A stretch of 64,000 nt of DNA from Promethearchaeia archaeon (lineage in GTDB: Archaea; Asgardarchaeota; Lokiarchaeia; Sigyniarchaeales; SOKP01), in assembly GCA_029856045.1 (NCBI GenBank), contig JAHQWG010000001.1, positions 1-64,000 on the forward strand, given 5' to 3'. Below the pieces are notes generated by a model. The model was not told the origin of the DNA and did no database searches. It was given only the letters and a program-made list of their open reading frames with translations. A program made the translations under genes and the position numbers. Below, in pieces: positions 1 through 64,000 of the stretch; position 1 is the first letter of the stretch; each line of letters opens with the position of its first letter.

Positions 1-8
1 TGACTCAT
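1..8 (-). CDS. Possible 5' end of a gene running off the window (ATG AGT CA...)
   Basis: Minus-strand ATG at 8-6 preceded by a G-rich SD-like AGGGGG; only two codons visible. Confidence 0.35.
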
Positions 9-76
9 TCTGATATGCCCCCTGGGAGCACTTCTTTATATTTTTTAAAAACTTTTAATTAAGAAATTAACGCTTT

Positions 77-763
77 TTAAGATTCAAGTCTAGCTCTTAT
101 TTGGGCTAATAACCATTTTTTAATTTGAATAAAATTTTTTAACATACCTTTCCCTTGTTCAGTAGGAAACTCTTGCTCCTGTGGTAGGTTTTGGGTATAT
201 GTCATCCATTTATTTAGAGCGAGTTGTACCAGATTATATCCTTCAGCCTCCTTTATGATCGGAATTACGGCGGCAGTTTCTCTTGTGTCACCTACAGAGA
301 AGTATATCTTTCTTATAACATCTCCAATCATTATTCCATTAATTACTTCATCTATTTTCCTTAAGACAATAATAGATTTTAGTATTTGGCTTTTTACGGT
401 TTCTTCAAGGGCGCTAAACCCTTTCTTCCTATTTTCTATTATTTCTTTAATTTTTTCAGTTAATGATTCTATTTCTTCTTCGGTATTAGCAAAATAAGTT
501 ATATTTATTCCGTTATCTGTTGCTTGAACTTTGCAGAAATATTTTTTAGTTGAATTATACATAATTATTGTGCTTCCTTTTTCTTCTGCAGAAAGTTTAA
601 TCCAAATAGCACGGAGTTGGACGTCATTACAGCAATGATATGAAATTTCAAATAATTCTTTTTTTGATAAAGAATCATAGGGTATTGTAATAACTTTATT
701 TTTCCAGTTTTTCTCAACAATATTTTTATATTGTGATAAAATCTTGTTTTCGACCACGACCAT
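77..763 (-). CDS. Hypothetical protein (228 aa)
   Basis: Long ORF with GGTG SD-like motif, co-oriented downstream of SepSecS; no motif recognised. Confidence 0.7.
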   Translation of the reverse strand: MVVVENKILSQYKNIVEKNWKNKVITIPYDSLSKKELFEISYHCCNDVQLRAIWIKLSAEEKGSTIIMYNSTKKYFCKVQATDNGINITYFANTEEEIESLTEKIKEIIENRKKGFSALEETVKSQILKSIIVLRKIDEVINGIMIGDVIRKIYFSVGDTRETAAVIPIIKEAEGYNLVQLALNKWMTYTQNLPQEQEFPTEQGKGMLKNFIQIKKWLLAQIRARLES

Positions 764-854
764 ATAACACCCACAAAAAGTTAAGAAATTTCTTATAATA
801 ATTTATCTTTTGCTAACATATAAATATTTATTGTAGTTTTTAATTTTAGTTGGT

Positions 855-2225
855 TTATTGGTTTAAGGATTTACTGAATTGATCATAAGATTTTTGAAAT
901 CTTTCAACTATTAGATCGATATCTCTTTTTGTTGCACCTATTGCGGAATTCATAACGATATAAGCATGTGGATAATGATTACAACACATCCCAAATGTTG
1001 TTACGGTTGGATCATATACTCTTGGACCGGTAACTCGCAAATTATATAAGGCACCTCCTAACAATGATAAATTTTTTCCTTTCAAATTATTTAAAGTTAA
1101 TGCAATAGCTACAGGATTAAATACGTTGAGTATTTTTTCTCCAATTTTATCAGCAATTTTGTTTAATTCAACTTCTAAATATTTACGATTTTCCTTTTGT
1201 TGTTCTATAAGTATTTGATAACCTTTAATACCTAATGAGAGGACAGAAATTAAAAACTGAAAAATGGGTGAGGCATTAGCTCGTCCAGCGTATGTTCGGC
1301 TAATTTTTTCCATTGTATCTTTATGTGGTGTGCATATAATTGACCCACCAACTGGTGTTAGAAAGTTTTTATCAGTAGATTGAATTATTGCATCAACTCT
1401 TCCGGCGTCTATAGCTGATCTTATCATTTTCATCCATTCTTCACTTTGCACTCCATAAGCATTAACAACTATATGAGTAAGATCTCTCTCTTGGGCTAAT
1501 TTGGCAATTTCTTTAATATTATCTGCTTCACGAGGAGGAAAAAAGCTTGTAAATGATAAGATTGAGAATGTATCTTTATCAATTCCAGCAGATATCTTTT
1601 CTATTGGAACACGAACAGCATCTCCATATATTTCCCCTTCAATAATTTTAGGTTCAGCACCCATATATTTAATTCCTTTTATTATTGATGTATGATCTAA
1701 TCTAGGCACAACTACTTTTCTTTTGTGAAGAGTATCATTTTTCCATTCAGGTCGTAATCCAGCTAAACACAATGATAAGGACATTCCGGTCGCCATTGGA
1801 ACAACTAAGGCATCTTTAATGTTAGGTAATCCAAACTTAGTCATTGCATATTTTGCTAATTTATTACTTAAATCATACATGATTGACCCGCCCGGTGCCT
1901 TAGGTTGAGGGGCACTAATTTCTCCACTTCTACCAATCCCATGACAAAAACCAGCAGAGTAGAGATTTAATAATGGTGTTGAAATACGTGCTTCCCTTTC
2001 ACCCACTCTAGCGGCATCTAAATCTTTATCTGTATCCATTTGAGATAATAATTTTAGTAAAAATTTTATTTGCTCATCTTCCCAAGGCTCTTCCGGAACT
2101 CGTTTTTGTTCTAATAAATTTTTAATTGGCTTTAACCAATTATCAAGAACAATTTGTCCCCTATTAATCATATTTTCCGGAATTTTCGAACCTTCAATCA
2201 AATCTTTTATTTTTTTTTCAAACAT
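855..2225 (-). CDS. spcS: O-phosphoseryl-tRNA(Sec) selenium transferase (SepSecS)
   Basis: Motifs VGEREAR, HGIGRSG..QPKAPG, PMATGMSL, QSTDKNF (PLP lysine), YAGRA; adjacent to tRNA-Sec. Confidence 0.97.
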   Translation of the reverse strand: MFEKKIKDLIEGSKIPENMINRGQIVLDNWLKPIKNLLEQKRVPEEPWEDEQIKFLLKLLSQMDTDKDLDAARVGEREARISTPLLNLYSAGFCHGIGRSGEISAPQPKAPGGSIMYDLSNKLAKYAMTKFGLPNIKDALVVPMATGMSLSLCLAGLRPEWKNDTLHKRKVVVPRLDHTSIIKGIKYMGAEPKIIEGEIYGDAVRVPIEKISAGIDKDTFSILSFTSFFPPREADNIKEIAKLAQERDLTHIVVNAYGVQSEEWMKMIRSAIDAGRVDAIIQSTDKNFLTPVGGSIICTPHKDTMEKISRTYAGRANASPIFQFLISVLSLGIKGYQILIEQQKENRKYLEVELNKIADKIGEKILNVFNPVAIALTLNNLKGKNLSLLGGALYNLRVTGPRVYDPTVTTFGMCCNHYPHAYIVMNSAIGATKRDIDLIVERFQKSYDQFSKSLNQ

Positions 2226-2263
2226 ACTTATTCCTTCAATCTATATATGATAAATAAATAATA

Positions 2264-2356
2264 TGGCGGCCTCCGAGGGGAATCGAACCCCTACTCCTTC
2301 GCAGAGTAACTGGATTTGAAGTCCAGTGTCTAAGACCACTCAAACCGTCAGAGGCC
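2264..2356 (-). tRNA. selC: tRNA-Sec (anticodon UCA), 93 nt, encoded CCA
   Basis: Reverse complement GGCCTCTGA...TCGGAGGCC-GCCA: 9-bp acceptor stem, 7-bp D stem with TGGT loop, CTGGA-CTTCAAA-TCCAG anticodon arm, long variable arm, 4-bp T stem GGGG-TTCGATT-CCCC. Confidence 0.97.
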
Positions 2357-2461
2357 ATATGATATCGTTTTATTATTTTTTGTATTTGTGTTATTAGAAT
2401 TGATATTAAATAAAAAGAATTTTAAAATAAAAAATATGTTTTCGATATTTTTATTATTATC

Positions 2462-3286
2462 TTATTTTCCAATAAATTTCGGTTCTCTTTTTTCTTTTAA
2501 AGAATTTAAGGATTCATTAAAATCTTTACTTACTAGTGTTTTTATCCATCCTTTATTTTCTAAATCTAACTGTTTTTCTATTATATCTTTAAAATAAGCA
2601 TGTATCGTCTTTTTCATTAATTTAATTGATAAACTAGGACCCATTGGAGGAATTAATCGTAATGCTTGTTTCCTAACGTAAGGCATTAACTCTTTTTTTG
2701 GTAAAACTTTATTAATTCCAATATTTAATTCATAAGCCTGCTGAGCGGTAAGTTTCTCTCCAAAATAGAATAATTCTTTAGCTCTTTGAAATCCAATAAT
2801 AAGTGGTAGGAAAAAGGTCGTAGCAAAATCTGGCATAACCGCTCTTTTGATAAAAAAAAATGCAATCCATGCATCTTCTGAAATATAAACTAAATCAGAG
2901 CAAACTAAAGGCAATGTAAAGCCACCACCAACAGCAAGGCCATTAATTGCCGTAATTACTGGTTTTGAGAAATTCCAGAATTTTAAACATAATTTTTTTG
3001 AAGCCATATCTCTCAAATTAATTTCCTTAATATATTCAGAAGGAATTTCTTTAAACATATCCCTAGCAAAATAACCTCCTGAACAAAAAGCTTTAGCTTC
3101 TTCGCAACCTGTTAAAATTACTACTTTAATTTCTTTGTCTTTCTCCGCAACATCAATTGCATACCATAATTCCAAAAGAGATAGCAAAGAGAGTGCATTT
3201 TTTCGTTCTGGTCTGTTTAATGTAATAGTGGCTATTCCATTTTCTTCCTTTTCAAATAAAATATCCTTAAAATCTTTAATATCCAT
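2462..3286 (-). CDS. Enoyl-CoA hydratase/isomerase (crotonase) family protein
   Basis: IATITLNRPERKNAL, AFCSGG, KPVITAINGLAVGGG, C-terminal EKREPKF. Confidence 0.92.
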   Translation of the reverse strand: MDIKDFKDILFEKEENGIATITLNRPERKNALSLLSLLELWYAIDVAEKDKEIKVVILTGCEEAKAFCSGGYFARDMFKEIPSEYIKEINLRDMASKKLCLKFWNFSKPVITAINGLAVGGGFTLPLVCSDLVYISEDAWIAFFFIKRAVMPDFATTFFLPLIIGFQRAKELFYFGEKLTAQQAYELNIGINKVLPKKELMPYVRKQALRLIPPMGPSLSIKLMKKTIHAYFKDIIEKQLDLENKGWIKTLVSKDFNESLNSLKEKREPKFIGK

Positions 3287-3380
3287 AATAAGTAGAATGG
3301 TAAAATAGAATAAAACTTTTCACTAGCAAACCGTTTAAACTGTTAGATGATATTTTTTTTATTTTTTTAATCCATTTATA

Positions 3381-4028
3381 CTATTTAGGAAGTTCGATTG
3401 CAGCTAGTTGTTCGACATTAAGGCGTTTTAATCCAGATTTGGATAAAGACACCCCATAAACTCTCTCTATAAATGATACAATTAAATGCGTAGTAGCGCC
3501 CCATACATTATATTTTGGATAACGGTAAACTGGAAATTTGTTTGAACCAATTTCAAAATAAGTTTCAGTAAAATTTTGTTGGTCTAAAAAGAAATCCATT
3601 GGAATTTGATAAATTTTCTCTACTTCAGTATCTTGTTTTTTCAATTGAGCTCCACTTTGGATTAAACCTACGAAAGGAGTTATAATATATCTTGTAGTGG
3701 TTGGTAGATCATCCAAACACCCGAATATTTTGATATAATCTTTAGAAACTCCAATTTCCTCTTCATTTTCTCTAAGAGCTGTATCTAGAAGTGAATTATC
3801 GAGATTAGGATCAAATTTTCCTCCTGGAAAAGACATTTCTTTACGGTGCCGTTTTCCTACATTTGTTCTTTTAATGAGAATTACGTTGAGAATCTTATCA
3901 ATCTCCATGAATGGAAACAGCACAGCAGAGTTTTTAAATAACTCATGCTCAATTTTTAATCTTTCAGGAGAATTAAAGTTTAATAATTTACTTTTAATAA
4001 TTTGTGTACTAATATTTCTGTGATTCAT
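3381..4028 (-). CDS. Nudix CoA pyrophosphatase (NudL/PCD1 type)
   Basis: H..EMSFPGGK, Nudix box TALRENEEEIG, VWGAT motif. Confidence 0.9.
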   Translation of the reverse strand: MNHRNISTQIIKSKLLNFNSPERLKIEHELFKNSAVLFPFMEIDKILNVILIKRTNVGKRHRKEMSFPGGKFDPNLDNSLLDTALRENEEEIGVSKDYIKIFGCLDDLPTTTRYIITPFVGLIQSGAQLKKQDTEVEKIYQIPMDFFLDQQNFTETYFEIGSNKFPVYRYPKYNVWGATTHLIVSFIERVYGVSLSKSGLKRLNVEQLAAIELPK

Positions 4029-4091
4029 GAATAATTAGTAAAATTTTATTTTTCTGTTTAATTTTATAATATAATTTTAAAGAAATAATTA

Positions 4092-4421
4092 ATGGTTTAT
4101 TTGAAATTACCTAAAGAATTACAGCAGAATAAAAAAGGATACGGACCCAGTAGAATAAATAGAAAATGCTCAGTTGAAGAGTGCGGAGAAATTGCGATCC
4201 GCTCCTTATCAAAGCAAAAATGGGAGCCATATGCTGAGAGAGCAAATCTAAAATTAAAGAAATCAAAAGGTAGGAATTTCTATTTATGTAGGGTGCATTA
4301 TAAAGATGTAAATAAATATCGCAAGTCAGCAGAAAAACTAACAAAGAAAAATGTATTTACTGAAAATTCACGATATGGTATAGCAAGCAAAAAGAAAGCG
4401 ATTAGTCCCTGGGATAAATAA
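4092..4421 (+). CDS. Small basic zinc-binding protein (CxxxxC...CxxHY)
   Basis: CSVEEC...AIRSLS...YLCRVHYK pattern resembles a conserved archaeal hypothetical family. Confidence 0.65.
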   Translation: MVYLKLPKELQQNKKGYGPSRINRKCSVEECGEIAIRSLSKQKWEPYAERANLKLKKSKGRNFYLCRVHYKDVNKYRKSAEKLTKKNVFTENSRYGIASKKKAISPWDK

Positions 4422-4437
4422 GATAAAATAAAAAGGG

Positions 4438-4563
4438 TTAAGGAATATTTGCCATTTGGTTATAATATGGATTAATTAGGTCTATTTGGTTCATACTTAA
4501 GCCTATCGTTATGAGTGTTAAAGCTACAAGAAGGGCAATAACAGCAATTATTTTCATTCTCAT
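4438..4563 (-). CDS. Small single-TM membrane protein (41 aa), not in ORF track
   Basis: ATG at 4563 to TAA at 4438: MRMKIIAVIALLVALTLITIGLSMNQIDLINPYYNQMANIP; basic N-terminus, hydrophobic helix, fills the intergenic gap. Confidence 0.65.
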   Translation of the reverse strand: MRMKIIAVIALLVALTLITIGLSMNQIDLINPYYNQMANIP

Positions 4564-4630
4564 GTTATTTTAACTCATAACAAAATAATTATTATTTTTA
4601 AATAAAATTTGTTAATTCAATAATTTGAAC

Positions 4631-5530
4631 TTATTTTTCTTTATTTTTAGTATATTTTTTCAGAGTATCGACCATTAGATCCTTTTTTTTTATTTTGATT
4701 TCTAAATCTCTCTCTTTGGGTTTAAATTCATCTTCAGTTATTTCTTTTGTACTTAATCTACCTTTTAAGAATTTTAAATCTCTTTTTAAATCAGATTTCT
4801 CGGCTTCTATTCTTGCCAACCATAACTTAATACCAAGTTGCAAATTTTTAAGTTGTTGATTTACTTCTTCTAATTCTTTTTTATATTCCAACTTCAAATT
4901 TTCATAAATATCCTTATCCACTTTCCTGAGTTTGAAATTAGTATGTAATGTATTCAATTGGTCTTTTTTTTCAGCAATTATCTTTTCATATGTAAAATAT
5001 TCAAATTCGCCATCCATCTGACCTTTAATCTCTTGCTCTTTTACTTCTAAATCCGATTTTATTTTTTTTAACGCGTCAAGTTTAATCTTTACATCTTCCG
5101 TATATTCTGCGTCTATTTCGTACTGATCATCTTCAATTAATTTTTCCACAACCTCAAACTTTGCGGTAAGTCTTTTTTTCTTATTTTTAATGTCTCGGAG
5201 ATCAACCATTAATTCTAATCGCTTTTTAATCTCATCAGAGAGAGGTGGTATTTCTTTAAATTGTTCTTTAACTTTCTTTGATTTTTTATCCTTCTTTTGT
5301 TTCTCTTCATCTTTATCTCCTATCTCAATTTGCTCTTTCTCTTCTATTGGCTCATGATTTGATGGAGCCTCTTTTTCCTCTATTTTTAGATTCTCTTCAG
5401 TTTTAACAATTTTTGTCTTTTCCTCTGGTTCTGGCTTTTCAAGACCAGTTAAAAGTGGTTTTCCACAATAGATGCAGAATTTATCACTTGATTTCGATTT
5501 TTTACCGCAATATGGGCAAAAGTTTGTTAT
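4631..5530 (-). CDS. Zinc-ribbon + CdvA-like coiled-coil protein (299 aa, probable ATA start)
   Basis: Frame stays open 107 codons upstream of the ATG at 5209 and encodes FCPYCG..FCIYCG; GGTGA SD 6 nt before ATA at 5530; C-terminal repeats like KVDKDIYENLKLEY and LKGRLSTKEITEDEF. Confidence 0.7.
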   Translation of the reverse strand: MTNFCPYCGKKSKSSDKFCIYCGKPLLTGLEKPEPEEKTKIVKTEENLKIEEKEAPSNHEPIEEKEQIEIGDKDEEKQKKDKKSKKVKEQFKEIPPLSDEIKKRLELMVDLRDIKNKKKRLTAKFEVVEKLIEDDQYEIDAEYTEDVKIKLDALKKIKSDLEVKEQEIKGQMDGEFEYFTYEKIIAEKKDQLNTLHTNFKLRKVDKDIYENLKLEYKKELEEVNQQLKNLQLGIKLWLARIEAEKSDLKRDLKFLKGRLSTKEITEDEFKPKERDLEIKIKKKDLMVDTLKKYTKNKEK

Positions 5531-5646
5531 TTTAATTCACCTAATCTTCTTAATAGATTTCTTTTATAATTCTCAATATTGCAGAATTATTAATATATAT
5601 TATATATTATTATTTTGATTAAAGAACTAATTTTTAAATATTTAGT

Positions 5647-7131
5647 ATGCCAATAGTTAATACTCTTGATATCAAAGATAAAATCTCAGTTAATGTAGGG
5701 TTATTTGGACATATCGATAGCGGTAAAACAGCAATTGCCGAAGTTTTGAGCGAATTTGTATCGACTGCTGGAATAGATGCACATCCTCAAAGTAAAGAGA
5801 GAGGTATTACCATTGATATGGGTTTTACTTCGTTAATTTTAGAAAAATTTTTAGTAACATTGGTTGACTTACCAGGTCATGCAGATTTAATAAGGATTGT
5901 TGTAGCATCAATTGATATTATTGATTATGCTATTATCGTAATTGATGCAGTACATGGGCCACAAATACAAACTGGAGAACATTTGATAATATTGGAATCA
6001 CTTGGTATTAACCACATAATTGTAGCACTTAATAAAATCGACCTTATTTCAAAAGAACAATTAAATCTAATGATAAAAAAAGTTACATCCTTTCTTAAGA
6101 GTACCTCATTTGGCTCCGATGTTCCAATTTTTGCAGTTTCTGCAAAGAATAAAAAAGGTTTTGAAAAGTTAAAAAAAGGTTTATTAGATTTATTAAACAA
6201 AATAAAAGTGAAAAGAAATAAATCAGATGATTTAATAATTCCAATAGATCATCATTTTCCAATTAAAGGAATTGGAACCATAATTACTGGAACAATTCTT
6301 CAAGGAACAATTAAAGTAAATCAAAATTTAAATATTATTCCTATAAATAAATCTGGGCGAGTTAAATCACTCCAAATATTCAAACAAGATGTTGATAAAG
6401 CTGAAGCTGGTGATAGGATTGGTGTCGCAATTAAAGGGCTTGATTATAAGTCAATTTTTAGAGGTTGCTATGTTGTAAGTAATAAAGAAAATCTTATTTC
6501 GGGAAATTTTTTTAAATCTAAAATTTATATAAATAAGTATTATAAGGCAAGTCTCAAATTTGGCATACAAACACATATTACTTTAGGAATGAATACAATT
6601 CCTGCTTATATCTTTCCATTTAAAGAATTTAACAATAAATTTATCGCATTTAATCCAGACGAAAATGATGTTAATTTTAACGCAATAATATCTACAATTG
6701 AACCAGTTTTAATTAAAAATTTAGGATTATTAAAAAATAAGAAAAGCAAAAATTATGAAAAATTCCTTATCAGCCGTTTAGATCTACCTGCAACTACACT
6801 CAGAATTGTAGGAGTAGGAGAAATAATAGAGATATACGACCATCCTCCAAAATTACATAAATTTAAAATCAAAAAGGGTATAGTCAAAAATTCTAACCAT
6901 CCTCAAGGAATTATTGTTAATAATTTAGCAAAAAGCCTTGCTGGTGCTAAAAAAATAATAGGTAAAAAATTAGAACAACCTTTTGATAAAGTGTTTGACA
7001 TTTTTGGAACAAAAGGTGGTGTTGTAGTTAGCTTAAAAGAAAAAAAAACTGAAGTATCTAATGGAGATCAAGTAATATTAAAAGAATTGCGTAGTTTTAA
7101 CCTAAAACAAGGGCAGACCTATAATCTTTAA
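5647..7131 (+). CDS. selB: Selenocysteine-specific translation elongation factor (archaeal SelB / eEFSec-like)
   Basis: GHIDSGKT, PQSKERGITIDMGF, DLPGH, NKID, DHHFPIKGIGT, SRLD...LRI; short domain IV without bacterial winged-helix repeats. Confidence 0.95.
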   Translation: MPIVNTLDIKDKISVNVGLFGHIDSGKTAIAEVLSEFVSTAGIDAHPQSKERGITIDMGFTSLILEKFLVTLVDLPGHADLIRIVVASIDIIDYAIIVIDAVHGPQIQTGEHLIILESLGINHIIVALNKIDLISKEQLNLMIKKVTSFLKSTSFGSDVPIFAVSAKNKKGFEKLKKGLLDLLNKIKVKRNKSDDLIIPIDHHFPIKGIGTIITGTILQGTIKVNQNLNIIPINKSGRVKSLQIFKQDVDKAEAGDRIGVAIKGLDYKSIFRGCYVVSNKENLISGNFFKSKIYINKYYKASLKFGIQTHITLGMNTIPAYIFPFKEFNNKFIAFNPDENDVNFNAIISTIEPVLIKNLGLLKNKKSKNYEKFLISRLDLPATTLRIVGVGEIIEIYDHPPKLHKFKIKKGIVKNSNHPQGIIVNNLAKSLAGAKKIIGKKLEQPFDKVFDIFGTKGGVVVSLKEKKTEVSNGDQVILKELRSFNLKQGQTYNL

Positions 7132-7228
7132 GAGAGTTAATCAAAAATTAATCAAAATTATTAAATATAAAATTTATTATAATATTATACTAGATTGATA
7201 TAAAAAAAATAAATTAATAATAATTAGC

Positions 7229-7657
7229 ATGTCTGTTGAAGAAGAGCTAGAAATTGCCAAAGGACTTCAAGTTGAATTAATGCGACAACTAGAAAATTTG
7301 GAAACTAAAACTGATCTTGAGGGGACTGCAATTATTTCTAAAACAGGAATTAGGATAGCTAGCTCAGATACTGCCTCTACTGTTGCGGATCTTTTCAGTG
7401 CAAGTCCAGCAACTTTAGTATCCTTAGGAATAAATATATCCAAAGGTTTAAACCAAGGAGAATTAAGAGATATTGTTGTTCGTGGGGTCGAAGGGTTCAC
7501 AATTATTACAACGAGTTCTCAGGAAAGTAATTTCATGTTGATAACTCATTCCAAAAAGGAGGCGTCTCTTGGATATTACTTTAATAAGATTAATAAATCT
7601 TACAGAGAAATTGAAAAATTATTAAAAGATGTAAAGATTAAATCTGCTTTTTATTAA
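7229..7657 (+). CDS. Roadblock/LC7 domain protein
   Basis: LEGTAIISKTGIRIASS, GELRDIVVRGVEG, ASLG pattern; size 142 aa. Confidence 0.85.
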   Translation: MSVEEELEIAKGLQVELMRQLENLETKTDLEGTAIISKTGIRIASSDTASTVADLFSASPATLVSLGINISKGLNQGELRDIVVRGVEGFTIITTSSQESNFMLITHSKKEASLGYYFNKINKSYREIEKLLKDVKIKSAFY

Positions 7658-7681
7658 ATTTATTTACATCTCCAATTAAAA

Positions 7682-8290
7682 CTACGAAATTTTAAATAAT
7701 TTTGAGCTAATTTGAATTATAGCTGGAAGCACAAATATGTATAATAATGTATTTGAAATAATATGCATAACTGAAAATGGGATGCCTGCAATAAAAATTG
7801 GAATCCAAACCTCAATACTTAACTCAACAAAAGGAAGATACCCCCCAATAGTAGCAATTATGTCATAAATGAATGTCCATGAAAAGCCAATTGCTGCGAA
7901 TAAAATTAAAACTCTTAATACGTATAGATCTTCAGCAGGCTTAAAATACTCTTTATTTTTCAAAAATTTAAATGACAAAAACCCTAAAAGACTCAAAATT
8001 GAATAGATTGATATCTGAGTAGCAAATAATAAAAGATGCGAGGGACCCATAGGATTCAAAAAACAAAAAATAGTAACACTAATGACACTTATGAATAACC
8101 CATTTTTTTTACCAAAAGAAAAACCACAAAAAAACAACATTAGACTAAAAAGTTCAAAGTTTGGGATCGCATACAAGAGATAGCCAACAAGCACCGTTAA
8201 TGCAGAAAATACACCGATAATTGCTACATTAAAAGAGTCACGGTCTAATAAATTAAATTTAGTATTTGATTTTAAGGTTTCCTTTTCCAT
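7682..8290 (-). CDS. ECF transporter S-component, probably cobalamin-specific (CbrT-like)
   Basis: About 6 TM helices, AxxxA-type N-terminal helix, IPNFE motif, C-terminal HIISN; near a DUF4430 gene. Confidence 0.75.
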   Translation of the reverse strand: MEKETLKSNTKFNLLDRDSFNVAIIGVFSALTVLVGYLLYAIPNFELFSLMLFFCGFSFGKKNGLFISVISVTIFCFLNPMGPSHLLLFATQISIYSILSLLGFLSFKFLKNKEYFKPAEDLYVLRVLILFAAIGFSWTFIYDIIATIGGYLPFVELSIEVWIPIFIAGIPFSVMHIISNTLLYIFVLPAIIQISSKLFKIS

Positions 8291-8349
8291 TTTCTTTATT
8301 TTATAATTTTATTTTATTATTGATAGCTATGCAATCTAGGAAAGTAGTA

Positions 8350-8369
8350 CTATTATTAAAATTTTCGTT
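8350..8369 (-). promoter_or_regulatory. BRE+TATA promoter of the ECF S-component gene
   Basis: Minus strand AACGAAAATTTTAATAATAG, 60-80 nt upstream of the start; matches 10641-10660. Confidence 0.6.
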
Positions 8370-8447
8370 ATTTTTTTTTTTTGCATAGGATATATAAGTA
8401 TAAATTAATGATTGTTTTTAGTCTAGGTTCTAAAATAATTTAAGGAT

Positions 8448-8513
8448 ATCACAAAAAATACGTTAAATTTTTGCAAAAATCATTTTTCAATAATTTTAAA
8501 AAGAGGGAAAAAT
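8448..8513. repeat. ~65-bp direct repeat, copy A
   Basis: ATCACAAAAAATACGTTAAATTTTTGCAAAAATCATTTTTCAATAATTTTAAAAAGAGGGAAAAAT; near-identical to 10738-10800. Confidence 0.85.
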
Positions 8514-8532
8514 TTGATAAAAATATTATTAA

Positions 8533-9294
8533 TTGGTGATAAAATTGGATATTTTTTTTGAAATTCATAAGGATTTACCGAGAGAAGGGCCAGGTAATAA
8601 TGAAGCAACAAAAAAAGCATTTTCTTTTTTAAAAGAATTACCTCCTAATCCACGCATTTTGGATATAGGATGTGGTCCGGGTATGCAAACTATACAATTA
8701 ACTAAAATGGCAGATTGTAAAATCATTGCTTTAGATACTCATCAGCCATTTCTGGACGAATTAAATCGACGTGCAAAAAGTGAAGGTGTTCAAGATAGAA
8801 TTGAAATTGTTAATAACTCAATGTTTTCTATGGATTTTGAAGATGATTTCTTTGATGTAATCTGGTCTGAAGGAGCAATTTACATATTTGGTTTTGAAAA
8901 GGGACTTAAAGAATGGCGCCGATTTTTAAAGAGAAGGGGATATTTTGTTGTATCTGAAGTTTCATGGTTAAAACAGAATCCGCCCGAAGAAATAAAAGGT
9001 TTCTGGGAAAAATATTATCCAAGTATTAAATTGATTGAAAAAAACATACGGATTATAAAGAATTTAGGTTATAATTTTCTACATAATTTTACTATTCCAG
9101 AATCAGGCTGGTGGGAAGAATACTATATACCTCTTGAAAAACGTATCGCTCTCTTACGAAAAAAGTATCATGGTAATATCGAAGCCAAAAAGGCTTTAGA
9201 TCAGGAACTAGAAGAAATTACCTTTTATAAGAAATATTCTGAGTATTATGGATATGTATTTTACATAATGCAAAAAAAAGATCCTGATAAATAA
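8533..9294 (+). CDS. Class I SAM-dependent methyltransferase (start may be TTG at 8545)
   Basis: LPREGPG, ILDIGCGPG, FDVIWSEGA, YYGYVFYI. Confidence 0.9.
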   Translation: MVIKLDIFFEIHKDLPREGPGNNEATKKAFSFLKELPPNPRILDIGCGPGMQTIQLTKMADCKIIALDTHQPFLDELNRRAKSEGVQDRIEIVNNSMFSMDFEDDFFDVIWSEGAIYIFGFEKGLKEWRRFLKRRGYFVVSEVSWLKQNPPEEIKGFWEKYYPSIKLIEKNIRIIKNLGYNFLHNFTIPESGWWEEYYIPLEKRIALLRKKYHGNIEAKKALDQELEEITFYKKYSEYYGYVFYIMQKKDPDK

Positions 9295-9354
9295 AGCTTA
9301 GAATTTTAAAAAAAAAATATAATTTTTTAATCTAAATTTTTTGAGAACTTCAAA

Positions 9355-10578
9355 CTATGAACTAGTAGTAAAATTACAGTATATTATTGAATTATTTTCT
9401 AGAGCATAGAGATTAGAGGCAATCCAGATATATTTATAATTTACCCAAAATTCCCAACCATGGGTTGCATCTTCTGTTATTCCATTAATTGATGCTACGT
9501 AAAAAGTGTCTTGGTTAGGACCATATTTTTTATATTCAATATTGTAATATTTATCCACAGCATCAAAAACAGAAGTTCTGTTATTATCAAGCGAAAAACC
9601 AATCCTAGAATCAACAGTTCCATTACCATAATTGACGTATAATGAAATATTAGAAACTGATGCTTTACAATTTATACAATAATTCAAACTGGTACTTGTA
9701 GGAGCAAAAATACCAAACTGAACAAGAACTAAACCCATAATAGAGCTTGCTCCAATAAGACCAATAAATAAAAACTTAAGAACTCGACTACTGATAACTT
9801 CTTTTTTCCTAAGAACTATTATTATAAAAACAATCGAAATTAATGATATTAAACTTATTATACTAATTAACTCAATTGAGATTCCAGAAGTTTGAGGAAA
9901 AGTATAACCTTTTAGAGCAAATTCTAAAATCGGATTACCGAACAAACATTCAGTTTTAGCATAAAGTAAAACCCCATTTTCCTTGTTATATATCAATATT
10001 GTTTTTTGATTACCATTATCTTGTAAAAAAGTCATTTTTATTTCAGAAGGGCTGCTTTCATCTATTGAAACTGAGCCTAATAGAAATTCAGATGAATTAA
10101 CAGCATTTTCAGCCATTAATTTCTCATTTGTCCAGTTGATAGATGTAATAAAGCCCGGATTATAATCATTATACCCCAATAAAAGTTCCGAACCGCATTC
10201 AGTTGTCGATGCATTTGAAATTGTAGTATTTAACTTGAGCTCTCCTTCCTCTAAATATTTAAAGGTAATGTTTAAATAAGGAACGGGATCTGGATTGGCT
10301 GGAATAAACCACGGATTAACTTTTTTATTTCCAAATCCTATTAGAGTAACAGTAATTTCACCTCCAGGATTGGAAAAATATGATTTAGATTTCGTATACC
10401 ATGTAGATGACTTTCCAAATTGAATTACATCGTATTCATATATATTTCCAATTTCCAATAATGAATGATAATGATCAGGTGGTGTTGTAAATGCCGATAT
10501 TCCATTGGATGTTTGAAATATAAAGCCAATTCCAAGAAAAACTAAGATTAGAATACTTATTTTTTTAAAATGCTTCAA
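9355..10578 (-). CDS. Membrane-anchored extracellular protein with C-terminal DUF4430 (transcobalamin-like) domain
   Basis: Signal peptide, two central TM helices, C-terminal VNYGNG..SVFDA..YVASINGI..GWEFWVN motif. Confidence 0.75.
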   Translation of the reverse strand: MKHFKKISILILVFLGIGFIFQTSNGISAFTTPPDHYHSLLEIGNIYEYDVIQFGKSSTWYTKSKSYFSNPGGEITVTLIGFGNKKVNPWFIPANPDPVPYLNITFKYLEEGELKLNTTISNASTTECGSELLLGYNDYNPGFITSINWTNEKLMAENAVNSSEFLLGSVSIDESSPSEIKMTFLQDNGNQKTILIYNKENGVLLYAKTECLFGNPILEFALKGYTFPQTSGISIELISIISLISLISIVFIIIVLRKKEVISSRVLKFLFIGLIGASSIMGLVLVQFGIFAPTSTSLNYCINCKASVSNISLYVNYGNGTVDSRIGFSLDNNRTSVFDAVDKYYNIEYKKYGPNQDTFYVASINGITEDATHGWEFWVNYKYIWIASNLYALENNSIIYCNFTTSS

Positions 10579-10640
10579 TTTTTTATTAAACCTCTTTTAT
10601 TGAATCAAATTTCATTAGCGATATCTTTAGGAAACTTTGG

Positions 10641-10660
10641 CTATTAAAAAAGGTTTCGTT
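10641..10660 (-). promoter_or_regulatory. BRE+TATA promoter of the DUF4430 gene
   Basis: Minus strand AACGAAACCTTTTTTAATAG, same spacing to the start as 8350-8369. Confidence 0.6.
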
Positions 10661-10737
10661 TAATTAAGTTATGTATAGAATAGAAAAATAAAGGTTCATA
10701 ATGATTTTTAGAAAAAATTTAAAAAATTTTTAAGAAA

Positions 10738-10800
10738 ATCAAAAAAATACGTTAAAATTTTGCAAAAGCCATTTTTCAATAATTAAAAAGAGAGAAAAAT
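10738..10800. repeat. ~65-bp direct repeat, copy B (includes a U-rich terminator-like tract after rpl15 on the minus strand)
   Basis: ATCAAAAAAATACGTTAAAATTTTGCAAAAGCCATTTTTCAATAATTAAAAAGAGAGAAAAAT. Confidence 0.85.
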
Positions 10801-10831
10801 AAATATTGCATAAATTAAATACTTATATTAT

Positions 10832-11308
10832 TCATTTTTCTAATAAAACAACCTTTCCGCCAGCGGTTTCGATCTTTTTGACTGCTCTTTCACTTGCTTT
10901 TTTAACAGATATATTAACTTTCTTACTTATTTCTCCTTTACCAATCAATTTTTGAACGTTTATTTTTGACAAATCAATTGAATATATTTCTCCAGATTTC
11001 TCTGCAATATTATTCTCAATAAATTTATCCAATTTGAATTCTAAATCTTTAACATTAATGGCATTTACTTTTTCAATACGGTTAATCTTTTGAGGTCGTT
11101 TAAAGCCTTTTTTACCCATACGCCAATCAGGATCTGGAAATCCTAACTTTTTTTGTTTATAGTATAAAGATTTTTTACTTTTTTTCCATTGTGTTGTTTT
11201 TCCAGCACCAGCGCGTTGTCCTTTTTTTCTATGCTGACCGACCCTACCATATCCAACTGTTCGTGTTCCACGCTTTTTCCTTATTTTCTTTTTAAAATTC
11301 ATTGTCAT
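10832..11308 (-). CDS. rpl15: 50S ribosomal protein uL15
   Basis: RGTRTVGYGRVGQHRK, GKKGF, KIETAGGKV; operon position. Confidence 0.96.
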   Translation of the reverse strand: MTMNFKKKIRKKRGTRTVGYGRVGQHRKKGQRAGAGKTTQWKKSKKSLYYKQKKLGFPDPDWRMGKKGFKRPQKINRIEKVNAINVKDLEFKLDKFIENNIAEKSGEIYSIDLSKINVQKLIGKGEISKKVNISVKKASERAVKKIETAGGKVVLLEK

Positions 11309-11327
11309 TTAAATCACCATTTAGGAA

Positions 11328-11852
11328 TTACAACATTTTAAATAGAAGCTTATTGATATATTCACCAACATAGCCAAGAGAACCACCAGCTTTATAAGTA
11401 CGTTTAATTGTACCCCGATATCCTCCTCGGGGAGGATGCATTCTAAATATTGGTTTTATTTTATAAATATCTTTATACTGAATTTCCCCTTTTAATAAAC
11501 CGTCTGCTAGAGCATTTAAAGTTTTATATTTAGTTTTAATTTTGATGTGAGATTCAGTTAAAGGTTCATTTCCTTCGACATAGGCTCTTTTTCGTAATAA
11601 TTTTAAGAGCATTTTTTTATTGATCTCACCATAACATACATAATCCTTGACTTTATTTAGCATTCCAGTATAATTTTTATTCGGAAACACCAAAACTGAA
11701 TGATTTACCTTATGGAGTCTGAACATTTTAAGAGTATCAAGGATTTTACGTCGCATCCCGGGGGCTCCCCGGATTCTTACAATAAATAACAGTTTAGGGG
11801 TTTCTTGTTCCACAATTGAATTTTTAATTTCGGACATGGTCATTTTTTCCAT
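11328..11852 (-). CDS. rpl30: 50S ribosomal protein uL30 (long archaeal form)
   Basis: IVRIRG, FRMHPPRGG, GGSLGY; operon position. Confidence 0.96.
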   Translation of the reverse strand: MEKMTMSEIKNSIVEQETPKLLFIVRIRGAPGMRRKILDTLKMFRLHKVNHSVLVFPNKNYTGMLNKVKDYVCYGEINKKMLLKLLRKRAYVEGNEPLTESHIKIKTKYKTLNALADGLLKGEIQYKDIYKIKPIFRMHPPRGGYRGTIKRTYKAGGSLGYVGEYINKLLFKML

Positions 11853-11868
11853 CTACAATTTATTATTT

Positions 11869-12501
11869 TTATTTCATTATCATTTTATGTGCATTTTTTA
11901 ATGCATCAATTGTGGCTTTCACTAAATTCTCTGACGTGCGTGTATCTCCTCGAGTTTTAGACCAGATATCTTCAATACCGACTAATTTTAATACACTTTT
12001 CACATGATCAGCACATGCTAAACCGATACCGGCAGGAGCAGGAATTAAAGTTATACGAATACTTCCACATTTTCCTGATACTTTGAAAGGAATTGAATGA
12101 AACCCACCACAATCGCATTCCCATGAACCACACCCTTTCATTACGGGAACTATATTCATTTTTGCCTTAGTTATTGCTTTTCTTATTGCTGGACCCACTT
12201 CAGGGCTTTTTGAAGAAGAAAATCCAATATATCCTTCACATCCGACGATGACTACTGCTTTAAATCTAGACTTCTGACCTGATCTTGTCATTTGCTGGAC
12301 CATTTTTATGGTAATGACGTCCTCTTCAAGATTTGGCAAAAGCATCTCAAAAATTTCCTTTTCTCGAACAACCAAATTTTCATTAAAAATTTGATCGATT
12401 GTAATTTCACCTTTTTGAACCATTTCGCCTAACTTAGTTTGAGGTACCCATTCTTTTTCCACTTTTCTTGGTTGTCGTTTATCTCTCCTTGCATCTGACA
12501 T
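11869..12501 (-). CDS. rps5: 30S ribosomal protein uS5
   Basis: WVPQTKLG, GCGSWEC, LIPAPAG. Confidence 0.97.
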   Translation of the reverse strand: MSDARRDKRQPRKVEKEWVPQTKLGEMVQKGEITIDQIFNENLVVREKEIFEMLLPNLEEDVITIKMVQQMTRSGQKSRFKAVVIVGCEGYIGFSSSKSPEVGPAIRKAITKAKMNIVPVMKGCGSWECDCGGFHSIPFKVSGKCGSIRITLIPAPAGIGLACADHVKSVLKLVGIEDIWSKTRGDTRTSENLVKATIDALKNAHKMIMK

Positions 12502-12534
12502 TATTTTAAAATACCCATAATCTTTTTTTAATTT

Positions 12535-13119
12535 TTATACTGTTCTTTTAATTTCATTTAAGGTTTTATCAATGATACTGGTTATTTTTAGTGGATTAAT
12601 TAATTTTAGATAATTTGAAAACTTTAATTTATATAGCTCATCATCAACCGCCAGTAGTTTTGCATAATTTTGAATATGATTACCATTAATTCTTTCTTCA
12701 AACCCTTCAGGGAAGATAAGTTCTTTATGAGGAATTTCTATTCCTGCATCTAAAACACCTTTAAAGGCAGCCAGTAGTCTATGAAAATGACTCATTAATC
12801 CTAAATCTAAAATTGAATCATTAATATTTTCCTTTTTAGCCCTTATACCAGCAATATACCCCGTTAAATAAGCGGCAGGTAAGTTTCCGGTATTTAATTG
12901 CCACCCATAACTTTTTACAAGTTCTTTTGAAAATGCAGAGGCTAATACAGAATCTCCTCCAAATTTGGATTTTATAAACTGAACAATAATATTTTTATTC
13001 GAAGCACGTATTATCAATCTATTTTTTCTAGACATTAATAATTTCTTTCTACTGTGATAATTAGTTTTTCCTTCTCTTCTACGTCGAGGAGGTAATTTAT
13101 AAGTAGGTCCTTTAGCCAT
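12535..13119 (-). CDS. rpl18: 50S ribosomal protein uL18
   Basis: RRRREGKTNY, NLPAAYLTG. Confidence 0.97.
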   Translation of the reverse strand: MAKGPTYKLPPRRRREGKTNYHSRKKLLMSRKNRLIIRASNKNIIVQFIKSKFGGDSVLASAFSKELVKSYGWQLNTGNLPAAYLTGYIAGIRAKKENINDSILDLGLMSHFHRLLAAFKGVLDAGIEIPHKELIFPEGFEERINGNHIQNYAKLLAVDDELYKLKFSNYLKLINPLKITSIIDKTLNEIKRTV

Positions 13120-13575
13120 TTATCTACCCCTCCTAGTTAAATTTTCTTCTTTAATATACCTCTCAAGATGTGCCACATTATGAAACATATTACCCTTTGC
13201 TTCTCGGTATAGTTTGCGATAAGTTGATGGTGTTATAATTTTTCTATCTCTTAAAGTTTTTAGCTTTCTTCTAATTGGACGGATTTTTAAAATCCATTTT
13301 TGTTTTTTTGGTGTTCTTGCTCCTTTTTTTCCTTTTCGAGATCCATAACCTCGTCCTCTTCCTTTTTTTTTCCTTTCATGAAGTTTTTTCTTTCGAAATT
13401 TACTTATTCCAATTATATATTTCTTCTTTATTATTCCTTCTTTAATTAGACTCCTTACATCTTCGCGCGTAATTGCCATTTTGATATCTTCAATAAAATA
13501 TTGATCAAGATAAACTCGGTTCTCACCGCATTTTAATATTTCAGCCGCCATTCTTTTTTGTGCGCCTAGATTCAT
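13120..13575 (-). CDS. rpl19e: 50S ribosomal protein eL19
   Basis: QKRMAAEIL, GRGRGYGSRKGKKGAR. Confidence 0.97.
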   Translation of the reverse strand: MNLGAQKRMAAEILKCGENRVYLDQYFIEDIKMAITREDVRSLIKEGIIKKKYIIGISKFRKKKLHERKKKGRGRGYGSRKGKKGARTPKKQKWILKIRPIRRKLKTLRDRKIITPSTYRKLYREAKGNMFHNVAHLERYIKEENLTRRGR

Positions 13576-13592
13576 AATATCATCACCTTTTC

Positions 13593-14150
13593 TTATTTCT
13601 TCTTATCTCTTTTTTTTGTTTTTGAAGCTAATTCTCTTAATTCAGCTAGTTCCTCGTCTTCTTCTTCCTCAACTTCTTCTTCTTCTTCCTCTAACTCTTC
13701 TTCTTCTTCAAGAATTACACCCCTATCAGCGATTTCCTCTAATGCTTCAAGTTCTTTTTGAGCTGCACCCATATTAAGAATTCTAAATCCTTTTTCTTCA
13801 ATGAGTTCAAGAAGTTTTATTCTTTTCTTCGCACCAAGCCTACTACTAATTCTCAATGCATGAATTTTTGGATTTAGTCCTTCGAGGTCTTTTGGGGTTA
13901 TAATATAAGCTTCAGTAAACCCAGAAGGATGAAGATTTCTTACTGCTTTCGGTGTCCTATAGCCAATGTTGGGAGATTTTACACCAGCTTTCCATTTTCT
14001 GCGGGTTTTTGAATCAATACCTCGCGATTTGCGCCAAGAATCTTTAACTCTGACATATCGCCAAGATTCAACTCTCCTAAAAGACGGTCGAACTTTCTGT
14101 AAATGTGTTCTATAACTCATCAATCTTTTTTTATCTTTATGCATTTTCAT
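13593..14150 (-). CDS. rpl32e: 50S ribosomal protein eL32 with acidic C-terminal extension (start among ATGs at 14144-14159)
   Basis: SWRKSRGIDSK, IGYRTPKAVRNLHPSG; the track start at 14201 overlaps rpl6. Confidence 0.95.
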   Translation of the reverse strand: MKMHKDKKRLMSYRTHLQKVRPSFRRVESWRYVRVKDSWRKSRGIDSKTRRKWKAGVKSPNIGYRTPKAVRNLHPSGFTEAYIITPKDLEGLNPKIHALRISSRLGAKKRIKLLELIEEKGFRILNMGAAQKELEALEEIADRGVILEEEEELEEEEEEVEEEEDEELAELRELASKTKKRDKKK

Positions 14151-14164
14151 AGACACCATTTTTT

Positions 14165-14743
14165 TTATTTTATTTGCCAGAGTAGATGCTCTCCTAACCA
14201 TTTTTGATATACATAAATTCCATCTTGAAAGACTCGTTTATCTTTCTTTCTTAACCTACAAGCTCTTTGGAGATTAGCTGCCATTTGTCCGACAACTTGG
14301 TTTTCTATCCCATTGATTATTACATCATCACCCTCAATTAATATATCTACGCCATCTATAATATTTTCAATTCTATCGGCACGCTCTCCATTAAAGTTTT
14401 TTATGTGAATTTTTTTCCCTCGAATTTCGACAGTAATCGGAAAATGTGAATAACATATCTTAGATTTATAAGTATAACCTTCTTGAACTCCTAAAATTAA
14501 ATTTTTTATTAAATTTTTTACAGTTTTTACTAGAGCAACTGTATTTCCTCTAGGGAAATTTGATGTAAATTTTAATTTAGATTTTCCTTCTAATTCAATT
14601 TTGATTTTTCGTGCGTGAGAAAAATCTTTTACAATTGGTCCCCCCATAGGTCCCTTTATCGTAATAATATTTGGATCTTTTAAAGATATCTCCACTTTTT
14701 CAGGAATGTCCAATGATTCTTCCATAAAGGCAATTTTCACCAT
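14165..14743 (-). CDS. rpl6: 50S ribosomal protein uL6
   Basis: YSHFPI, KDKRVFQDGIYV. Confidence 0.97.
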   Translation of the reverse strand: MVKIAFMEESLDIPEKVEISLKDPNIITIKGPMGGPIVKDFSHARKIKIELEGKSKLKFTSNFPRGNTVALVKTVKNLIKNLILGVQEGYTYKSKICYSHFPITVEIRGKKIHIKNFNGERADRIENIIDGVDILIEGDDVIINGIENQVVGQMAANLQRACRLRKKDKRVFQDGIYVYQKWLGEHLLWQIK

Positions 14744-14770
14744 CTTATTTTATTCACTTTCTTTTAATTA

Positions 14771-15157
14771 TCAATAAATATATGCTAATAACATTCCTCC
14801 TAAATTCTTTGATTTTGCTTCATTATGAGTTAGAACTCCCTCATTGGTAGAAATTATAATCAATCCAAAATTTTTTGCGGGTAAGAATCGTTTTTCAAAA
14901 TATTCATATTGAGAAACTTTAATATTCAAGCGCGGAATAATTGCTTTACACTCATTTATTTTTCCAAGAAGGTTAACTTTAAATTTATTTTGACGACCAT
15001 CTTCATAGCGTTCAAATTCACCTATGTATGCGTGGGCTTGGAAGATCCTCAAGATTTTTTGAAGTAAATCTGGAGCTGGAGTTATTATTAAACTTTTCTT
15101 CCTTGCCATCTCGGCATTTTTTATCTGAATACAAGCATCTCCTAATGTTTTAGGCAT
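14771..15157 (-). CDS. rps8: 30S ribosomal protein uS8
   Basis: YIGEFE, IISTNEGVLTH..A...GGMLLAYIY. Confidence 0.97.
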   Translation of the reverse strand: MPKTLGDACIQIKNAEMARKKSLIITPAPDLLQKILRIFQAHAYIGEFERYEDGRQNKFKVNLLGKINECKAIIPRLNIKVSQYEYFEKRFLPAKNFGLIIISTNEGVLTHNEAKSKNLGGMLLAYIY

Positions 15158-15181
15158 TAAATATTTACCTCTATTTTTTTC

Positions 15182-15331
15182 TTATTCAAATCTTTTGAAC
15201 CCAATATCCTTAGCAATTTCTCGAAAACAACGACGACAGATAAATAATCCATAACGTCTTATGATTGCTCTATGTGTACCACACCTACGACAAAACCGTT
15301 GTCCTTTTCCATATTTCTTGTTGCTAGGCAA
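15182..15331 (-). CDS. rps14: 30S ribosomal protein uS14 (Zn-binding type), missed by ORF track
   Basis: TTG start; [49 protein letters not shown]; lies between rpl5 and rps8. Confidence 0.96.
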
Positions 15332-15365
15332 ATTTGATTCACTTTTAACTTTTTAATTCATATTA

Positions 15366-15977
15366 TTAATATTCTATTTCCAATCTTCTAACAATTCGAG
15401 CTTTGAAAAACTTTTTAAGAAAATATCGTGCTTCCTCTCTTGAAACATATTGAGACTTTTTAATTTTTGTCCGTTTTTTACGTCTAATTCTAACACGCAT
15501 TCCTTTTCTCACTATTCGCCCTGAGATATTCAATCCCCATATTCCTATTGTGTTATCATATTCTACACCAGGAATTGAAATATGCTCATCAATACCAAAA
15601 GAAAAGTTTCCGTAGTCATCAAAACTCCTGCGTAAAATTCTGTTATTATATACAATTAATAATCTTTTCAATAATTTTATTGCGTTATCACCTCTCACAG
15701 TGACCATCACCCCGATCGGAGTTCCTTTTCGGATTCCCCATTCTTTTACGGATTTACTTGCAGGTCTTCTCACCGGCTTTTGTTTAGCAATATCTTCCAA
15801 AACTTTTCCAGCGCGTTCAAGCTCTTCTCCACCCGTGCCAACACCGATATTTAACACAACTTTCTCTAGATAGGGGAGTCTCATTGAATTTTTCCAATCT
15901 TCTTCAAAATTTTGTTCCATTTTTTTAATTTTTGCAGCTTTTACTTTTTTCGAATCCGCAGACACTTCACTTTTCAC
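15366..15977 (-). CDS. rpl5: 50S ribosomal protein uL5
   Basis: EKVVLNIGVG, WGIRKG, GNFSFGIDEHI. Confidence 0.97.
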   Translation of the reverse strand: MKSEVSADSKKVKAAKIKKMEQNFEEDWKNSMRLPYLEKVVLNIGVGTGGEELERAGKVLEDIAKQKPVRRPASKSVKEWGIRKGTPIGVMVTVRGDNAIKLLKRLLIVYNNRILRRSFDDYGNFSFGIDEHISIPGVEYDNTIGIWGLNISGRIVRKGMRVRIRRKKRTKIKKSQYVSREEARYFLKKFFKARIVRRLEIEY

Positions 15978-15989
15978 ATCCTTTTATCT

Positions 15990-16742
15990 TTAAATTTTTG
16001 GTAATTTTATTTCAGACTCCTTATTTCCCAGCATTAGAACGTAATCAAATAATGTTTCGACCGGAGTACCATCTTTCTGAATAATTTCAACGGTACTCGC
16101 ATTAGGGCCAAATCGCCTGATTATTTTATTTATTGTTCCAACTTTAGCAACATTTTTTCCTGCTACAATAATTGCTAATGAATTTTCTTTAAACTTGATA
16201 TGAGATAAAATTTCTTGAGTTGGGATTGATAATTTTAAAACATCCATTCTTTTATACACATCTTCCACTGGTTTTGTAGGATCTTTTACTTCAATTTTTA
16301 TATTTCTCCCATCATGAAGATTAAGTTGAACATGTCCCCCTTTCAAGGTTGTTTTGCTATTAATCCTACATAATTTAAAATCAGATTCTTTTTTTGGAAT
16401 TTTAAATAATATTAATTCATGATGTGAATCGGGCATAATTCGATAATATTCTTTTTTCTTTTCAATGGATAGAACATCCATAAATCCTAATGGAAATCCT
16501 AAATCTCTTATGATTCGACCATCAATTTTAAAATAACCTTGACCAATTAATTTTTTTGCATCCCTATAATATGGAACGATTTCTAATAAATCTCTCACAA
16601 TATGAAGTAAGGGAAGGCAAAATCTTCTAGGATGTGGGCCTGGAGACGGATTTACAAAAAATTCTCCATGTTTTCTTTTAATTTGTAAATGTCCTGGCGT
16701 TGCTAGCCTTTTTGTATGTCTTTTATTTCCATGTGATGCCAT
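15990..16742 (-). CDS. rps4e: 30S ribosomal protein eS4
   Basis: PSPGPH, GFMDVL, QLNLHDGRN. Confidence 0.97.
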   Translation of the reverse strand: MASHGNKRHTKRLATPGHLQIKRKHGEFFVNPSPGPHPRRFCLPLLHIVRDLLEIVPYYRDAKKLIGQGYFKIDGRIIRDLGFPLGFMDVLSIEKKKEYYRIMPDSHHELILFKIPKKESDFKLCRINSKTTLKGGHVQLNLHDGRNIKIEVKDPTKPVEDVYKRMDVLKLSIPTQEILSHIKFKENSLAIIVAGKNVAKVGTINKIIRRFGPNASTVEIIQKDGTPVETLFDYVLMLGNKESEIKLPKI

Positions 16743-16755
16743 TTTTTTTCACTCC

Positions 16756-17172
16756 TTATTTTTTAATTGGTGCTTTTAATTCTTCCTCGATAAATTCATG
16801 CCCTAACTTCCGTTCAATTATTTGCCTTCTTAAAGGATCCATTTTTTTCCCCTCTCCCTTTAACTTAGTGATGATTAATTTAGAAACATGAATTGGAACA
16901 TAATAAGTTGTACCGTCGACTTTTTCGAGCTTGCATTCTTTAATAATAAGTTTCAAATTTTTCTTAATTTCTAAAATTTCACCTTCGATATCCACAAAAT
17001 CCCCACGGACAACTCTCACTGAATCACCCGTTCTTACCGGAAGCCGTTTTATTCCATATTCTTCTTGCAAGAAATCAGCTACTCTACATGAAAGCAATTT
17101 AGACCTTTGATGTGGCTTATAATTTGCTAATGCCTTGTGCTGTTTGCGTGGTTTCTTACTTTTTGTTTTCAT
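16756..17172 (-). CDS. rpl24: 50S ribosomal protein uL24
   Basis: SKKPRKQ, LPVRTGDSVRVVRG, PIHVSK; ATG follows GGTGA SD. Confidence 0.96.
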   Translation of the reverse strand: MKTKSKKPRKQHKALANYKPHQRSKLLSCRVADFLQEEYGIKRLPVRTGDSVRVVRGDFVDIEGEILEIKKNLKLIIKECKLEKVDGTTYYVPIHVSKLIITKLKGEGKKMDPLRRQIIERKLGHEFIEEELKAPIKK

Positions 17173-17196
17173 GATTTTTATCACCTTTTACATTAA

Positions 17197-17622
17197 TTAA
17201 ACAATTAAAGATGCTATAGATGCTAAACGTGGATATAATTCAGCGACTTCACGTGCGATCGGACCACGAATTTCTGTACCTTTCGGGTCTCCTTCTTTAG
17301 AAATCAATACTGCTGCATTATCTTCAAAACATAACCGTGTTCCATCGATTCTTTTATAAAGTTTCCTTTGTCGAACAATAACCGCCTTCATGATTTGACC
17401 TCTTAATTCAGGTTTTCCCTTCTTAACTGTGCACGATACAACATTGCCAATTGCAGCTGCTGGAATGCGATTGAGTCGAGTATGTAATCCGTCAACATTA
17501 ATTATCTCTATAATTTTTGCTCCTGAATTATCAGCAATTTTTAATCTTGAACCATTAAGCAAACCCCTTGAAATCTTATGTCTTGAAGCAATTTTTTTTC
17601 CAATTTTTCTTCGAGTACCCAC
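17197..17622 (-). CDS. rpl14: 50S ribosomal protein uL14 (GTG start overlapping the rps17 stop)
   Basis: ADNSGAK, FEDNAAV, GTEIRGPIARE. Confidence 0.96.
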   Translation of the reverse strand: MGTRRKIGKKIASRHKISRGLLNGSRLKIADNSGAKIIEIINVDGLHTRLNRIPAAAIGNVVSCTVKKGKPELRGQIMKAVIVRQRKLYKRIDGTRLCFEDNAAVLISKEGDPKGTEIRGPIAREVAELYPRLASIASLIV

Positions 17623-17972
17623 TAACTTTCCCCCTTCCTTTCGAGTTTTTGAATAACACAAAAAGCCTTAGTCTTCGAGATTGGCCGAGTTTCTCCAATT
17701 TTTACGAGATCACCAATATTAATATCGTTTTTTAAACATGGCGGTAAATGAGCAGCAATTCTGGAATTTCTGCGTTCATAACGCTGATATTTTCTAATAA
17801 ATTGTACAAAATCTCTTCTAATTATAACAGAATTCTTCATATTTTTTTTTGCCACGACTCCTTGAAGAATTCTACCCCTGATTCTTAAAGTTCCATGAAA
17901 AGGACAATTTATATCATCACATATTTCCTTTGGGGCATCCACACCTGGTATTCCAATATTTCTAACGCTCAT
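17622..17972 (-). CDS. rps17: 30S ribosomal protein uS17
   Basis: CPFHG, YQRYERR, ETRPISKTK. Confidence 0.97.
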   Translation of the reverse strand: MSVRNIGIPGVDAPKEICDDINCPFHGTLRIRGRILQGVVAKKNMKNSVIIRRDFVQFIRKYQRYERRNSRIAAHLPPCLKNDINIGDLVKIGETRPISKTKAFCVIQKLERKGES

Positions 17973-18304
17973 TTTTTAAGCCATCTTCTTTTTTTTATAT
18001 CTTTTATTCGATTCTCAGGGCGTCCAACGATTTTATGGCCTTCTACTTCAAGAATAATTGGTTCTTCACCATCATTCTGTGGAAGCATGAACCGAAACTT
18101 ATGATTTTTTTTTATATACATTTTTTTTTTATTATTAATATTTAATGTAATTAGCATATTTTTTGTCTCATCAATTACTGTTCCAATATTTCTCCATTCC
18201 TTTCCTCTCTTTTCTTCATCATTCCTTAATGCTAATACATTTTCTAGTCCAATTAAATCGTGATATATTAAATATTTAGGATTCAATTTCATTTTTCTTT
18301 TCAT
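17969..18304 (-). CDS. rnp1: Ribonuclease P protein subunit Rpp29/POP4 (start may be 18292)
   Basis: HDLIGL, GTVIDETKNML, GRPENRIK; canonical position between rpl29 and rps17. Confidence 0.93.
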   Translation of the reverse strand: MKRKMKLNPKYLIYHDLIGLENVLALRNDEEKRGKEWRNIGTVIDETKNMLITLNINNKKKMYIKKNHKFRFMLPQNDGEEPIILEVEGHKIVGRPENRIKDIKKRRWLKK

Positions 18305-18491
18305 TCATAACTGTTAAAATTCGTGCAATTGCATGCCTAAGTTGTTTGGGTTTGGCCGGATTATCTCTTACTCCCCCACCTGTATGAATTGATCTTAATG
18401 TCAATAGTTCATGTCTGAGATCAGTCAATCTTTTCTTTCTCTCGGCATCTGACCAAGTTCTTATTTCTTCGGCTTTTATTTGTTTGGGCAT
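18276..18491 (-). CDS. rpl29: 50S ribosomal protein uL29
   Basis: NPAK...LRHAIARILTV. Confidence 0.95.
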   Translation of the reverse strand: MPKQIKAEEIRTWSDAERKKRLTDLRHELLTLRSIHTGGGVRDNPAKPKQLRHAIARILTVMNEKKNEIES

Positions 18492-18530
18492 ATTATTTCA
18501 CTATAAATTAATTTGTCTTTTGAAAAAATT

Positions 18531-19367
18531 TTATTTTATATCTTTTTCCTCTGTTTCTTCTTCCTTAGAAACTTCTCCAGTTTCTTCTTCGGTTTCAATT
18601 TTAGTTTTTTCATCAGGTGTAGTGAGCGAGATTTCTTTAGTTTCCTCCTCATTTATTTGGTCAATTAATTCTAGTTCTTCTGCAGTTGGCTCCCTTTCTA
18701 TTTCTTCAACTTCAAGTTCCCCCACTTTAACCAACTTTCTTATTTCTAAATCTTTATTATCCTTCTCAATAAGTTCTTTATTTAGAAAAAAACCATCACC
18801 TGTTTTATATTCAGCCGGCATTATTTTAATAGTTATTCCCAACACGCCCGACTTTTGAATACATTGGGTTAATCCCTTATCGACAGATTCCAAAGCTGGT
18901 TGACCACACTTAGACATGGTACCTGCTCGAAATATTTGAGTTCTAGATCTTTGAGATGTAACTTTCCCAGAAATTTTAATTTCTACTCCCTTCGCACCAG
19001 CTGCCATTATTTTTCTCAGGATATAATAGGATGCACGTCTATATTGACGCCCCCTATCAAGACTGAATGCTAGCCTCTCAGCCATTATCTGTGCATTCAA
19101 TTCCGGATTCGTAATTTCCTCCACCTCGATTTGTGGAAGATTTAGATCAAATCTTTGTTGCAACTCATCGGTCAACTCTCTTATTCGCTTACCGCTTTTT
19201 CCAATAACGAGCCCTGGTCTGCTTGTTTTCAATGTGATGCGAACACCTAAGGGTGTTTTTTGAATATCAACTCCACTAAATCCAGATCTATTTAATTCTT
19301 TACGAAGATATTCATTAATTTGCATCTGCTTTATTCCCCTTTCTATAAAATGTCTATTTAACGGCAT
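18531..19367 (-). CDS. rps3: 30S ribosomal protein uS3 with acidic C-terminal tail
   Basis: RPGLVIGKSG (KH domain), GAKGVEIKISGK. Confidence 0.97.
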   Translation of the reverse strand: MPLNRHFIERGIKQMQINEYLRKELNRSGFSGVDIQKTPLGVRITLKTSRPGLVIGKSGKRIRELTDELQQRFDLNLPQIEVEEITNPELNAQIMAERLAFSLDRGRQYRRASYYILRKIMAAGAKGVEIKISGKVTSQRSRTQIFRAGTMSKCGQPALESVDKGLTQCIQKSGVLGITIKIMPAEYKTGDGFFLNKELIEKDNKDLEIRKLVKVGELEVEEIEREPTAEELELIDQINEEETKEISLTTPDEKTKIETEEETGEVSKEEETEEKDIK

Positions 19368-19381
19368 ATTTTATCCTCTAT

Positions 19382-19855
19382 TTATTCTTCAAACACAACA
19401 ATTTCTATATGACTTAAATTTTTAAATCTCGGGGTAGAGCGTCCATGAGCACGTTCTATATATCGCTTTATTTTGCGAGCACGATGAGTAGCAGCATGCA
19501 CAATTCTACACACCTCAACATCTAAACCTTTAAATTCCGCATTAGATTCCACGCTCGTAATAATATCATAAATCATACTAGCTGCTTTTATTGGATATCT
19601 ACCTGCATACCACTTCCACCGTTTAAGATTATTTCTATGAGCCTGCTTTTTTTTATGTTTTTTAAAAGGAACCGCTTGTTTTAATAGAATCACTTCTTCA
19701 AGGAATTTCTTTGCTTGTTCAATTCTCATACCCTTAATTGCATTACAGACTTCTAGACACATTTTGGGGGATACTCTAAGATCCCTTCCACTTGCTTTCG
19801 CAATACGGTCTTTATCTAGATTTAACGCTTCTGCAGAATATCCAAATACCGGCAT
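19382..19855 (-). CDS. rpl22: 50S ribosomal protein uL22
   Basis: GRYPIKAA, RAHGRSTP, HIEIV. Confidence 0.97.
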   Translation of the reverse strand: MPVFGYSAEALNLDKDRIAKASGRDLRVSPKMCLEVCNAIKGMRIEQAKKFLEEVILLKQAVPFKKHKKKQAHRNNLKRWKWYAGRYPIKAASMIYDIITSVESNAEFKGLDVEVCRIVHAATHRARKIKRYIERAHGRSTPRFKNLSHIEIVVFEE

Positions 19856-19920
19856 TCATTTAACCCTTTTCATTAATCCTTTATTTTTTATATATTTTTT
19901 AATTCAATCTCTTAGGAAAT

Positions 19921-20469
19921 TCATTTTAATGGAACATATTTTGAAGAGCGAGTTGCTCCTATGCCCGGGCTTCCATGTGATACGTGTATTGTAGGAATTG
20001 AGAATTCTCCTAAAAAGCACCCAATCATATCCGGAAAAATTTTATATGTGACAAACTCATGTCCATTATAAACCCCCACAGTAAGTCCCACCATCTCAGG
20101 AAAGATTATCATATCTCTGCAGTGGGTTCTTATTATTAATTCTTTTCCTTTCTTTTTTGCTCTATATGATCTTCTCAATCGTTCGAGAAGTTTTTTATGT
20201 CTATTGGGAAGACCTCTTTTAAGACTTCGACGCTGTCTTGCTGGTAAGAGTTGAATAAATTCATCCATGTTCATCCTTTTCAGCTCATCAATTGTTTTAC
20301 CTCTGTAAAGAAATTGTCTTTTTGCCAATTCCTCTTCTTCATCTAGTTCTTCTTCAATCTCTGGCTTATCCTCTTCAATAATACTTTCCTTTTCAGCAAT
20401 TTTTTCATTTTTTTCTTTAGATTCCTCTTGATCATCTATATTCTTCTCTTGATTTTCCGGTGGAGGCAT
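19921..20469 (-). CDS. rps19: 30S ribosomal protein uS19 with acidic N-terminal extension
   Basis: RTHCRDMII, PGIGATRSSKYVPLK. Confidence 0.97.
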   Translation of the reverse strand: MPPPENQEKNIDDQEESKEKNEKIAEKESIIEEDKPEIEEELDEEEELAKRQFLYRGKTIDELKRMNMDEFIQLLPARQRRSLKRGLPNRHKKLLERLRRSYRAKKKGKELIIRTHCRDMIIFPEMVGLTVGVYNGHEFVTYKIFPDMIGCFLGEFSIPTIHVSHGSPGIGATRSSKYVPLK

Positions 20470-20606
20470 TATTTCTTCAAACCTTTTTATTTTTATTTCT
20501 TATTCCAATATTTTCCTTTTTTCAGATATTGAATTCAAGCAAACATAATTAAAAAATTTTTTTCAAAAATAAGCAAAATTTGTAATTAAAACTTCTTTCA
20601 ATCATA

Positions 20607-20622
20607 GTTTATAAAATTTTCG
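20607..20622 (-). promoter_or_regulatory. BRE+TATA promoter of the ribosomal protein operon
   Basis: Minus strand CGAAAATTTTATAAAC about 140 nt upstream of rps19. Confidence 0.65.
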
Positions 20623-20689
20623 ATTCGCGGATTTCCCTAAAAAGAAGAGATAATAATTTTTATCGGTGATATTTTTCCATTAATTAAAT

Positions 20690-21400
20690 TTAAAAATATT
20701 GATTTGGATTAAATATCCTTTTGATATCCATCTCATCAAAATCTCCATTCCAATTTTCTCTTATTATTACCCACTCATCCTTATTTTTATTTGGATTAAT
20801 TACAGAATGTATAGTACCTATTGGAATTTCAAATTTTTTATGTTCCTTTACAAAATAATGGATTTTATTTTTATTAATAATAATTGGGTTACCTCCTAAA
20901 ATCTCCCAGAATTCGTTTCGTTTTTTATGTAGTTGCCATGATATGCCCATATTGGGTTTGATAAAAATCAGATTATATTTTTCATATGTAAACTTGAAAC
21001 TATACCATTTTGGAAGAGTATCGATATATTCATCCGGGATATCATAAAATTTTTTAATTTCCTCCAGATCGATATTAACTTTATCAGAATGTACGTATTT
21101 ATATGGATCATAAATTATTTCGTCAAGAGATGGATCATGGGAGTAAGCTACAGCCAAATCTGAATTAGATATATTATAGATCATGTAGTAAGTTTTAGGG
21201 TTAATTGTCATAGTAAAATATAAAACATCTTTTTCTTCAAATTTCAATAGATCTTCTCCATTTATCACATAACAATTAACTCCTTTTTTTTGCATTATAT
21301 CCATTTGGAGTGTTTCAGGACCATTCTTCCTTAAAATTGAACTGCATCCTCTGGAAATAGTTTCACTAAAGTTCATTTTCATAAATTCAATCAATAACAA
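20690..21400 (-). CDS. Cupin-domain protein (type II phosphomannose-isomerase-like C-terminus)
   Basis: ISWQLHKKRNEFWEI, IPIGTIHSVIN, FDEMDIKR. Confidence 0.7.
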   Translation of the reverse strand: MLLIEFMKMNFSETISRGCSSILRKNGPETLQMDIMQKKGVNCYVINGEDLLKFEEKDVLYFTMTINPKTYYMIYNISNSDLAVAYSHDPSLDEIIYDPYKYVHSDKVNIDLEEIKKFYDIPDEYIDTLPKWYSFKFTYEKYNLIFIKPNMGISWQLHKKRNEFWEILGGNPIIINKNKIHYFVKEHKKFEIPIGTIHSVINPNKNKDEWVIIRENWNGDFDEMDIKRIFNPNQYF

Positions 21401-21421
21401 TTTAATTTTTAATAGTTATTC

Positions 21422-22372
21422 TTAATTCTTTATCTTTTTCATTATTTCTTCATAATAAGGCATTGATTTTTGTGCTCCCTTTCTTGTTACGGCAATTGAA
21501 GCGGCTGCTGTTGCAAACTTGGCTGCTTCTGATATGGTTTTTCCTTTAGAGAGAGCACTTGCTAAACATCCGTTGAAGCAATCGCCAGCTCCAACCGTAT
21601 CAACTGCTTGCACTTTAAATACTGGTATAATTTCAAATTTATCTTTATCCTCATAATAAATTAGAGCACCTTTCTTTCCTAAGGTTGTTATTATTGTTTT
21701 AACACCTAATTTGGTTAAATTTTTAGACGCTTGCTTAATTTTTTCTTCATTAGAGCCAGAAAGTTCTTTTTGAATTGAGAAGGAATGCAATCTTAACAAT
21801 TCTCCTTCATTGGGGATGATAATATCAACTTTCTTCAGTATATCTAATGGAATCGGCTTTAAAGGTGCTGGATTTAATATTTTAATAGCAGTTCCTTGTG
21901 AAGCAATTCTGAATATTGTATCAATAGTCTCAATTGAAATTTCCATTTGAACAATAATTACTCTAGCATTTTTAATTAGGTTAGATTTAATCTTTACCTC
22001 ATTAGGAGTTAATCTAAAGTTAGCTCCAGGAGCAACCCCAATTATATTTTCACCATTAGAATCTATCATAATTAACGCAACTCCACTTGCTTCATTGGAA
22101 TCTCTAAAAATATGACTGGTGTCTATACCTTCCGCTTTCAGACGAGAGAGCATTTGATCTCCAAACGTATCTTTACCAATCTTTCCGATAAAAACAGTCT
22201 TTGCACCAGAGCGAACTGACGCAACCGCTTGATTTGCTCCCTTTCCACCTAAGAATTGCTTATAAACACCCCCAGTTATGGTTTCTCCTGGTTTAGGTAA
22301 ACTTTCTAAATAGACATTTAAGTCCATGTTAGATGAGCCAATAATAAGAACATAATTATTATTCTCCAACAT
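21422..22372 (-). CDS. rbsK: Ribokinase (PfkB family)
   Basis: GSSNMDL, GGKGANQAVA, NPAP, PNEGE, DTVGAGDCF. Confidence 0.93.
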   Translation of the reverse strand: MLENNNYVLIIGSSNMDLNVYLESLPKPGETITGGVYKQFLGGKGANQAVASVRSGAKTVFIGKIGKDTFGDQMLSRLKAEGIDTSHIFRDSNEASGVALIMIDSNGENIIGVAPGANFRLTPNEVKIKSNLIKNARVIIVQMEISIETIDTIFRIASQGTAIKILNPAPLKPIPLDILKKVDIIIPNEGELLRLHSFSIQKELSGSNEEKIKQASKNLTKLGVKTIITTLGKKGALIYYEDKDKFEIIPVFKVQAVDTVGAGDCFNGCLASALSKGKTISEAAKFATAAASIAVTRKGAQKSMPYYEEIMKKIKN

Positions 22373-22576
22373 AAATTCAACAAGGTTTTAATATGATTTA
22401 TTCAGATAATATTATCTTCATACTTATCGATGATCTATATTCTTTTTTATTCTTTATTAAAAATTATGGAATAAAATATTTTTTATAAAATTGTATAATT
22501 TTTTTAAATAAAGAGACAATATTATTTTATTGTATTTAGATTCACGTGGATTTAATACTAATTTTTAAATGGAAAA

Positions 22577-23656
22577 ATGAGACGAATAAAAAGTATAGAT
22601 GTATTTCGTGGTTTATGTATTTTTTATATGATAATTGGTCATGCAGTTGTTTGGTGGACAAAGGAATCTCACAAGGAGGCAGTTCTAATATTGAGAAGGA
22701 TAACCGAAATTCTTGGAGCAACAGGATTTCTATTTGTCTCGGGAATTAGTGTGGTTTTAGCATTAAGAACAAAAATGGAAAAGGTAAAAACTGATCTGAA
22801 ATATACCATGCAAGACCTCATTAAGGAACATTATGCACGTTCGTTTTTATTTTTAGTATTGGCTTTAATATATAATGCAATTACTCTTATCTGGTTTTCG
22901 GGGCTATGGGGTATATGGAGTTGGTATATACTTTTTACAATAACAATTTGCTTATTGATTGCATATCCTTTACTAAAGCTACAAAAGATTACTCGCATTT
23001 TTTTAGCGTTTTTTATAATTTTTATTACTTATCCTTTATTTGGAGGGCTTGAAAGCTTAATAGCAAGAGTTCCTGAAAGCGGTTGGACAATTTTATACTA
23101 TATATTATTTAATCCTGTTCAAGAGTACCCAATCTTACCTTATCTTGCTTTTTTTTCTATAGGAACCGTTGTTGGTGAGATTTTCTATGAGATTTATTCA
23201 ATTAAACAAGATGATATAAAAGATATCTCAGTTAAAAAGAAAATTATTAGAAATTTTATAATCTATGGAGCGTTATTAATCACAACTGCAGTATTATGCT
23301 CGATTTTTATATTTGATGATCTAATTTCATTTATCATCAGAACTTCATTTACATGGATGCTCTATGGAATTGGTTTGGACTTAATTCTTATTGGATTTTT
23401 AACATATTTACATGAATTTATACTGACACCAGAATGGAGATATCGTTTTTTATTTTATTTTTCCTACTATTCGCTAACATTATATCTCGGACATAATGTA
23501 ATAGCTTTAATTTTTTGGGAACAATTAGATATAATAACGTGTATTACAATAGCGATTCTAGTAGCAATAGGATTCTGGTATCTTTCAAGATTATTATATA
23601 TCAAGACCGGTCCAAAATATTCAGTAAAATACATTATATCGAAAAGAGTTTCTTAA
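22577..23656 (+). CDS. Membrane acyltransferase, HGSNAT-like/DUF1624 family (paralog 1)
   Basis: RIKSIDVFRGLCI..MIIGH, FLFVSGIS, YSLTLYLGH; multiple TM helices. Confidence 0.8.
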   Translation: MRRIKSIDVFRGLCIFYMIIGHAVVWWTKESHKEAVLILRRITEILGATGFLFVSGISVVLALRTKMEKVKTDLKYTMQDLIKEHYARSFLFLVLALIYNAITLIWFSGLWGIWSWYILFTITICLLIAYPLLKLQKITRIFLAFFIIFITYPLFGGLESLIARVPESGWTILYYILFNPVQEYPILPYLAFFSIGTVVGEIFYEIYSIKQDDIKDISVKKKIIRNFIIYGALLITTAVLCSIFIFDDLISFIIRTSFTWMLYGIGLDLILIGFLTYLHEFILTPEWRYRFLFYFSYYSLTLYLGHNVIALIFWEQLDIITCITIAILVAIGFWYLSRLLYIKTGPKYSVKYIISKRVS

Positions 23657-23882
23657 TGTCTTTTTTTTGATACATAAATATTTAAATAGATTTCATTTAA
23701 AAACATGAAAAAAAGCAGTTCTAAGATTAAATTTTGACTTTTTTATATAATTTATCTATTGTAGAAAAAATCATGCCTAATACAAAATTAAATGGAAAAT
23801 AGAATGGTTTTTATTTTAAAATAAAATTATCAATATATTAACCATTAAAAAAAAATATTAAAACTCAAAACGTGAAAAGAGA

Positions 23883-24212
23883 ATGGCGAAAGATAAAATT
23901 ATTGGCCTTATTATAATGGTTGTTGGTGTTCTATTAGCCATCGTTTACACTTTGGGTTCAGTAGTCGATCTATATTTGCAATCCAGTATTGGTGGAAATA
24001 ATCCTGATGGTTTCATCATTCCTATTCCAGGTTTGATAGACCTTTTCGATTGGAGATTGTTCGTTGTTCTACCGCTCTGGTTGATAATAATGCTCGTATC
24101 TATCATTGCGATTTGGATTGGCTGGTCAATGTTAACCACTCCAGCTCCAGTTCCCTTAGAGGAACTGGAAGAAGAGCTTGAAGCCGAAGAAGCTGAAGCC
24201 GAAGAAGAGTAA
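23883..24212 (+). CDS. Conserved archaeal two-TM membrane protein with acidic tail
   Basis: KDKIIG..., WIGWSMLTTPAPVPLEELEEE pattern. Confidence 0.75.
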   Translation: MAKDKIIGLIIMVVGVLLAIVYTLGSVVDLYLQSSIGGNNPDGFIIPIPGLIDLFDWRLFVVLPLWLIIMLVSIIAIWIGWSMLTTPAPVPLEELEEELEAEEAEAEEE

Positions 24213-24240
24213 TAGAAAACTAAAGTATTATTAAAAAAAA

Positions 24241-24260
24241 TTTCTTTTTTTCTTTTTTAT
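24241..24260 (+). terminator. U-rich archaeal terminator-like tract
   Basis: TTTCTTTTTTTCTTTTTTAT just after the stop of 23883-24212. Confidence 0.45.
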
Positions 24261-24422
24261 CTTTCATTAGATTTATGAAATCTGGTATTCAGAAGCGTTC
24301 TTTTAAGAAATCTATAATTAAAATGGGAATATTGTAAGTATGAATATCTCCTGAAACTGAAAAAATAAAAATTGAAAGATTTTGAAAAATTTAATGTCGA
24401 GGAAATAAATCTATTTAATAGG

Positions 24423-25985
24423 TTAAGCTTTAAAACGAGCATTACCATTCATTATTTTTCGATTAATTATCATATCATTTACCTGCATACCCCCAAGTAA
24501 GCAACCGAATACTCCATGCACAAATTTCGGCTGGAATAATCCCTTTATAGGGGTTCTCATTTTCAAACGAGTTCTACCAAAATTGTCAGTGTATGGTGCC
24601 ATATCAAAAAGTGACCCTGTTGGTGAGCCAGAAAAACGTGCATAAGTAGCAGGTGTGGAAATATCTGTTACCAGAACGTTTTTTCTTAGATCTGGTATAA
24701 GATATTTTTCGACTTTATCTATAAAAAAATCTGCCCATTTCTGTTTCATCTCGTTGTATTTTTCTGGGTCGCTTTTCCGCATTTTCTTCCATTCACCTAA
24801 TGCCATTGGTGTCATATGGATTGTTATATTTGGTTTACTGCCAGTTGTAAGTGAGGGGCATATAACCGCAATATGAAATAGATTGTCAGAAAATCCGATT
24901 TCTCCTGCTTCATAAGCATCAAACAATCGATCGTAAGTGTTTCCTCCCGTAGTGATAATGTTAAATCCACAATCTAATCCTAATCCAGCGAGATCAACAT
25001 TTTCACTTAATCCTAGATTAATATTAAATGCGGAAGTGGACATTTTGACATCATCTATTTTTTGAGCATATTTTTTATCTAACTTTCGAATAACATCCAA
25101 ACCGACCAATTTTTTCATTGAAACCTTAGGGTCGATTGTTGTTACAACATAATCTGCATAGATTTTTTTCCCTCCAGCAATTTCAACTCCCCTTACTTGA
25201 TCATTCTCTACTATTATTTTTTCAACTTTAGTGTTGAGTAATAATTTACCACCCAGATTTAAATATCGTTCCTCCAATTTTTTAGGAAAATCTATAAAAG
25301 GCTCTTTAGTTCGAAATGCACCATCTAAAAGTGAATTCAATGCGGATATAGGAACGAGAGCAGAAACATATTTTGGAGGAAGAGCACTAAAATCAGCAAA
25401 AACATCAAAAATCTCTTTTACTTCAGGTTCAGTTATTCCGAATTGATCAAAATATTCTTTAAAGGTTTTTGAGGCATTTCTAATGATTTTTGGGCATGTA
25501 AACAATAATTTTAGGATTTCTATAAAGGTTGGTTCAATTTTTAACTTGAACAACTCCAAATACATCGCCCTTGAATAATCTAAAAATTTTCTAATTTGCT
25601 TTGCATTTTGTGGGTACTTCTTCATTAACATATTTTTAAAAACCTCTGTTCCGGAAGGGAGTTCAATAACTTTAACTTCATCTGTTTCAGGATTAACCAA
25701 AAAAATACGCATATAATAACCTTTAAAAGCTTTAAACTCTAATTCTAATCCGAAATAATCCACTAATTCAGAAATGTTCGGAAGCATCTGACATGTATCA
25801 AATATAAATCCCTCCCGTTCATATGAAGTGACATAACCACCTGTTTTTGGTTCTTTTTCGATCAGAAGAACAGGTTCTTTCTTAATATTATGATTAAGTG
25901 CCCAAGTGAGAGCGGTGCTTAAACCAGTGATCCCTCCACCAATTACAATTAAAGTTTTTTTATTTTTTTCTGCTTCTTGACTCAT
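24423..25985 (-). CDS. Phytoene desaturase (CrtI)-like FAD-dependent oxidoreductase
   Basis: IGGGITGL, EKEPKTGG, REGFIFD, STPATYARF...GSLF, RTPIKGLF. Confidence 0.85.
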   Translation of the reverse strand: MSQEAEKNKKTLIVIGGGITGLSTALTWALNHNIKKEPVLLIEKEPKTGGYVTSYEREGFIFDTCQMLPNISELVDYFGLELEFKAFKGYYMRIFLVNPETDEVKVIELPSGTEVFKNMLMKKYPQNAKQIRKFLDYSRAMYLELFKLKIEPTFIEILKLLFTCPKIIRNASKTFKEYFDQFGITEPEVKEIFDVFADFSALPPKYVSALVPISALNSLLDGAFRTKEPFIDFPKKLEERYLNLGGKLLLNTKVEKIIVENDQVRGVEIAGGKKIYADYVVTTIDPKVSMKKLVGLDVIRKLDKKYAQKIDDVKMSTSAFNINLGLSENVDLAGLGLDCGFNIITTGGNTYDRLFDAYEAGEIGFSDNLFHIAVICPSLTTGSKPNITIHMTPMALGEWKKMRKSDPEKYNEMKQKWADFFIDKVEKYLIPDLRKNVLVTDISTPATYARFSGSPTGSLFDMAPYTDNFGRTRLKMRTPIKGLFQPKFVHGVFGCLLGGMQVNDMIINRKIMNGNARFKA

Positions 25986-26250
25986 TTTATTCGCTATTCA
26001 TTTAGAATAAAGTATGATAAAAATGTATTTAAAAATATCCATAAAACTATAAAATTAAAAAACACAAAAAAATAGTGTATTTTAATTTTGATAGATAGAA
26101 CCGAATTACATATAATAAGTTTAAAATACAATGTATTTAGTAATAAATTTATGAAGATTGTAGTTGTAGATATTGGAGTATTGGGAATTTTGTGGGCTCA
26201 AAACATCCAAAATCTTAAAATATAAAAAAAAATAGGAGTTATTTGTTAAA

Positions 26251-27558
26251 ATGAATGATCTTAGAAGTAAATTGAAAATTTCTGAGGAGGCATTAAAAGC
26301 TCTAAATGATTTTCTTCTAGATAAGGATAATCTTGTTATTAACGACCTTTTTAAAATTATAGACAAGTATGGTGGGGTTGAAGAGATTAACAAAAAGGCG
26401 GAGGAAACGGGAAAGTTAGAAAATTTAATTCAAAAGTTAGAAAAGAAAAATCCATCATATGTAAAAGATCTCGATTGGTTAATTGAGCAGCGTGATAAAC
26501 AAGCTTTTATTAGTATTCCCGAGTATAGACGGAAGATTCTTGGTGATAAAGCTGAAAAGATGGACTTTGATAATACTTTTGCTGTTACTTTAGAGTTATC
26601 TGCATGTCAGTATTTTCCATTTTTAATTGATATTGCAAAACGAGCTATTGAACATAATTTATTAATGCCTCGCCGGATAATTCGTGTTAGAAAAATGAAA
26701 GAGCAGGAGGAAGATGGAGACCTTTTGGCTATGGCTGCTGCTATGCAAATTATTGGTGCGTCATATGTAGAGACACTTGATACTAAGGGTACAGCTCCAG
26801 GTCCTGATGGATTTCCTGTAAATGTTCATCTTGGTGGCCCTGAAACCATTACCGGTTATTTCGGAGGCGTTGGTCAACCAAATGACTTTGCCTTGAAATG
26901 GGTTGATGAGTATCTCTACTATTATACAAATTATGGAATCAAACAAGTTCTCAACGTAAATCCTGGTACAGTGCTTCTTGGTTATTTTCTTTACAAACTG
27001 GGAATTAATAATGAATTCAAAATTTCAGTCTATATGGGGAACGACAATCCTTATGCTTGTCTTTGGACCTTGATGACAGCAAAGTTATTTGCTCGAGAAG
27101 ATGGTACAAGTCCGTTGATCGGTTTCAATCTTGCAAACTCTGTTAATAACCAAACAATTGAAATGGCGGCATATATTAGGAAACCTTTTGGGTTTGAAGA
27201 TATTGTTCGTTTAGAGCATCACATAGTTGAGACATGGAAAAGCATTGTGAGACAACCATATGATCGTCGAGATGAATTAATTGAACTTGCCAAAAAAGTA
27301 AAGAATGTGAGCGCCAAGCATGAGGGGGGTAATGTCGATGTTGAACAGAAACGAGAGCATCCTTCGGACATTCTTGAATATTTCATGAGCAAAGAGGAGA
27401 TTATGGAAGCAAATTTGTGGGAATCTATGCGAATTAACCATCTTGACCGTAATGATGCAGTAAATGCAACTGCCAGGGCTCTTACTGAGAATGGACTTAC
27501 ATTTCTTGCTGCAAAGAATCTTCATCAACTTAAAAAAATTAGAGGGAAAAATAGATGA
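26251..27558 (+). CDS. Uncharacterised soluble enzyme-like protein (435 aa), translationally coupled to the aldolase-Fae fusion
   Basis: Long ORF, GGAG SD, ATGA stop/start overlap with the next gene; Gly/His/Glu-rich motifs (NVHLGG, GYFGGVGQPN, RLEHH, KHEGG). Confidence 0.8.
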   Translation: MNDLRSKLKISEEALKALNDFLLDKDNLVINDLFKIIDKYGGVEEINKKAEETGKLENLIQKLEKKNPSYVKDLDWLIEQRDKQAFISIPEYRRKILGDKAEKMDFDNTFAVTLELSACQYFPFLIDIAKRAIEHNLLMPRRIIRVRKMKEQEEDGDLLAMAAAMQIIGASYVETLDTKGTAPGPDGFPVNVHLGGPETITGYFGGVGQPNDFALKWVDEYLYYYTNYGIKQVLNVNPGTVLLGYFLYKLGINNEFKISVYMGNDNPYACLWTLMTAKLFAREDGTSPLIGFNLANSVNNQTIEMAAYIRKPFGFEDIVRLEHHIVETWKSIVRQPYDRRDELIELAKKVKNVSAKHEGGNVDVEQKREHPSDILEYFMSKEEIMEANLWESMRINHLDRNDAVNATARALTENGLTFLAAKNLHQLKKIRGKNR

Positions 27559-29057
27559 GTAAAAATAAGGGAAAATTTGATTTCCGTCCTTCTGGGGTAA
27601 TTCCTGCGCTAGTTACACCATTCAATAAGGAGGATGAATCGATTAATGAAGAGAATTTACGCAATCTAGTAGATCATCTGATTGAACAAGGAGTAACAGG
27701 TCTCGTTCCATGTGGCACAACCGGTGAATTCGTGAATATGACGTTTGAAGAGCGACTGAAAGTAATCGAGATTGTTGTGGATGAGGCGAATGGGAGAGTC
27801 CCAGTTATTGCAGGAACAGGAGAATCGGGAACTAAACTCGTCATCGATGCTACTAGGGCAGCTACTGATATTGGTGCAGATGCAGCTATCATAGTTACAC
27901 CTTATTATCTTAAGCCTAAAGCAAAGGGTTTATATGATCATTATTTCACGATAACTGAAAAGACAGATATTCCTCTTGTGTTGTATAATATTCCTCCTTG
28001 CACAGGGGTTAATTTACCTTGGACAGTGGTAGAGGATCTTGCCGATATTGACAATATTGTAGCTATTAAAGATTCAAGTGGTGATTACAAATATTTTTCC
28101 GCATTATTGGAAAAAGTAAGTGATCGAATCTCAGTCATTATTGGATGGGATGAGAATGTCTTGGCAGCGCTGGCTGGTGGAGCTGCAGGGATGATTCTTG
28201 CCTCAGCTAATGTAATTCCAAAGATTTGGCTCGAACTTTATAATCATGTGAAAAACAACCGTCTTGAGGAAGCTCAGGTTCTTCAGAAAAAGATTCAAAA
28301 ATTTACTCGAATGATAGTAAGTTCTGGTGCATTAGGACCTAAAGAGTGTTTGAATATGATGAATATTCCTGTTGGTGTTACTCGACAGCCGGTAATAATG
28401 GGTGATACACTTTCCTATGAGCTTTGGGATGAATTTAGAATAGAATTGGAGAAGTTAGGTTTGCTCAAAAAGAAGGAAATTAAAATTGAAGTTGCCGAGA
28501 AAGAACTTACGAGTCGTTTTTATTCTATTGATATTACTCCTCAAATAATTTCAGACTTTAGTTTAAGGGTTGGTGAATCACTCGTAGGAAATAGAGCCGA
28601 ACTTGCTCATGTAGACCTTCTTATTGGTGATAAGAAAGGTCCTGTTGGTGAAGCATATGCTCGTTCCCTAACACATCCTGCGAAAGGACGGGAAGGTCTT
28701 CAAGTGATTCTTGAACCTAACATGCAAGTCAAACCGGCAACAGTAATGATTCCTACAGTTAAGGTCCAGTCGCTACGTCAAGCAAGTCTCGTTTATGGAC
28801 CTGCACAAGCAGCCGTAGGGAAAGCGGTAATGAAATGTGTGGAAGATGGTATTCTTCCTAAAGATGCTTCAGAAGATTTAGTGATTATTGCAAATGTTTT
28901 TGTGCATCCTAGTGCAAGTAGTCGCAAAAGAATTTTTATTAACAACTATAAAGCAACCCGAAACGCTATTCGAAAGGCGATGGAAGGTTTACCAACAGCA
29001 GATGATGGTATAAAGAATGCAGAGAGTGCTCGACACCCATTTAGAAATGATCCATAA
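27555..29057 (+). CDS. Fusion: DapA/NAL-family class I aldolase + formaldehyde-activating enzyme (Fae)
   Basis: N-terminal GTTGE, TPYY, YNIP, IKDSSG (Schiff-base Lys); from about 28565 [39 protein letters not shown] = Fae. Confidence 0.92.
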
Positions 29058-29139
29058 GGAAATGAATTAATTATATTATAAATGAATAAAAAAAAGGGAT
29101 AAATTATAATCGATCAATAATCGATATAACTAACCAAAA

Positions 29140-32100
29140 TTAATTTATTATTTTTTTTCTTTTCTTCCGAATTCTTATTACAACAATAGATATAACGACT
29201 CCACTAGTAATTCCTCCAGCAATCAGTACGATAAATAGCATCGGAAAATCTCCTTCTCCGTGTGAACTAGCACCTACATATGCCTGAAAACAAGGATCAT
29301 TATATACCTCGTAACCATCCCATTTTGAAAATCCAACACTCATAAAATAAAGTTCTGCATCGAAATTGAAAGATGTACATGATTGTTCACTGTCGCTCAT
29401 AAAAGCACCTGAAAAGGTACTTATAGGTGTCGTAAAAACTGCCACTTTTAGATTTTTTGATGTATTAAAACTCCACGTATAGGGTGATCCTAATTCTGCT
29501 TTAGCAAAAGTATTTTCAGTATCGTTTAATACCATAGAAAATGATTCTGACATTGTCTGATTATCATTATTTATTGTTTGATTATTGTCATCAATTATTT
29601 GCGTTTCTTCGCCATTATCGTATTTATCTTCATAATACATACTAGCTTTTCCACTAAACACATAATAAGTTAAACTAAGTGAGTAGTTCTCAAGATTATT
29701 CATGCCCCCGGGACAATGAGGAGTCCAATCTCCAACCCATTGGTCAATTTTAAACTCTGTGTTATAATATAAGCCATTAACAGTATCATTTCCTTTGAAA
29801 TGTACCATAAAATCTAATTTATCAATCGTAACTTCTACTGGTTTATCTGCAAATCCCTTGAAATCTGATCCATCGACAACACCGTCATACCAATCCCACA
29901 TTGACCTAAAATTCTGATTATTGAAGGGATAAGTTGTCCCATTAATAGTAGAGAATTTTACTCCCCAATCAATATTAGCAGCACCTATGAAAGTATAAAC
30001 ATCAACTGATTTAGTTATGGGTTCATCGTATATCCAATATTCTCTTGTTTCTTGATAATGATCGGTAGCATTGGAAATATCAGGTGTAATGAATGAAACG
30101 TTATCCACATTTGATGGGACAAAGAAATGTGTTATTTCAGAATCCAATCCAATATCCATGAATCCATCATTATCACCATCTTTATAGAGCATCATACCAG
30201 CGTATTCATATCGGTTTGTAACATAAGCTGATTTAATTTCTTGCTTACTGCTATCCGCATAGAAATCCGCCCAGTAATTTTGGTCTAGGTTAAATTCTAT
30301 CCATGTCCATTCATGACTATTATCATTTACCCAATCCCAGTTGTATTTCTCCGCTTCAGCAATAACATCTTCCCAAGTACGGTTCTTTACCATACGGTCA
30401 AGTTCCCAATAACCTGGACGTCCAAAGCCGTTCTCATCAAGAACCGTGTTAATTATTCCATCCATTTCAGCGGAAGTCAACGTCGAGTATGTACCATCTG
30501 CTTTAAGCCAAGTATACTCTTCTGACCATTCATAGGTCCAATTCATATTATTGATACCCATTGAAGAATGTATTTGCATTTCATTACCAAAAACAGATGT
30601 TATTGGATTATATTCGATTTCTAACTCTAAAACATTTCTTGTATGTGAAAATGTATCTTTAGATTCATATGTTCGATATATATAATACTGATCATCTGTA
30701 GTGGACAAATCTCCATCAAGATCAAGGGCACCTTCATCTGTAGTTGTAAACATTCTATATCCCCACATGTTATTTGTTGGAGTCCCAAAAATTAAATTAT
30801 AAGTATCCTTAATTTGTAAGATATCTTGTCTTTGTAAAAACAAACCATATTGATGACCCCAAATTGTTTGATATAACTGTATAAAGCTGTTCTCCATTTG
30901 AACAAGATAATTTTCTGAATCAATCGTAATATTGTATATATTTTTCCAGCTATAAGCTTCCTTTGTCGTCCAATCATAATTAGGGTTCTTGATCACTTTC
31001 CAAGTTCCAGGTACGATTTCAGCTTCAAGAATTGCCATATAATTATTACGCATGAAATTTTCTATGCCCCCCCATTCGTTATAAAATGTAAAATTATTGT
31101 AGAAATAAGTATCGCTTCTAAATGTAAAATTTATTGTGTTTTGACCATCAACTGACCAAAAATCTGGCTCGCTCCAGTTAATTGGGTGGGAGTAATACAT
31201 TCCACTCGTTTCATTATAAAGATTCAAATAATATTCTGTGTTTTGAGGTATATATTCTAAAATAGCTTGATATTCATCAACCAATTCGATAAAAGCATTA
31301 TCCGGGATCTCTAGAAAACTACCATTTAATAAAAGTAGGATTTTCTTTGAATGGTTCCAATATTCCCAACAATTAATTGACAGGATATCCTTCATCCAGA
31401 TTTCGTCATATCCAGTAACATGATTATAAGTTTTTACTGTTAAATTGAAAATTGGAATATAATAGCTTACAACGACATTGATTTGAGTACCGTTTATCAG
31501 TGTTAAGAAAAAGCTTCCGTTTTCAGCATAAAAGTTATCAATTCCAAAATGTTCTAAATCATATTTCTGAGTTACAAGTATTTGCTCTGATAAAACTTCT
31601 ATAGCACCTTCCTTTTTGAATGAGTTATAAGAATGAACACCATAAGGTATAGATTCACCGATAACAGTAAGGTTAAAATTCGGTGTTCCATTAATCATTG
31701 TAACCAAACCTTTATGAATTTCTAAATCTTTAATGATTTCGCTACCTATAACGATATCTCCATTAATTGGTTCTTGATTGCTAAATGTTAAATTCTCCAT
31801 CAAGTATAACTCACCATTAATATTTACAAAATATAAAACAGGAATGACACCATAATGCACCCAATCTCCTTCAGATAAACCGCTAACTGTCGCTTCCATT
31901 TCATAGCGTTCATTTACATTAGCGTTTGGATAAGGTAAAATATACTCTTGATTATCTTTAATCGTATAATAATATGGTCTGATAATATTATCCCAGTTAT
32001 GATGATATCCATTGTATCTGAGAGGTATTAAAATCTCTGATTCATTATAATTTACTCTATATGCTTCCATATAATCCGAGAGATAATGCTCTACTCCATC

Positions 32101-35100
32101 AATAATAACCTTGTTGTTGGTTCCATATTGTTCATTCCAATCACTTGTAACCACAGTATATTTGGTGCCGTCAGTAGCAATTATATACTGTTCTCCATTA
32201 AACCATTGAATCCCTTGTGAAGATATTTCCAATCGAGTAATTCCATCTAAAACAACAAAATATACGCGGTTCTCCCAAGCTCGAGCTTCTTCTGAAAGAG
32301 TTAATTGATCAACATTTTCAATTGTTCTAAGATGGGTGTTTTCAGCAAGCCAATAATTATTAGGATCTCCATAACTATGTATAATATCTCCTCCAGTTTC
32401 ATTCCATTCGGTATATTCCGATATATAATGAAGAGTTCCTTCAATATCAACAAAATAATAAACCGAATCATACACTGCATCATCCCAGTATTGACTTGGT
32501 TTATTCATAAATGTTTGGAATGTGTCAATCGTACTACTATCATTTAAGGTCACTGTATAAATATTAACTTTCTCCCCTTCATAAAATATAATCCTCTCAT
32601 CGGTTGTGGCATCTTTATAATAGAAAAATTCCTGGTTAGTTTGCCAATCCCAATCGTAGTACATTATTAACTCATGAATTTTATTATCCCCATCGGTATA
32701 CTGACTGACATCTAAGGGTCTGGTTTCACCATCAATTTCCACATATGGCATTTCATACATTATATATGAAGAACCATTGATTACTACAAAATTTCCCAAC
32801 TTTGGATCCTCAATATAATTTTTTTCTCCACCATTTTCATAGTAAAAGATATCTTTATTGATCCACTGGAGTGATTTGTACTCACCCCAAGGCTTATCAT
32901 AATCATATCCCCATGCTTCTTTAAGAAATTCAACATCCCAATTATAAGAAGCTTCTGGTGCTCCTTCTAGGATGGTGATATTTAAATCTATAAATGTCCC
33001 CTGAGATGATGTATAATTTGATACATCATTAATTACTAGAAACTCTATTTCTGAAGAAATTTCAGTTTCTTTACCTCTCCAAGGAAGCCAACCTTTTACC
33101 CATTCGCCTTCTTCTTGATTGAATTGATATTCCTGCCAATGCCAATCTGTCACTTCACACCATTCCCAAGAATCATAAGTTCCATTAACCCATATATCGA
33201 TCCCAAGAGTTTCATCATATTCCCAATGCCATCCTTCCTTCTCTACTTTAACCCAGTCTTGGTAAGTGGAATTCTCCCAAACTTGTTTATTAGTACGATT
33301 ATAAGCTTCAAATGTAGTTTCCTTTGACTTAAGATTATAGGTGACATAAATTTCTATCTCTGACCACATATCTATTTCAGTAGTCCATTTTGATTCCCAA
33401 CAATTAAGTCGAAAGCCCAATCCATCAATCGAATTGAAAAAATCACTTGAACCTTCTAATTTATTGCGAATTACGAATGGTTCACCTGGTTTCATGTTAT
33501 AGAATGGTTTATCCCATTTAACATTGGAATTATCTACAATCCATGTATTAACTTGAGGCTGATTGACCCCAATCTGACCACTTGTCATATCGCTATTCCA
33601 ATGTTCGTTTCCATCAACATCAATTAATCCAGTGTCATACCAAATTTGAGTTTCTGATGCTAACAGAATATCCGTGAAATATCCTGTAAATTCAACAATA
33701 GTACGTTGTTCTGTATCTAAATATTTATTAGTACTATATAATTTGAAGAAATTTTCAATTTTATTGCTTATATTCAAATTATTTAAATTAAACACTCTTG
33801 CCCCTCCCATATATGGATCATTTGGATTTTCAGCCCAATATTCAAAACCGACTTTTAAGGAAAACTCATCGGTATTTTCATTGTAAATCAAAAAGAATTG
33901 ATTACTCACCCATTCTTGCCATAAATTTTCAACCCAAACAGGACTTCCACTACTCCAATCCCATCCAGATCTATTTATCATCTGAGAACTTTGCTGCCAA
34001 CAATCTATCCATGTTTTTACTTCATAAAATCCATAAACTTGTTGAGTTGTTGTGAGATTTACGGTAGAATCATAGAGATATGTTCCAGAACTTTCATTGT
34101 AAACCCATCCTCCCATATGAGTCACTTTCTCTTCATGCCATCCTTCAACAATGGAAGTGTTTGTATATCCATTAGGAATGTTAAGTTTTACAAAAATAAA
34201 TCCTGGTGAAATGCTCTTAGATATATTAAAACGAAAAGTCAATAGTTCTTCGATACCTACAGTGTTTGTTTCCTTACCAGCTGAGTCTATCGTTTTTACT
34301 CCCCATTTGCCACCAAAACCCCACCAAGGATCAAATTCTGTAGGCTCTCCAACACCAATCCATTTTTCGGGGCTATCATTTGATTCAAAATCCCATGAAG
34401 AAAAGCCCCACATGTTAATTCTTTCACCTCTATTTGAATATACGCCCATTTCCACCCTATAAGTTCCTAAATAGACCCGTTCGTTGAATTTTCCGTTCCA
34501 TTTAACTTCCCAAGTTTTAGTGAAGTTATTATAAATAGCTTCACATTGATTCCAATTAATGGTATAAAAACTTTCAGGTTCTTCCCATTTCTGAGCAGAA
34601 TTTGGTTCTTCGGCTGACATTTTTAATCTTATTGGCAAAGATTCATATTCATTAGTTTCACTACTAGAAAGTGTACCCTCAAAACCCTCACCCATAGTAT
34701 TATTCTGTTGCCATGAATGAACTTCCCATTGCCAACCTTCCTCATATACAATTTCTTCTGAAGAGCTATAATACCAATCCCAAATTATGCTTGGATGGAC
34801 AACATAAAACATTAGGTTTAAATCTGCCGTAAGAAGTGCATCTCCAAAAAAATTCGGATTATTATTTGTTTCATCATTATATTTATCCATATGCCAGTGA
34901 ATTTCAACAGCTCCTAGACTCCTATTGAATTTACCTTTAAAAATTGCTTCAGGTATAAATCCACGTACTATAAATTCTTCATTAATATTTACGTACTCAG
35001 CGTTTTGATTGATTTCTGTTCCATTTAAATGTTCTATTCGAAATTGTGCTTTGGGTCCAAATTCCCAAGATGAGTCGTCCCAAGTCCAATTATTAGTATA

Positions 35101-35238
35101 TGTTTCATCTATAATATCCCAATTCAACTTAGACTCCGTAATTCCAGGACTTTGAGCAAGAGAAAAACTAGGTAGAAAGTAACTTATTAAAAGCACTGTG
35201 CAAAAAATACTTCCCTTTGTGTATTTATTTAATTTCAT
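29140..35238 (-). CDS. Giant Trp/Tyr/Asn-rich extracellular protein with signal peptide and C-terminal TM anchor (2032 aa)
   Basis: N-terminal signal (..SFSLAQ), C-terminal hydrophobic helix followed by RIRKKRKK, many NxS/T sequons, DLDGD and DGDNDG motifs. Confidence 0.85.
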   Translation of the reverse strand: MKLNKYTKGSIFCTVLLISYFLPSFSLAQSPGITESKLNWDIIDETYTNNWTWDDSSWEFGPKAQFRIEHLNGTEINQNAEYVNINEEFIVRGFIPEAIFKGKFNRSLGAVEIHWHMDKYNDETNNNPNFFGDALLTADLNLMFYVVHPSIIWDWYYSSSEEIVYEEGWQWEVHSWQQNNTMGEGFEGTLSSSETNEYESLPIRLKMSAEEPNSAQKWEEPESFYTINWNQCEAIYNNFTKTWEVKWNGKFNERVYLGTYRVEMGVYSNRGERINMWGFSSWDFESNDSPEKWIGVGEPTEFDPWWGFGGKWGVKTIDSAGKETNTVGIEELLTFRFNISKSISPGFIFVKLNIPNGYTNTSIVEGWHEEKVTHMGGWVYNESSGTYLYDSTVNLTTTQQVYGFYEVKTWIDCWQQSSQMINRSGWDWSSGSPVWVENLWQEWVSNQFFLIYNENTDEFSLKVGFEYWAENPNDPYMGGARVFNLNNLNISNKIENFFKLYSTNKYLDTEQRTIVEFTGYFTDILLASETQIWYDTGLIDVDGNEHWNSDMTSGQIGVNQPQVNTWIVDNSNVKWDKPFYNMKPGEPFVIRNKLEGSSDFFNSIDGLGFRLNCWESKWTTEIDMWSEIEIYVTYNLKSKETTFEAYNRTNKQVWENSTYQDWVKVEKEGWHWEYDETLGIDIWVNGTYDSWEWCEVTDWHWQEYQFNQEEGEWVKGWLPWRGKETEISSEIEFLVINDVSNYTSSQGTFIDLNITILEGAPEASYNWDVEFLKEAWGYDYDKPWGEYKSLQWINKDIFYYENGGEKNYIEDPKLGNFVVINGSSYIMYEMPYVEIDGETRPLDVSQYTDGDNKIHELIMYYDWDWQTNQEFFYYKDATTDERIIFYEGEKVNIYTVTLNDSSTIDTFQTFMNKPSQYWDDAVYDSVYYFVDIEGTLHYISEYTEWNETGGDIIHSYGDPNNYWLAENTHLRTIENVDQLTLSEEARAWENRVYFVVLDGITRLEISSQGIQWFNGEQYIIATDGTKYTVVTSDWNEQYGTNNKVIIDGVEHYLSDYMEAYRVNYNESEILIPLRYNGYHHNWDNIIRPYYYTIKDNQEYILPYPNANVNERYEMEATVSGLSEGDWVHYGVIPVLYFVNINGELYLMENLTFSNQEPINGDIVIGSEIIKDLEIHKGLVTMINGTPNFNLTVIGESIPYGVHSYNSFKKEGAIEVLSEQILVTQKYDLEHFGIDNFYAENGSFFLTLINGTQINVVVSYYIPIFNLTVKTYNHVTGYDEIWMKDILSINCWEYWNHSKKILLLLNGSFLEIPDNAFIELVDEYQAILEYIPQNTEYYLNLYNETSGMYYSHPINWSEPDFWSVDGQNTINFTFRSDTYFYNNFTFYNEWGGIENFMRNNYMAILEAEIVPGTWKVIKNPNYDWTTKEAYSWKNIYNITIDSENYLVQMENSFIQLYQTIWGHQYGLFLQRQDILQIKDTYNLIFGTPTNNMWGYRMFTTTDEGALDLDGDLSTTDDQYYIYRTYESKDTFSHTRNVLELEIEYNPITSVFGNEMQIHSSMGINNMNWTYEWSEEYTWLKADGTYSTLTSAEMDGIINTVLDENGFGRPGYWELDRMVKNRTWEDVIAEAEKYNWDWVNDNSHEWTWIEFNLDQNYWADFYADSSKQEIKSAYVTNRYEYAGMMLYKDGDNDGFMDIGLDSEITHFFVPSNVDNVSFITPDISNATDHYQETREYWIYDEPITKSVDVYTFIGAANIDWGVKFSTINGTTYPFNNQNFRSMWDWYDGVVDGSDFKGFADKPVEVTIDKLDFMVHFKGNDTVNGLYYNTEFKIDQWVGDWTPHCPGGMNNLENYSLSLTYYVFSGKASMYYEDKYDNGEETQIIDDNNQTINNDNQTMSESFSMVLNDTENTFAKAELGSPYTWSFNTSKNLKVAVFTTPISTFSGAFMSDSEQSCTSFNFDAELYFMSVGFSKWDGYEVYNDPCFQAYVGASSHGEGDFPMLFIVLIAGGITSGVVISIVVIRIRKKRKKIIN

Positions 35239-35601
35239 TTTTTTTTGCCTTTTGTAATATTATTTTTTATGTAAATTTTTTAGAAAAAAAAGTTTTTTCT
35301 GTACATTATTGTGAATAGAAAATATTTATATATATCTTTTTTACACAAATACTTTCTATTATTGTTTTTTGTTATAAAAAAACATAAAAGTCGATCACAA
35401 TCGCTTTGAAGTTATTGATAAAAATCCTTTTACGATTGATTGCATTCCTGAAACGCAATTCGAAAAGCAATGGAAGGTTTATCAACTATACAAGATGTTA
35501 TAAAGAATGTAAAGAGTACTCAACACCTATTTAGAAATAATCTATGAGGAAATATGGTGATTTTTCTATACTGACAAATTTAAATGCATAATATGATGAA
35601 A

Positions 35602-37038
35602 TTATTCTTTTAATATTGGATTTCGGGCTGCTAGGACTGCGTCAAGACGTTTTACTGGAGTGTTGAGAGGAGCATTTTTAAGAAGCTCGGGATTTGTTTT
35701 TGCCTCATTATATATATTATTCATCACATCAATGAAATTATCCAATGAAGCTTTTGACTCAGTTTCGGTCGGTTCAATCATCATAGCACCTTTTACTATT
35801 AATGGAAAATAAATTGTTGGGGCGTATAATCCATAATCAAGAATACGTTTTGCAATATCTTCAGTAGTTACATTATTTTCTATTCCCCGGTCTGAAAGTA
35901 CAAATTCATGTTGACAGATTCGATCGTATGGAAGGTGGTATTTTTCTTTTAAAAAAACTCGCAAATAATTTGCGTTTAGAACAGAAATTTGACCCACGCG
36001 TTTTAGACCTTCGGCACCTAAGGCGAGAATATATGCATAAGCTCGTATAATAACTCCAAAATTACCCCAAAAGCACTTAATACGACCAATAGAATTGTTG
36101 GTTTTTTCTCGACATACAAATCCCTGTTCTGTGGCGATAATGGAGGGGTCAGGGAGATATGAAATGAGTTCTTTAGTAACTCCCACAGGTCCAGAACCGG
36201 GTCCGCCCCCACCATGTGGGGTTGAAAAAGTTTTATGTAAATTCAGATGGACGATATCAAATCCCATATCCTTCGGACGGCAGATACCTAACATGGGATT
36301 CAAATTAGCGCCATCATAGTAGCATAAACCTCCATATTTATGTATGATATTCGTGATATCCTTAATTTGACGGTCAAATATACCCAAAGTATTGGGATTA
36401 GTTAACATTATACCCGCTACATCGCCCTGCTGCATTGCAAATTCAATATGATCAAGTGGAACTTCTCCCATATCATTTGAGCGTACTTCGATTATTGAAA
36501 AACCTGCCATTTTTGCAGATGATGGGTTAGTTCCATGGGCGGAATCTGGTACCAAAATTTTATTTTTTTTAAGATTTTTATTCTCGAAATATTTTTTCAT
36601 TATTAAAATTCCGGTTAATTCTCCATGAGCTCCCGCAGCAGGTTGAAAGGTAAATCCATCCATACCGGTAATTTCTCTGAGCATCTCTGAGAGATGGTGC
36701 ATTAGTTCAAGAGCTCCTTGATTTTCTTCTTGAAGAGGATGTATTTGGGAAAAAGCTGGAAGTCGAGCGATCACCTCATTAATCTTTGGATTATATTTCA
36801 TAGTGCACGAACCAAGCGGATAAATTCCTGAATCTATCCCATAATTTCTCCTACTCAACTCGGTATAATGGCGGACAATTTCTACCTCTGGAATATCGGG
36901 TAAGGGTAAATCTTCTCGTTGAAAAAATGAGGGTATTATTTCGAGTAAATCAACTTTATCTATATCCATTTCAGGAATGAAATTATGTTGAGAGCGTTTA
37001 GTACCTTTGTTAAAAATCAAAGTCAGGTTTGAAGTCAT
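35602..37038 (-). CDS. gcvPB: Glycine dehydrogenase subunit 2 (P protein beta)
   Basis: YPLGSCTMKYNPK, SAHGTNP, HLNLHKTFSTPHGGGGPG. Confidence 0.97.
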   Translation of the reverse strand: MTSNLTLIFNKGTKRSQHNFIPEMDIDKVDLLEIIPSFFQREDLPLPDIPEVEIVRHYTELSRRNYGIDSGIYPLGSCTMKYNPKINEVIARLPAFSQIHPLQEENQGALELMHHLSEMLREITGMDGFTFQPAAGAHGELTGILIMKKYFENKNLKKNKILVPDSAHGTNPSSAKMAGFSIIEVRSNDMGEVPLDHIEFAMQQGDVAGIMLTNPNTLGIFDRQIKDITNIIHKYGGLCYYDGANLNPMLGICRPKDMGFDIVHLNLHKTFSTPHGGGGPGSGPVGVTKELISYLPDPSIIATEQGFVCREKTNNSIGRIKCFWGNFGVIIRAYAYILALGAEGLKRVGQISVLNANYLRVFLKEKYHLPYDRICQHEFVLSDRGIENNVTTEDIAKRILDYGLYAPTIYFPLIVKGAMMIEPTETESKASLDNFIDVMNNIYNEAKTNPELLKNAPLNTPVKRLDAVLAARNPILKE

Positions 37039-37041
37039 TGT

Positions 37042-38382
37042 TTAATTCCCTCCTATGTTTTTGTTAGAAGCTTTTTCAGCTGCATGAATGAATTTTTCTA
37101 TATCCTCCCGAGAATTGCTCTCAGTCACACATACAAGTATAATATCTTTCATATCAGGAAAATACTTCGATATCATTAGAGGTGGAAGCAGATTTTCCTG
37201 TTTGCATTGTTCAATTAGTTCATGAACATTTGGACATTTAACTAAAAATTCATTATATGTTGGTTTCTTATTTAATATTTGATAGCCTGGAATGGTTGCT
37301 AATTTTTGCTTAACATAATGAGATTTTTGAAAATTTTGAAGAGCAATCTCTTGAAGACCTGTTTTTCCTAATGAAACGAGATAAATTAACGAGGCTAAAG
37401 CACACAGTGCTTGGTTCGTACAAATATTTGAAGTGGCTTTCTCACGACGTATATGTTGTTCGCGGGTTTGTAAAGTTAATATGAATCCCTCCCGTTCTCC
37501 ATTGATTTCATTAGTTTTACCAATCAACCGACCCGGCATTTTACGCAAATATTTTTGCTTAGATGCAAAAATTCCTAACCCTGGACCACCAAATGATGGT
37601 GAAATACCAAAAGATTGTCCTTCAGCAACAAAAATATCAATATCGGATTTTCCTGGAGGTTTTAACACGCCTAGGCAAGTAGGATCGGTCATTACTTGAA
37701 TAATTAAACATTTGGGAGCTTTATCTCTAATTTTTTGAACTAATTCTGTGATATTTTCGATGCCACCAAAAAAATTTGGACTCTGGAATAGAACAGCTGC
37801 AACACTTTCATCTAATTTTGAGATGAGTGCATCCTCCATAACAACTTCAAAATGGATGTCTTGCCCCCAGCAATAGGTCTTAACAACTTCTACATATTCC
37901 GGATGAATTCCTTCAAGTAAAATAATTTTTTTTTTCTTTGCTGCTACAGTTGCCATAATTGCAGCTTCAGCTAGAGCAGTGGAGCCGTCATACATACTCG
38001 CATTAGCAACATCCATCTGGGTAAGCCGTGTAATTGCTGTTTGATACTCATAAATGGCTTGTAAATACCCTTGACTGGCTTCTGCTTGGTAGGGGGTATA
38101 GGCAGTATAAAATCCCGAAAGGTTGATTACGAAGTCCACCAATGAAGGAATATAATGGTAATAGCAACCGGCTCCTAGAAAAGAACTTGAATAAATTTTA
38201 TTTTTACGTGAAAGTTCTTCTAATCGCCGTAAAAGATCTGGTTCAGACAAACCATGAGGTAGGTTTAATTTTTTTAATAATAAATCGGCTGGAATATCTT
38301 GAAATAACTCCTCTAAGGAATTAATACCGATGGAAGTTAACATCTCGGTAATTGTTTCTTTATCATGAAGTATAAAATCCAT
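37042..38382 (-). CDS. gcvPA: Glycine dehydrogenase subunit 1 (P protein alpha)
   Basis: YTAYTPYQAEASQG, ANASMYDG, TREQHIRREKATSNICTNQ. Confidence 0.97.
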   Translation of the reverse strand: MDFILHDKETITEMLTSIGINSLEELFQDIPADLLLKKLNLPHGLSEPDLLRRLEELSRKNKIYSSSFLGAGCYYHYIPSLVDFVINLSGFYTAYTPYQAEASQGYLQAIYEYQTAITRLTQMDVANASMYDGSTALAEAAIMATVAAKKKKIILLEGIHPEYVEVVKTYCWGQDIHFEVVMEDALISKLDESVAAVLFQSPNFFGGIENITELVQKIRDKAPKCLIIQVMTDPTCLGVLKPPGKSDIDIFVAEGQSFGISPSFGGPGLGIFASKQKYLRKMPGRLIGKTNEINGEREGFILTLQTREQHIRREKATSNICTNQALCALASLIYLVSLGKTGLQEIALQNFQKSHYVKQKLATIPGYQILNKKPTYNEFLVKCPNVHELIEQCKQENLLPPLMISKYFPDMKDIILVCVTESNSREDIEKFIHAAEKASNKNIGGN

Positions 38383-38442
38383 TCTATCGATCTCATTTAG
38401 ATGGTAATAGTTGGATTAATCTAATAAATAAAAAAAATACTA

Positions 38443-38838
38443 TTAATCTTCCTCTTTTTCGATCATTTCTTGATATATTTCAACCGAGAGAAGATTTTTT
38501 ATTTCATCTGGGTTTGATATTTTAATTTTCATTATCCAGCCCTCCCCGTACGGTGAAGAATTCACAAATGCTGGATTATCGGCGATGTTTTCATTTATCT
38601 CAATAACTTCTCCCGTTAATGGGAAAAATAATTCACTTACCGCTTTAACGGACTCAATTTCACCAGCAACACTGCCTTTTTCTAACACTACTCCTATTGC
38701 AGGAAGTTCAACATATACAATATCTCCAAGTTTATGTTGTGCGTAGTCAGAAATTCCAACAGTTGCCATATCTCCATCCATTCTAACCCACTCGTGAGTT
38801 GGTGCATATTTTAAATCTGCAGGAAATTTAAGATCCAT
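38443..38838 (-). CDS. gcvH: Glycine cleavage system H protein
   Basis: THEW, LGDIVYVELP, IESVKA (lipoyl Lys), PYGEGW. Confidence 0.97.
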   Translation of the reverse strand: MDLKFPADLKYAPTHEWVRMDGDMATVGISDYAQHKLGDIVYVELPAIGVVLEKGSVAGEIESVKAVSELFFPLTGEVIEINENIADNPAFVNSSPYGEGWIMKIKISNPDEIKNLLSVEIYQEMIEKEED

Positions 38839-38876
38839 CCTTATTCACATTAATCTTGATTTTTATTCAAATTTTA

Positions 38877-39983
38877 TTATATATTACGATAAAATGGTGT
38901 GGGAACTACTTTTGCTTTAAGAAGTTTATTCCGAATTTCAACGTCAAATTCCGTCCCGATGGAGCTATATTGTATTTCAACGAGAGCTAAGCCAATTGTC
39001 TTTTTAAGCGTTGGTGAGAATCCCCCAGAAGTTACATATCCGATTTCTACCCCATTCTTAAATAATTTATAGTTTTCTCTAATGATTCCCCTATCCAAGA
39101 GATTTAATCCAACAAGAATTCGTGATGTCCCCTCTTTTTTTTGGCGAATAAGAACTTCCTTACCTATAAAATCAATTCCTTCTTTTGGTTTTACAAGCCA
39201 GTTAAGCCCCGCTTCAATCGGGGTTATTGAATTAGTAAGTTCATGACCATACAAGCAGTAACAAGCTTCTAAACGCAAAGAATCACGCGCCCCTAAACCT
39301 GCAGCACCAGCTCCTGTTTTTATAAAAGCATTCCAAATTGTTTCAGCGTATTTATTTTCAAAAGAAATTTCAAAACCTCTTTCACCAGTGTAACCAGTTC
39401 GGGCTATGAATGCAGGAATATCACATAAATTACAAAAAACAAAATAAAACCGATTCAAAGTGGATAAATCTGTATCAACGAGTGGCGCAATTAAGTCATC
39501 AGATTTCGGCCCTTGAAATGCTAATCGACATCTTTCTTTCGAGACATCCTTAACTTTTACTCGAAAGTTTCCTATATGCTTATTAATCCATTGAAAATCT
39601 TTCTCTACATTACTTGCGTTGACAATCATCCGAAATCGTTCCGGACTCTCCTCATAGTAAACTAAATCGTCTACTACAGTCCCATTTTCATAACACATGC
39701 AAGAATATTGTCCTTTTGACTTTTCTAATAATTTTAAATCATTCACCATCAAATATTGAAGGAATGGTATCACATCTGGACCTTCAAAAATAAATTCTCC
39801 CATATGAGAAATATCAAAAACACCTGCGAGCGTTCGAACGGTTTCATGTTCTTTTAAAATGCTTTCATATTGGACGGGCATCAACCATCCAGCAAAATTC
39901 ACCATTCGCGCCCCTAATTTTACATGAGTTTCATATAAGGGGGTTTTTATTTCATTTAGGTCTTCTTTAGTAATAAATTCCAC
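38877..39983 (-). CDS. gcvT: Glycine cleavage system aminomethyltransferase T
   Basis: [27 protein letters not shown]. Confidence 0.97.
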
Positions 39984-40103
39984 ACCTATTAACGCGTAAT
40001 ATTAATACTGGGTAATAGAATAGTTAGACTTATTTAAATTTTTAGGCAAAATACGAGAGTTATTTTCTTGCACTCTAAATCACTTAATTATACTCTTGGA
40101 ACA

Positions 40104-41201
40104 TTAATCTTGAAGTTTTATTATAATTAGTTTTCCATCTCTAGTTACACAATAAAGACATTTATTCCAAAACGTAAGTCTATTAATTGAAGAGCTAAGA
40201 GTGATCTCTTCTACAATAGTGCCATTATTTTCATCAAGTATAATAAGTTTTCCTTTAGTCGTTCCCAGAAAAATATATTGTAAATTGGTTTGAATTATTT
40301 TGAGATCCTCAATATTAAATCCTGCTTGCTCCCAATCTATCTCAAGGTTATCATTAAGGCAAAGGAGTTTTGATTTGAATTTTAATTTATTTTTAATAAA
40401 ATTATCCTCAAGGAAATCGAAAGAATATGAATAAACTAATGCTTTAGATCGTTTATCTTTATTTAAATAGGATATACTTCCCCAGACATATTCTTCCATC
40501 GGAAGCGATTTAATTATATCTCCATTAACTCCATTAAGAAAATATATTTTTTTATCATCCCCACCACACAAAACAATCTGTTTATTCGAAAAACAGCATA
40601 AACATCTAATATTTCGAGGAAATTTCTTGAACCATTTTATGGAGCCATCTTTTCCATTAAAGATTCTTATTGTCCCATCATTTCCACCTCCAATAAGTTC
40701 GATTTGTCCATCTCCATCACAATCATAAGCTTTAACAATTCCAATTCCACTTTCAAATAATTGACCCCAGATTAAATTACCATTCCCCAGGTTTAAAACT
40801 CTTAATGAGTTATCAAGTCCATAAGCAATTAATTCAAATTGTACGTCATTATTTATATCAGCAATGAAAAAACCAGATACCGAACTTTGGAACTGTTGAG
40901 ACCATAAAAGCTCAACTTCAGAATTTTTTAAATAAAAAACATTTAACAATCCATCCATACCACCTGATATTATTTCAAACTTCCCATTTTTGGTTATATC
41001 GTAAAGCTCGATATCCCAGATTGGCTTATCCTCGGAGATGAATAATTCATGAATAATTTCCCCCTCATTTGAAAGAATTAAAACTCTCCCATCTTCTGAA
41101 CAAACTACTATTTCAAAATTTCCATCTCCGTTAAAATCCCCTAGCTTAACATCAAATAATTGACTTTTAAGATCTTTTTCCAAGATTTTTTCTGTTTTCA
41201 A
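40104..41201 (-). CDS. FG-GAP-type beta-propeller protein (no signal peptide)
   Basis: Repeated D(F/I/C)(N/D)xDG..E(I/L)..G..D blades: DFNGDGNFEI, DITKNGKFEI, DINNDVQFEL, DCDGDGQIEL. Confidence 0.8.
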   Translation of the reverse strand: MKTEKILEKDLKSQLFDVKLGDFNGDGNFEIVVCSEDGRVLILSNEGEIIHELFISEDKPIWDIELYDITKNGKFEIISGGMDGLLNVFYLKNSEVELLWSQQFQSSVSGFFIADINNDVQFELIAYGLDNSLRVLNLGNGNLIWGQLFESGIGIVKAYDCDGDGQIELIGGGNDGTIRIFNGKDGSIKWFKKFPRNIRCLCCFSNKQIVLCGGDDKKIYFLNGVNGDIIKSLPMEEYVWGSISYLNKDKRSKALVYSYSFDFLEDNFIKNKLKFKSKLLCLNDNLEIDWEQAGFNIEDLKIIQTNLQYIFLGTTKGKLIILDENNGTIVEEITLSSSINRLTFWNKCLYCVTRDGKLIIIKLQD

Positions 41202-41343
41202 TTATAAATTCCTACCAAAATTTTGTTTTCTGATATATAAGATATTAATTAATTTTATTATAATTTTAAATTAAATGGTAAATTTACTAATTTAAATTAT
41301 TTTCATATAATTTATTGTTAAAATGGAAATGGTGTATTAAAAA

Positions 41344-41541
41344 ATGTCTTTCTCAATAGATATTGATATGGATAAATGCACAGGCTGTGGTACCTGCTAT
41401 GAGGTCTGTCCTAGTGGTTGTTTTGACGAGCCCGAGGATGGAAAAGTAAATGTTCTTGAAGATATGAGAGACGAGTGCGTAGGCTGTAGGGCTTGTGAGA
41501 CGCAATGCCCCGAAGAGGCAATTGTTATAACAGAAGATTAA
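41344..41541 (+). CDS. 2x[4Fe-4S] ferredoxin
   Basis: CTGCGTC..VCP and CVGCRAC..QCP. Confidence 0.95.
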   Translation: MSFSIDIDMDKCTGCGTCYEVCPSGCFDEPEDGKVNVLEDMRDECVGCRACETQCPEEAIVITED

Positions 41542-41621
41542 GTTATATTACTGAATGTAATTTCAATTTTCAATTTTATTATTTATTTTTTTTATTGATA
41601 TTTTTATTTTCTTTTTTATTT

Positions 41622-42746
41622 TTACCATAATAGGATTCGACCACAAATCTTACAAACTCCTTCGTTAATTTGGATATTTAAACATTGTTCATGATATGGT
41701 ACGCTACACTCTTTGCAAATATAAATCTTTCCCGTATAATTCTCAAAGTTTGAATCACAAAAAGCACAATTTTGACTTGGGGGAAAATTATTTGGGACTT
41801 CTACAATTTTTGAGGTTCCCGTTAAATCCAATCCGGTTGCATTAGAAGTTTCAGTAGCAGAGGGTGGCATTGGGGTTGTAGGGATATTTGTATAATTAGT
41901 TCCACTTTGTATTTGAGAGGGAGCTTGATATGTTTGAGCAAAGTCTTGATATTGAGCCCCAGTAGAAATACCTTTTTTTAATCCAACTTTGTGAGATACT
42001 TTTTCATCAAGGATGTTAGTTAAAATCATTGCAGAGGCGAATTTTCCTTTTGCCTTACCTTTTTGTAAATGTGTATGGGAGATCAAATGAATTACACGCC
42101 CTCCTGATTTCCCATAATCAAAATAGACTAAAACGGGCGCTTCACCCCATTTCTTTTGTAATATTAAAGAAGAAATCAATATTTTAACTGCAGTATAATT
42201 TAAAATGGTTATCGGGAAACTTTTATCTTCTAACCACCAGCGGAAGGATTCCTCAGATTTTTTTTTACCACCCCACTTAGCTGTCTGGAGCTCAATTTCC
42301 AGACCCTCTAAAAATGGATGGTCTGGTTCTAGAATTTGACAAGGTACAACTGTATCGCCAGTTTTTGCGCCGTTCCATTTAATAAATCCAGGAAATATAA
42401 TTTCTACAATACTTCGAATTGCCCAATCTGTTGTTATTAACCAACCACCATTTTCAGCAACATATTTATAAATTCTTGTATGAGCAGCATTAGGGATCTC
42501 GTTGCCCGGACAACCTATCAAAACTACGTCATAATGATTCAGGTCAATTTTCATCACATCTTTTGGTTTAATAACTTTCTTTTCAGATGCATACATATGT
42601 GGAATTATTTTTTCAGGTTTTTCATATCTACCGCTAACAGCAAGAATTTTTCCATGTTTTTCGACAGCTTCTACTACACCTTTCTTATTTAAAGTTTCCA
42701 TTTTGCGTTTTTTTACCTCAGAATAGAGATCTTTCCAGCTACTCAT
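41622..42746 (-). CDS. GATase-like fold protein with low-complexity linker and C-terminal RING/PHD-like zinc finger
   Basis: YDVVLIGCPG..YVAENGGWLITTDWA; T/P/Q linker; CAFC..CKEC..YHEQC..CKIC (C4HC3). Confidence 0.7.
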   Translation of the reverse strand: MSSWKDLYSEVKKRKMETLNKKGVVEAVEKHGKILAVSGRYEKPEKIIPHMYASEKKVIKPKDVMKIDLNHYDVVLIGCPGNEIPNAAHTRIYKYVAENGGWLITTDWAIRSIVEIIFPGFIKWNGAKTGDTVVPCQILEPDHPFLEGLEIELQTAKWGGKKKSEESFRWWLEDKSFPITILNYTAVKILISSLILQKKWGEAPVLVYFDYGKSGGRVIHLISHTHLQKGKAKGKFASAMILTNILDEKVSHKVGLKKGISTGAQYQDFAQTYQAPSQIQSGTNYTNIPTTPMPPSATETSNATGLDLTGTSKIVEVPNNFPPSQNCAFCDSNFENYTGKIYICKECSVPYHEQCLNIQINEGVCKICGRILLW

Positions 42747-42889
42747 ACAATCACTTTAAATTTTTAAAATAAGAGAATATTTTGAAATTGAATTTGATGA
42801 TAATAATAAAGAAAAAATTAAATTAAATAAATTTATTGACAAATAATGGTTTTTCTTCAATTTAATAAAGAATTTACACTATATGGATA

Positions 42890-43972
42890 TTAAAAACAAA
42901 ATTTACCCTCATCCATAAATGCTATTTCTTCAATTAGAATTGTGGGTTTATTTATAATAAAATCGAGATGAATATCGGACAGGACATTTCCTCCAAAAAA
43001 TTTATTTGTTCCAATGGCGATATGACAAGTTCCTTTTATTTTTTCTCCTTCAAGTACTGACTCGTAGTGTGTTGCTTTTGGGTTCGTACCAATTCCTAAT
43101 TCCGCAACATTTCTTCTTGTCTTAATCAAATTAGGATCTTTTTCTGATTTCTTTTTAGCATTTAAATCGACTAAATTTAAGAATTCATCATTAGCACCCG
43201 TTAAAGAAATTAAAAGTCCATCTTTAAATTCGAATATCATATCCTCTCCTTCTTTCGCTCTAACTGACCATCCTTTTTCAATCAACATGGTTCCATTTGC
43301 TGTTCCTTCCATGGGTGCTGTAAATATTTCTCCCGCGGGAAGGTTTCCAAATGACCCTCGTTCAGTATAGAGTCCGTTATCATCCTTTAATTCTCTTCCG
43401 CCCTCCATAATCTTGAAAGTTAACTCCGTTCCTCGTTTGGATGTGATATGCACATTCTTAATTTTATTTGGGTTTATTTCAGAAATAAAGGATATGCCTT
43501 TTTTTATTTCTTTATCGATTTTATTATAATCTGCGGTCATCGAGCCATTTATATCAAACATAAAGGGCTCAAATTCCGGTAATGTTGCTCCACGTGCGCC
43601 AGCATTTGTCGCTTGCATCCTTGTATTTGTATGAGACAATGAATAACTTGTAGGTATAAAAAAGATATCACATGTTTTCAACTCTTCAGTGACAAAATCT
43701 GGAGCGTCAAGTCCTGATTGTAAAACTGAGGGAAATTCACATAATTTCACAAATTTTTCACCATATAATTCTTTAGTAAGATTGAATAACTTTTTTGTAT
43801 ATAGATTTCTATCTTGTATTTGTTTAAATTTCGCTTGTGTAATAGTTTTAAGCATATAATCTTCGGTAAAATCTGATACAAACATTATAGATTCATCCGA
43901 TTTTCGTCTAAAATTGATCTTAAACACTTGGTCTAAACTATTTTTCAAGTGGGTTGAATTATTTGATGCCAT
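42890..43972 (-). CDS. M29-family (thermophilic) aminopeptidase
   Basis: NLPAGEIFTAP, VAELGIGTN, EKIKGTCHIAIG, IHLD. Confidence 0.88.
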   Translation of the reverse strand: MASNNSTHLKNSLDQVFKINFRRKSDESIMFVSDFTEDYMLKTITQAKFKQIQDRNLYTKKLFNLTKELYGEKFVKLCEFPSVLQSGLDAPDFVTEELKTCDIFFIPTSYSLSHTNTRMQATNAGARGATLPEFEPFMFDINGSMTADYNKIDKEIKKGISFISEINPNKIKNVHITSKRGTELTFKIMEGGRELKDDNGLYTERGSFGNLPAGEIFTAPMEGTANGTMLIEKGWSVRAKEGEDMIFEFKDGLLISLTGANDEFLNLVDLNAKKKSEKDPNLIKTRRNVAELGIGTNPKATHYESVLEGEKIKGTCHIAIGTNKFFGGNVLSDIHLDFIINKPTILIEEIAFMDEGKFCF

Positions 43973-44068
43973 TTTTTTCCACAAATAAAAATATTTTTTA
44001 AATTGGAAATATATTTAATTTTAGGATTTTATATTTATAAATCTATTAAGTTTGGATTAAAAGAAAAT

Positions 44069-44581
44069 ATGTCAAAATCAATTCAATCTGGCTCTGAGAC
44101 AATTAAGGAAAAAATTGCTAAGAAAGTTCCATGGATATGTGGAAATAAAATACGCAAACCTAAAGTTCGTTTTCCTAAAATAAAGATAGTCAAAAGATTT
44201 TCTCTTCCTACACCCTCAAAGAATTTAGGTTTAATGGGAATTTACGTATTTCTTTTTATTTTACAGCTTGGAGTTATTTATATCATTTACAGAGAGCCAA
44301 TACCGTTAGGAGCCGATCCAAGTACTGGAGACCCTATGTTTATTTATCCTGATATGCACGATGCTTTTATTATTGAATCGATTGTGGGTTCTATTTTAAT
44401 ATTCATAAGTTCCTCAGGATTTATAGCAATATATCAAGCAACTAAATACACTTACGATAGATCTTTTGCGTGGAGGTTGCTTTTAATTGGAGTTGTTTTA
44501 GCATTAATAGGGTTTATAAGTCTGCAATATATTATTGCTGTTAAGCAAGGAGATATATTGCAAGGAACTAGAACTAGTTAA
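44069..44581 (+). CDS. OST3/OST6-family (OSTC/DC2-like) oligosaccharyltransferase subunit homolog
   Basis: Three TM helices; GVIYIIYREPIPLG...FIIESIVGSIL resembles DC2 GIIYDVIVEPPSVG...QYIMEGLASS; ATG at 44069. Confidence 0.7.
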   Translation: MSKSIQSGSETIKEKIAKKVPWICGNKIRKPKVRFPKIKIVKRFSLPTPSKNLGLMGIYVFLFILQLGVIYIIYREPIPLGADPSTGDPMFIYPDMHDAFIIESIVGSILIFISSSGFIAIYQATKYTYDRSFAWRLLLIGVVLALIGFISLQYIIAVKQGDILQGTRTS

Positions 44582-44696
44582 AGAAAGTGCGAAGATTTAA
44601 TTACTAAGGTTAAAACTCAGATTCTAATTCAATTATATTAAATGAAAATAAAAAGTAAAAAAAAAATAGTTTTTTCGATTGTATTAATTTGATTTA

Positions 44697-45128
44697 TTAT
44701 TTAACGGATGCAACATAATCTGCGGCTGATATTAAATTTCCTTTCTCTGCATCAAGATTTGACGCTTCAACCTTAAATAACCAAGCTGCTCCATACGGAT
44801 CTTCATTTACCTTTTCAGGTTCATCCATTAAGTCAGGATTTACTTCAACTACCTTACCTGATACTGGAGAAAATATATCTCCAACACCCTTCTGACTTTC
44901 AACTGTACAATCCACAGGATCACCGGATCCATCAACATCTTGAGAAACATCTGCTCCGTCTATACCTTCTACGTCAACAAAAGTAATTTCTCCTAATTGG
45001 TCAGCAGCAAAGGCAGTTATTCCAACAGTTACAATATTTCCTTCAATTTTCAACCATTGATGGGCTTTAGAGTATAATAAATTATCTGGAAAATCTAATT
45101 CTTTATCATTAATTGTGGCTTTTACCAT
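44697..45128 (-). CDS. gcvH: Second glycine cleavage H-like lipoyl carrier protein
   Basis: AHQW, QLGEITFVD, VESQKG (lipoyl Lys), DPYGAAW. Confidence 0.9.
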   Translation of the reverse strand: MVKATINDKELDFPDNLLYSKAHQWLKIEGNIVTVGITAFAADQLGEITFVDVEGIDGADVSQDVDGSGDPVDCTVESQKGVGDIFSPVSGKVVEVNPDLMDEPEKVNEDPYGAAWLFKVEASNLDAEKGNLISAADYVASVK

Positions 45129-45217
45129 TTTCTTTCATCTCATTTTGTATTTATTTTTTGTTTTTTTTTATTAGGATGGTTAAAAATAATTTCAGTATTC
45201 ATTTATAATTTTTTTTT

Positions 45218-46024
45218 TTATATGAAGATTTCATCTAAGGTAATTTTTTCTAATCTTATTATTCTCAGAGTTAATTTTTTTATTTTATTAAAAAGTAATT
45301 CATATATGATTGTTAGTGGCATAAAATAACCGATTAAGGCGATTGGAAAGAAAAAGATTACTATTTGTAGAAGAGGCTCTGTTTCAGTAAATATTTTCGC
45401 GAAAGTAAGGTAATAAAAAATTGGAGTGGTTATTCCAGCGTATCCTCTTAAGAGATATTTATAAAATTGACCAACTGAATTTACTTCGGGAGAGAGTCTG
45501 AAGTCTTTCCTTAACCTTTTTATTTCAATGATTCCACAATCGTGAAAAAGCCAAATTGGAATAATTAAAATGGAGCAAAGTGGTGTAGTCAATAATGCAG
45601 CAAACAGAATTGTTGTTGTAGGATCATATCCGATAATTCTTACATTTATTAACCAATAAAAATTCATAATAACTAAACCAATAGAGAGGGATAAAAAACT
45701 AGGTAATAATGTTCGAGTAAAAGTAGGAAAGCCTTTAATTTTTTCACCTTCAAGTATGGTTATTTTAAAATCGTAGTTTCTTTTCAATATTTTAGAGATT
45801 AAGAAATATACTCTAATAAATAAGATTCCAAAAGGAATAGCGATTAAATTGAAGATAAATGGCATAAAGATAAGTAGTATAGCATCGGATAATCCCGCAC
45901 CATAATAAAATTTAGTAAGATCTAAAGTTGGTGGGATGTTTCGAGTAATATAAATAGCAAAAAATAAAGTAACTAATGTAAAAAATAGGGGTAATATATA
46001 TTGTTTTTTTTCTATTATTTTCAA
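45218..46024 (-). CDS. Hypothetical multi-pass membrane protein
   Basis: About 6 hydrophobic segments; no recognised motif. Confidence 0.7.
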   Translation of the reverse strand: MKIIEKKQYILPLFFTLVTLFFAIYITRNIPPTLDLTKFYYGAGLSDAILLIFMPFIFNLIAIPFGILFIRVYFLISKILKRNYDFKITILEGEKIKGFPTFTRTLLPSFLSLSIGLVIMNFYWLINVRIIGYDPTTTILFAALLTTPLCSILIIPIWLFHDCGIIEIKRLRKDFRLSPEVNSVGQFYKYLLRGYAGITTPIFYYLTFAKIFTETEPLLQIVIFFFPIALIGYFMPLTIIYELLFNKIKKLTLRIIRLEKITLDEIFI

Positions 46025-46124
46025 CTCAAAATTAAAATATTATTTTTGTAATAATTCCAAGATAGTTTTATAATTTTTTGTTAATTAAATAAATTTTTAT
46101 AATTCTTATTATGGAAGTATATTT

Positions 46125-46988
46125 ATGAGAGAGAATTTTAAGCCAAATATTATTAAAAGCATCAATTTTTTTTCTGAATTTAAAGAATGGTATTATAAAA
46201 TAATTACAGATTTTAACTTTGATGAACAGAATGATAAGCTTGGCAGAGATTTATTATTAAATATTTTACTTGATAGTGAAAATTATGAAAATTTTCATCA
46301 AAATTTGGAGAATATAAAAAAATTAATCCAAAAAAATAAATTTATAACCATATTTGGATGCGGTCCTTCTTTAGAAAAAACTTTTGATAAAATCTCTCAA
46401 AGTGGTAAAAGTAAGTTTCCAATAAATCAATTAATTATTGCTATAGATGGTGCTGCCGTATTTCTTGATGAAAAAGGAATAAAACCAAACCTTATTTTTA
46501 CTGATCTTGATGGATTTTTACCAGAAAAATTTTCTTATTTTAGAAAACTTTCAAATTATATAGTTATACACGCCCATGGAGATAATGTAGATATTTTAAA
46601 AAGAATATCAAATGAGGTAAAAATGGCGAATAATATTATTGGAACAACGCAAGTTGAGCCAAGATCTATCATTTTGAATCCAGGTGGATTTACAGACGGA
46701 GATAGAGTTCTCTATTTTCTTAAAAATTTCATTCGACCTAATCAAAAAATTTTTTTTATTGGTATGGATTTTGGAGAAGTTGTTGGTCGTTATTCTAAAC
46801 CAGAGTACTCAGAAAATCAAAAAGCAAAACCAAATAAATTAAAAAAACTTCAATATGCTGAAAAATTATCAGAGTGGATCATTAAAAAAATAAAAAATGA
46901 GTTTTATTTCATTAATTCAAAAATTTCATCAAATTATGTTCAGATTATTTCAATTAAGCAATATTTAAACTTCTTTAATATTTTATAA
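46125..46988 (+). CDS. mptE: 6-hydroxymethyl-7,8-dihydropterin pyrophosphokinase (MptE, DUF115)
   Basis: GCGPSL, IAIDGA, TDLDG, HAHGDN, GTTQ, GGFTDGDR, GMDFG..VGRYSK. Confidence 0.92.
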   Translation: MRENFKPNIIKSINFFSEFKEWYYKIITDFNFDEQNDKLGRDLLLNILLDSENYENFHQNLENIKKLIQKNKFITIFGCGPSLEKTFDKISQSGKSKFPINQLIIAIDGAAVFLDEKGIKPNLIFTDLDGFLPEKFSYFRKLSNYIVIHAHGDNVDILKRISNEVKMANNIIGTTQVEPRSIILNPGGFTDGDRVLYFLKNFIRPNQKIFFIGMDFGEVVGRYSKPEYSENQKAKPNKLKKLQYAEKLSEWIIKKIKNEFYFINSKISSNYVQIISIKQYLNFFNIL

Positions 46989-46990
46989 TT

Positions 46991-47929
46991 TTAATTTTTT
47001 GATATGAGGCGATAATCTCTAATACCTTTCTCAGTGATCATAAAAATCGTCTTTCTTTCGGGTAAAAATTCTGAATTAATAATGTGTGCTGATCTTTTGT
47101 TTTCTGCAATATAACTAAATAAAATAAATTCTGAAAAATAATGATTAAGCAATCGAGCTGCGAAGGGCTTAACTGGGAAGAACGACTCTTTCGAGAAGTT
47201 TGGTGAAACTTGACCAATTAAAATTGATATTAAATTATATTTTTTTGTTAATTCGTTTATTTTTTTAAGGATTTTTAAAAATTTTTTTGTTTGAGTTATT
47301 TGATTCATACTATCAATATTTTGATCAGCTCGAAAATGATTTGTTAGGGAATCGATAATAACCAACTTATAATCATAAGTTATTATTAAATCTTCTATCT
47401 TCTCGAAAGTAACATTTAATGCAGTACTTCCAAGAATATTAAGGACATTTATACTCTTTAAAACTCTTTCTGGTTCTAGATTTAAACTTGTTGATAATTG
47501 GTTGATTCTTTCTGGTTTGAAATTGTTTTCGGTATCTAAGAATAATGTTAAATATTGATTTTTCTTGATTAGTTGTTCATTAAATTTTTGAGCAATATTT
47601 GTAGCCAATTGGAGGCATAATTGAGTTTTTCCAGTAGTAAATTCACCAAAAATAAAATAAACAACACCTGGAAAAAAACCACCATTTAATATAGTATCTA
47701 TATTTGTGCTTCCGGAACTTAATGGGTTTGATTTTTTTGAAATTTTTTCTATATCATCTTTTAACCATAATATGTATTTTCCGGTTGATATTTCTTTTTT
47801 TAATTGTATTGTTGATTCGGGTGTTAAATCTAAAATTTTTTGGATTTCTGCATCATTAAGATGATATAAAGTGCTAATATTACTTAGACTGGTGTTTTTC
47901 ACTTTTTTTTTAAGGGTTTTATTTATCAT
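46991..47929 (-). CDS. RadA/Rad51 paralog
   Basis: SSGSTNIDTILNGG, Walker A GEFTTGKTQLC, DTENNFKPER, Walker B IIDSL, GIRD. Confidence 0.85.
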   Translation of the reverse strand: MINKTLKKKVKNTSLSNISTLYHLNDAEIQKILDLTPESTIQLKKEISTGKYILWLKDDIEKISKKSNPLSSGSTNIDTILNGGFFPGVVYFIFGEFTTGKTQLCLQLATNIAQKFNEQLIKKNQYLTLFLDTENNFKPERINQLSTSLNLEPERVLKSINVLNILGSTALNVTFEKIEDLIITYDYKLVIIDSLTNHFRADQNIDSMNQITQTKKFLKILKKINELTKKYNLISILIGQVSPNFSKESFFPVKPFAARLLNHYFSEFILFSYIAENKRSAHIINSEFLPERKTIFMITEKGIRDYRLISKN

Positions 47930-48071
47930 TAATCCAAAATAGTAAAGTTAAAATTTAATTTTTAATAATTTATAAAAAAATCAGTTTATTAATTTATTCC
48001 ATTTTTATTTTCTATTAAAAATCTGGCTTATAATTTTTTGAGTAAGAAGAACCTAATCGAGATGAGGAAAC

Positions 48072-48689
48072 ATAAGTAAAAAGCGCAAAGAATTGTGTCC
48101 ATATTGTAATCAAGAATTTATATACCTCTCCAGGCACAAGTGTAAAGTTAAGCAACGACTAGAGAGTGAAGATGAGGAAACGGAACAAGATCGAAGACAA
48201 ACAAGATTAGAATTTTTAAGAAAAGAAATAGGTAGAAAATTAAAAAAAGATGAATCTGCAATTCTCGAAATAATTAGACAAGAAGGCGAGTTGTTCATAG
48301 AAGAATTAAAAGAGAAGGGAAATATTTCCAGCGACAGGATTGAAAGTATTTTAGAAACTTTAGAATTAAAATCAAAGATAATGGTTCAGAGAGAGTTAAA
48401 CGCTGCGAATTGGACGAAACGTATTTCATATATCGAGGATTTAAGAAAAGAAACTGTTAAAAAGTCAGAAAAACTTGATAAACGAAAGGAGGATTTTGTT
48501 TGGGACATGGTTTGGCGTGTACCTTGTTTTATTTGTCCTTTCATAGACAGATGTGACAATGCTCAAGTAAAATTTAATCCTATGTTTTGTACCTGGTTTA
48601 CTGATTGGATCTGGCATTGTTTTGAAAAAAAAAATTTTCTAAATCCCTTTGAAGGAATGGGAGACAATTTTTTTGATGATGATATTTAA
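48072..48689 (+). CDS. RPC34-like / TFE-beta-like transcription factor (WH + Fe-S cluster) with N-terminal Zn finger; probable ATA start
   Basis: CPYC..RHKC, winged-helix-like core, C-terminal VPCFICP..DRC..NPMFC.WF.DW; in-frame ATA after GATGAGG SD. Confidence 0.72.
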   Translation: MSKKRKELCPYCNQEFIYLSRHKCKVKQRLESEDEETEQDRRQTRLEFLRKEIGRKLKKDESAILEIIRQEGELFIEELKEKGNISSDRIESILETLELKSKIMVQRELNAANWTKRISYIEDLRKETVKKSEKLDKRKEDFVWDMVWRVPCFICPFIDRCDNAQVKFNPMFCTWFTDWIWHCFEKKNFLNPFEGMGDNFFDDDI

Positions 48690-48705
48690 AGTATTGAATT
48701 AAATA

Positions 48706-49338
48706 TTAATGTATTATTGACTGACAAACTAAAAATACTTCATTACTTCTAGAACGCGTTGCCTCTGGTATAAATATTCTAACTTTATGAAATTTTTCTT
48801 TTACTGATTTTAAGAATTTAGGTAGTTCTGATCCTTCAAAACATTTAAAAATGAGAAACCTATCTTTTTTAAGCAAACCAATCGCAATCTCCAGTATTCG
48901 ATCACAAATTTTGATCTGGCTTACTTGGTCAAGAGTTTTATTACCAGTTTTTTTTATTGAACAATCGGATATTATGAGATCAATTTTTATATTGTCAAAA
49001 AACTCATTTAGCTTCTCTTCTAATATTTCATCATGAATATCCATTTTCAAAAAATCAATATCTTCAATTGATGTAATTTTTTTTAAATCTACTCCAATTA
49101 TTTTGGGTTTAATTTTTTTTTTAGAATTTTTTAAATTGATTTCAATAAATTCTTTTGATACTTGCAACCATGAGCCAGGAGCGCAACCTAAATCTAATAA
49201 AGAAAACACATTTTTAAAAATCTTAAATTTTTTATTTATTTGTATTAATTTAAACGCAGATCTAGCTCTATAACCTTCTTTTTTCGCAAATCTATAATAA
49301 TGCTCTTTTTTGTATTCCTTTATCCAATTTTTTCCCAT
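48706..49338 (-). CDS. rlmE: 23S rRNA Um2552 methyltransferase (RlmE/FtsJ)
   Basis: YRARSAFKL, DLGCAPGSWLQV, ISD, FKCFEG, SNEVF. Confidence 0.94.
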   Translation of the reverse strand: MGKNWIKEYKKEHYYRFAKKEGYRARSAFKLIQINKKFKIFKNVFSLLDLGCAPGSWLQVSKEFIEINLKNSKKKIKPKIIGVDLKKITSIEDIDFLKMDIHDEILEEKLNEFFDNIKIDLIISDCSIKKTGNKTLDQVSQIKICDRILEIAIGLLKKDRFLIFKCFEGSELPKFLKSVKEKFHKVRIFIPEATRSRSNEVFLVCQSIIH

Positions 49339-49356
49339 ATAAAATCAACTAAATTT

Positions 49357-50586
49357 TTAGAGCGATAAGAGAAGTTTTTTAAGAGCTTTTATATTCATAC
49401 TAGTCTTTATTGATAAAAAATCAAAATGCGTTCTTGAAGCCTTATAATTTTTTTTTTTTTTAATTTCATTAATAATTTTTTCAATTTTAGGAATGTTTGA
49501 AAGTCTTAATTCCTTAGAAAGTCTATGTAAATTATAGTAAGTAATAGGCATATCATTTTCCTCAACAATTAAATTCAAAATTTTCTTAATTCTATTCTTG
49601 TTATTATAATTACAATCTTCATTTAAGTTAATAAGTTCTTCAATAAAATTAGTTCTATGCATATTTCCGAGCCAGAGTGGGCCTGCAGAAACAATTTTTT
49701 GGCTTTTATTACACAACGGACATTTTCCAAGGATCTTTAAAATATCATCTGTAAAACTCATGCGATGACCACAATGACTGCAATGGATAATATAACCGAA
49801 TTTATTTATATTTTCAAAAATTCTTTCCTTATTTTTGTATGTAAGTGCAAAAAATCTAATAAAATGATTGGAATAAAAAGTTAAGAGGGGTGAAATTCCC
49901 AAATTATTAATGTTGGCGATTCTTGAGATAAAATAGATTAAAATCCTTGCGCCAATTTCCTTACAATATTCTGTATGGAGTGGCATTGACATATATTTTC
50001 TTAGACAAGCTTTCTTTCTAATTCCAAATAAAACAGGAGTATCTGTAGCTGTTATGCAGATTAAACTATTTTTTTTCTTAATTGCTTTAAAAGCAGAATC
50101 AATGTATAAGTTTGGCGTTCCAAATGGATCTATTGAAATTATATCAGGTTTTTCATCTTGTTTCATTAAAGCGAGTTCTGAAAATAATAAATTTGCACTC
50201 TTTTTTGAAATTTTAATTAGTGATTCTATGTCTTTTAAATTGTTTATTTGAATATTTTTCTTAATTAAGTCTATAGCCATAGGATTGATGTCATTAATAT
50301 ATATTTTTTTTATATTTTTACATTCTTTTAACATTCTAATTGAGCCAATTCCAGAAGCCGCCATAGAATCTACAATAACAAGTTTATTTTGATTAAATAA
50401 TTTATTATAAGCTATTATAGCTAAATTAGTAATGTCTCGATTGATTTCCATTTTTTTATTATAAAAAACAACCATAGATTTCGAAGGAATATTATTCTTA
50501 TCAACCGAATGTAAGAAAAAATTAGCCAACCCTTCTTTTTCTACAATAAATTTGTCATTCTTAAATTTTTGATTGTTTTCATTCAT
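49357..50586 (-). CDS. trm1: tRNA (guanine26-N2)-dimethyltransferase
   Basis: VFYN..MEINRD, NDIN, IDPFGTP, ITATD, GPLWLG, ASRTHF. Confidence 0.95.
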   Translation of the reverse strand: MNENNQKFKNDKFIVEKEGLANFFLHSVDKNNIPSKSMVVFYNKKMEINRDITNLAIIAYNKLFNQNKLVIVDSMAASGIGSIRMLKECKNIKKIYINDINPMAIDLIKKNIQINNLKDIESLIKISKKSANLLFSELALMKQDEKPDIISIDPFGTPNLYIDSAFKAIKKKNSLICITATDTPVLFGIRKKACLRKYMSMPLHTEYCKEIGARILIYFISRIANINNLGISPLLTFYSNHFIRFFALTYKNKERIFENINKFGYIIHCSHCGHRMSFTDDILKILGKCPLCNKSQKIVSAGPLWLGNMHRTNFIEELINLNEDCNYNNKNRIKKILNLIVEENDMPITYYNLHRLSKELRLSNIPKIEKIINEIKKKKNYKASRTHFDFLSIKTSMNIKALKKLLLSL

Positions 50587-50612
50587 CTTTAAAGAATAAT
50601 CTCTAAAAAATT

Positions 50613-51329
50613 TTATTTAATCTCATTAAATCCAGAATCATCAAGTTTTACATTAATTTCATATATTATTGATTGTGGTCGATTTTTTAATAATAGAATT
50701 CTTTCTGACATATTCTCGGTTCTTAGAATTTGAATGGTATTAGGTACCCAATATTCTGTTACCTTTCCACCCTTTTCTTTTATTAAATAATTTTCATTTT
50801 CTTTAATTGTTGCTTCATAGTCAGTAATTATTACATTTATTCCAAATTTTTGATTTAAATGAGTTAAAGTTGCTAATATCTGATTTAATTTATGATTTAA
50901 TTCGACGTTTTTCTTCTTCTTTGTCTTATCTGTTTTTAACGAATAAAGATCAAATAGGGAATCAATTAAAATTAATTGAATTTGGGAAATATTTTTATTT
51001 TCAACTCTCTTTAGATCTAATAATATAAATTCCAAATTAAGAACGTATTCTAATAAATCATCAAAATCCTCTATTTTAATGGAAATTATATTATTTGATT
51101 TTTCCTTATTCATTTTACTCTTTAGATTTTCAAATTTCAGTGAAGGAAATTCATCCTTTGTGTAGATAAAAATTACTTTTTCATTTTGTTGTGAAAAATT
51201 TAAAGCAATCTGAAGTGCTAATATTGTTTTCCCTACCCCAATATCGCACCAAATTGAGAGAATTCCTTCAGAAAAATCAATATTTTTAAATAATTGAGTT
51301 AAAAAAGAATTTTCATTCGGTATTAGCAT
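50613..51329 (-). CDS. RadB-like RecA-family protein with degenerate Walker A
   Basis: IWCDIGVGKTILALQ, LILIDSL, GINVIIT, GGKVTEYW; no N-terminal domain. Confidence 0.75.
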   Translation of the reverse strand: MLIPNENSFLTQLFKNIDFSEGILSIWCDIGVGKTILALQIALNFSQQNEKVIFIYTKDEFPSLKFENLKSKMNKEKSNNIISIKIEDFDDLLEYVLNLEFILLDLKRVENKNISQIQLILIDSLFDLYSLKTDKTKKKKNVELNHKLNQILATLTHLNQKFGINVIITDYEATIKENENYLIKEKGGKVTEYWVPNTIQILRTENMSERILLLKNRPQSIIYEINVKLDDSGFNEIK

Positions 51330-51389
51330 GTTTTTTTCAAACAATAATTAGGAAAATTGATATATAAATTTATTATTTATAAAATTAGA

Positions 51390-52190
51390 TTGAGAATAAA
51401 ATTATATATTTACACTAAAAATCCTCGTTTTTTTTATAAAATTAATAATAGTTTAAATAAACTTAGAATCCCCTTTTATGTTTTAAATTATGGTGTAAAA
51501 TTAAGAAATATCAATGGAATTATTCTTACAACCGAAAAAGAATATAATAATGCAATATCTCCTGAGAATCAAACAGATCGATTTTTAGTTTATTCAAATA
51601 CCCAAGATTTTGAAGAATATTTAATGCACGTTCTTGCAACTCATAAATTTGGTTTTAAAAAGCAATATTTAAAATTAATATTTTCAATTGATCCAGGCAA
51701 AAATAAAAGTGGGATGGCAATTTTTTTAGATGAGTATTTTTTGATTTCTAAAATCTTATATAACCAAAAAGATTTTGTAGATAATATTGGAAAATTCATC
51801 TCTTATTTTAATTCTGATAAGTTAAAGCCAATTATGATAAAGATTTTCTTTGGAATAGGAGTTCCGAGTTTAGTTGAGTCTTTATTGGAAGTTTTATCTC
51901 GCAAATTTAAAGAATTTATTCCAATCTTTTATCTTGTTGATGAAAGAAATACTTCTAAAATGAAATATAATAAACACATATTTAAAATTTCAAAACATGA
52001 AATTTCGGCAATTTGGATAGCTATTCGCGGAATTAAGGCAATAAAATCTATGAAAATTTTAGAAAGCAATGAAGAAAATACTACAAGTGAGCTCCCAAAA
52101 AATTTGAATAGCGAGATCAAATTTGATGAAAATTTTGCTAAAAATATTTATTTTGGAAATTTGTCAATTTCCGATGCTTTAAATTTTTAA
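51390..52190 (+). CDS. YqgF/RuvX-like RNase H-fold nuclease with N-terminal extension
   Basis: SIDPGKNKSGMAI, LVDERNTS, HEISAIWIA; TTG at 51390 leaves room for divergent promoters (track start 51357). Confidence 0.65.
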   Translation: MRIKLYIYTKNPRFFYKINNSLNKLRIPFYVLNYGVKLRNINGIILTTEKEYNNAISPENQTDRFLVYSNTQDFEEYLMHVLATHKFGFKKQYLKLIFSIDPGKNKSGMAIFLDEYFLISKILYNQKDFVDNIGKFISYFNSDKLKPIMIKIFFGIGVPSLVESLLEVLSRKFKEFIPIFYLVDERNTSKMKYNKHIFKISKHEISAIWIAIRGIKAIKSMKILESNEENTTSELPKNLNSEIKFDENFAKNIYFGNLSISDALNF

Positions 52191-52274
52191 ATAAAAGAAA
52201 TAAATTTTTTATTTATTATTTAATTCATTATTTTAAATTTTTTTAAAAATCAGAATAAGGGCTGAAATGATATT

Positions 52275-53384
52275 ATGCGCCGTATAAAATCTATTGATGC
52301 TTTCAGAGGTTTGTGCATGTTATATATGATTTTTATGCACTTTTTTGAATGGTGGATAATACCTGCAGATATTTGGGTGCACACAGCTGGCAGAATGATG
52401 ATAGAGTTTATAGGAGCATCTGCTTTTCTCTTTATTTCTGGAATAAGTACTACATTATCGATAAGGTTAAGAAAGGAAAAAGTAAATTCTGATCCAAACT
52501 ATTCAAATTCAGTATTAATAAAAGAGTATTATTATCGTGATTTATTATTTTTATCTATAGGTTTAATCTATAATGCGTTTACAGTTGTTGGAATTTGGGG
52601 ATTGAGGGGACTATGGAGTTGGTATATCCTATTAACAATTCCTGTTTGTCTTGCCATTGGTTACCCTCTAATAAAGTTACCTAAAATCGTCCGTATAGTT
52701 TTAACATTTTTTATAATTTTTATTACTTATCCACTGTTTGCTGTACTAGAAAGTTTAAGGTATACTGATGGAGTTTCGGAGATATTATATCATTTATTGT
52801 TTAATCCATATTGGGAAGACCCAATTTTACCAATGTTTGCTTATTTCTGTTTTGGTACAGTAATAGGTGAGATTTTCTATGAAATTTATTCAATTAAAGA
52901 TGAAAATTTAAAAAATACACTTGTAAAAAAGAGAATTATAAGAAATTTTTTAATTTATGGGATAATCATAATCTTGATTTCAATAGTAGGTGCAATATTT
53001 GTATTTAACGACCCGATTTCAGTATTAATTAGAGGTTCATTTTCATGGATAATATATGCACTTGGTTGGAATTTGATTATAATGGGGATTTTGACATATT
53101 TACATGAATTTAAATTTTCATCTGAATGGAAACATCGTTTTTTGTATTATTTCTCATTTTATTCATTAACAATTTATTTAATACATAATATCGTTGCTTT
53201 ATTTTTTTGGCATTTTTTTAATAAGTATAGTGTCTGGATACCACTCATTCTTATTATAATTCTATTATGGTTTATGTTAAAAACGATATATAAGAAAATT
53301 GGACCAAAATTTTCATTAAAATATGCAATTTCAAAGGTAGCTGTTTATTTATCAAAAAAAAAAAGAGTTAAACTTATGGTCTGA
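52275..53384 (+). CDS. Membrane acyltransferase, HGSNAT-like/DUF1624 family (paralog 2)
   Basis: RIKSIDAFRGLCM..MIFMH; co-linear with 22577-23656. Confidence 0.8.
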   Translation: MRRIKSIDAFRGLCMLYMIFMHFFEWWIIPADIWVHTAGRMMIEFIGASAFLFISGISTTLSIRLRKEKVNSDPNYSNSVLIKEYYYRDLLFLSIGLIYNAFTVVGIWGLRGLWSWYILLTIPVCLAIGYPLIKLPKIVRIVLTFFIIFITYPLFAVLESLRYTDGVSEILYHLLFNPYWEDPILPMFAYFCFGTVIGEIFYEIYSIKDENLKNTLVKKRIIRNFLIYGIIIILISIVGAIFVFNDPISVLIRGSFSWIIYALGWNLIIMGILTYLHEFKFSSEWKHRFLYYFSFYSLTIYLIHNIVALFFWHFFNKYSVWIPLILIIILLWFMLKTIYKKIGPKFSLKYAISKVAVYLSKKKRVKLMV

Positions 53385-53429
53385 ATATAAAAAGACATTT
53401 TTTATTAAAGAACTAATCTTAAATTTATT

Positions 53430-54584
53430 ATGGATAGCAAAATATATGTAGTTAAGACTTCACCGAAGACGGTATTAGATGATTATAAGAAATTATTGCA
53501 TATTGCGAAATATCAAGATTATTATAAAAAAAATGAAAAAATAATCATTAAATTAAATCTTTCATGGAGTAAATTTTTTCCTGCATGCAGTTCTCCGCCA
53601 TGGCAAGTAGATGGTACGCTTAAAACCATGATTGATGATGGATATAATCCAAAGAATCTTTTTCCTTGCGAGAACAGAACCGTTGTCACAAATATTGAGC
53701 TCGGTCTTAAAGGTAATAAATGGGACAAAATAATAGAGAGATATAATACATGGTTTGTTCCATTAACGAGAGTAAAATTTGTTCTCTATGAATCTCTAAG
53801 ACCTAAATTTATTAATTTAAAAAATAAAAAATTACATGTATTAGATTCAAAAATTTTTCCAGAAGGTTTTAGAATCCCTAAATTTTATGTTGGCAAGTCA
53901 ATTATTCATTTACCTACTATGAAAACTCACGGACACACTGGACAAAGAGGAGGGTCTTTAAAGCATACTATGGGTACTTTAAAGCATGGAGGAATAACTT
54001 GTGCTATGAAAAATGCCTTTGGAGGCTTACTTACAAAAAGAAGACATTTTAGTCATCAATATTTGTCTGAAGTTCTTGTAGATTTACTAATAATTCAAAA
54101 ACAAATTCATCCTAACATACTTGCTGTTGTAGATGGAACAGTATGCGGTGATGGAGCTGGACCGAGAACAATGATACCTCGAATAAAGAATTATTTGCTT
54201 GCAGGATATGATCAAGTAGCAGTCGATGCCGTAGTATCTCATATGTTGGGATTTGAACCACTTTCCCTGCCAGCAATTAAAATGGCTCATGATGAAGGGT
54301 TAGGTTGTGGTGATTTCGATCAGATTGATATTGTGGGAGAAGACGTTTCTAAAATTAACTGGAATTTTCATGTAAAAAGAAGCTTGGTCATATGGGGTGA
54401 TCAAATGACCCGGAAGGGTTTTTTAAGATTCTTGGAGCCCCTTCTTCATAATGAATTATTTTTTATGGGGCCGATAATGGCTTCTAAGCTATTCCACGAC
54501 TTGTTTTGGTATAATTGGACAGGGAGGAATAGAATTAATAAATTTTTGAAGTCAGATTGGGGAAAATTATTTCTTTCTTATTAG
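53430..54584 (+). CDS. DUF362 family (putative Fe-S) protein
   Basis: IIKLNLSW, LPTMKTH, AMKNAFG, VDGTVCGDGAGP, DQVAVDA. Confidence 0.85.
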   Translation: MDSKIYVVKTSPKTVLDDYKKLLHIAKYQDYYKKNEKIIIKLNLSWSKFFPACSSPPWQVDGTLKTMIDDGYNPKNLFPCENRTVVTNIELGLKGNKWDKIIERYNTWFVPLTRVKFVLYESLRPKFINLKNKKLHVLDSKIFPEGFRIPKFYVGKSIIHLPTMKTHGHTGQRGGSLKHTMGTLKHGGITCAMKNAFGGLLTKRRHFSHQYLSEVLVDLLIIQKQIHPNILAVVDGTVCGDGAGPRTMIPRIKNYLLAGYDQVAVDAVVSHMLGFEPLSLPAIKMAHDEGLGCGDFDQIDIVGEDVSKINWNFHVKRSLVIWGDQMTRKGFLRFLEPLLHNELFFMGPIMASKLFHDLFWYNWTGRNRINKFLKSDWGKLFLSY

Positions 54585-54690
54585 AGAGAGAGAAATTAAA
54601 TACTATTAAATTCAAGAATCTAATGATAAAATTTAATATATTAAGAAAATAAAAATAGAATTATCTAAATTCAAGAAGAGTGTGAATTTA

Positions 54691-55998
54691 ATGTCTCAAA
54701 AAAGAAAGATTATTGGCTCAGAAAGTCAAAAAGATATAGTAAAAATGTATTCCACTTATGTAAACAAATATAAAGCATCTTTTTTTAAAAAATTGGGTTT
54801 TGGAATCGTTCAAGGTGAGAGAGATCGCTTTCACGTGAAGATGCTAGAAGGAACAAGGAAGGGGCAACCTCCATTAGATTTAATCGATTGCAGAACGACT
54901 GGAGGAGTTTTTAACTTAGGGCATAGACATCCAGAAATAATAAAGGCATTAAAAGATGGTATTGATGCAGGTCTAGATATAGGAGATCATCATTTAATAA
55001 GTGAGCAAAGATCTTTACTCGCAAAAAGATTGGCGGAACTTCTTCCCGGAGATATTTCCAAAACTCAGTACTGTGTTGGAGGTGGGGAAGCAATAGATTT
55101 AGCCTTAAAATTAGCCAGAGCAATTACACAAAGGAAAAAGATTATTTCTGCAAATAGAGCTTATCATGGAGTAACAGGGTTTGCTTTAGGGGCCTGTGCT
55201 TCAAATTTTAAAGACATTTTTCTATGGGGACCATCTGATTTTGTACAAGTTCCTTTTGGGGATATTGATGCAATAACTAAAGTAATAGATGAAGATACTG
55301 CCGCAGTGATTTTTGAAACCATTCCGGCTACTGGAGGAATTTTAATTGCTCCCGAAGGATATTTTGCTAGAGTAAGAGAGTTATGTGATGATAAGGGAGT
55401 CATAATGATTTCTGATGAAGTTCAAACAGGTTTAGGTCGAACGGGAGAGCTCTGGGCAATTTTTGGGGGATTATATGAACATGAAAAAGTTGTTCCTGAT
55501 ATAATTGTACTTGCAAAAGGAATGAGCGCTGGTTATTATCCCATAGCCACTTGTAGTTATAAACCTTTTATTGAAGAAGTATTTAAAGATGATCCTTTCC
55601 TACATATAAGCTCTACTGGGGGTTCAGAGCTTGGTTGTTATGTTTGTAGGAGGATGCTTGATATAATTTCTCAACCTAAATTTTTAGAACATGTTAGAAA
55701 GATGGGAAGGGAATTTAGAGATGGTTTGAACGAGCTTAAAGAAAAATATTCTAATATCATTGTAGATGTACGAGGAAGGGGGCTGATGTGGGGGATTGAG
55801 TTTATTAATGAGGTTTATGGGCAAGTATTTACGGTTTATATGATTAAGAATGGTATATTTGCAGATTACTGTGGGAATAATAAAGCAACAAATAAGTTAA
55901 TGCCCTCATTAATTATTGAATCTGAAGATATTGATGAAGTTTTAAAACGTTTAGATATTGCGTTAAGTGAATATCCTAAAAAAAAACAAGAGGTGTAA
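54691..55998 (+). CDS. Class III PLP-dependent aminotransferase-fold enzyme
   Basis: FNLGHRHP, GGEAID, YHG, DEVQTGLGRTG, PDIIVLAKG, RGRGLMWG. Confidence 0.92.
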   Translation: MSQKRKIIGSESQKDIVKMYSTYVNKYKASFFKKLGFGIVQGERDRFHVKMLEGTRKGQPPLDLIDCRTTGGVFNLGHRHPEIIKALKDGIDAGLDIGDHHLISEQRSLLAKRLAELLPGDISKTQYCVGGGEAIDLALKLARAITQRKKIISANRAYHGVTGFALGACASNFKDIFLWGPSDFVQVPFGDIDAITKVIDEDTAAVIFETIPATGGILIAPEGYFARVRELCDDKGVIMISDEVQTGLGRTGELWAIFGGLYEHEKVVPDIIVLAKGMSAGYYPIATCSYKPFIEEVFKDDPFLHISSTGGSELGCYVCRRMLDIISQPKFLEHVRKMGREFRDGLNELKEKYSNIIVDVRGRGLMWGIEFINEVYGQVFTVYMIKNGIFADYCGNNKATNKLMPSLIIESEDIDEVLKRLDIALSEYPKKKQEV

Positions 55999-56004
55999 AT
56001 ATAA

Positions 56005-56967
56005 ATGAAAATAAATACAGATCTAATTGTGAAATTAGAGGAGACGATTGATACTATACATCCAGAACGAGGGGAGATTCCAATAAAAATCCTTGGTTTT
56101 GGAGAAATAAGTTTGGTATTTGAACTCGTGGATGATCCTGAAAAAGTTGCTTATAAAAGGCTTCCAATCTTTGACAATGAGAAACAAGTAAAAAGACATA
56201 TTAATGCATATAATGAGTATAATAGAATCTTAAAAGAAGATATTGGTTTAAATGTTCCAGATTATGGTGCTTTATGGTTAAAAGGTCCAACAGGAGGGAT
56301 TGTATTATATTGTGCTCAAGAAAAAATTCCTCCCGAATCAATTGGAAATAGAATTATTCACGAACTCAATAATAATGACGTAAAAAAACTAGTTCTGTTA
56401 GTTATGAGAGAATTAAAAAAAGTTTGGGCGTTTAATAAAGATAATGTGAATATTAATGTTGGTCTCGATGGACAAATCTCCAATTTTTCACTTTTGGGAT
56501 ATGATCCTTCTAATCCAAAAATATCTGAAAATGCAAAATTGCTTTATGTAGATACAAGCACGCCTATGTATAGAATAAATGAAGTTGAAGCAATGGAAGC
56601 TATTCTATTCCTAAAAAGTGCCCCGTCGTTTATAAGATGGCTTCTTAAAGCCTTATTTCTTCAAGAAGTGATGGATCGTTACTATGATTGGCGTCTAGTA
56701 ACAATTGATTTAATTGCAAACTTTTTCAAGGAGCAGAAGCCCGAAATAATACCAGGATTATTAAAAGTAGTTAATAAATTCTTTGCTGATGAGGCTAATG
56801 AATTCAATATTGAGCCAATTACTTTTGAGGAGGTTTATTCTTATTATAAAAATGATAAAATGATCTGGGTAGTATTTCAAGCTTTTCGGAAGTTTGACCG
56901 ATTTCTCAAGACAAAATTATTTCGAAAGAAATATGATTTTTACCTTCCTGAAAAAATTGAACGTTAA
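56005..56967 (+). CDS. DUF6206-type protein with protein-kinase-like motifs
   Basis: LGFGEIS (Gly loop), VAYKR, LDGQISN (DxxxxN), YVDT; 6 nt downstream of the aminotransferase. Confidence 0.65.
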   Translation: MKINTDLIVKLEETIDTIHPERGEIPIKILGFGEISLVFELVDDPEKVAYKRLPIFDNEKQVKRHINAYNEYNRILKEDIGLNVPDYGALWLKGPTGGIVLYCAQEKIPPESIGNRIIHELNNNDVKKLVLLVMRELKKVWAFNKDNVNINVGLDGQISNFSLLGYDPSNPKISENAKLLYVDTSTPMYRINEVEAMEAILFLKSAPSFIRWLLKALFLQEVMDRYYDWRLVTIDLIANFFKEQKPEIIPGLLKVVNKFFADEANEFNIEPITFEEVYSYYKNDKMIWVVFQAFRKFDRFLKTKLFRKKYDFYLPEKIER

Positions 56968-56970
56968 ATT

Positions 56971-57711
56971 CTATTTATTTAAATATTTTTTAATTGGTTC
57001 AATTTCTAATAATTTTTTAATATTTTTTATTATAAATGTTGGATTTTCGCTTTCTAAATCTTTTTTTAATCCATGTCCCGATAGAATAGCAATACTATTT
57101 ACCCCCGCATTTTTTGCACATAGAATATCTGTCGGTAAATCACCTATGAAATAAACTCTATTTTTTTCAATTTTTGGGAAACTAAATATGTTTTTAATAG
57201 ATTTCAATGCTATTAAAATAGGAACAGGATGTGGTTTCCTTATAGGAGCATCGCTTCGAGACATTAAAACATCAAAATATTGATTTAAATTAAACTTCTC
57301 AGTAAAATAAGATAATCGTTTCTTTTGAGTATTTGAGACAATTCCAGTGGGAATATTATTATCTTTTAAGATTTTCAAAATATTTTCTAAATTTGGTTTG
57401 AGTGTTTCATAGTTTTTCTCTAATTTAGGGAAGCTAAATCTAAATCGAAGAAAGAATATTATTATTTTTAAATAATTAGGAATAATGCTCTTATAATTTC
57501 TGAGAAGGTTTCTATAAGCCTTAACTTTATTCTTAGAATCAGATTGCTCGAGGATTCGAACATAATCTATAGGTCTCATATTTTCGATATTTTGCCACTT
57601 ATACCACTTATTTTTAACTTGTCTTAAGGCAGCAAGTTCTAAACTTGTGTGTGTTATAACTACACCATCAAAATCAAATAAAATAATGGGTGGGTGGGAT
57701 ATATACATCAT
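56971..57711 (-). CDS. HAD-family phosphatase
   Basis: LFDFDGV, IVSN, KPHP, IGDLPTD. Confidence 0.9.
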   Translation of the reverse strand: MMYISHPPIILFDFDGVVITHTSLELAALRQVKNKWYKWQNIENMRPIDYVRILEQSDSKNKVKAYRNLLRNYKSIIPNYLKIIIFFLRFRFSFPKLEKNYETLKPNLENILKILKDNNIPTGIVSNTQKKRLSYFTEKFNLNQYFDVLMSRSDAPIRKPHPVPILIALKSIKNIFSFPKIEKNRVYFIGDLPTDILCAKNAGVNSIAILSGHGLKKDLESENPTFIIKNIKKLLEIEPIKKYLNK

Positions 57712-58650
57712 TTAATTTAGTCCAAAAATTTCTAATACAGTGTCCCAATAAAAGGCAATAAACATAAAAATAAAAATAAATACTCCTGAAATTATTATTC
57801 CTTTATCAATAAAAGCCCTTGAAGGATTTCTAGCGATTTTTGGATTTGCTCTTAATAAATACATATATTTCAATATTAAATATAATGCAACTGGAATAGT
57901 AAAAACCGAAAAATATTGATGTAATTTAATATTTTCTACATTTAGTAAATTAAATGGCCCTAAAATTATATATAATGAGTATGTCATAAATAATGAACTT
58001 GCAACCAAAATATGAAACTGTTCTAATAGCTTTATTGAGTATTGATCGTATACATTTTTGTGTTTAGATGCTTCTTCCTCTCCCATTAATATTAAATCGG
58101 CATTTCTTTTGCAAATAACTAAAAATAATGCTACTAGAAAAATCGCTAGAAATAACCATGGAGATATGAAAATTTCAATTAAAAAACATCCTGCAATAGC
58201 TCGAATAATGTAAAGAATAGATAGGGAGATAATATCAACGAAAGCATATTTTTTAAAAATAAAATTATACAATTGCCCTACAATTAAAATTGATAATAAC
58301 GCTAACCCAAAAAATAAATTTGGAATTAAAAAAATAAGGCATAAAATAACGAAAAATATTAAAATTAACAATAGAAAGAATGCAAAATCTTTTGATATAT
58401 CACCCGATGCAAGGGGGCGTTTCTTAATTTTTTCTGGATGCGATTTATCTTTTTCAATATCAATAATGTCATTCGCAATATAATTTATAGATGACGTGCA
58501 ACATGCCAGAATAAATCCCAATAATAAAATAAACCATAAAGAAGCATTCAAAATCATTTCTCCAAAAAATGCGGCTATGAATATTAAAAGATTTTTATAA
58601 TATTGCTTTACACGTAATAATCTTAAAATAGAAATTAACTTTCTTGCCAT
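57712..58650 (-). CDS. UbiA-family polyprenyl-phosphate phosphoribosyltransferase-like protein
   Basis: RVKQYYKNLLIF, NDIIDIEKDKSHPEK.KRPLASG, ISPWL, CKRNAD. Confidence 0.85.
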   Translation of the reverse strand: MARKLISILRLLRVKQYYKNLLIFIAAFFGEMILNASLWFILLLGFILACCTSSINYIANDIIDIEKDKSHPEKIKKRPLASGDISKDFAFFLLLILIFFVILCLIFLIPNLFFGLALLSILIVGQLYNFIFKKYAFVDIISLSILYIIRAIAGCFLIEIFISPWLFLAIFLVALFLVICKRNADLILMGEEEASKHKNVYDQYSIKLLEQFHILVASSLFMTYSLYIILGPFNLLNVENIKLHQYFSVFTIPVALYLILKYMYLLRANPKIARNPSRAFIDKGIIISGVFIFIFMFIAFYWDTVLEIFGLN

Positions 58651-58887
58651 TAATATCAATTTTTTTAGAATAAAATATTGGTGATAGAATAATCACTTCT
58701 TTTTTTGTTTTTCTGTTTTAATTTTGAATTTTACTTCTATAAACGAATAAAAAATTGTAAATATTAAAATTTTATAAATATTTAAGGCATATTCTTGAAT
58801 ATCTATTAAATTGTTATTCGAAAATAATTAATCATAATTCAATAAATTATCAAATATTAAAGTATATAGTAAGAAATTATTTAGTTA

Positions 58888-59538
58888 TTATTTTATCTCA
58901 ATGCGTTCGCCAGTAATCATATAGTGAATTTTTTCAGCCATTTTACATGTATGATCTCCGCATCTTTCAAGATAACGTGCAATCATTATGTAAGCTATAC
59001 ATATAGAAATATTTACTGGAGATTCCATCATATATGTAAGACACTCTCTGAAAATTGATAATCTTAATTCATCTACTTCATCATCTCGTTCTTCAAAATC
59101 CTTTATTGATGATATATCTGATTTCTCAAACGCATTCAATGCATCTATTATCATCTTTTCTACAATGGACATCATTTGGGGTATGCTGACAATTTTTTTA
59201 ATGTGAATCTTTCCCTTTAATTCCTTTGTAATAATATTGGTAATATCTTTCCCATAACGACCTATTCGCGTCAAGTATGTAATCATTTTAAGAATACATG
59301 CAATTGTTCGTAAATCACTTGCCATAGGTTGATAGAGAGTTATTAATTGTAATCCTTTTTTTTCAATACAATCATCATATTCCATCAATTTCTCTTTTCT
59401 TGAATAAATTTCTTCTGAAAGACTCATATCCAAGTTTTTTAACGCGTCTATTGAATTATTGAGCATATTCAATGCATAAAAGCCCATATCAATGACATCT
59501 TTTTTTAGATTTTCTAATTCATTATGAAATTTTTCCAT
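58888..59538 (-). CDS. phoU: Phosphate transport regulator PhoU
   Basis: YQPMASDLR, RIGRY, DDEVDE, LERCGDH. Confidence 0.95.
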   Translation of the reverse strand: MEKFHNELENLKKDVIDMGFYALNMLNNSIDALKNLDMSLSEEIYSRKEKLMEYDDCIEKKGLQLITLYQPMASDLRTIACILKMITYLTRIGRYGKDITNIITKELKGKIHIKKIVSIPQMMSIVEKMIIDALNAFEKSDISSIKDFEERDDEVDELRLSIFRECLTYMMESPVNISICIAYIMIARYLERCGDHTCKMAEKIHYMITGERIEIK

Positions 59539-59550
59539 TTTTTTTACCTC

Positions 59551-60381
59551 TTAACCAAATCTTCCAGTAATGTAATTTTCGGTTAATTTTTTATTTGGTC
59601 TTTCAAAAATTTGCTCCGTTTCACCAAATTCAATTAATTCTCCAAGATACATAAAACCTGTATAATCGCTTATTCTTGCTGCTTGTTGCATATTATGGGT
59701 TACAATTATAACAGTATATTTTTGTTTTAATTCATGGATTAAATCTTCAATTTTACCTGTTGCTATAGGATCAAGAGAAGATGTGGGTTCATCCATTAAA
59801 ATTACTTCAGGTTCCACAGCTAAAGCTCTTGCGATACATAACCTTTGCTGTTGACCTCCAGATAACCCCATAGCAGAATCTTTTAATCTATCACAGACTT
59901 CATCCCAAAGTACAGCTTTTTTAAGACTTTTTTCAACAATCTTGTCTAATTTATCAATATCATTTATTTTATGAATTCTTGGACCATATGCTACATTATC
60001 ATAAACTGACATTGGAAATGGATTAGGTTTTTGAAAAATCATACCTATCCTCTTCCTATATTCCATAACGTTATTGTTTGATGCGTAAATATTTTCTCCA
60101 TGAAATCTAACTTCGCCTTTAATCTTACAACATTCAATAACATCGTTCATTCGGTTAAAAGATCTTATTAAGGTACTCTTTCCACAACCAGATGGACCGA
60201 TAATTGCAGTTACTTTGTATTTTTTGACCTTCATATTAATATTTTTTAATGCACAATTATTCTCATACCAAAGGTTCAAATTTTTACATTTGATTATTAT
60301 ATTATTTTCATTTAAATCACTATTTGTTTCAAAATCACTACTGGTTAATCTTTTATTCTTTATTGAAAATTTTATATTCAT
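59551..60381 (-). CDS. pstB: Phosphate ABC transporter ATPase
   Basis: [44 protein letters not shown]. Confidence 0.97.
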
Positions 60382-60386
60382 TCAAA

Positions 60387-62396
60387 TCACCATGTTTTTT
60401 TCTTTTTATAACGATTTCTTATTATAAAGGCAAAACTATATAAAATGGAAACCAAGATTAATAATACAAGAGCAGTTCCAGCGGCTTGTAGATCAGCGTT
60501 TGGTACATCTGTAGAGAGAATAAATAAATGAAAGGTTAAAGCCATTACCGGTTCGAGAGGTGAATTAGGTAATTTTCTTTGAGAGAAAATTACAGCAGTG
60601 AATAATATTGGAGCTGTTTCTCCAGCTGCTCTTCCCATTCCGAGAACTATTCCCGTGACTATTCCAGGTATAGCTGCAGGTAAGACAATTTTACTTATAC
60701 TTTGCCATTTAGTTGAACCTAATGCCAAACTTCCCTCTCTAAAAGATTGAGGAATACTTTTAACAGCTTCTTCTGTTGTTTTAATAATTGTTGGAAGAAT
60801 CATTAATCCTAAACTCAATCCACCTGCAAGCATTGAAATGCCAAAATCACAAAACACGACGAAAAATGCAAAACCAAACAAGCCAAATACAATAGATGGT
60901 GTACCATTTAAATTATCTATGCCTGCTCGTACAATTTTTGATATTTTACTATTTTTAGAAGAATATTCTGATAGGTAAATACCTGCCATTATACCTATGG
61001 GAACTGCAAATAATACAGAAATTCCCACAAGATAAAGCGTTCCTAATATTGCCGGCAAAATACCCCCCTCTCTTCCCAAATTACTTGGAAAACCAATAAC
61101 AAATTCTAATGTTATAGCGGGAAGACCTTTAATTATTACATAATAAATAATAAGACCAACAAAAAATAATACTATTAACGAAGCAATGGTTATTAAACAG
61201 TACCAAACTTTTTGTTTATTTTTTGCTGAGATAGAATTCATTGTGATTATTATACAAACAAAAACAAGGCAAAATAAAGTTGCATTTAGCCATCCCACTA
61301 AAGTACTTAATATAAAAGTAATTATTATTAAGGCTAAAGAATACACTAATAATCTTTTATTTTTTTTTAATTTGTGTTTTAATTTCAAATAAAAATTATT
61401 TTCATTTAGTTTTTGAGCAAATGCTAAATTTTTAAAAATTTTTCTCTTAGGAATACCTTGAAATTTCTTATTTATTCTTGACAAAATTATGTTTGCAATA
61501 GTATTTACTGCCAAAGTCATAAGAAATAATATAATTGCTAATGCAAATAATGATTCCCGATGAATACTTCCAGCTGGAGTTTCTCCCATTTCCAGTCCAA
61601 TACTAGCAGTTATAGTTCTAATACATGAAAAGATGTTTGTTATTGGATCAGGTATAATTGCACAATTACCGCATACCATTAAAACTGCCATAGTTTCACC
61701 CAATGCTCTGCCAATTCCCAAAATAATTCCCGCAGTAATACCAGAAAGACCAGAAGGTAAAACAACTTTACTTATTGTTTGCCATTTTGTTGCACCTACA
61801 GCAAGTGAGGCTTCTTTATAATAATTAGGCACTGCACTAATCGCATCTTCAGATACACTTACGATTGTTGGTAATGTCATAATTGCTAATATTATAGAAC
61901 CTGAAAACCAAGTATTACCAGAAGGAATATCAAAGGAAATCCTTATAAATTGATTCAAAACAATTATTCCAAAAAATCCGTAAACAACAGAAGGTATCCC
62001 TGAGAGAATCTCTACAGCTCCTTTAAGAAATCTACTAATTTTTGGGGGAGCAATCTCAGCAATAAAAATTGCAGTGCCAAGACCTAAGGGAATAGCAATG
62101 ACCATTGCTCCAATTGTTACTAATAAAGTTCCCAATATTAATGGAGCAGCTCCAAAATAATTCCGGCTAGGTAGCCATTTTGTTCCAGATAGGAAGTCAA
62201 ATAAGGAAACTTTTTGAAAAAAACCCCCTCCTAAGGCAAACAAAAATATAATTATAAAAAATATAAAAATTGTTGCTATAGAAGCAAATATGAAAAGAGA
62301 TGATTTTATTAAACAATCTCTAGAAAATGCTTTTTTTGAAAATCTTTTTATAACTGTTTCTAACCCTTCTTCTTGATAAGATAATGATATAGACAT
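60387..62396 (-). CDS. pstCA: Fused phosphate ABC permease PstC-PstA
   Basis: Two permease modules: GIPSVVYG..GRALGETMAV and GTPSIVFG..GRAAGETAP, joined by a basic/TM linker. Confidence 0.93.
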   Translation of the reverse strand: MSISLSYQEEGLETVIKRFSKKAFSRDCLIKSSLFIFASIATIFIFFIIIFLFALGGGFFQKVSLFDFLSGTKWLPSRNYFGAAPLILGTLLVTIGAMVIAIPLGLGTAIFIAEIAPPKISRFLKGAVEILSGIPSVVYGFFGIIVLNQFIRISFDIPSGNTWFSGSIILAIMTLPTIVSVSEDAISAVPNYYKEASLAVGATKWQTISKVVLPSGLSGITAGIILGIGRALGETMAVLMVCGNCAIIPDPITNIFSCIRTITASIGLEMGETPAGSIHRESLFALAIILFLMTLAVNTIANIILSRINKKFQGIPKRKIFKNLAFAQKLNENNFYLKLKHKLKKNKRLLVYSLALIIITFILSTLVGWLNATLFCLVFVCIIITMNSISAKNKQKVWYCLITIASLIVLFFVGLIIYYVIIKGLPAITLEFVIGFPSNLGREGGILPAILGTLYLVGISVLFAVPIGIMAGIYLSEYSSKNSKISKIVRAGIDNLNGTPSIVFGLFGFAFFVVFCDFGISMLAGGLSLGLMILPTIIKTTEEAVKSIPQSFREGSLALGSTKWQSISKIVLPAAIPGIVTGIVLGMGRAAGETAPILFTAVIFSQRKLPNSPLEPVMALTFHLFILSTDVPNADLQAAGTALVLLILVSILYSFAFIIRNRYKKKKTW

Positions 62397-62727
62397 TATA
62401 AATTCATAGTTCTTCTTTATTAGAAATAGTTTAATAACCACATTGTTTAAAGAGCCAAAGTTGCATACGAAATTCTTTCCTATTCTAGTATATTTTAATC
62501 TATTTAGGTAAGAAAAATTATGATTAAATAAAATTTATATCGCCATATTCTCTATATATGAATGTATTTTATATAGAAATTTCATAATATTATAGGAATG
62601 AGAATTTGGGTGATTTTTAATCAAAAATAATTATATAAATTATTATTTCAAACAAAAAAGATATTGAGTAAGTATTAAAACAATTGAAAAAAAATTTTTA
62701 AAAAATAATCTAAAATTTATTTCTAAA

Positions 62728-63600
62728 TTAACTCCATAAACGTACGAAACCTTCATCTTCGACGATTTGTTGTCCGAAAGGTCCAAAAATAAAGCTTATA
62801 AATGCTTTTGATGCTGCATTAGGTTCCCCGTTAGTTATTAAGTGTAAATATCGTGATATTCCATAAGACCCATCCTTTACATTAGCAATGGTTGGGGCTA
62901 TACCATCTATTTCTACACCAATTACATTATTATCAAGATAACCTAATCCAACAAATCCAATTGCATTTGGATTATTGGAAACTTCTGTTCTCATTACACC
63001 ATTAGACTGTGCTTTTTGGTGGTTAGCAACATAATTTTCATAATCTAAATCTTCATCTAATTGTGTGAGTTCTTCAAAACTTGATCTTGTTCCCGAACCT
63101 TCAACTCTATTCCAAATTACAATTAATGCTGTTGAAGTTATGCTACCAACTTCATCCCAGCTATCGTATGTTCCATTATAAATTCCTACTAGTTGTTCCC
63201 TTGTAAGATCAGTTAAACCATGAGTATTATCAGCATCAAAAATAACTGCTATTCCATCTAAAGCAAATGAATAATCTCTTAAAGAACCAGTTACATTTTC
63301 ATCTGGGGGTGATTTCACTGGACGTGAAGCCATACCAATATCTGTAATTCCATCAGTCACATGAGCTACTCCTGTACCCGAACCACCAGCACCAACTGTA
63401 ATAACATAGTCAGGATAGAGTCCCATAAATTCCTCTGCCGCTTTATCTATAATTGGAAAACAAGTCGTTGATCCATCAATATTTATCGTGTATGATTGTG
63501 TTCCATCCGCATTATAATAGAGAGCTGTGATTCCCCATGTTGCAAAAAAAGTAGTAATTATTGCAATTATAGCTAAATATGCTATTCCTTTTTTTTCCAT
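62728..63600 (-). CDS. pstS: Phosphate-binding protein PstS (N-terminal membrane anchor)
   Basis: DGSTT, GGSGTG, IGMASR, RVEGSGTR. Confidence 0.95.
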   Translation of the reverse strand: MEKKGIAYLAIIAIITTFFATWGITALYYNADGTQSYTINIDGSTTCFPIIDKAAEEFMGLYPDYVITVGAGGSGTGVAHVTDGITDIGMASRPVKSPPDENVTGSLRDYSFALDGIAVIFDADNTHGLTDLTREQLVGIYNGTYDSWDEVGSITSTALIVIWNRVEGSGTRSSFEELTQLDEDLDYENYVANHQKAQSNGVMRTEVSNNPNAIGFVGLGYLDNNVIGVEIDGIAPTIANVKDGSYGISRYLHLITNGEPNAASKAFISFIFGPFGQQIVEDEGFVRLWS

Positions 63601-63832
63601 TTTTGTATTCCTTATTTCTTATTTAAATATTTTTTATTAAATCTTGAAAGTAGGAATTTTTTATGATATTTATTCGGTTTCGACATAAAATATGGATTTT
63701 AAAAGAGAATATTGATGGCAATATATAATATATAGTTGAAGTTAATAATGGATACCAAATCCAATTATTTTATTTTTCTGATAGAAAATCTTAATTTTAA
63801 ATTTCTTAAATAAATATATAATTTCTTGATTT

Positions 63833-63900
63833 TATATATAGAATATGTAATCTATATATAGAAATATATAAAAGATATTTTTAATTTATATATATAAATT
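63833..63900. promoter_or_regulatory. TATATA-core palindromes in the divergent pstS / regulator promoter
   Basis: Perfect palindromes TCTATATATAGA (63851-63862) and AATTTATATATATAAATT (63883-63900). Confidence 0.4.
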
Positions 63901-63943
63901 ATATTGAAAAAGAATAGAATAAGTCTAAAGTAAAGTAATTAAT

Positions 63944-64000
63944 ATGGAAATGCGAAAAGTTCAAATCACAGGAGGGTCATCATTTACGATAACTCTTCCA
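63944..64000 (+). CDS. AbrB-domain phosphate uptake regulator (PhoU family), 5' fragment
   Basis: MEMRKVQITGGSSFTITLP is the typical N-terminus of archaeal AbrB-PhoU regulators; divergent from pstS. Confidence 0.85.
   Translation, partial: MEMRKVQITGGSSFTITLP

Follow-up and report, generated by a model that had tools for sequence, protein, structure and literature searches.

The window analysed here is a stretch of 64,000 nucleotides at the start of contig JAHQWG010000001.1, from a lokiarchaeal Asgard genome (GCA_029856045.1) rated 100% complete. In its middle lie two genes in tandem, P0002 and P0001 (Table 1). The start of P0002 is preceded by a ribosome-binding site, AGGAG, and the gene is predicted to be translationally coupled to the one behind it. 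On the far side of the intergenic region ahead of the pair, a gene resembling FAD amine oxidoreductases runs in the divergent direction.

Table 1. Coordinates, within the window, of the two-gene operon and its parts.
Feature	Position	Strand	Description and basis
AT-rich intergenic region, likely promoter of the two-gene operon	25986..26250	.	Predicted, read from the sequence
Partner gene P0002	26251..27558	+	435 aa; stop overlaps the start of the fusion gene (ATGA); no Pfam match
Fusion gene P0001	27555..29057	+	500 aa; DHDPS-family class I aldolase, linker and Fae domain; ORF and translation, Pfam, NCBIfam
Aldolase domain, P0001 residues 12-281	27588..28397	+	PF00701, DapA alignment, motif table, tree
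C-terminal helices of the aldolase and linker of about 30 residues (282-338)	28398..28568	+	Between the two Pfam envelopes
Fae domain, P0001 residues 339-496	28569..29042	+	PF08714, TIGR03126

An initial sequence-only reading had taken P0001 to join a complete aldolase of the DHDPS family to a complete Fae domain within one open reading frame, and profile searches bear it out. The N-terminal domain belongs to the DHDPS/NAL superfamily of class I aldolases (PF00701, E 1e-74, Pfam). The C-terminal domain matches Fae over positions 1-158 of the 159 in PF08714 (E 6.5e-57; 192.4 bits, cut-off 27) and scores 194.5 bits with the NCBIfam model one_C_fae, TIGR03126 (cut-off 118.05). Every motif quoted in that reading (GTTGE, YNIPPCTG, IKDS, AHVDL, GPAQAAV and HPF) is found in the translation. 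It is too much to expect that an assembly artefact would produce such a gene repeatedly: both Pfam domains occur in single proteins of 495-500 residues that make up more than 120 clusters at 90% identity, and the frame, open here across 500 codons, is met again in 90 of the 201 Asgard genomes sampled. The stretch between the two Pfam envelopes aligns in all fusions. A search of domain architectures also carried the fusion well beyond this one assembly, to Korarchaeota, Bathyarchaeia, a second archaeal phylum and one Chloroflexi bacterium. A literature search on the aldolase-Fae fusion found no paper.

The aldolase half retains what is needed to handle pyruvate, as judged by its motifs: GTTGE (residues 54-58), PYY (116-118), YNIPPCTG with Y144 and C149, and IKDSSG with the Schiff-base lysine K172 (codon at nt 28068-28070). 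Of these, K172, Y144 and GTTGE align with their counterparts in solved DapA structures. C149 (codon at nt 27999-28001) does not fit so well. Aligned to the structure of Methanocaldococcus jannaschii DapA (2yxg), it stands opposite the arginine of YNVPSRT, at the position of DapA Arg138. The arginine at the position of E. coli R138 is the residue that binds the carboxylate of aspartate semialdehyde. The column is arginine throughout the 36-member DapA clade; nearly all fusions have Cys, Val, Leu or Thr there, and two have Ala or Tyr. In the tree the aldolases of the fusions group together as a single clade (SH-aLRT 98), apart from the arginine-bearing clade in which the genome's own DapA falls. 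The two also part ways past the Schiff-base strand, where P0001 has GWDE (197-200), its relatives GHDE and the genome's own DapA GDD. The sequence GxDE at this place resembles that of sugar-acid aldolases of the DHDPS/NAL family.

The genome's own DapA is canonical (YNVPGRT; 329.7 bits with TIGR00674) and is encoded on contig 47 with DapB directly after it; no dapB adjoins the fusion gene. The doubt first expressed about a role in lysine synthesis is strengthened by the cysteine in place of arginine, by the separate DapA-DapB pair and by the separate clade.

The Fae half is equally well preserved, with AHVDL containing H352 (nt 28608-28610), GPAQAAV (415-421), FVHP (449-452), NNYKAT (463-468) and ARHPF (492-496). 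The histidine of AHxDL has a role in Fae that is reportedly described in the paper on the M. extorquens structure. This histidine, GPAQ, FVHP and the C-terminal HPF all align with the genome's genuine Fae-Hps, encoded on contig 37, to whose Fae half the domain is 41% identical. It is a third copy, beside Fae-Hps. The Fae-Hps model NF009833 matches P0001 only over profile positions 2-161, the Fae part, at 161.4 bits (below its cut-off of 274), and there is no Hps domain. Both domains of P0001 look catalytically intact to the extent that conserved residues can tell. With a canonical DapA-DapB pair and a Fae-Hps gene encoded elsewhere in the genome, the protein is neither the cell's DapA nor its Fae.

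What might the rest of the genome require of such a protein? The genome has Mch (PF02289, 365 bits), a marker of the H4MPT C1 pathway, so H4MPT-dependent C1 metabolism is present, as the sequence-only reading had supposed. Less can be made of the MptE-like gene in the window, once offered as support for a link to the pterin: it lies at 46125-46988, 17 kb from the fusion, with unrelated genes between. The genome encodes Asd and two threonine synthases, yet a search with PF00742 found no homoserine dehydrogenase (Hom) in it, the same profile matching 14 of 14 control genomes. Neither of the two types of homoserine kinase that were sought was found, and the steps that lead on to threonine are thus themselves not all accounted for.

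The absence of Hom is not peculiar to this genome. Amongst the 201 Asgard genomes, 13 have both the fusion and Hom, 77 the fusion only, 61 Hom only and 50 neither, an anticorrelation with a naive odds ratio of 0.14, the events not being independent because the sampled genomes are related. Within the window's own family, by a hand tally of per-genome rows, Hom is found in 10 of 12 genomes without the operon versus 7 of about 29 with it. In the second archaeal phylum, the four carriers with an intact Schiff-base lysine all lack Hom (weak evidence, as the base rate of Hom there is only 52/151), and the sole carrier with Hom has lost the lysine in both of its paralogs. Three Asgard families (f20, f17 and f15) have threonine synthase with neither Hom nor the fusion, and some other source of homoserine, or auxotrophy, must therefore exist within the phylum. 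The Chloroflexi bacterium, whose tandem fusions are intact, does have Hom, and a search for Mch in its genome found none, so role and pterin may differ between lineages.

These distributions suggest that the fusion links pyruvate and a carrier-bound C1 unit to the four-carbon skeleton of homoserine. I propose, at somewhat less than even confidence and on the strength of sequence comparisons, gene distributions and neighbourhoods, that P0001 catalyses the reaction of pyruvate with methylene-H4MPT to give 4-hydroxy-2-oxobutanoate (HOB) and H4MPT, a reversible reaction that would run in the direction of synthesis and serve homoserine metabolism. The N-terminal barrel would act as a pyruvate-type class I aldolase, forming a Schiff base at K172, with Y144, T55/T56 and Y117/Y118 placed as in DHDPS/NAL enzymes. 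Loss of the arginine that binds aspartate semialdehyde argues that the aldolase takes a small aldehyde, which would be formaldehyde. The Fae domain would interconvert formaldehyde plus H4MPT with methylene-H4MPT, so that the net reaction would be pyruvate + methylene-H4MPT + H2O <-> HOB + H4MPT. This would amount to a hydroxymethyl transfer with the logic of SHMT or PanB, although, as in Fae-Hps, the work would be shared by an aldolase and a module that activates formaldehyde. Homoserine has HOB as its keto acid, and a transaminase would complete the synthesis, with pyruvate and a C1 unit supplying the skeleton. Synthesis is the likelier direction in this genome because it has kept threonine synthase without Hom. 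The co-translated P0002 would act on a neighbouring homoserine-related intermediate. The route from pyruvate and formaldehyde through HOB to homoserine is feasible both chemically and physiologically; in E. coli it runs by means of promiscuous enzymes (PMC8879981).

Several observations count against synthesis of HOB. The genome makes aspartate semialdehyde anyway, and to replace the single step of Hom is not obviously advantageous; there are the 13 Asgard genomes that have both the fusion and Hom, the three families with threonine synthase but neither of them, and the Chloroflexi carrier with Hom; no homoserine kinase was found; and no aminotransferase adjoins the fusion within the 64-kb window.

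P0002 belongs, as judged by a structural model, to a new family of TIM barrels. An earlier model built from 20 sequences was too poor for use (pLDDT 61.7), but the present AlphaFold model (pLDDT 87.4, pTM 0.87) has a helical domain at residues 1-103 and a TIM barrel at 107-426. Its fold matches are TIM barrels only, with class II FBP aldolase (E 6.6e-4) and DAHP synthase the best by Foldseek, and VIA-align gives Z of about 12 against many unrelated barrels. Searches of ESM Atlas features, PDB sequences, Pfam and NCBIfam yielded no match to the family. The tandem fusions seen elsewhere gave rise to the idea that P0002 is a degenerate paralog of the fusion, an idea rejected because BLAST finds no similarity and P0002 is modelled as one TIM barrel of another kind, preceded by a helical domain.

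In three Asgard families P0002 stands just ahead of the fusion. Its neighbours elsewhere recall homoserine metabolism: in families f22, f5 and f24 it is followed in turn by genes for an Asp-type aminotransferase, homoserine dehydrogenase, AOR and PatB C-S lyase, and in f7 it is preceded by a divergent threonine synthase gene and then an ECF S-component. Without the fusion, P0002 occurs in 36 genomes, 25 of which have Hom, and P0002 and Hom show no anticorrelation (35/68/39/59 across the 201 genomes). That P0002 replaces ThrB is speculation only and not supported: ThrB is found in 15 of the 201 genomes, with or without P0002, the two occurring together in four genomes of f22 and neither occurring in f12. 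A second partner family of the fusion was found besides P0002. The 815-residue protein upstream of the tandem pairs of f7 has no similarity to the 315-residue family Q.

The same chemistry might instead run backwards. HOB, derived from homoserine through a transaminase or from a precursor made by P0002, would be cleaved to pyruvate and formaldehyde, and the fused Fae would trap the formaldehyde as methylene-H4MPT, to be oxidised thereafter. I consider catabolism of this kind rather unlikely, though several facts sit comfortably with it. Fae is the obvious trap for a toxic product, and archaeal Fae-Hps works in the direction that releases formaldehyde. AOR genes, typical of fermentative aldehyde oxidation, appear in the P0002 cluster of f22 and f5 and adjoin the fusions of Chloroflexi; the S-component of an ECF transporter before P0002 in f7 hints at an imported substrate; and 13 Asgard genomes, like that of the Chloroflexi bacterium, have Hom as well as the fusion. 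But catabolism gives no reason for the anticorrelation with Hom, a biosynthetic enzyme, and it leaves threonine synthase without a source of homoserine in the Hom-negative carriers, P0001's genome included.

A different pair of substrates is equally improbable in my estimation. The donor might be some other 2-oxo acid, or the partner a larger hydroxy-aldehyde as in aldolases of the NAL/KDG type, with Fae serving for oligomerisation, regulation or another pterin rather than supplying or trapping the aldol partner. The resemblance of the GxDE motif to sugar-acid aldolases points this way, as does the lack of an Mch match in the Chloroflexi carrier. So do the tandem A/B paralogs of the fusion found elsewhere, where the loss of Fae motifs is complementary, half of the canonical motifs being gone from each Fae domain, and where one pair persists even though both copies have lost the aldolase lysine. 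Against it, P0001 and the other single-copy fusions retain every Fae motif, and at least four phyla have preserved the fusion of the two domains, a sign that their reactions are coupled. A small C4 product, moreover, would suit both the loss of the arginine and the ties to homoserine genes.

Two other readings hardly survive. That P0001 is a true 4-hydroxy-tetrahydrodipicolinate synthase merely carrying a Fae domain, as database names have it, would account for its score with TIGR00674 (231.7 bits, above the cut-off of 206.15 in NCBIfam) and for DapAs being the closest solved structures to its aldolase, but this is very improbable given the arginine replaced across the fusion clade, the position of that clade apart from the arginine-bearing DapAs and the canonical DapA next to DapB in the same genome. 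As far-fetched is a role as PanB substitute, in which 2-oxoisovalerate and methylene-H4MPT would yield ketopantoate: the chemistry is analogous, and PF02548 finds no PanB in P0001's genome or its genus, but PanB occurs in 149 of the 201 Asgard genomes (including nearly all of f7, f5 and f22) and is found together with the fusion, or with its operon, in most of the genomes that carry them (37/43 in f7 and, in g2 and g4, genera of family f1 with the fusion, 10/11 and 14/16), and genus g3 of f1 has neither PanB nor the fusion. The PanB substitute was accordingly rejected, the fusion and PanB showing no phyletic complementarity. Of the two aldol products put forward at the outset, HOB has gained indirect support through the links to homoserine metabolism, and ketopantoate has lost its footing.

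If P0001 does make HOB from pyruvate and methylene-H4MPT, then Asgard archaea and some other anaerobes might possess a natural bypass of homoserine dehydrogenase towards amino acids of the aspartate family, proceeding through HOB and a transaminase to homoserine, as a precursor of threonine and methionine, and then through P0002 or possibly family Q, an extension that I regard as tentative and on the unlikely side. Most Asgard genomes have no known gene for the homoserine-activating step. Homoserine activation is one candidate for the next step, by P0002 or possibly family Q, along the bypass.

Several consequences would follow if the synthesis of HOB is correct. A central amino-acid precursor would be made by formation of a C-C bond from a C1 carrier. 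Reconstructions of metabolism would change for the Asgard archaea, to which eukaryotes are closer than to any other known archaea, the fusion gene being routinely annotated there as DapA. Two large, highly conserved and unannotated protein families would be marked as enzymes of amino-acid metabolism, and a dedicated natural enzyme would become available for engineering the assimilation of C1 compounds. Should the exact substrate prove to be another, the name given in databases still misleads and inflates the calls of the lysine pathway in genomes that carry the fusion.

A close known counterpart of P0001 is Fae-Hps (bifunctional 5,6,7,8-tetrahydromethanopterin hydro-lyase / 3-hexulose-6-phosphate synthase, NF009833; methanogens and other archaea), in which Fae is also joined to an aldolase-type enzyme that uses or makes formaldehyde. 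Fae fused to a formaldehyde-linked aldolase implies, in both, an exchange of free formaldehyde with the H4MPT pool. The partner in Fae-Hps, however, is Hps, with the fold of OMP decarboxylase, whereas that of P0001 is a class I (Schiff-base) pyruvate aldolase of the DHDPS family; the order of domains is reversed, Fae being C-terminal in P0001; and the carbon skeleton is a hexulose phosphate where that of the fusion would be a C4 keto acid. DapA (TIGR00674; 2yxg, 1dhp) is the closest family by sequence, with the same fold and the same pyruvate apparatus of Lys, Tyr and Thr-Thr. It differs in the residues replaced in P0001 (Arg by Cys149, GDD by GWDE), in clade and in its adjacent dapB. PanB and serine hydroxymethyltransferase share the net logic proposed for the fusion, transferring a hydroxymethyl group reversibly between a methylene-pterin and a carbanion acceptor, but their folds and mechanisms are unrelated to it. 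The HOB aldolase step of the synthetic homoserine cycle has the chemistry proposed for P0001, in which pyruvate and formaldehyde yield HOB, then transaminated to homoserine (PMC8879981). In the literature found, the formation of HOB is described only in such designs for synthetic methylotrophy, where it relies on the promiscuous RhmA of E. coli and related metal-dependent class II aldolases, on free formaldehyde and on an engineered host (PMC8879981). P0001 would be a class I aldolase dedicated to this reaction, coupled with a C1 carrier and at home in a natural genome: if the proposal holds, the natural counterpart to the engineered cycle.

The reading frame of P0001, the fusion product, is open for 500 codons and joins two domains, as the sequence-only reading had claimed: residues 12-281 form a DHDPS-family barrel (Pfam, E 1e-74), and residues 339-496 match Fae over its full length (Pfam, E 6.5e-57). 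Scores against NCBIfam models exceed the curated cut-offs in both cases (231.7 against 206.15 for dapA, 194.5 against 118.05 for one_C_fae), and the motifs that reading had quoted, with ARHPF, are all present. The same architecture recurs in more than 120 clusters (90% identity clustering) that are 78-97% identical to P0001, and the closest relatives, at 84% identity or less, carry the names Promethearchaeota, Hodarchaeota and Thorarchaeota, which marks the source as an Asgard archaeon. A search of 1.84 billion representatives gives about a dozen further clusters, down to 35% identity, with source names that include Korarchaeota/Thermoproteota and Anaerolineae. Fusions occur in 90 of the 201 sampled Asgard genomes, in 5 of 151 genomes of a second archaeal phylum, on one Bathyarchaeia contig and in one Chloroflexi genome. 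Because it recurs across all these groups, the fusion is old and widespread, is not unique to one assembly, and is not an assembly artefact. No paper found by literature search mentions it.

The database name of P0001, 4-hydroxy-tetrahydrodipicolinate synthase, is almost certainly wrong. The window's genome, G000 (3.34 Mb, completeness rating 100%), also encodes a canonical DapA (YNVPGRT, GDD, 329.7 bits to TIGR00674) with DapB directly 3' of it, and a canonical Fae-Hps. In a maximum-likelihood tree of the aldolase domain with 123 stand-alone relatives, a single clade holds all fusion aldolases (SH-aLRT 98), apart from the clade of 37 sequences that contains G000's own DapA, 36 of them with the substrate-binding arginine. 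The fusion aldolases have instead a signature of their own, YNIPQ[CV]TG ... IKDSSG ... GHDE, and when P0001 is aligned with the solved M. jannaschii DapA, Cys149 faces the arginine of YNVPSRT. The replacement of that arginine is thus borne out, and the canonical DapA-DapB pair and the separate clade reinforce the earlier doubt that P0001 serves lysine biosynthesis.

Fusions come in two forms. Single-copy fusions (P0001, those of Asgard families f27, f12 and f13, and the Bathyarchaeia form) retain every Fae motif. There are also 13 tandem pairs, in Asgard f7 and f9, Korarchaeota, the second phylum, Chloroflexi and others, in which A, the upstream gene, has neither the AHxD histidine nor the C-terminal ARHPF tail but retains GPxQ, while the downstream gene, B, retains the histidine, FVHP, NNYKA and ARHPF and has lost GPxQ. 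The complementary losses suggest a hetero-oligomer with composite Fae sites; in the M. extorquens Fae structure, the sites reportedly lie between subunits. The aldolase lysine is lost from both genes of pair L010 and from B only in pair L031. An 815-868 aa gene adjoins some pairs in f7 and the second phylum (one f7 copy was scanned, with no Pfam match), and in f7 an M20 peptidase gene follows the pair.

A gene of family Q (315 aa, without a match in Pfam) stands directly 5' of fusions, whether single or tandem, in Asgard f12 and f9, Bathyarchaeia, Chloroflexi and the second phylum. Q proteins from Asgard archaea, Bathyarchaeia and Chloroflexi share 65-70% identity. The order is Q-A-B in the Chloroflexi genome (locus L037), where the flanking genes encode a transaldolase/FSA-family protein, an aldehyde:ferredoxin oxidoreductase (AOR), a class II aldolase and an FGGY kinase.

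In G000 the gene upstream of the fusion is another, P0002, whose end overlaps the start of P0001 in ATGA. Its family is large, its members 63-99% identical across Asgard archaea, present in 103 of the 201 genomes and labelled hypothetical in every source; P0002 has no match in Pfam, NCBIfam or PDB sequences. An AlphaFold model (pLDDT 87.4, pTM 0.87, from a 74-sequence alignment) predicts a helical N-terminal domain (residues 1-103) and a TIM barrel (107-426), with invariant Glu, Asp, His and Lys placed at the strand ends. Fold searches with the model return generic TIM barrels only, so no family name can be assigned. Q and P0002 are possibly remote homologs: their profiles align at a probability of only 25% (hhalign, E 7.5e-4), with three strand-loop motifs of the barrel matched in succession.

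The neighbours of P0002 differ by lineage. In f1, f2 (g10) and f27 it is followed by the fusion, and in f2 (g9) a very divergent DHDPS-like gene lies 5' of it. In f22, f5 and f24 it is followed by genes for an Asp-type aminotransferase, homoserine dehydrogenase (Hom), AOR and a PatB-type C-S lyase; AOR beside Hom suggests aspartate semialdehyde as the substrate or product of AOR. In f7 it is preceded by an ECF-type S-component (PF07155) and lies in divergent orientation to the gene for a threonine synthase some 500 aa long, which scores 318.6 bits with NF006050 (cut-off 303). P0002 is thus tied to homoserine and threonine enzymes by three independent contexts.

Positions of the genes and clusters discussed
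Feature	Location	Strand	Occurrence
P0002, 435 aa	26251-27558	+	window
P0001, 500 aa	27555-29057	+	window
2032-aa ORF	29140-35238	-	window
gcvT, gcvH, gcvPA, gcvPB	35602-39983	-	window
MptE-like gene	46125-46988		window
Class III aminotransferase, DUF6206 protein	54682-56967	+	window
P0002-aminotransferase-Hom-AOR-PatB	L014:970-7500; L015, L016, L023, L024		Asgard f22, f5, f24
ECF S-component-P0002, divergent threonine synthase	L017, L018, L019, L025		Asgard f7
Family Q	L035:5316-6260	-	
Family Q	L036:2840-3784; L037:7001-7951; L038:7001-7939; L039:3185-4126; L042:72-1067		
Tandem A/B pairs	L008:6528-9479; L009:6715-9398; L010:8544-11449; L030-L033, L036, L037, L039-L042		
815-868 aa gene	L030:5948-8398; L032:1209-3662; L033:1165-3612; L040:959-3565; L041:7206-9806		

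Then there is the distribution of Hom, which runs against that of the fusion. Hom was not found in G000 with PF00742, a profile that matches 14 of 14 control genomes; the genome carries Asd (TIGR00978, 341 bits) and two threonine synthases besides DapA and DapB. Among the 201 Asgard genomes, 13 have fusion and Hom, 77 the fusion with Hom not found, 61 Hom with the fusion not found, and in 50 neither was found, a naive odds ratio of 0.14 from related genomes whose counts overstate independence. Fusion-rich families are poor in Hom (f7 2/43, f12 0/19, f13 0/3, f21 0/3, f27 0/3), and those without fusions (f3, f4, f5, f8, f14, f19, f22) are mostly rich in it. By hand count within the window's own family, Hom occurs in 10 of the 12 genomes that lack the operon and in only 7 of the approximately 29 that carry it. 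P0002 stands without the fusion in 36 genomes; Hom is present in 25 of these, as a rule within the same cluster. In the second phylum, where the base rate of Hom is only 34%, Hom was not found in the four carriers with intact lysines, and the single carrier that has it bears the pair from which both lysines are gone. Hom is present in the Chloroflexi carrier, and f20, f17 and f15 have threonine synthase with neither Hom nor fusion found. Threonine synthase occurs in 177 of the 201 Asgard genomes and the homoserine kinase ThrB in only 15; neither ThrB nor a PGM-type candidate kinase was found in G000, so only part of the route between homoserine and threonine is itself accounted for in this phylum.

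I propose that K172 of the aldolase domain would form a Schiff base with pyruvate, and that the enamine would attack formaldehyde delivered by the Fae domain from methylene-H4MPT. In reverse, the Fae domain would trap formaldehyde freed by cleavage. The product, or substrate, would be 4-hydroxy-2-oxobutanoate (HOB), the keto acid of homoserine. A small uncharged aldehyde would fit, since the arginine that binds aspartate semialdehyde is gone. HOB was one of two candidates in the sequence-only reading, and its support is indirect, through the link to homoserine metabolism. Mch, a marker of the H4MPT pathway, is present in G000 and was not found in the Chloroflexi carrier. By analogy with SHMT and PanB, such an aldol/C1 exchange is thermodynamically plausible both ways. 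Synthesis is favoured in G000, because fusion and Hom are anticorrelated and threonine synthase is retained. Catabolism is favoured in some other lineages by their AOR neighbours and, in one, by the ECF transporter. The other candidate, ketopantoate made by a PanB substitute, is rejected, as PanB occurs in most fusion carriers and in 149 of the 201 genomes.

As for the rest of the window, the MptE-like gene, once taken to fit pterin cofactor synthesis, is real but lies 17 kb from the fusion among unrelated genes. The genes for glycine cleavage, a system likewise linked to a C1 carrier, form a complete operon 6.5 kb away from the fusion. The ORF directly downstream of the fusion and convergent with it matches nothing in Pfam at E 1e-5, and farther on a gap of 6 nt separates the class III aminotransferase gene from that of the DUF6206 protein.

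If the proposed pathway is confirmed, it would be a new natural route. The fusion resembles Fae-Hps in that Fae is joined to a formaldehyde-handling aldolase. The sequence from pyruvate and formaldehyde to HOB and on to homoserine can carry flux in the E. coli "homoserine cycle" (PMC8879981), but there the HOB step is performed by promiscuous class II aldolases (PMC8879981).
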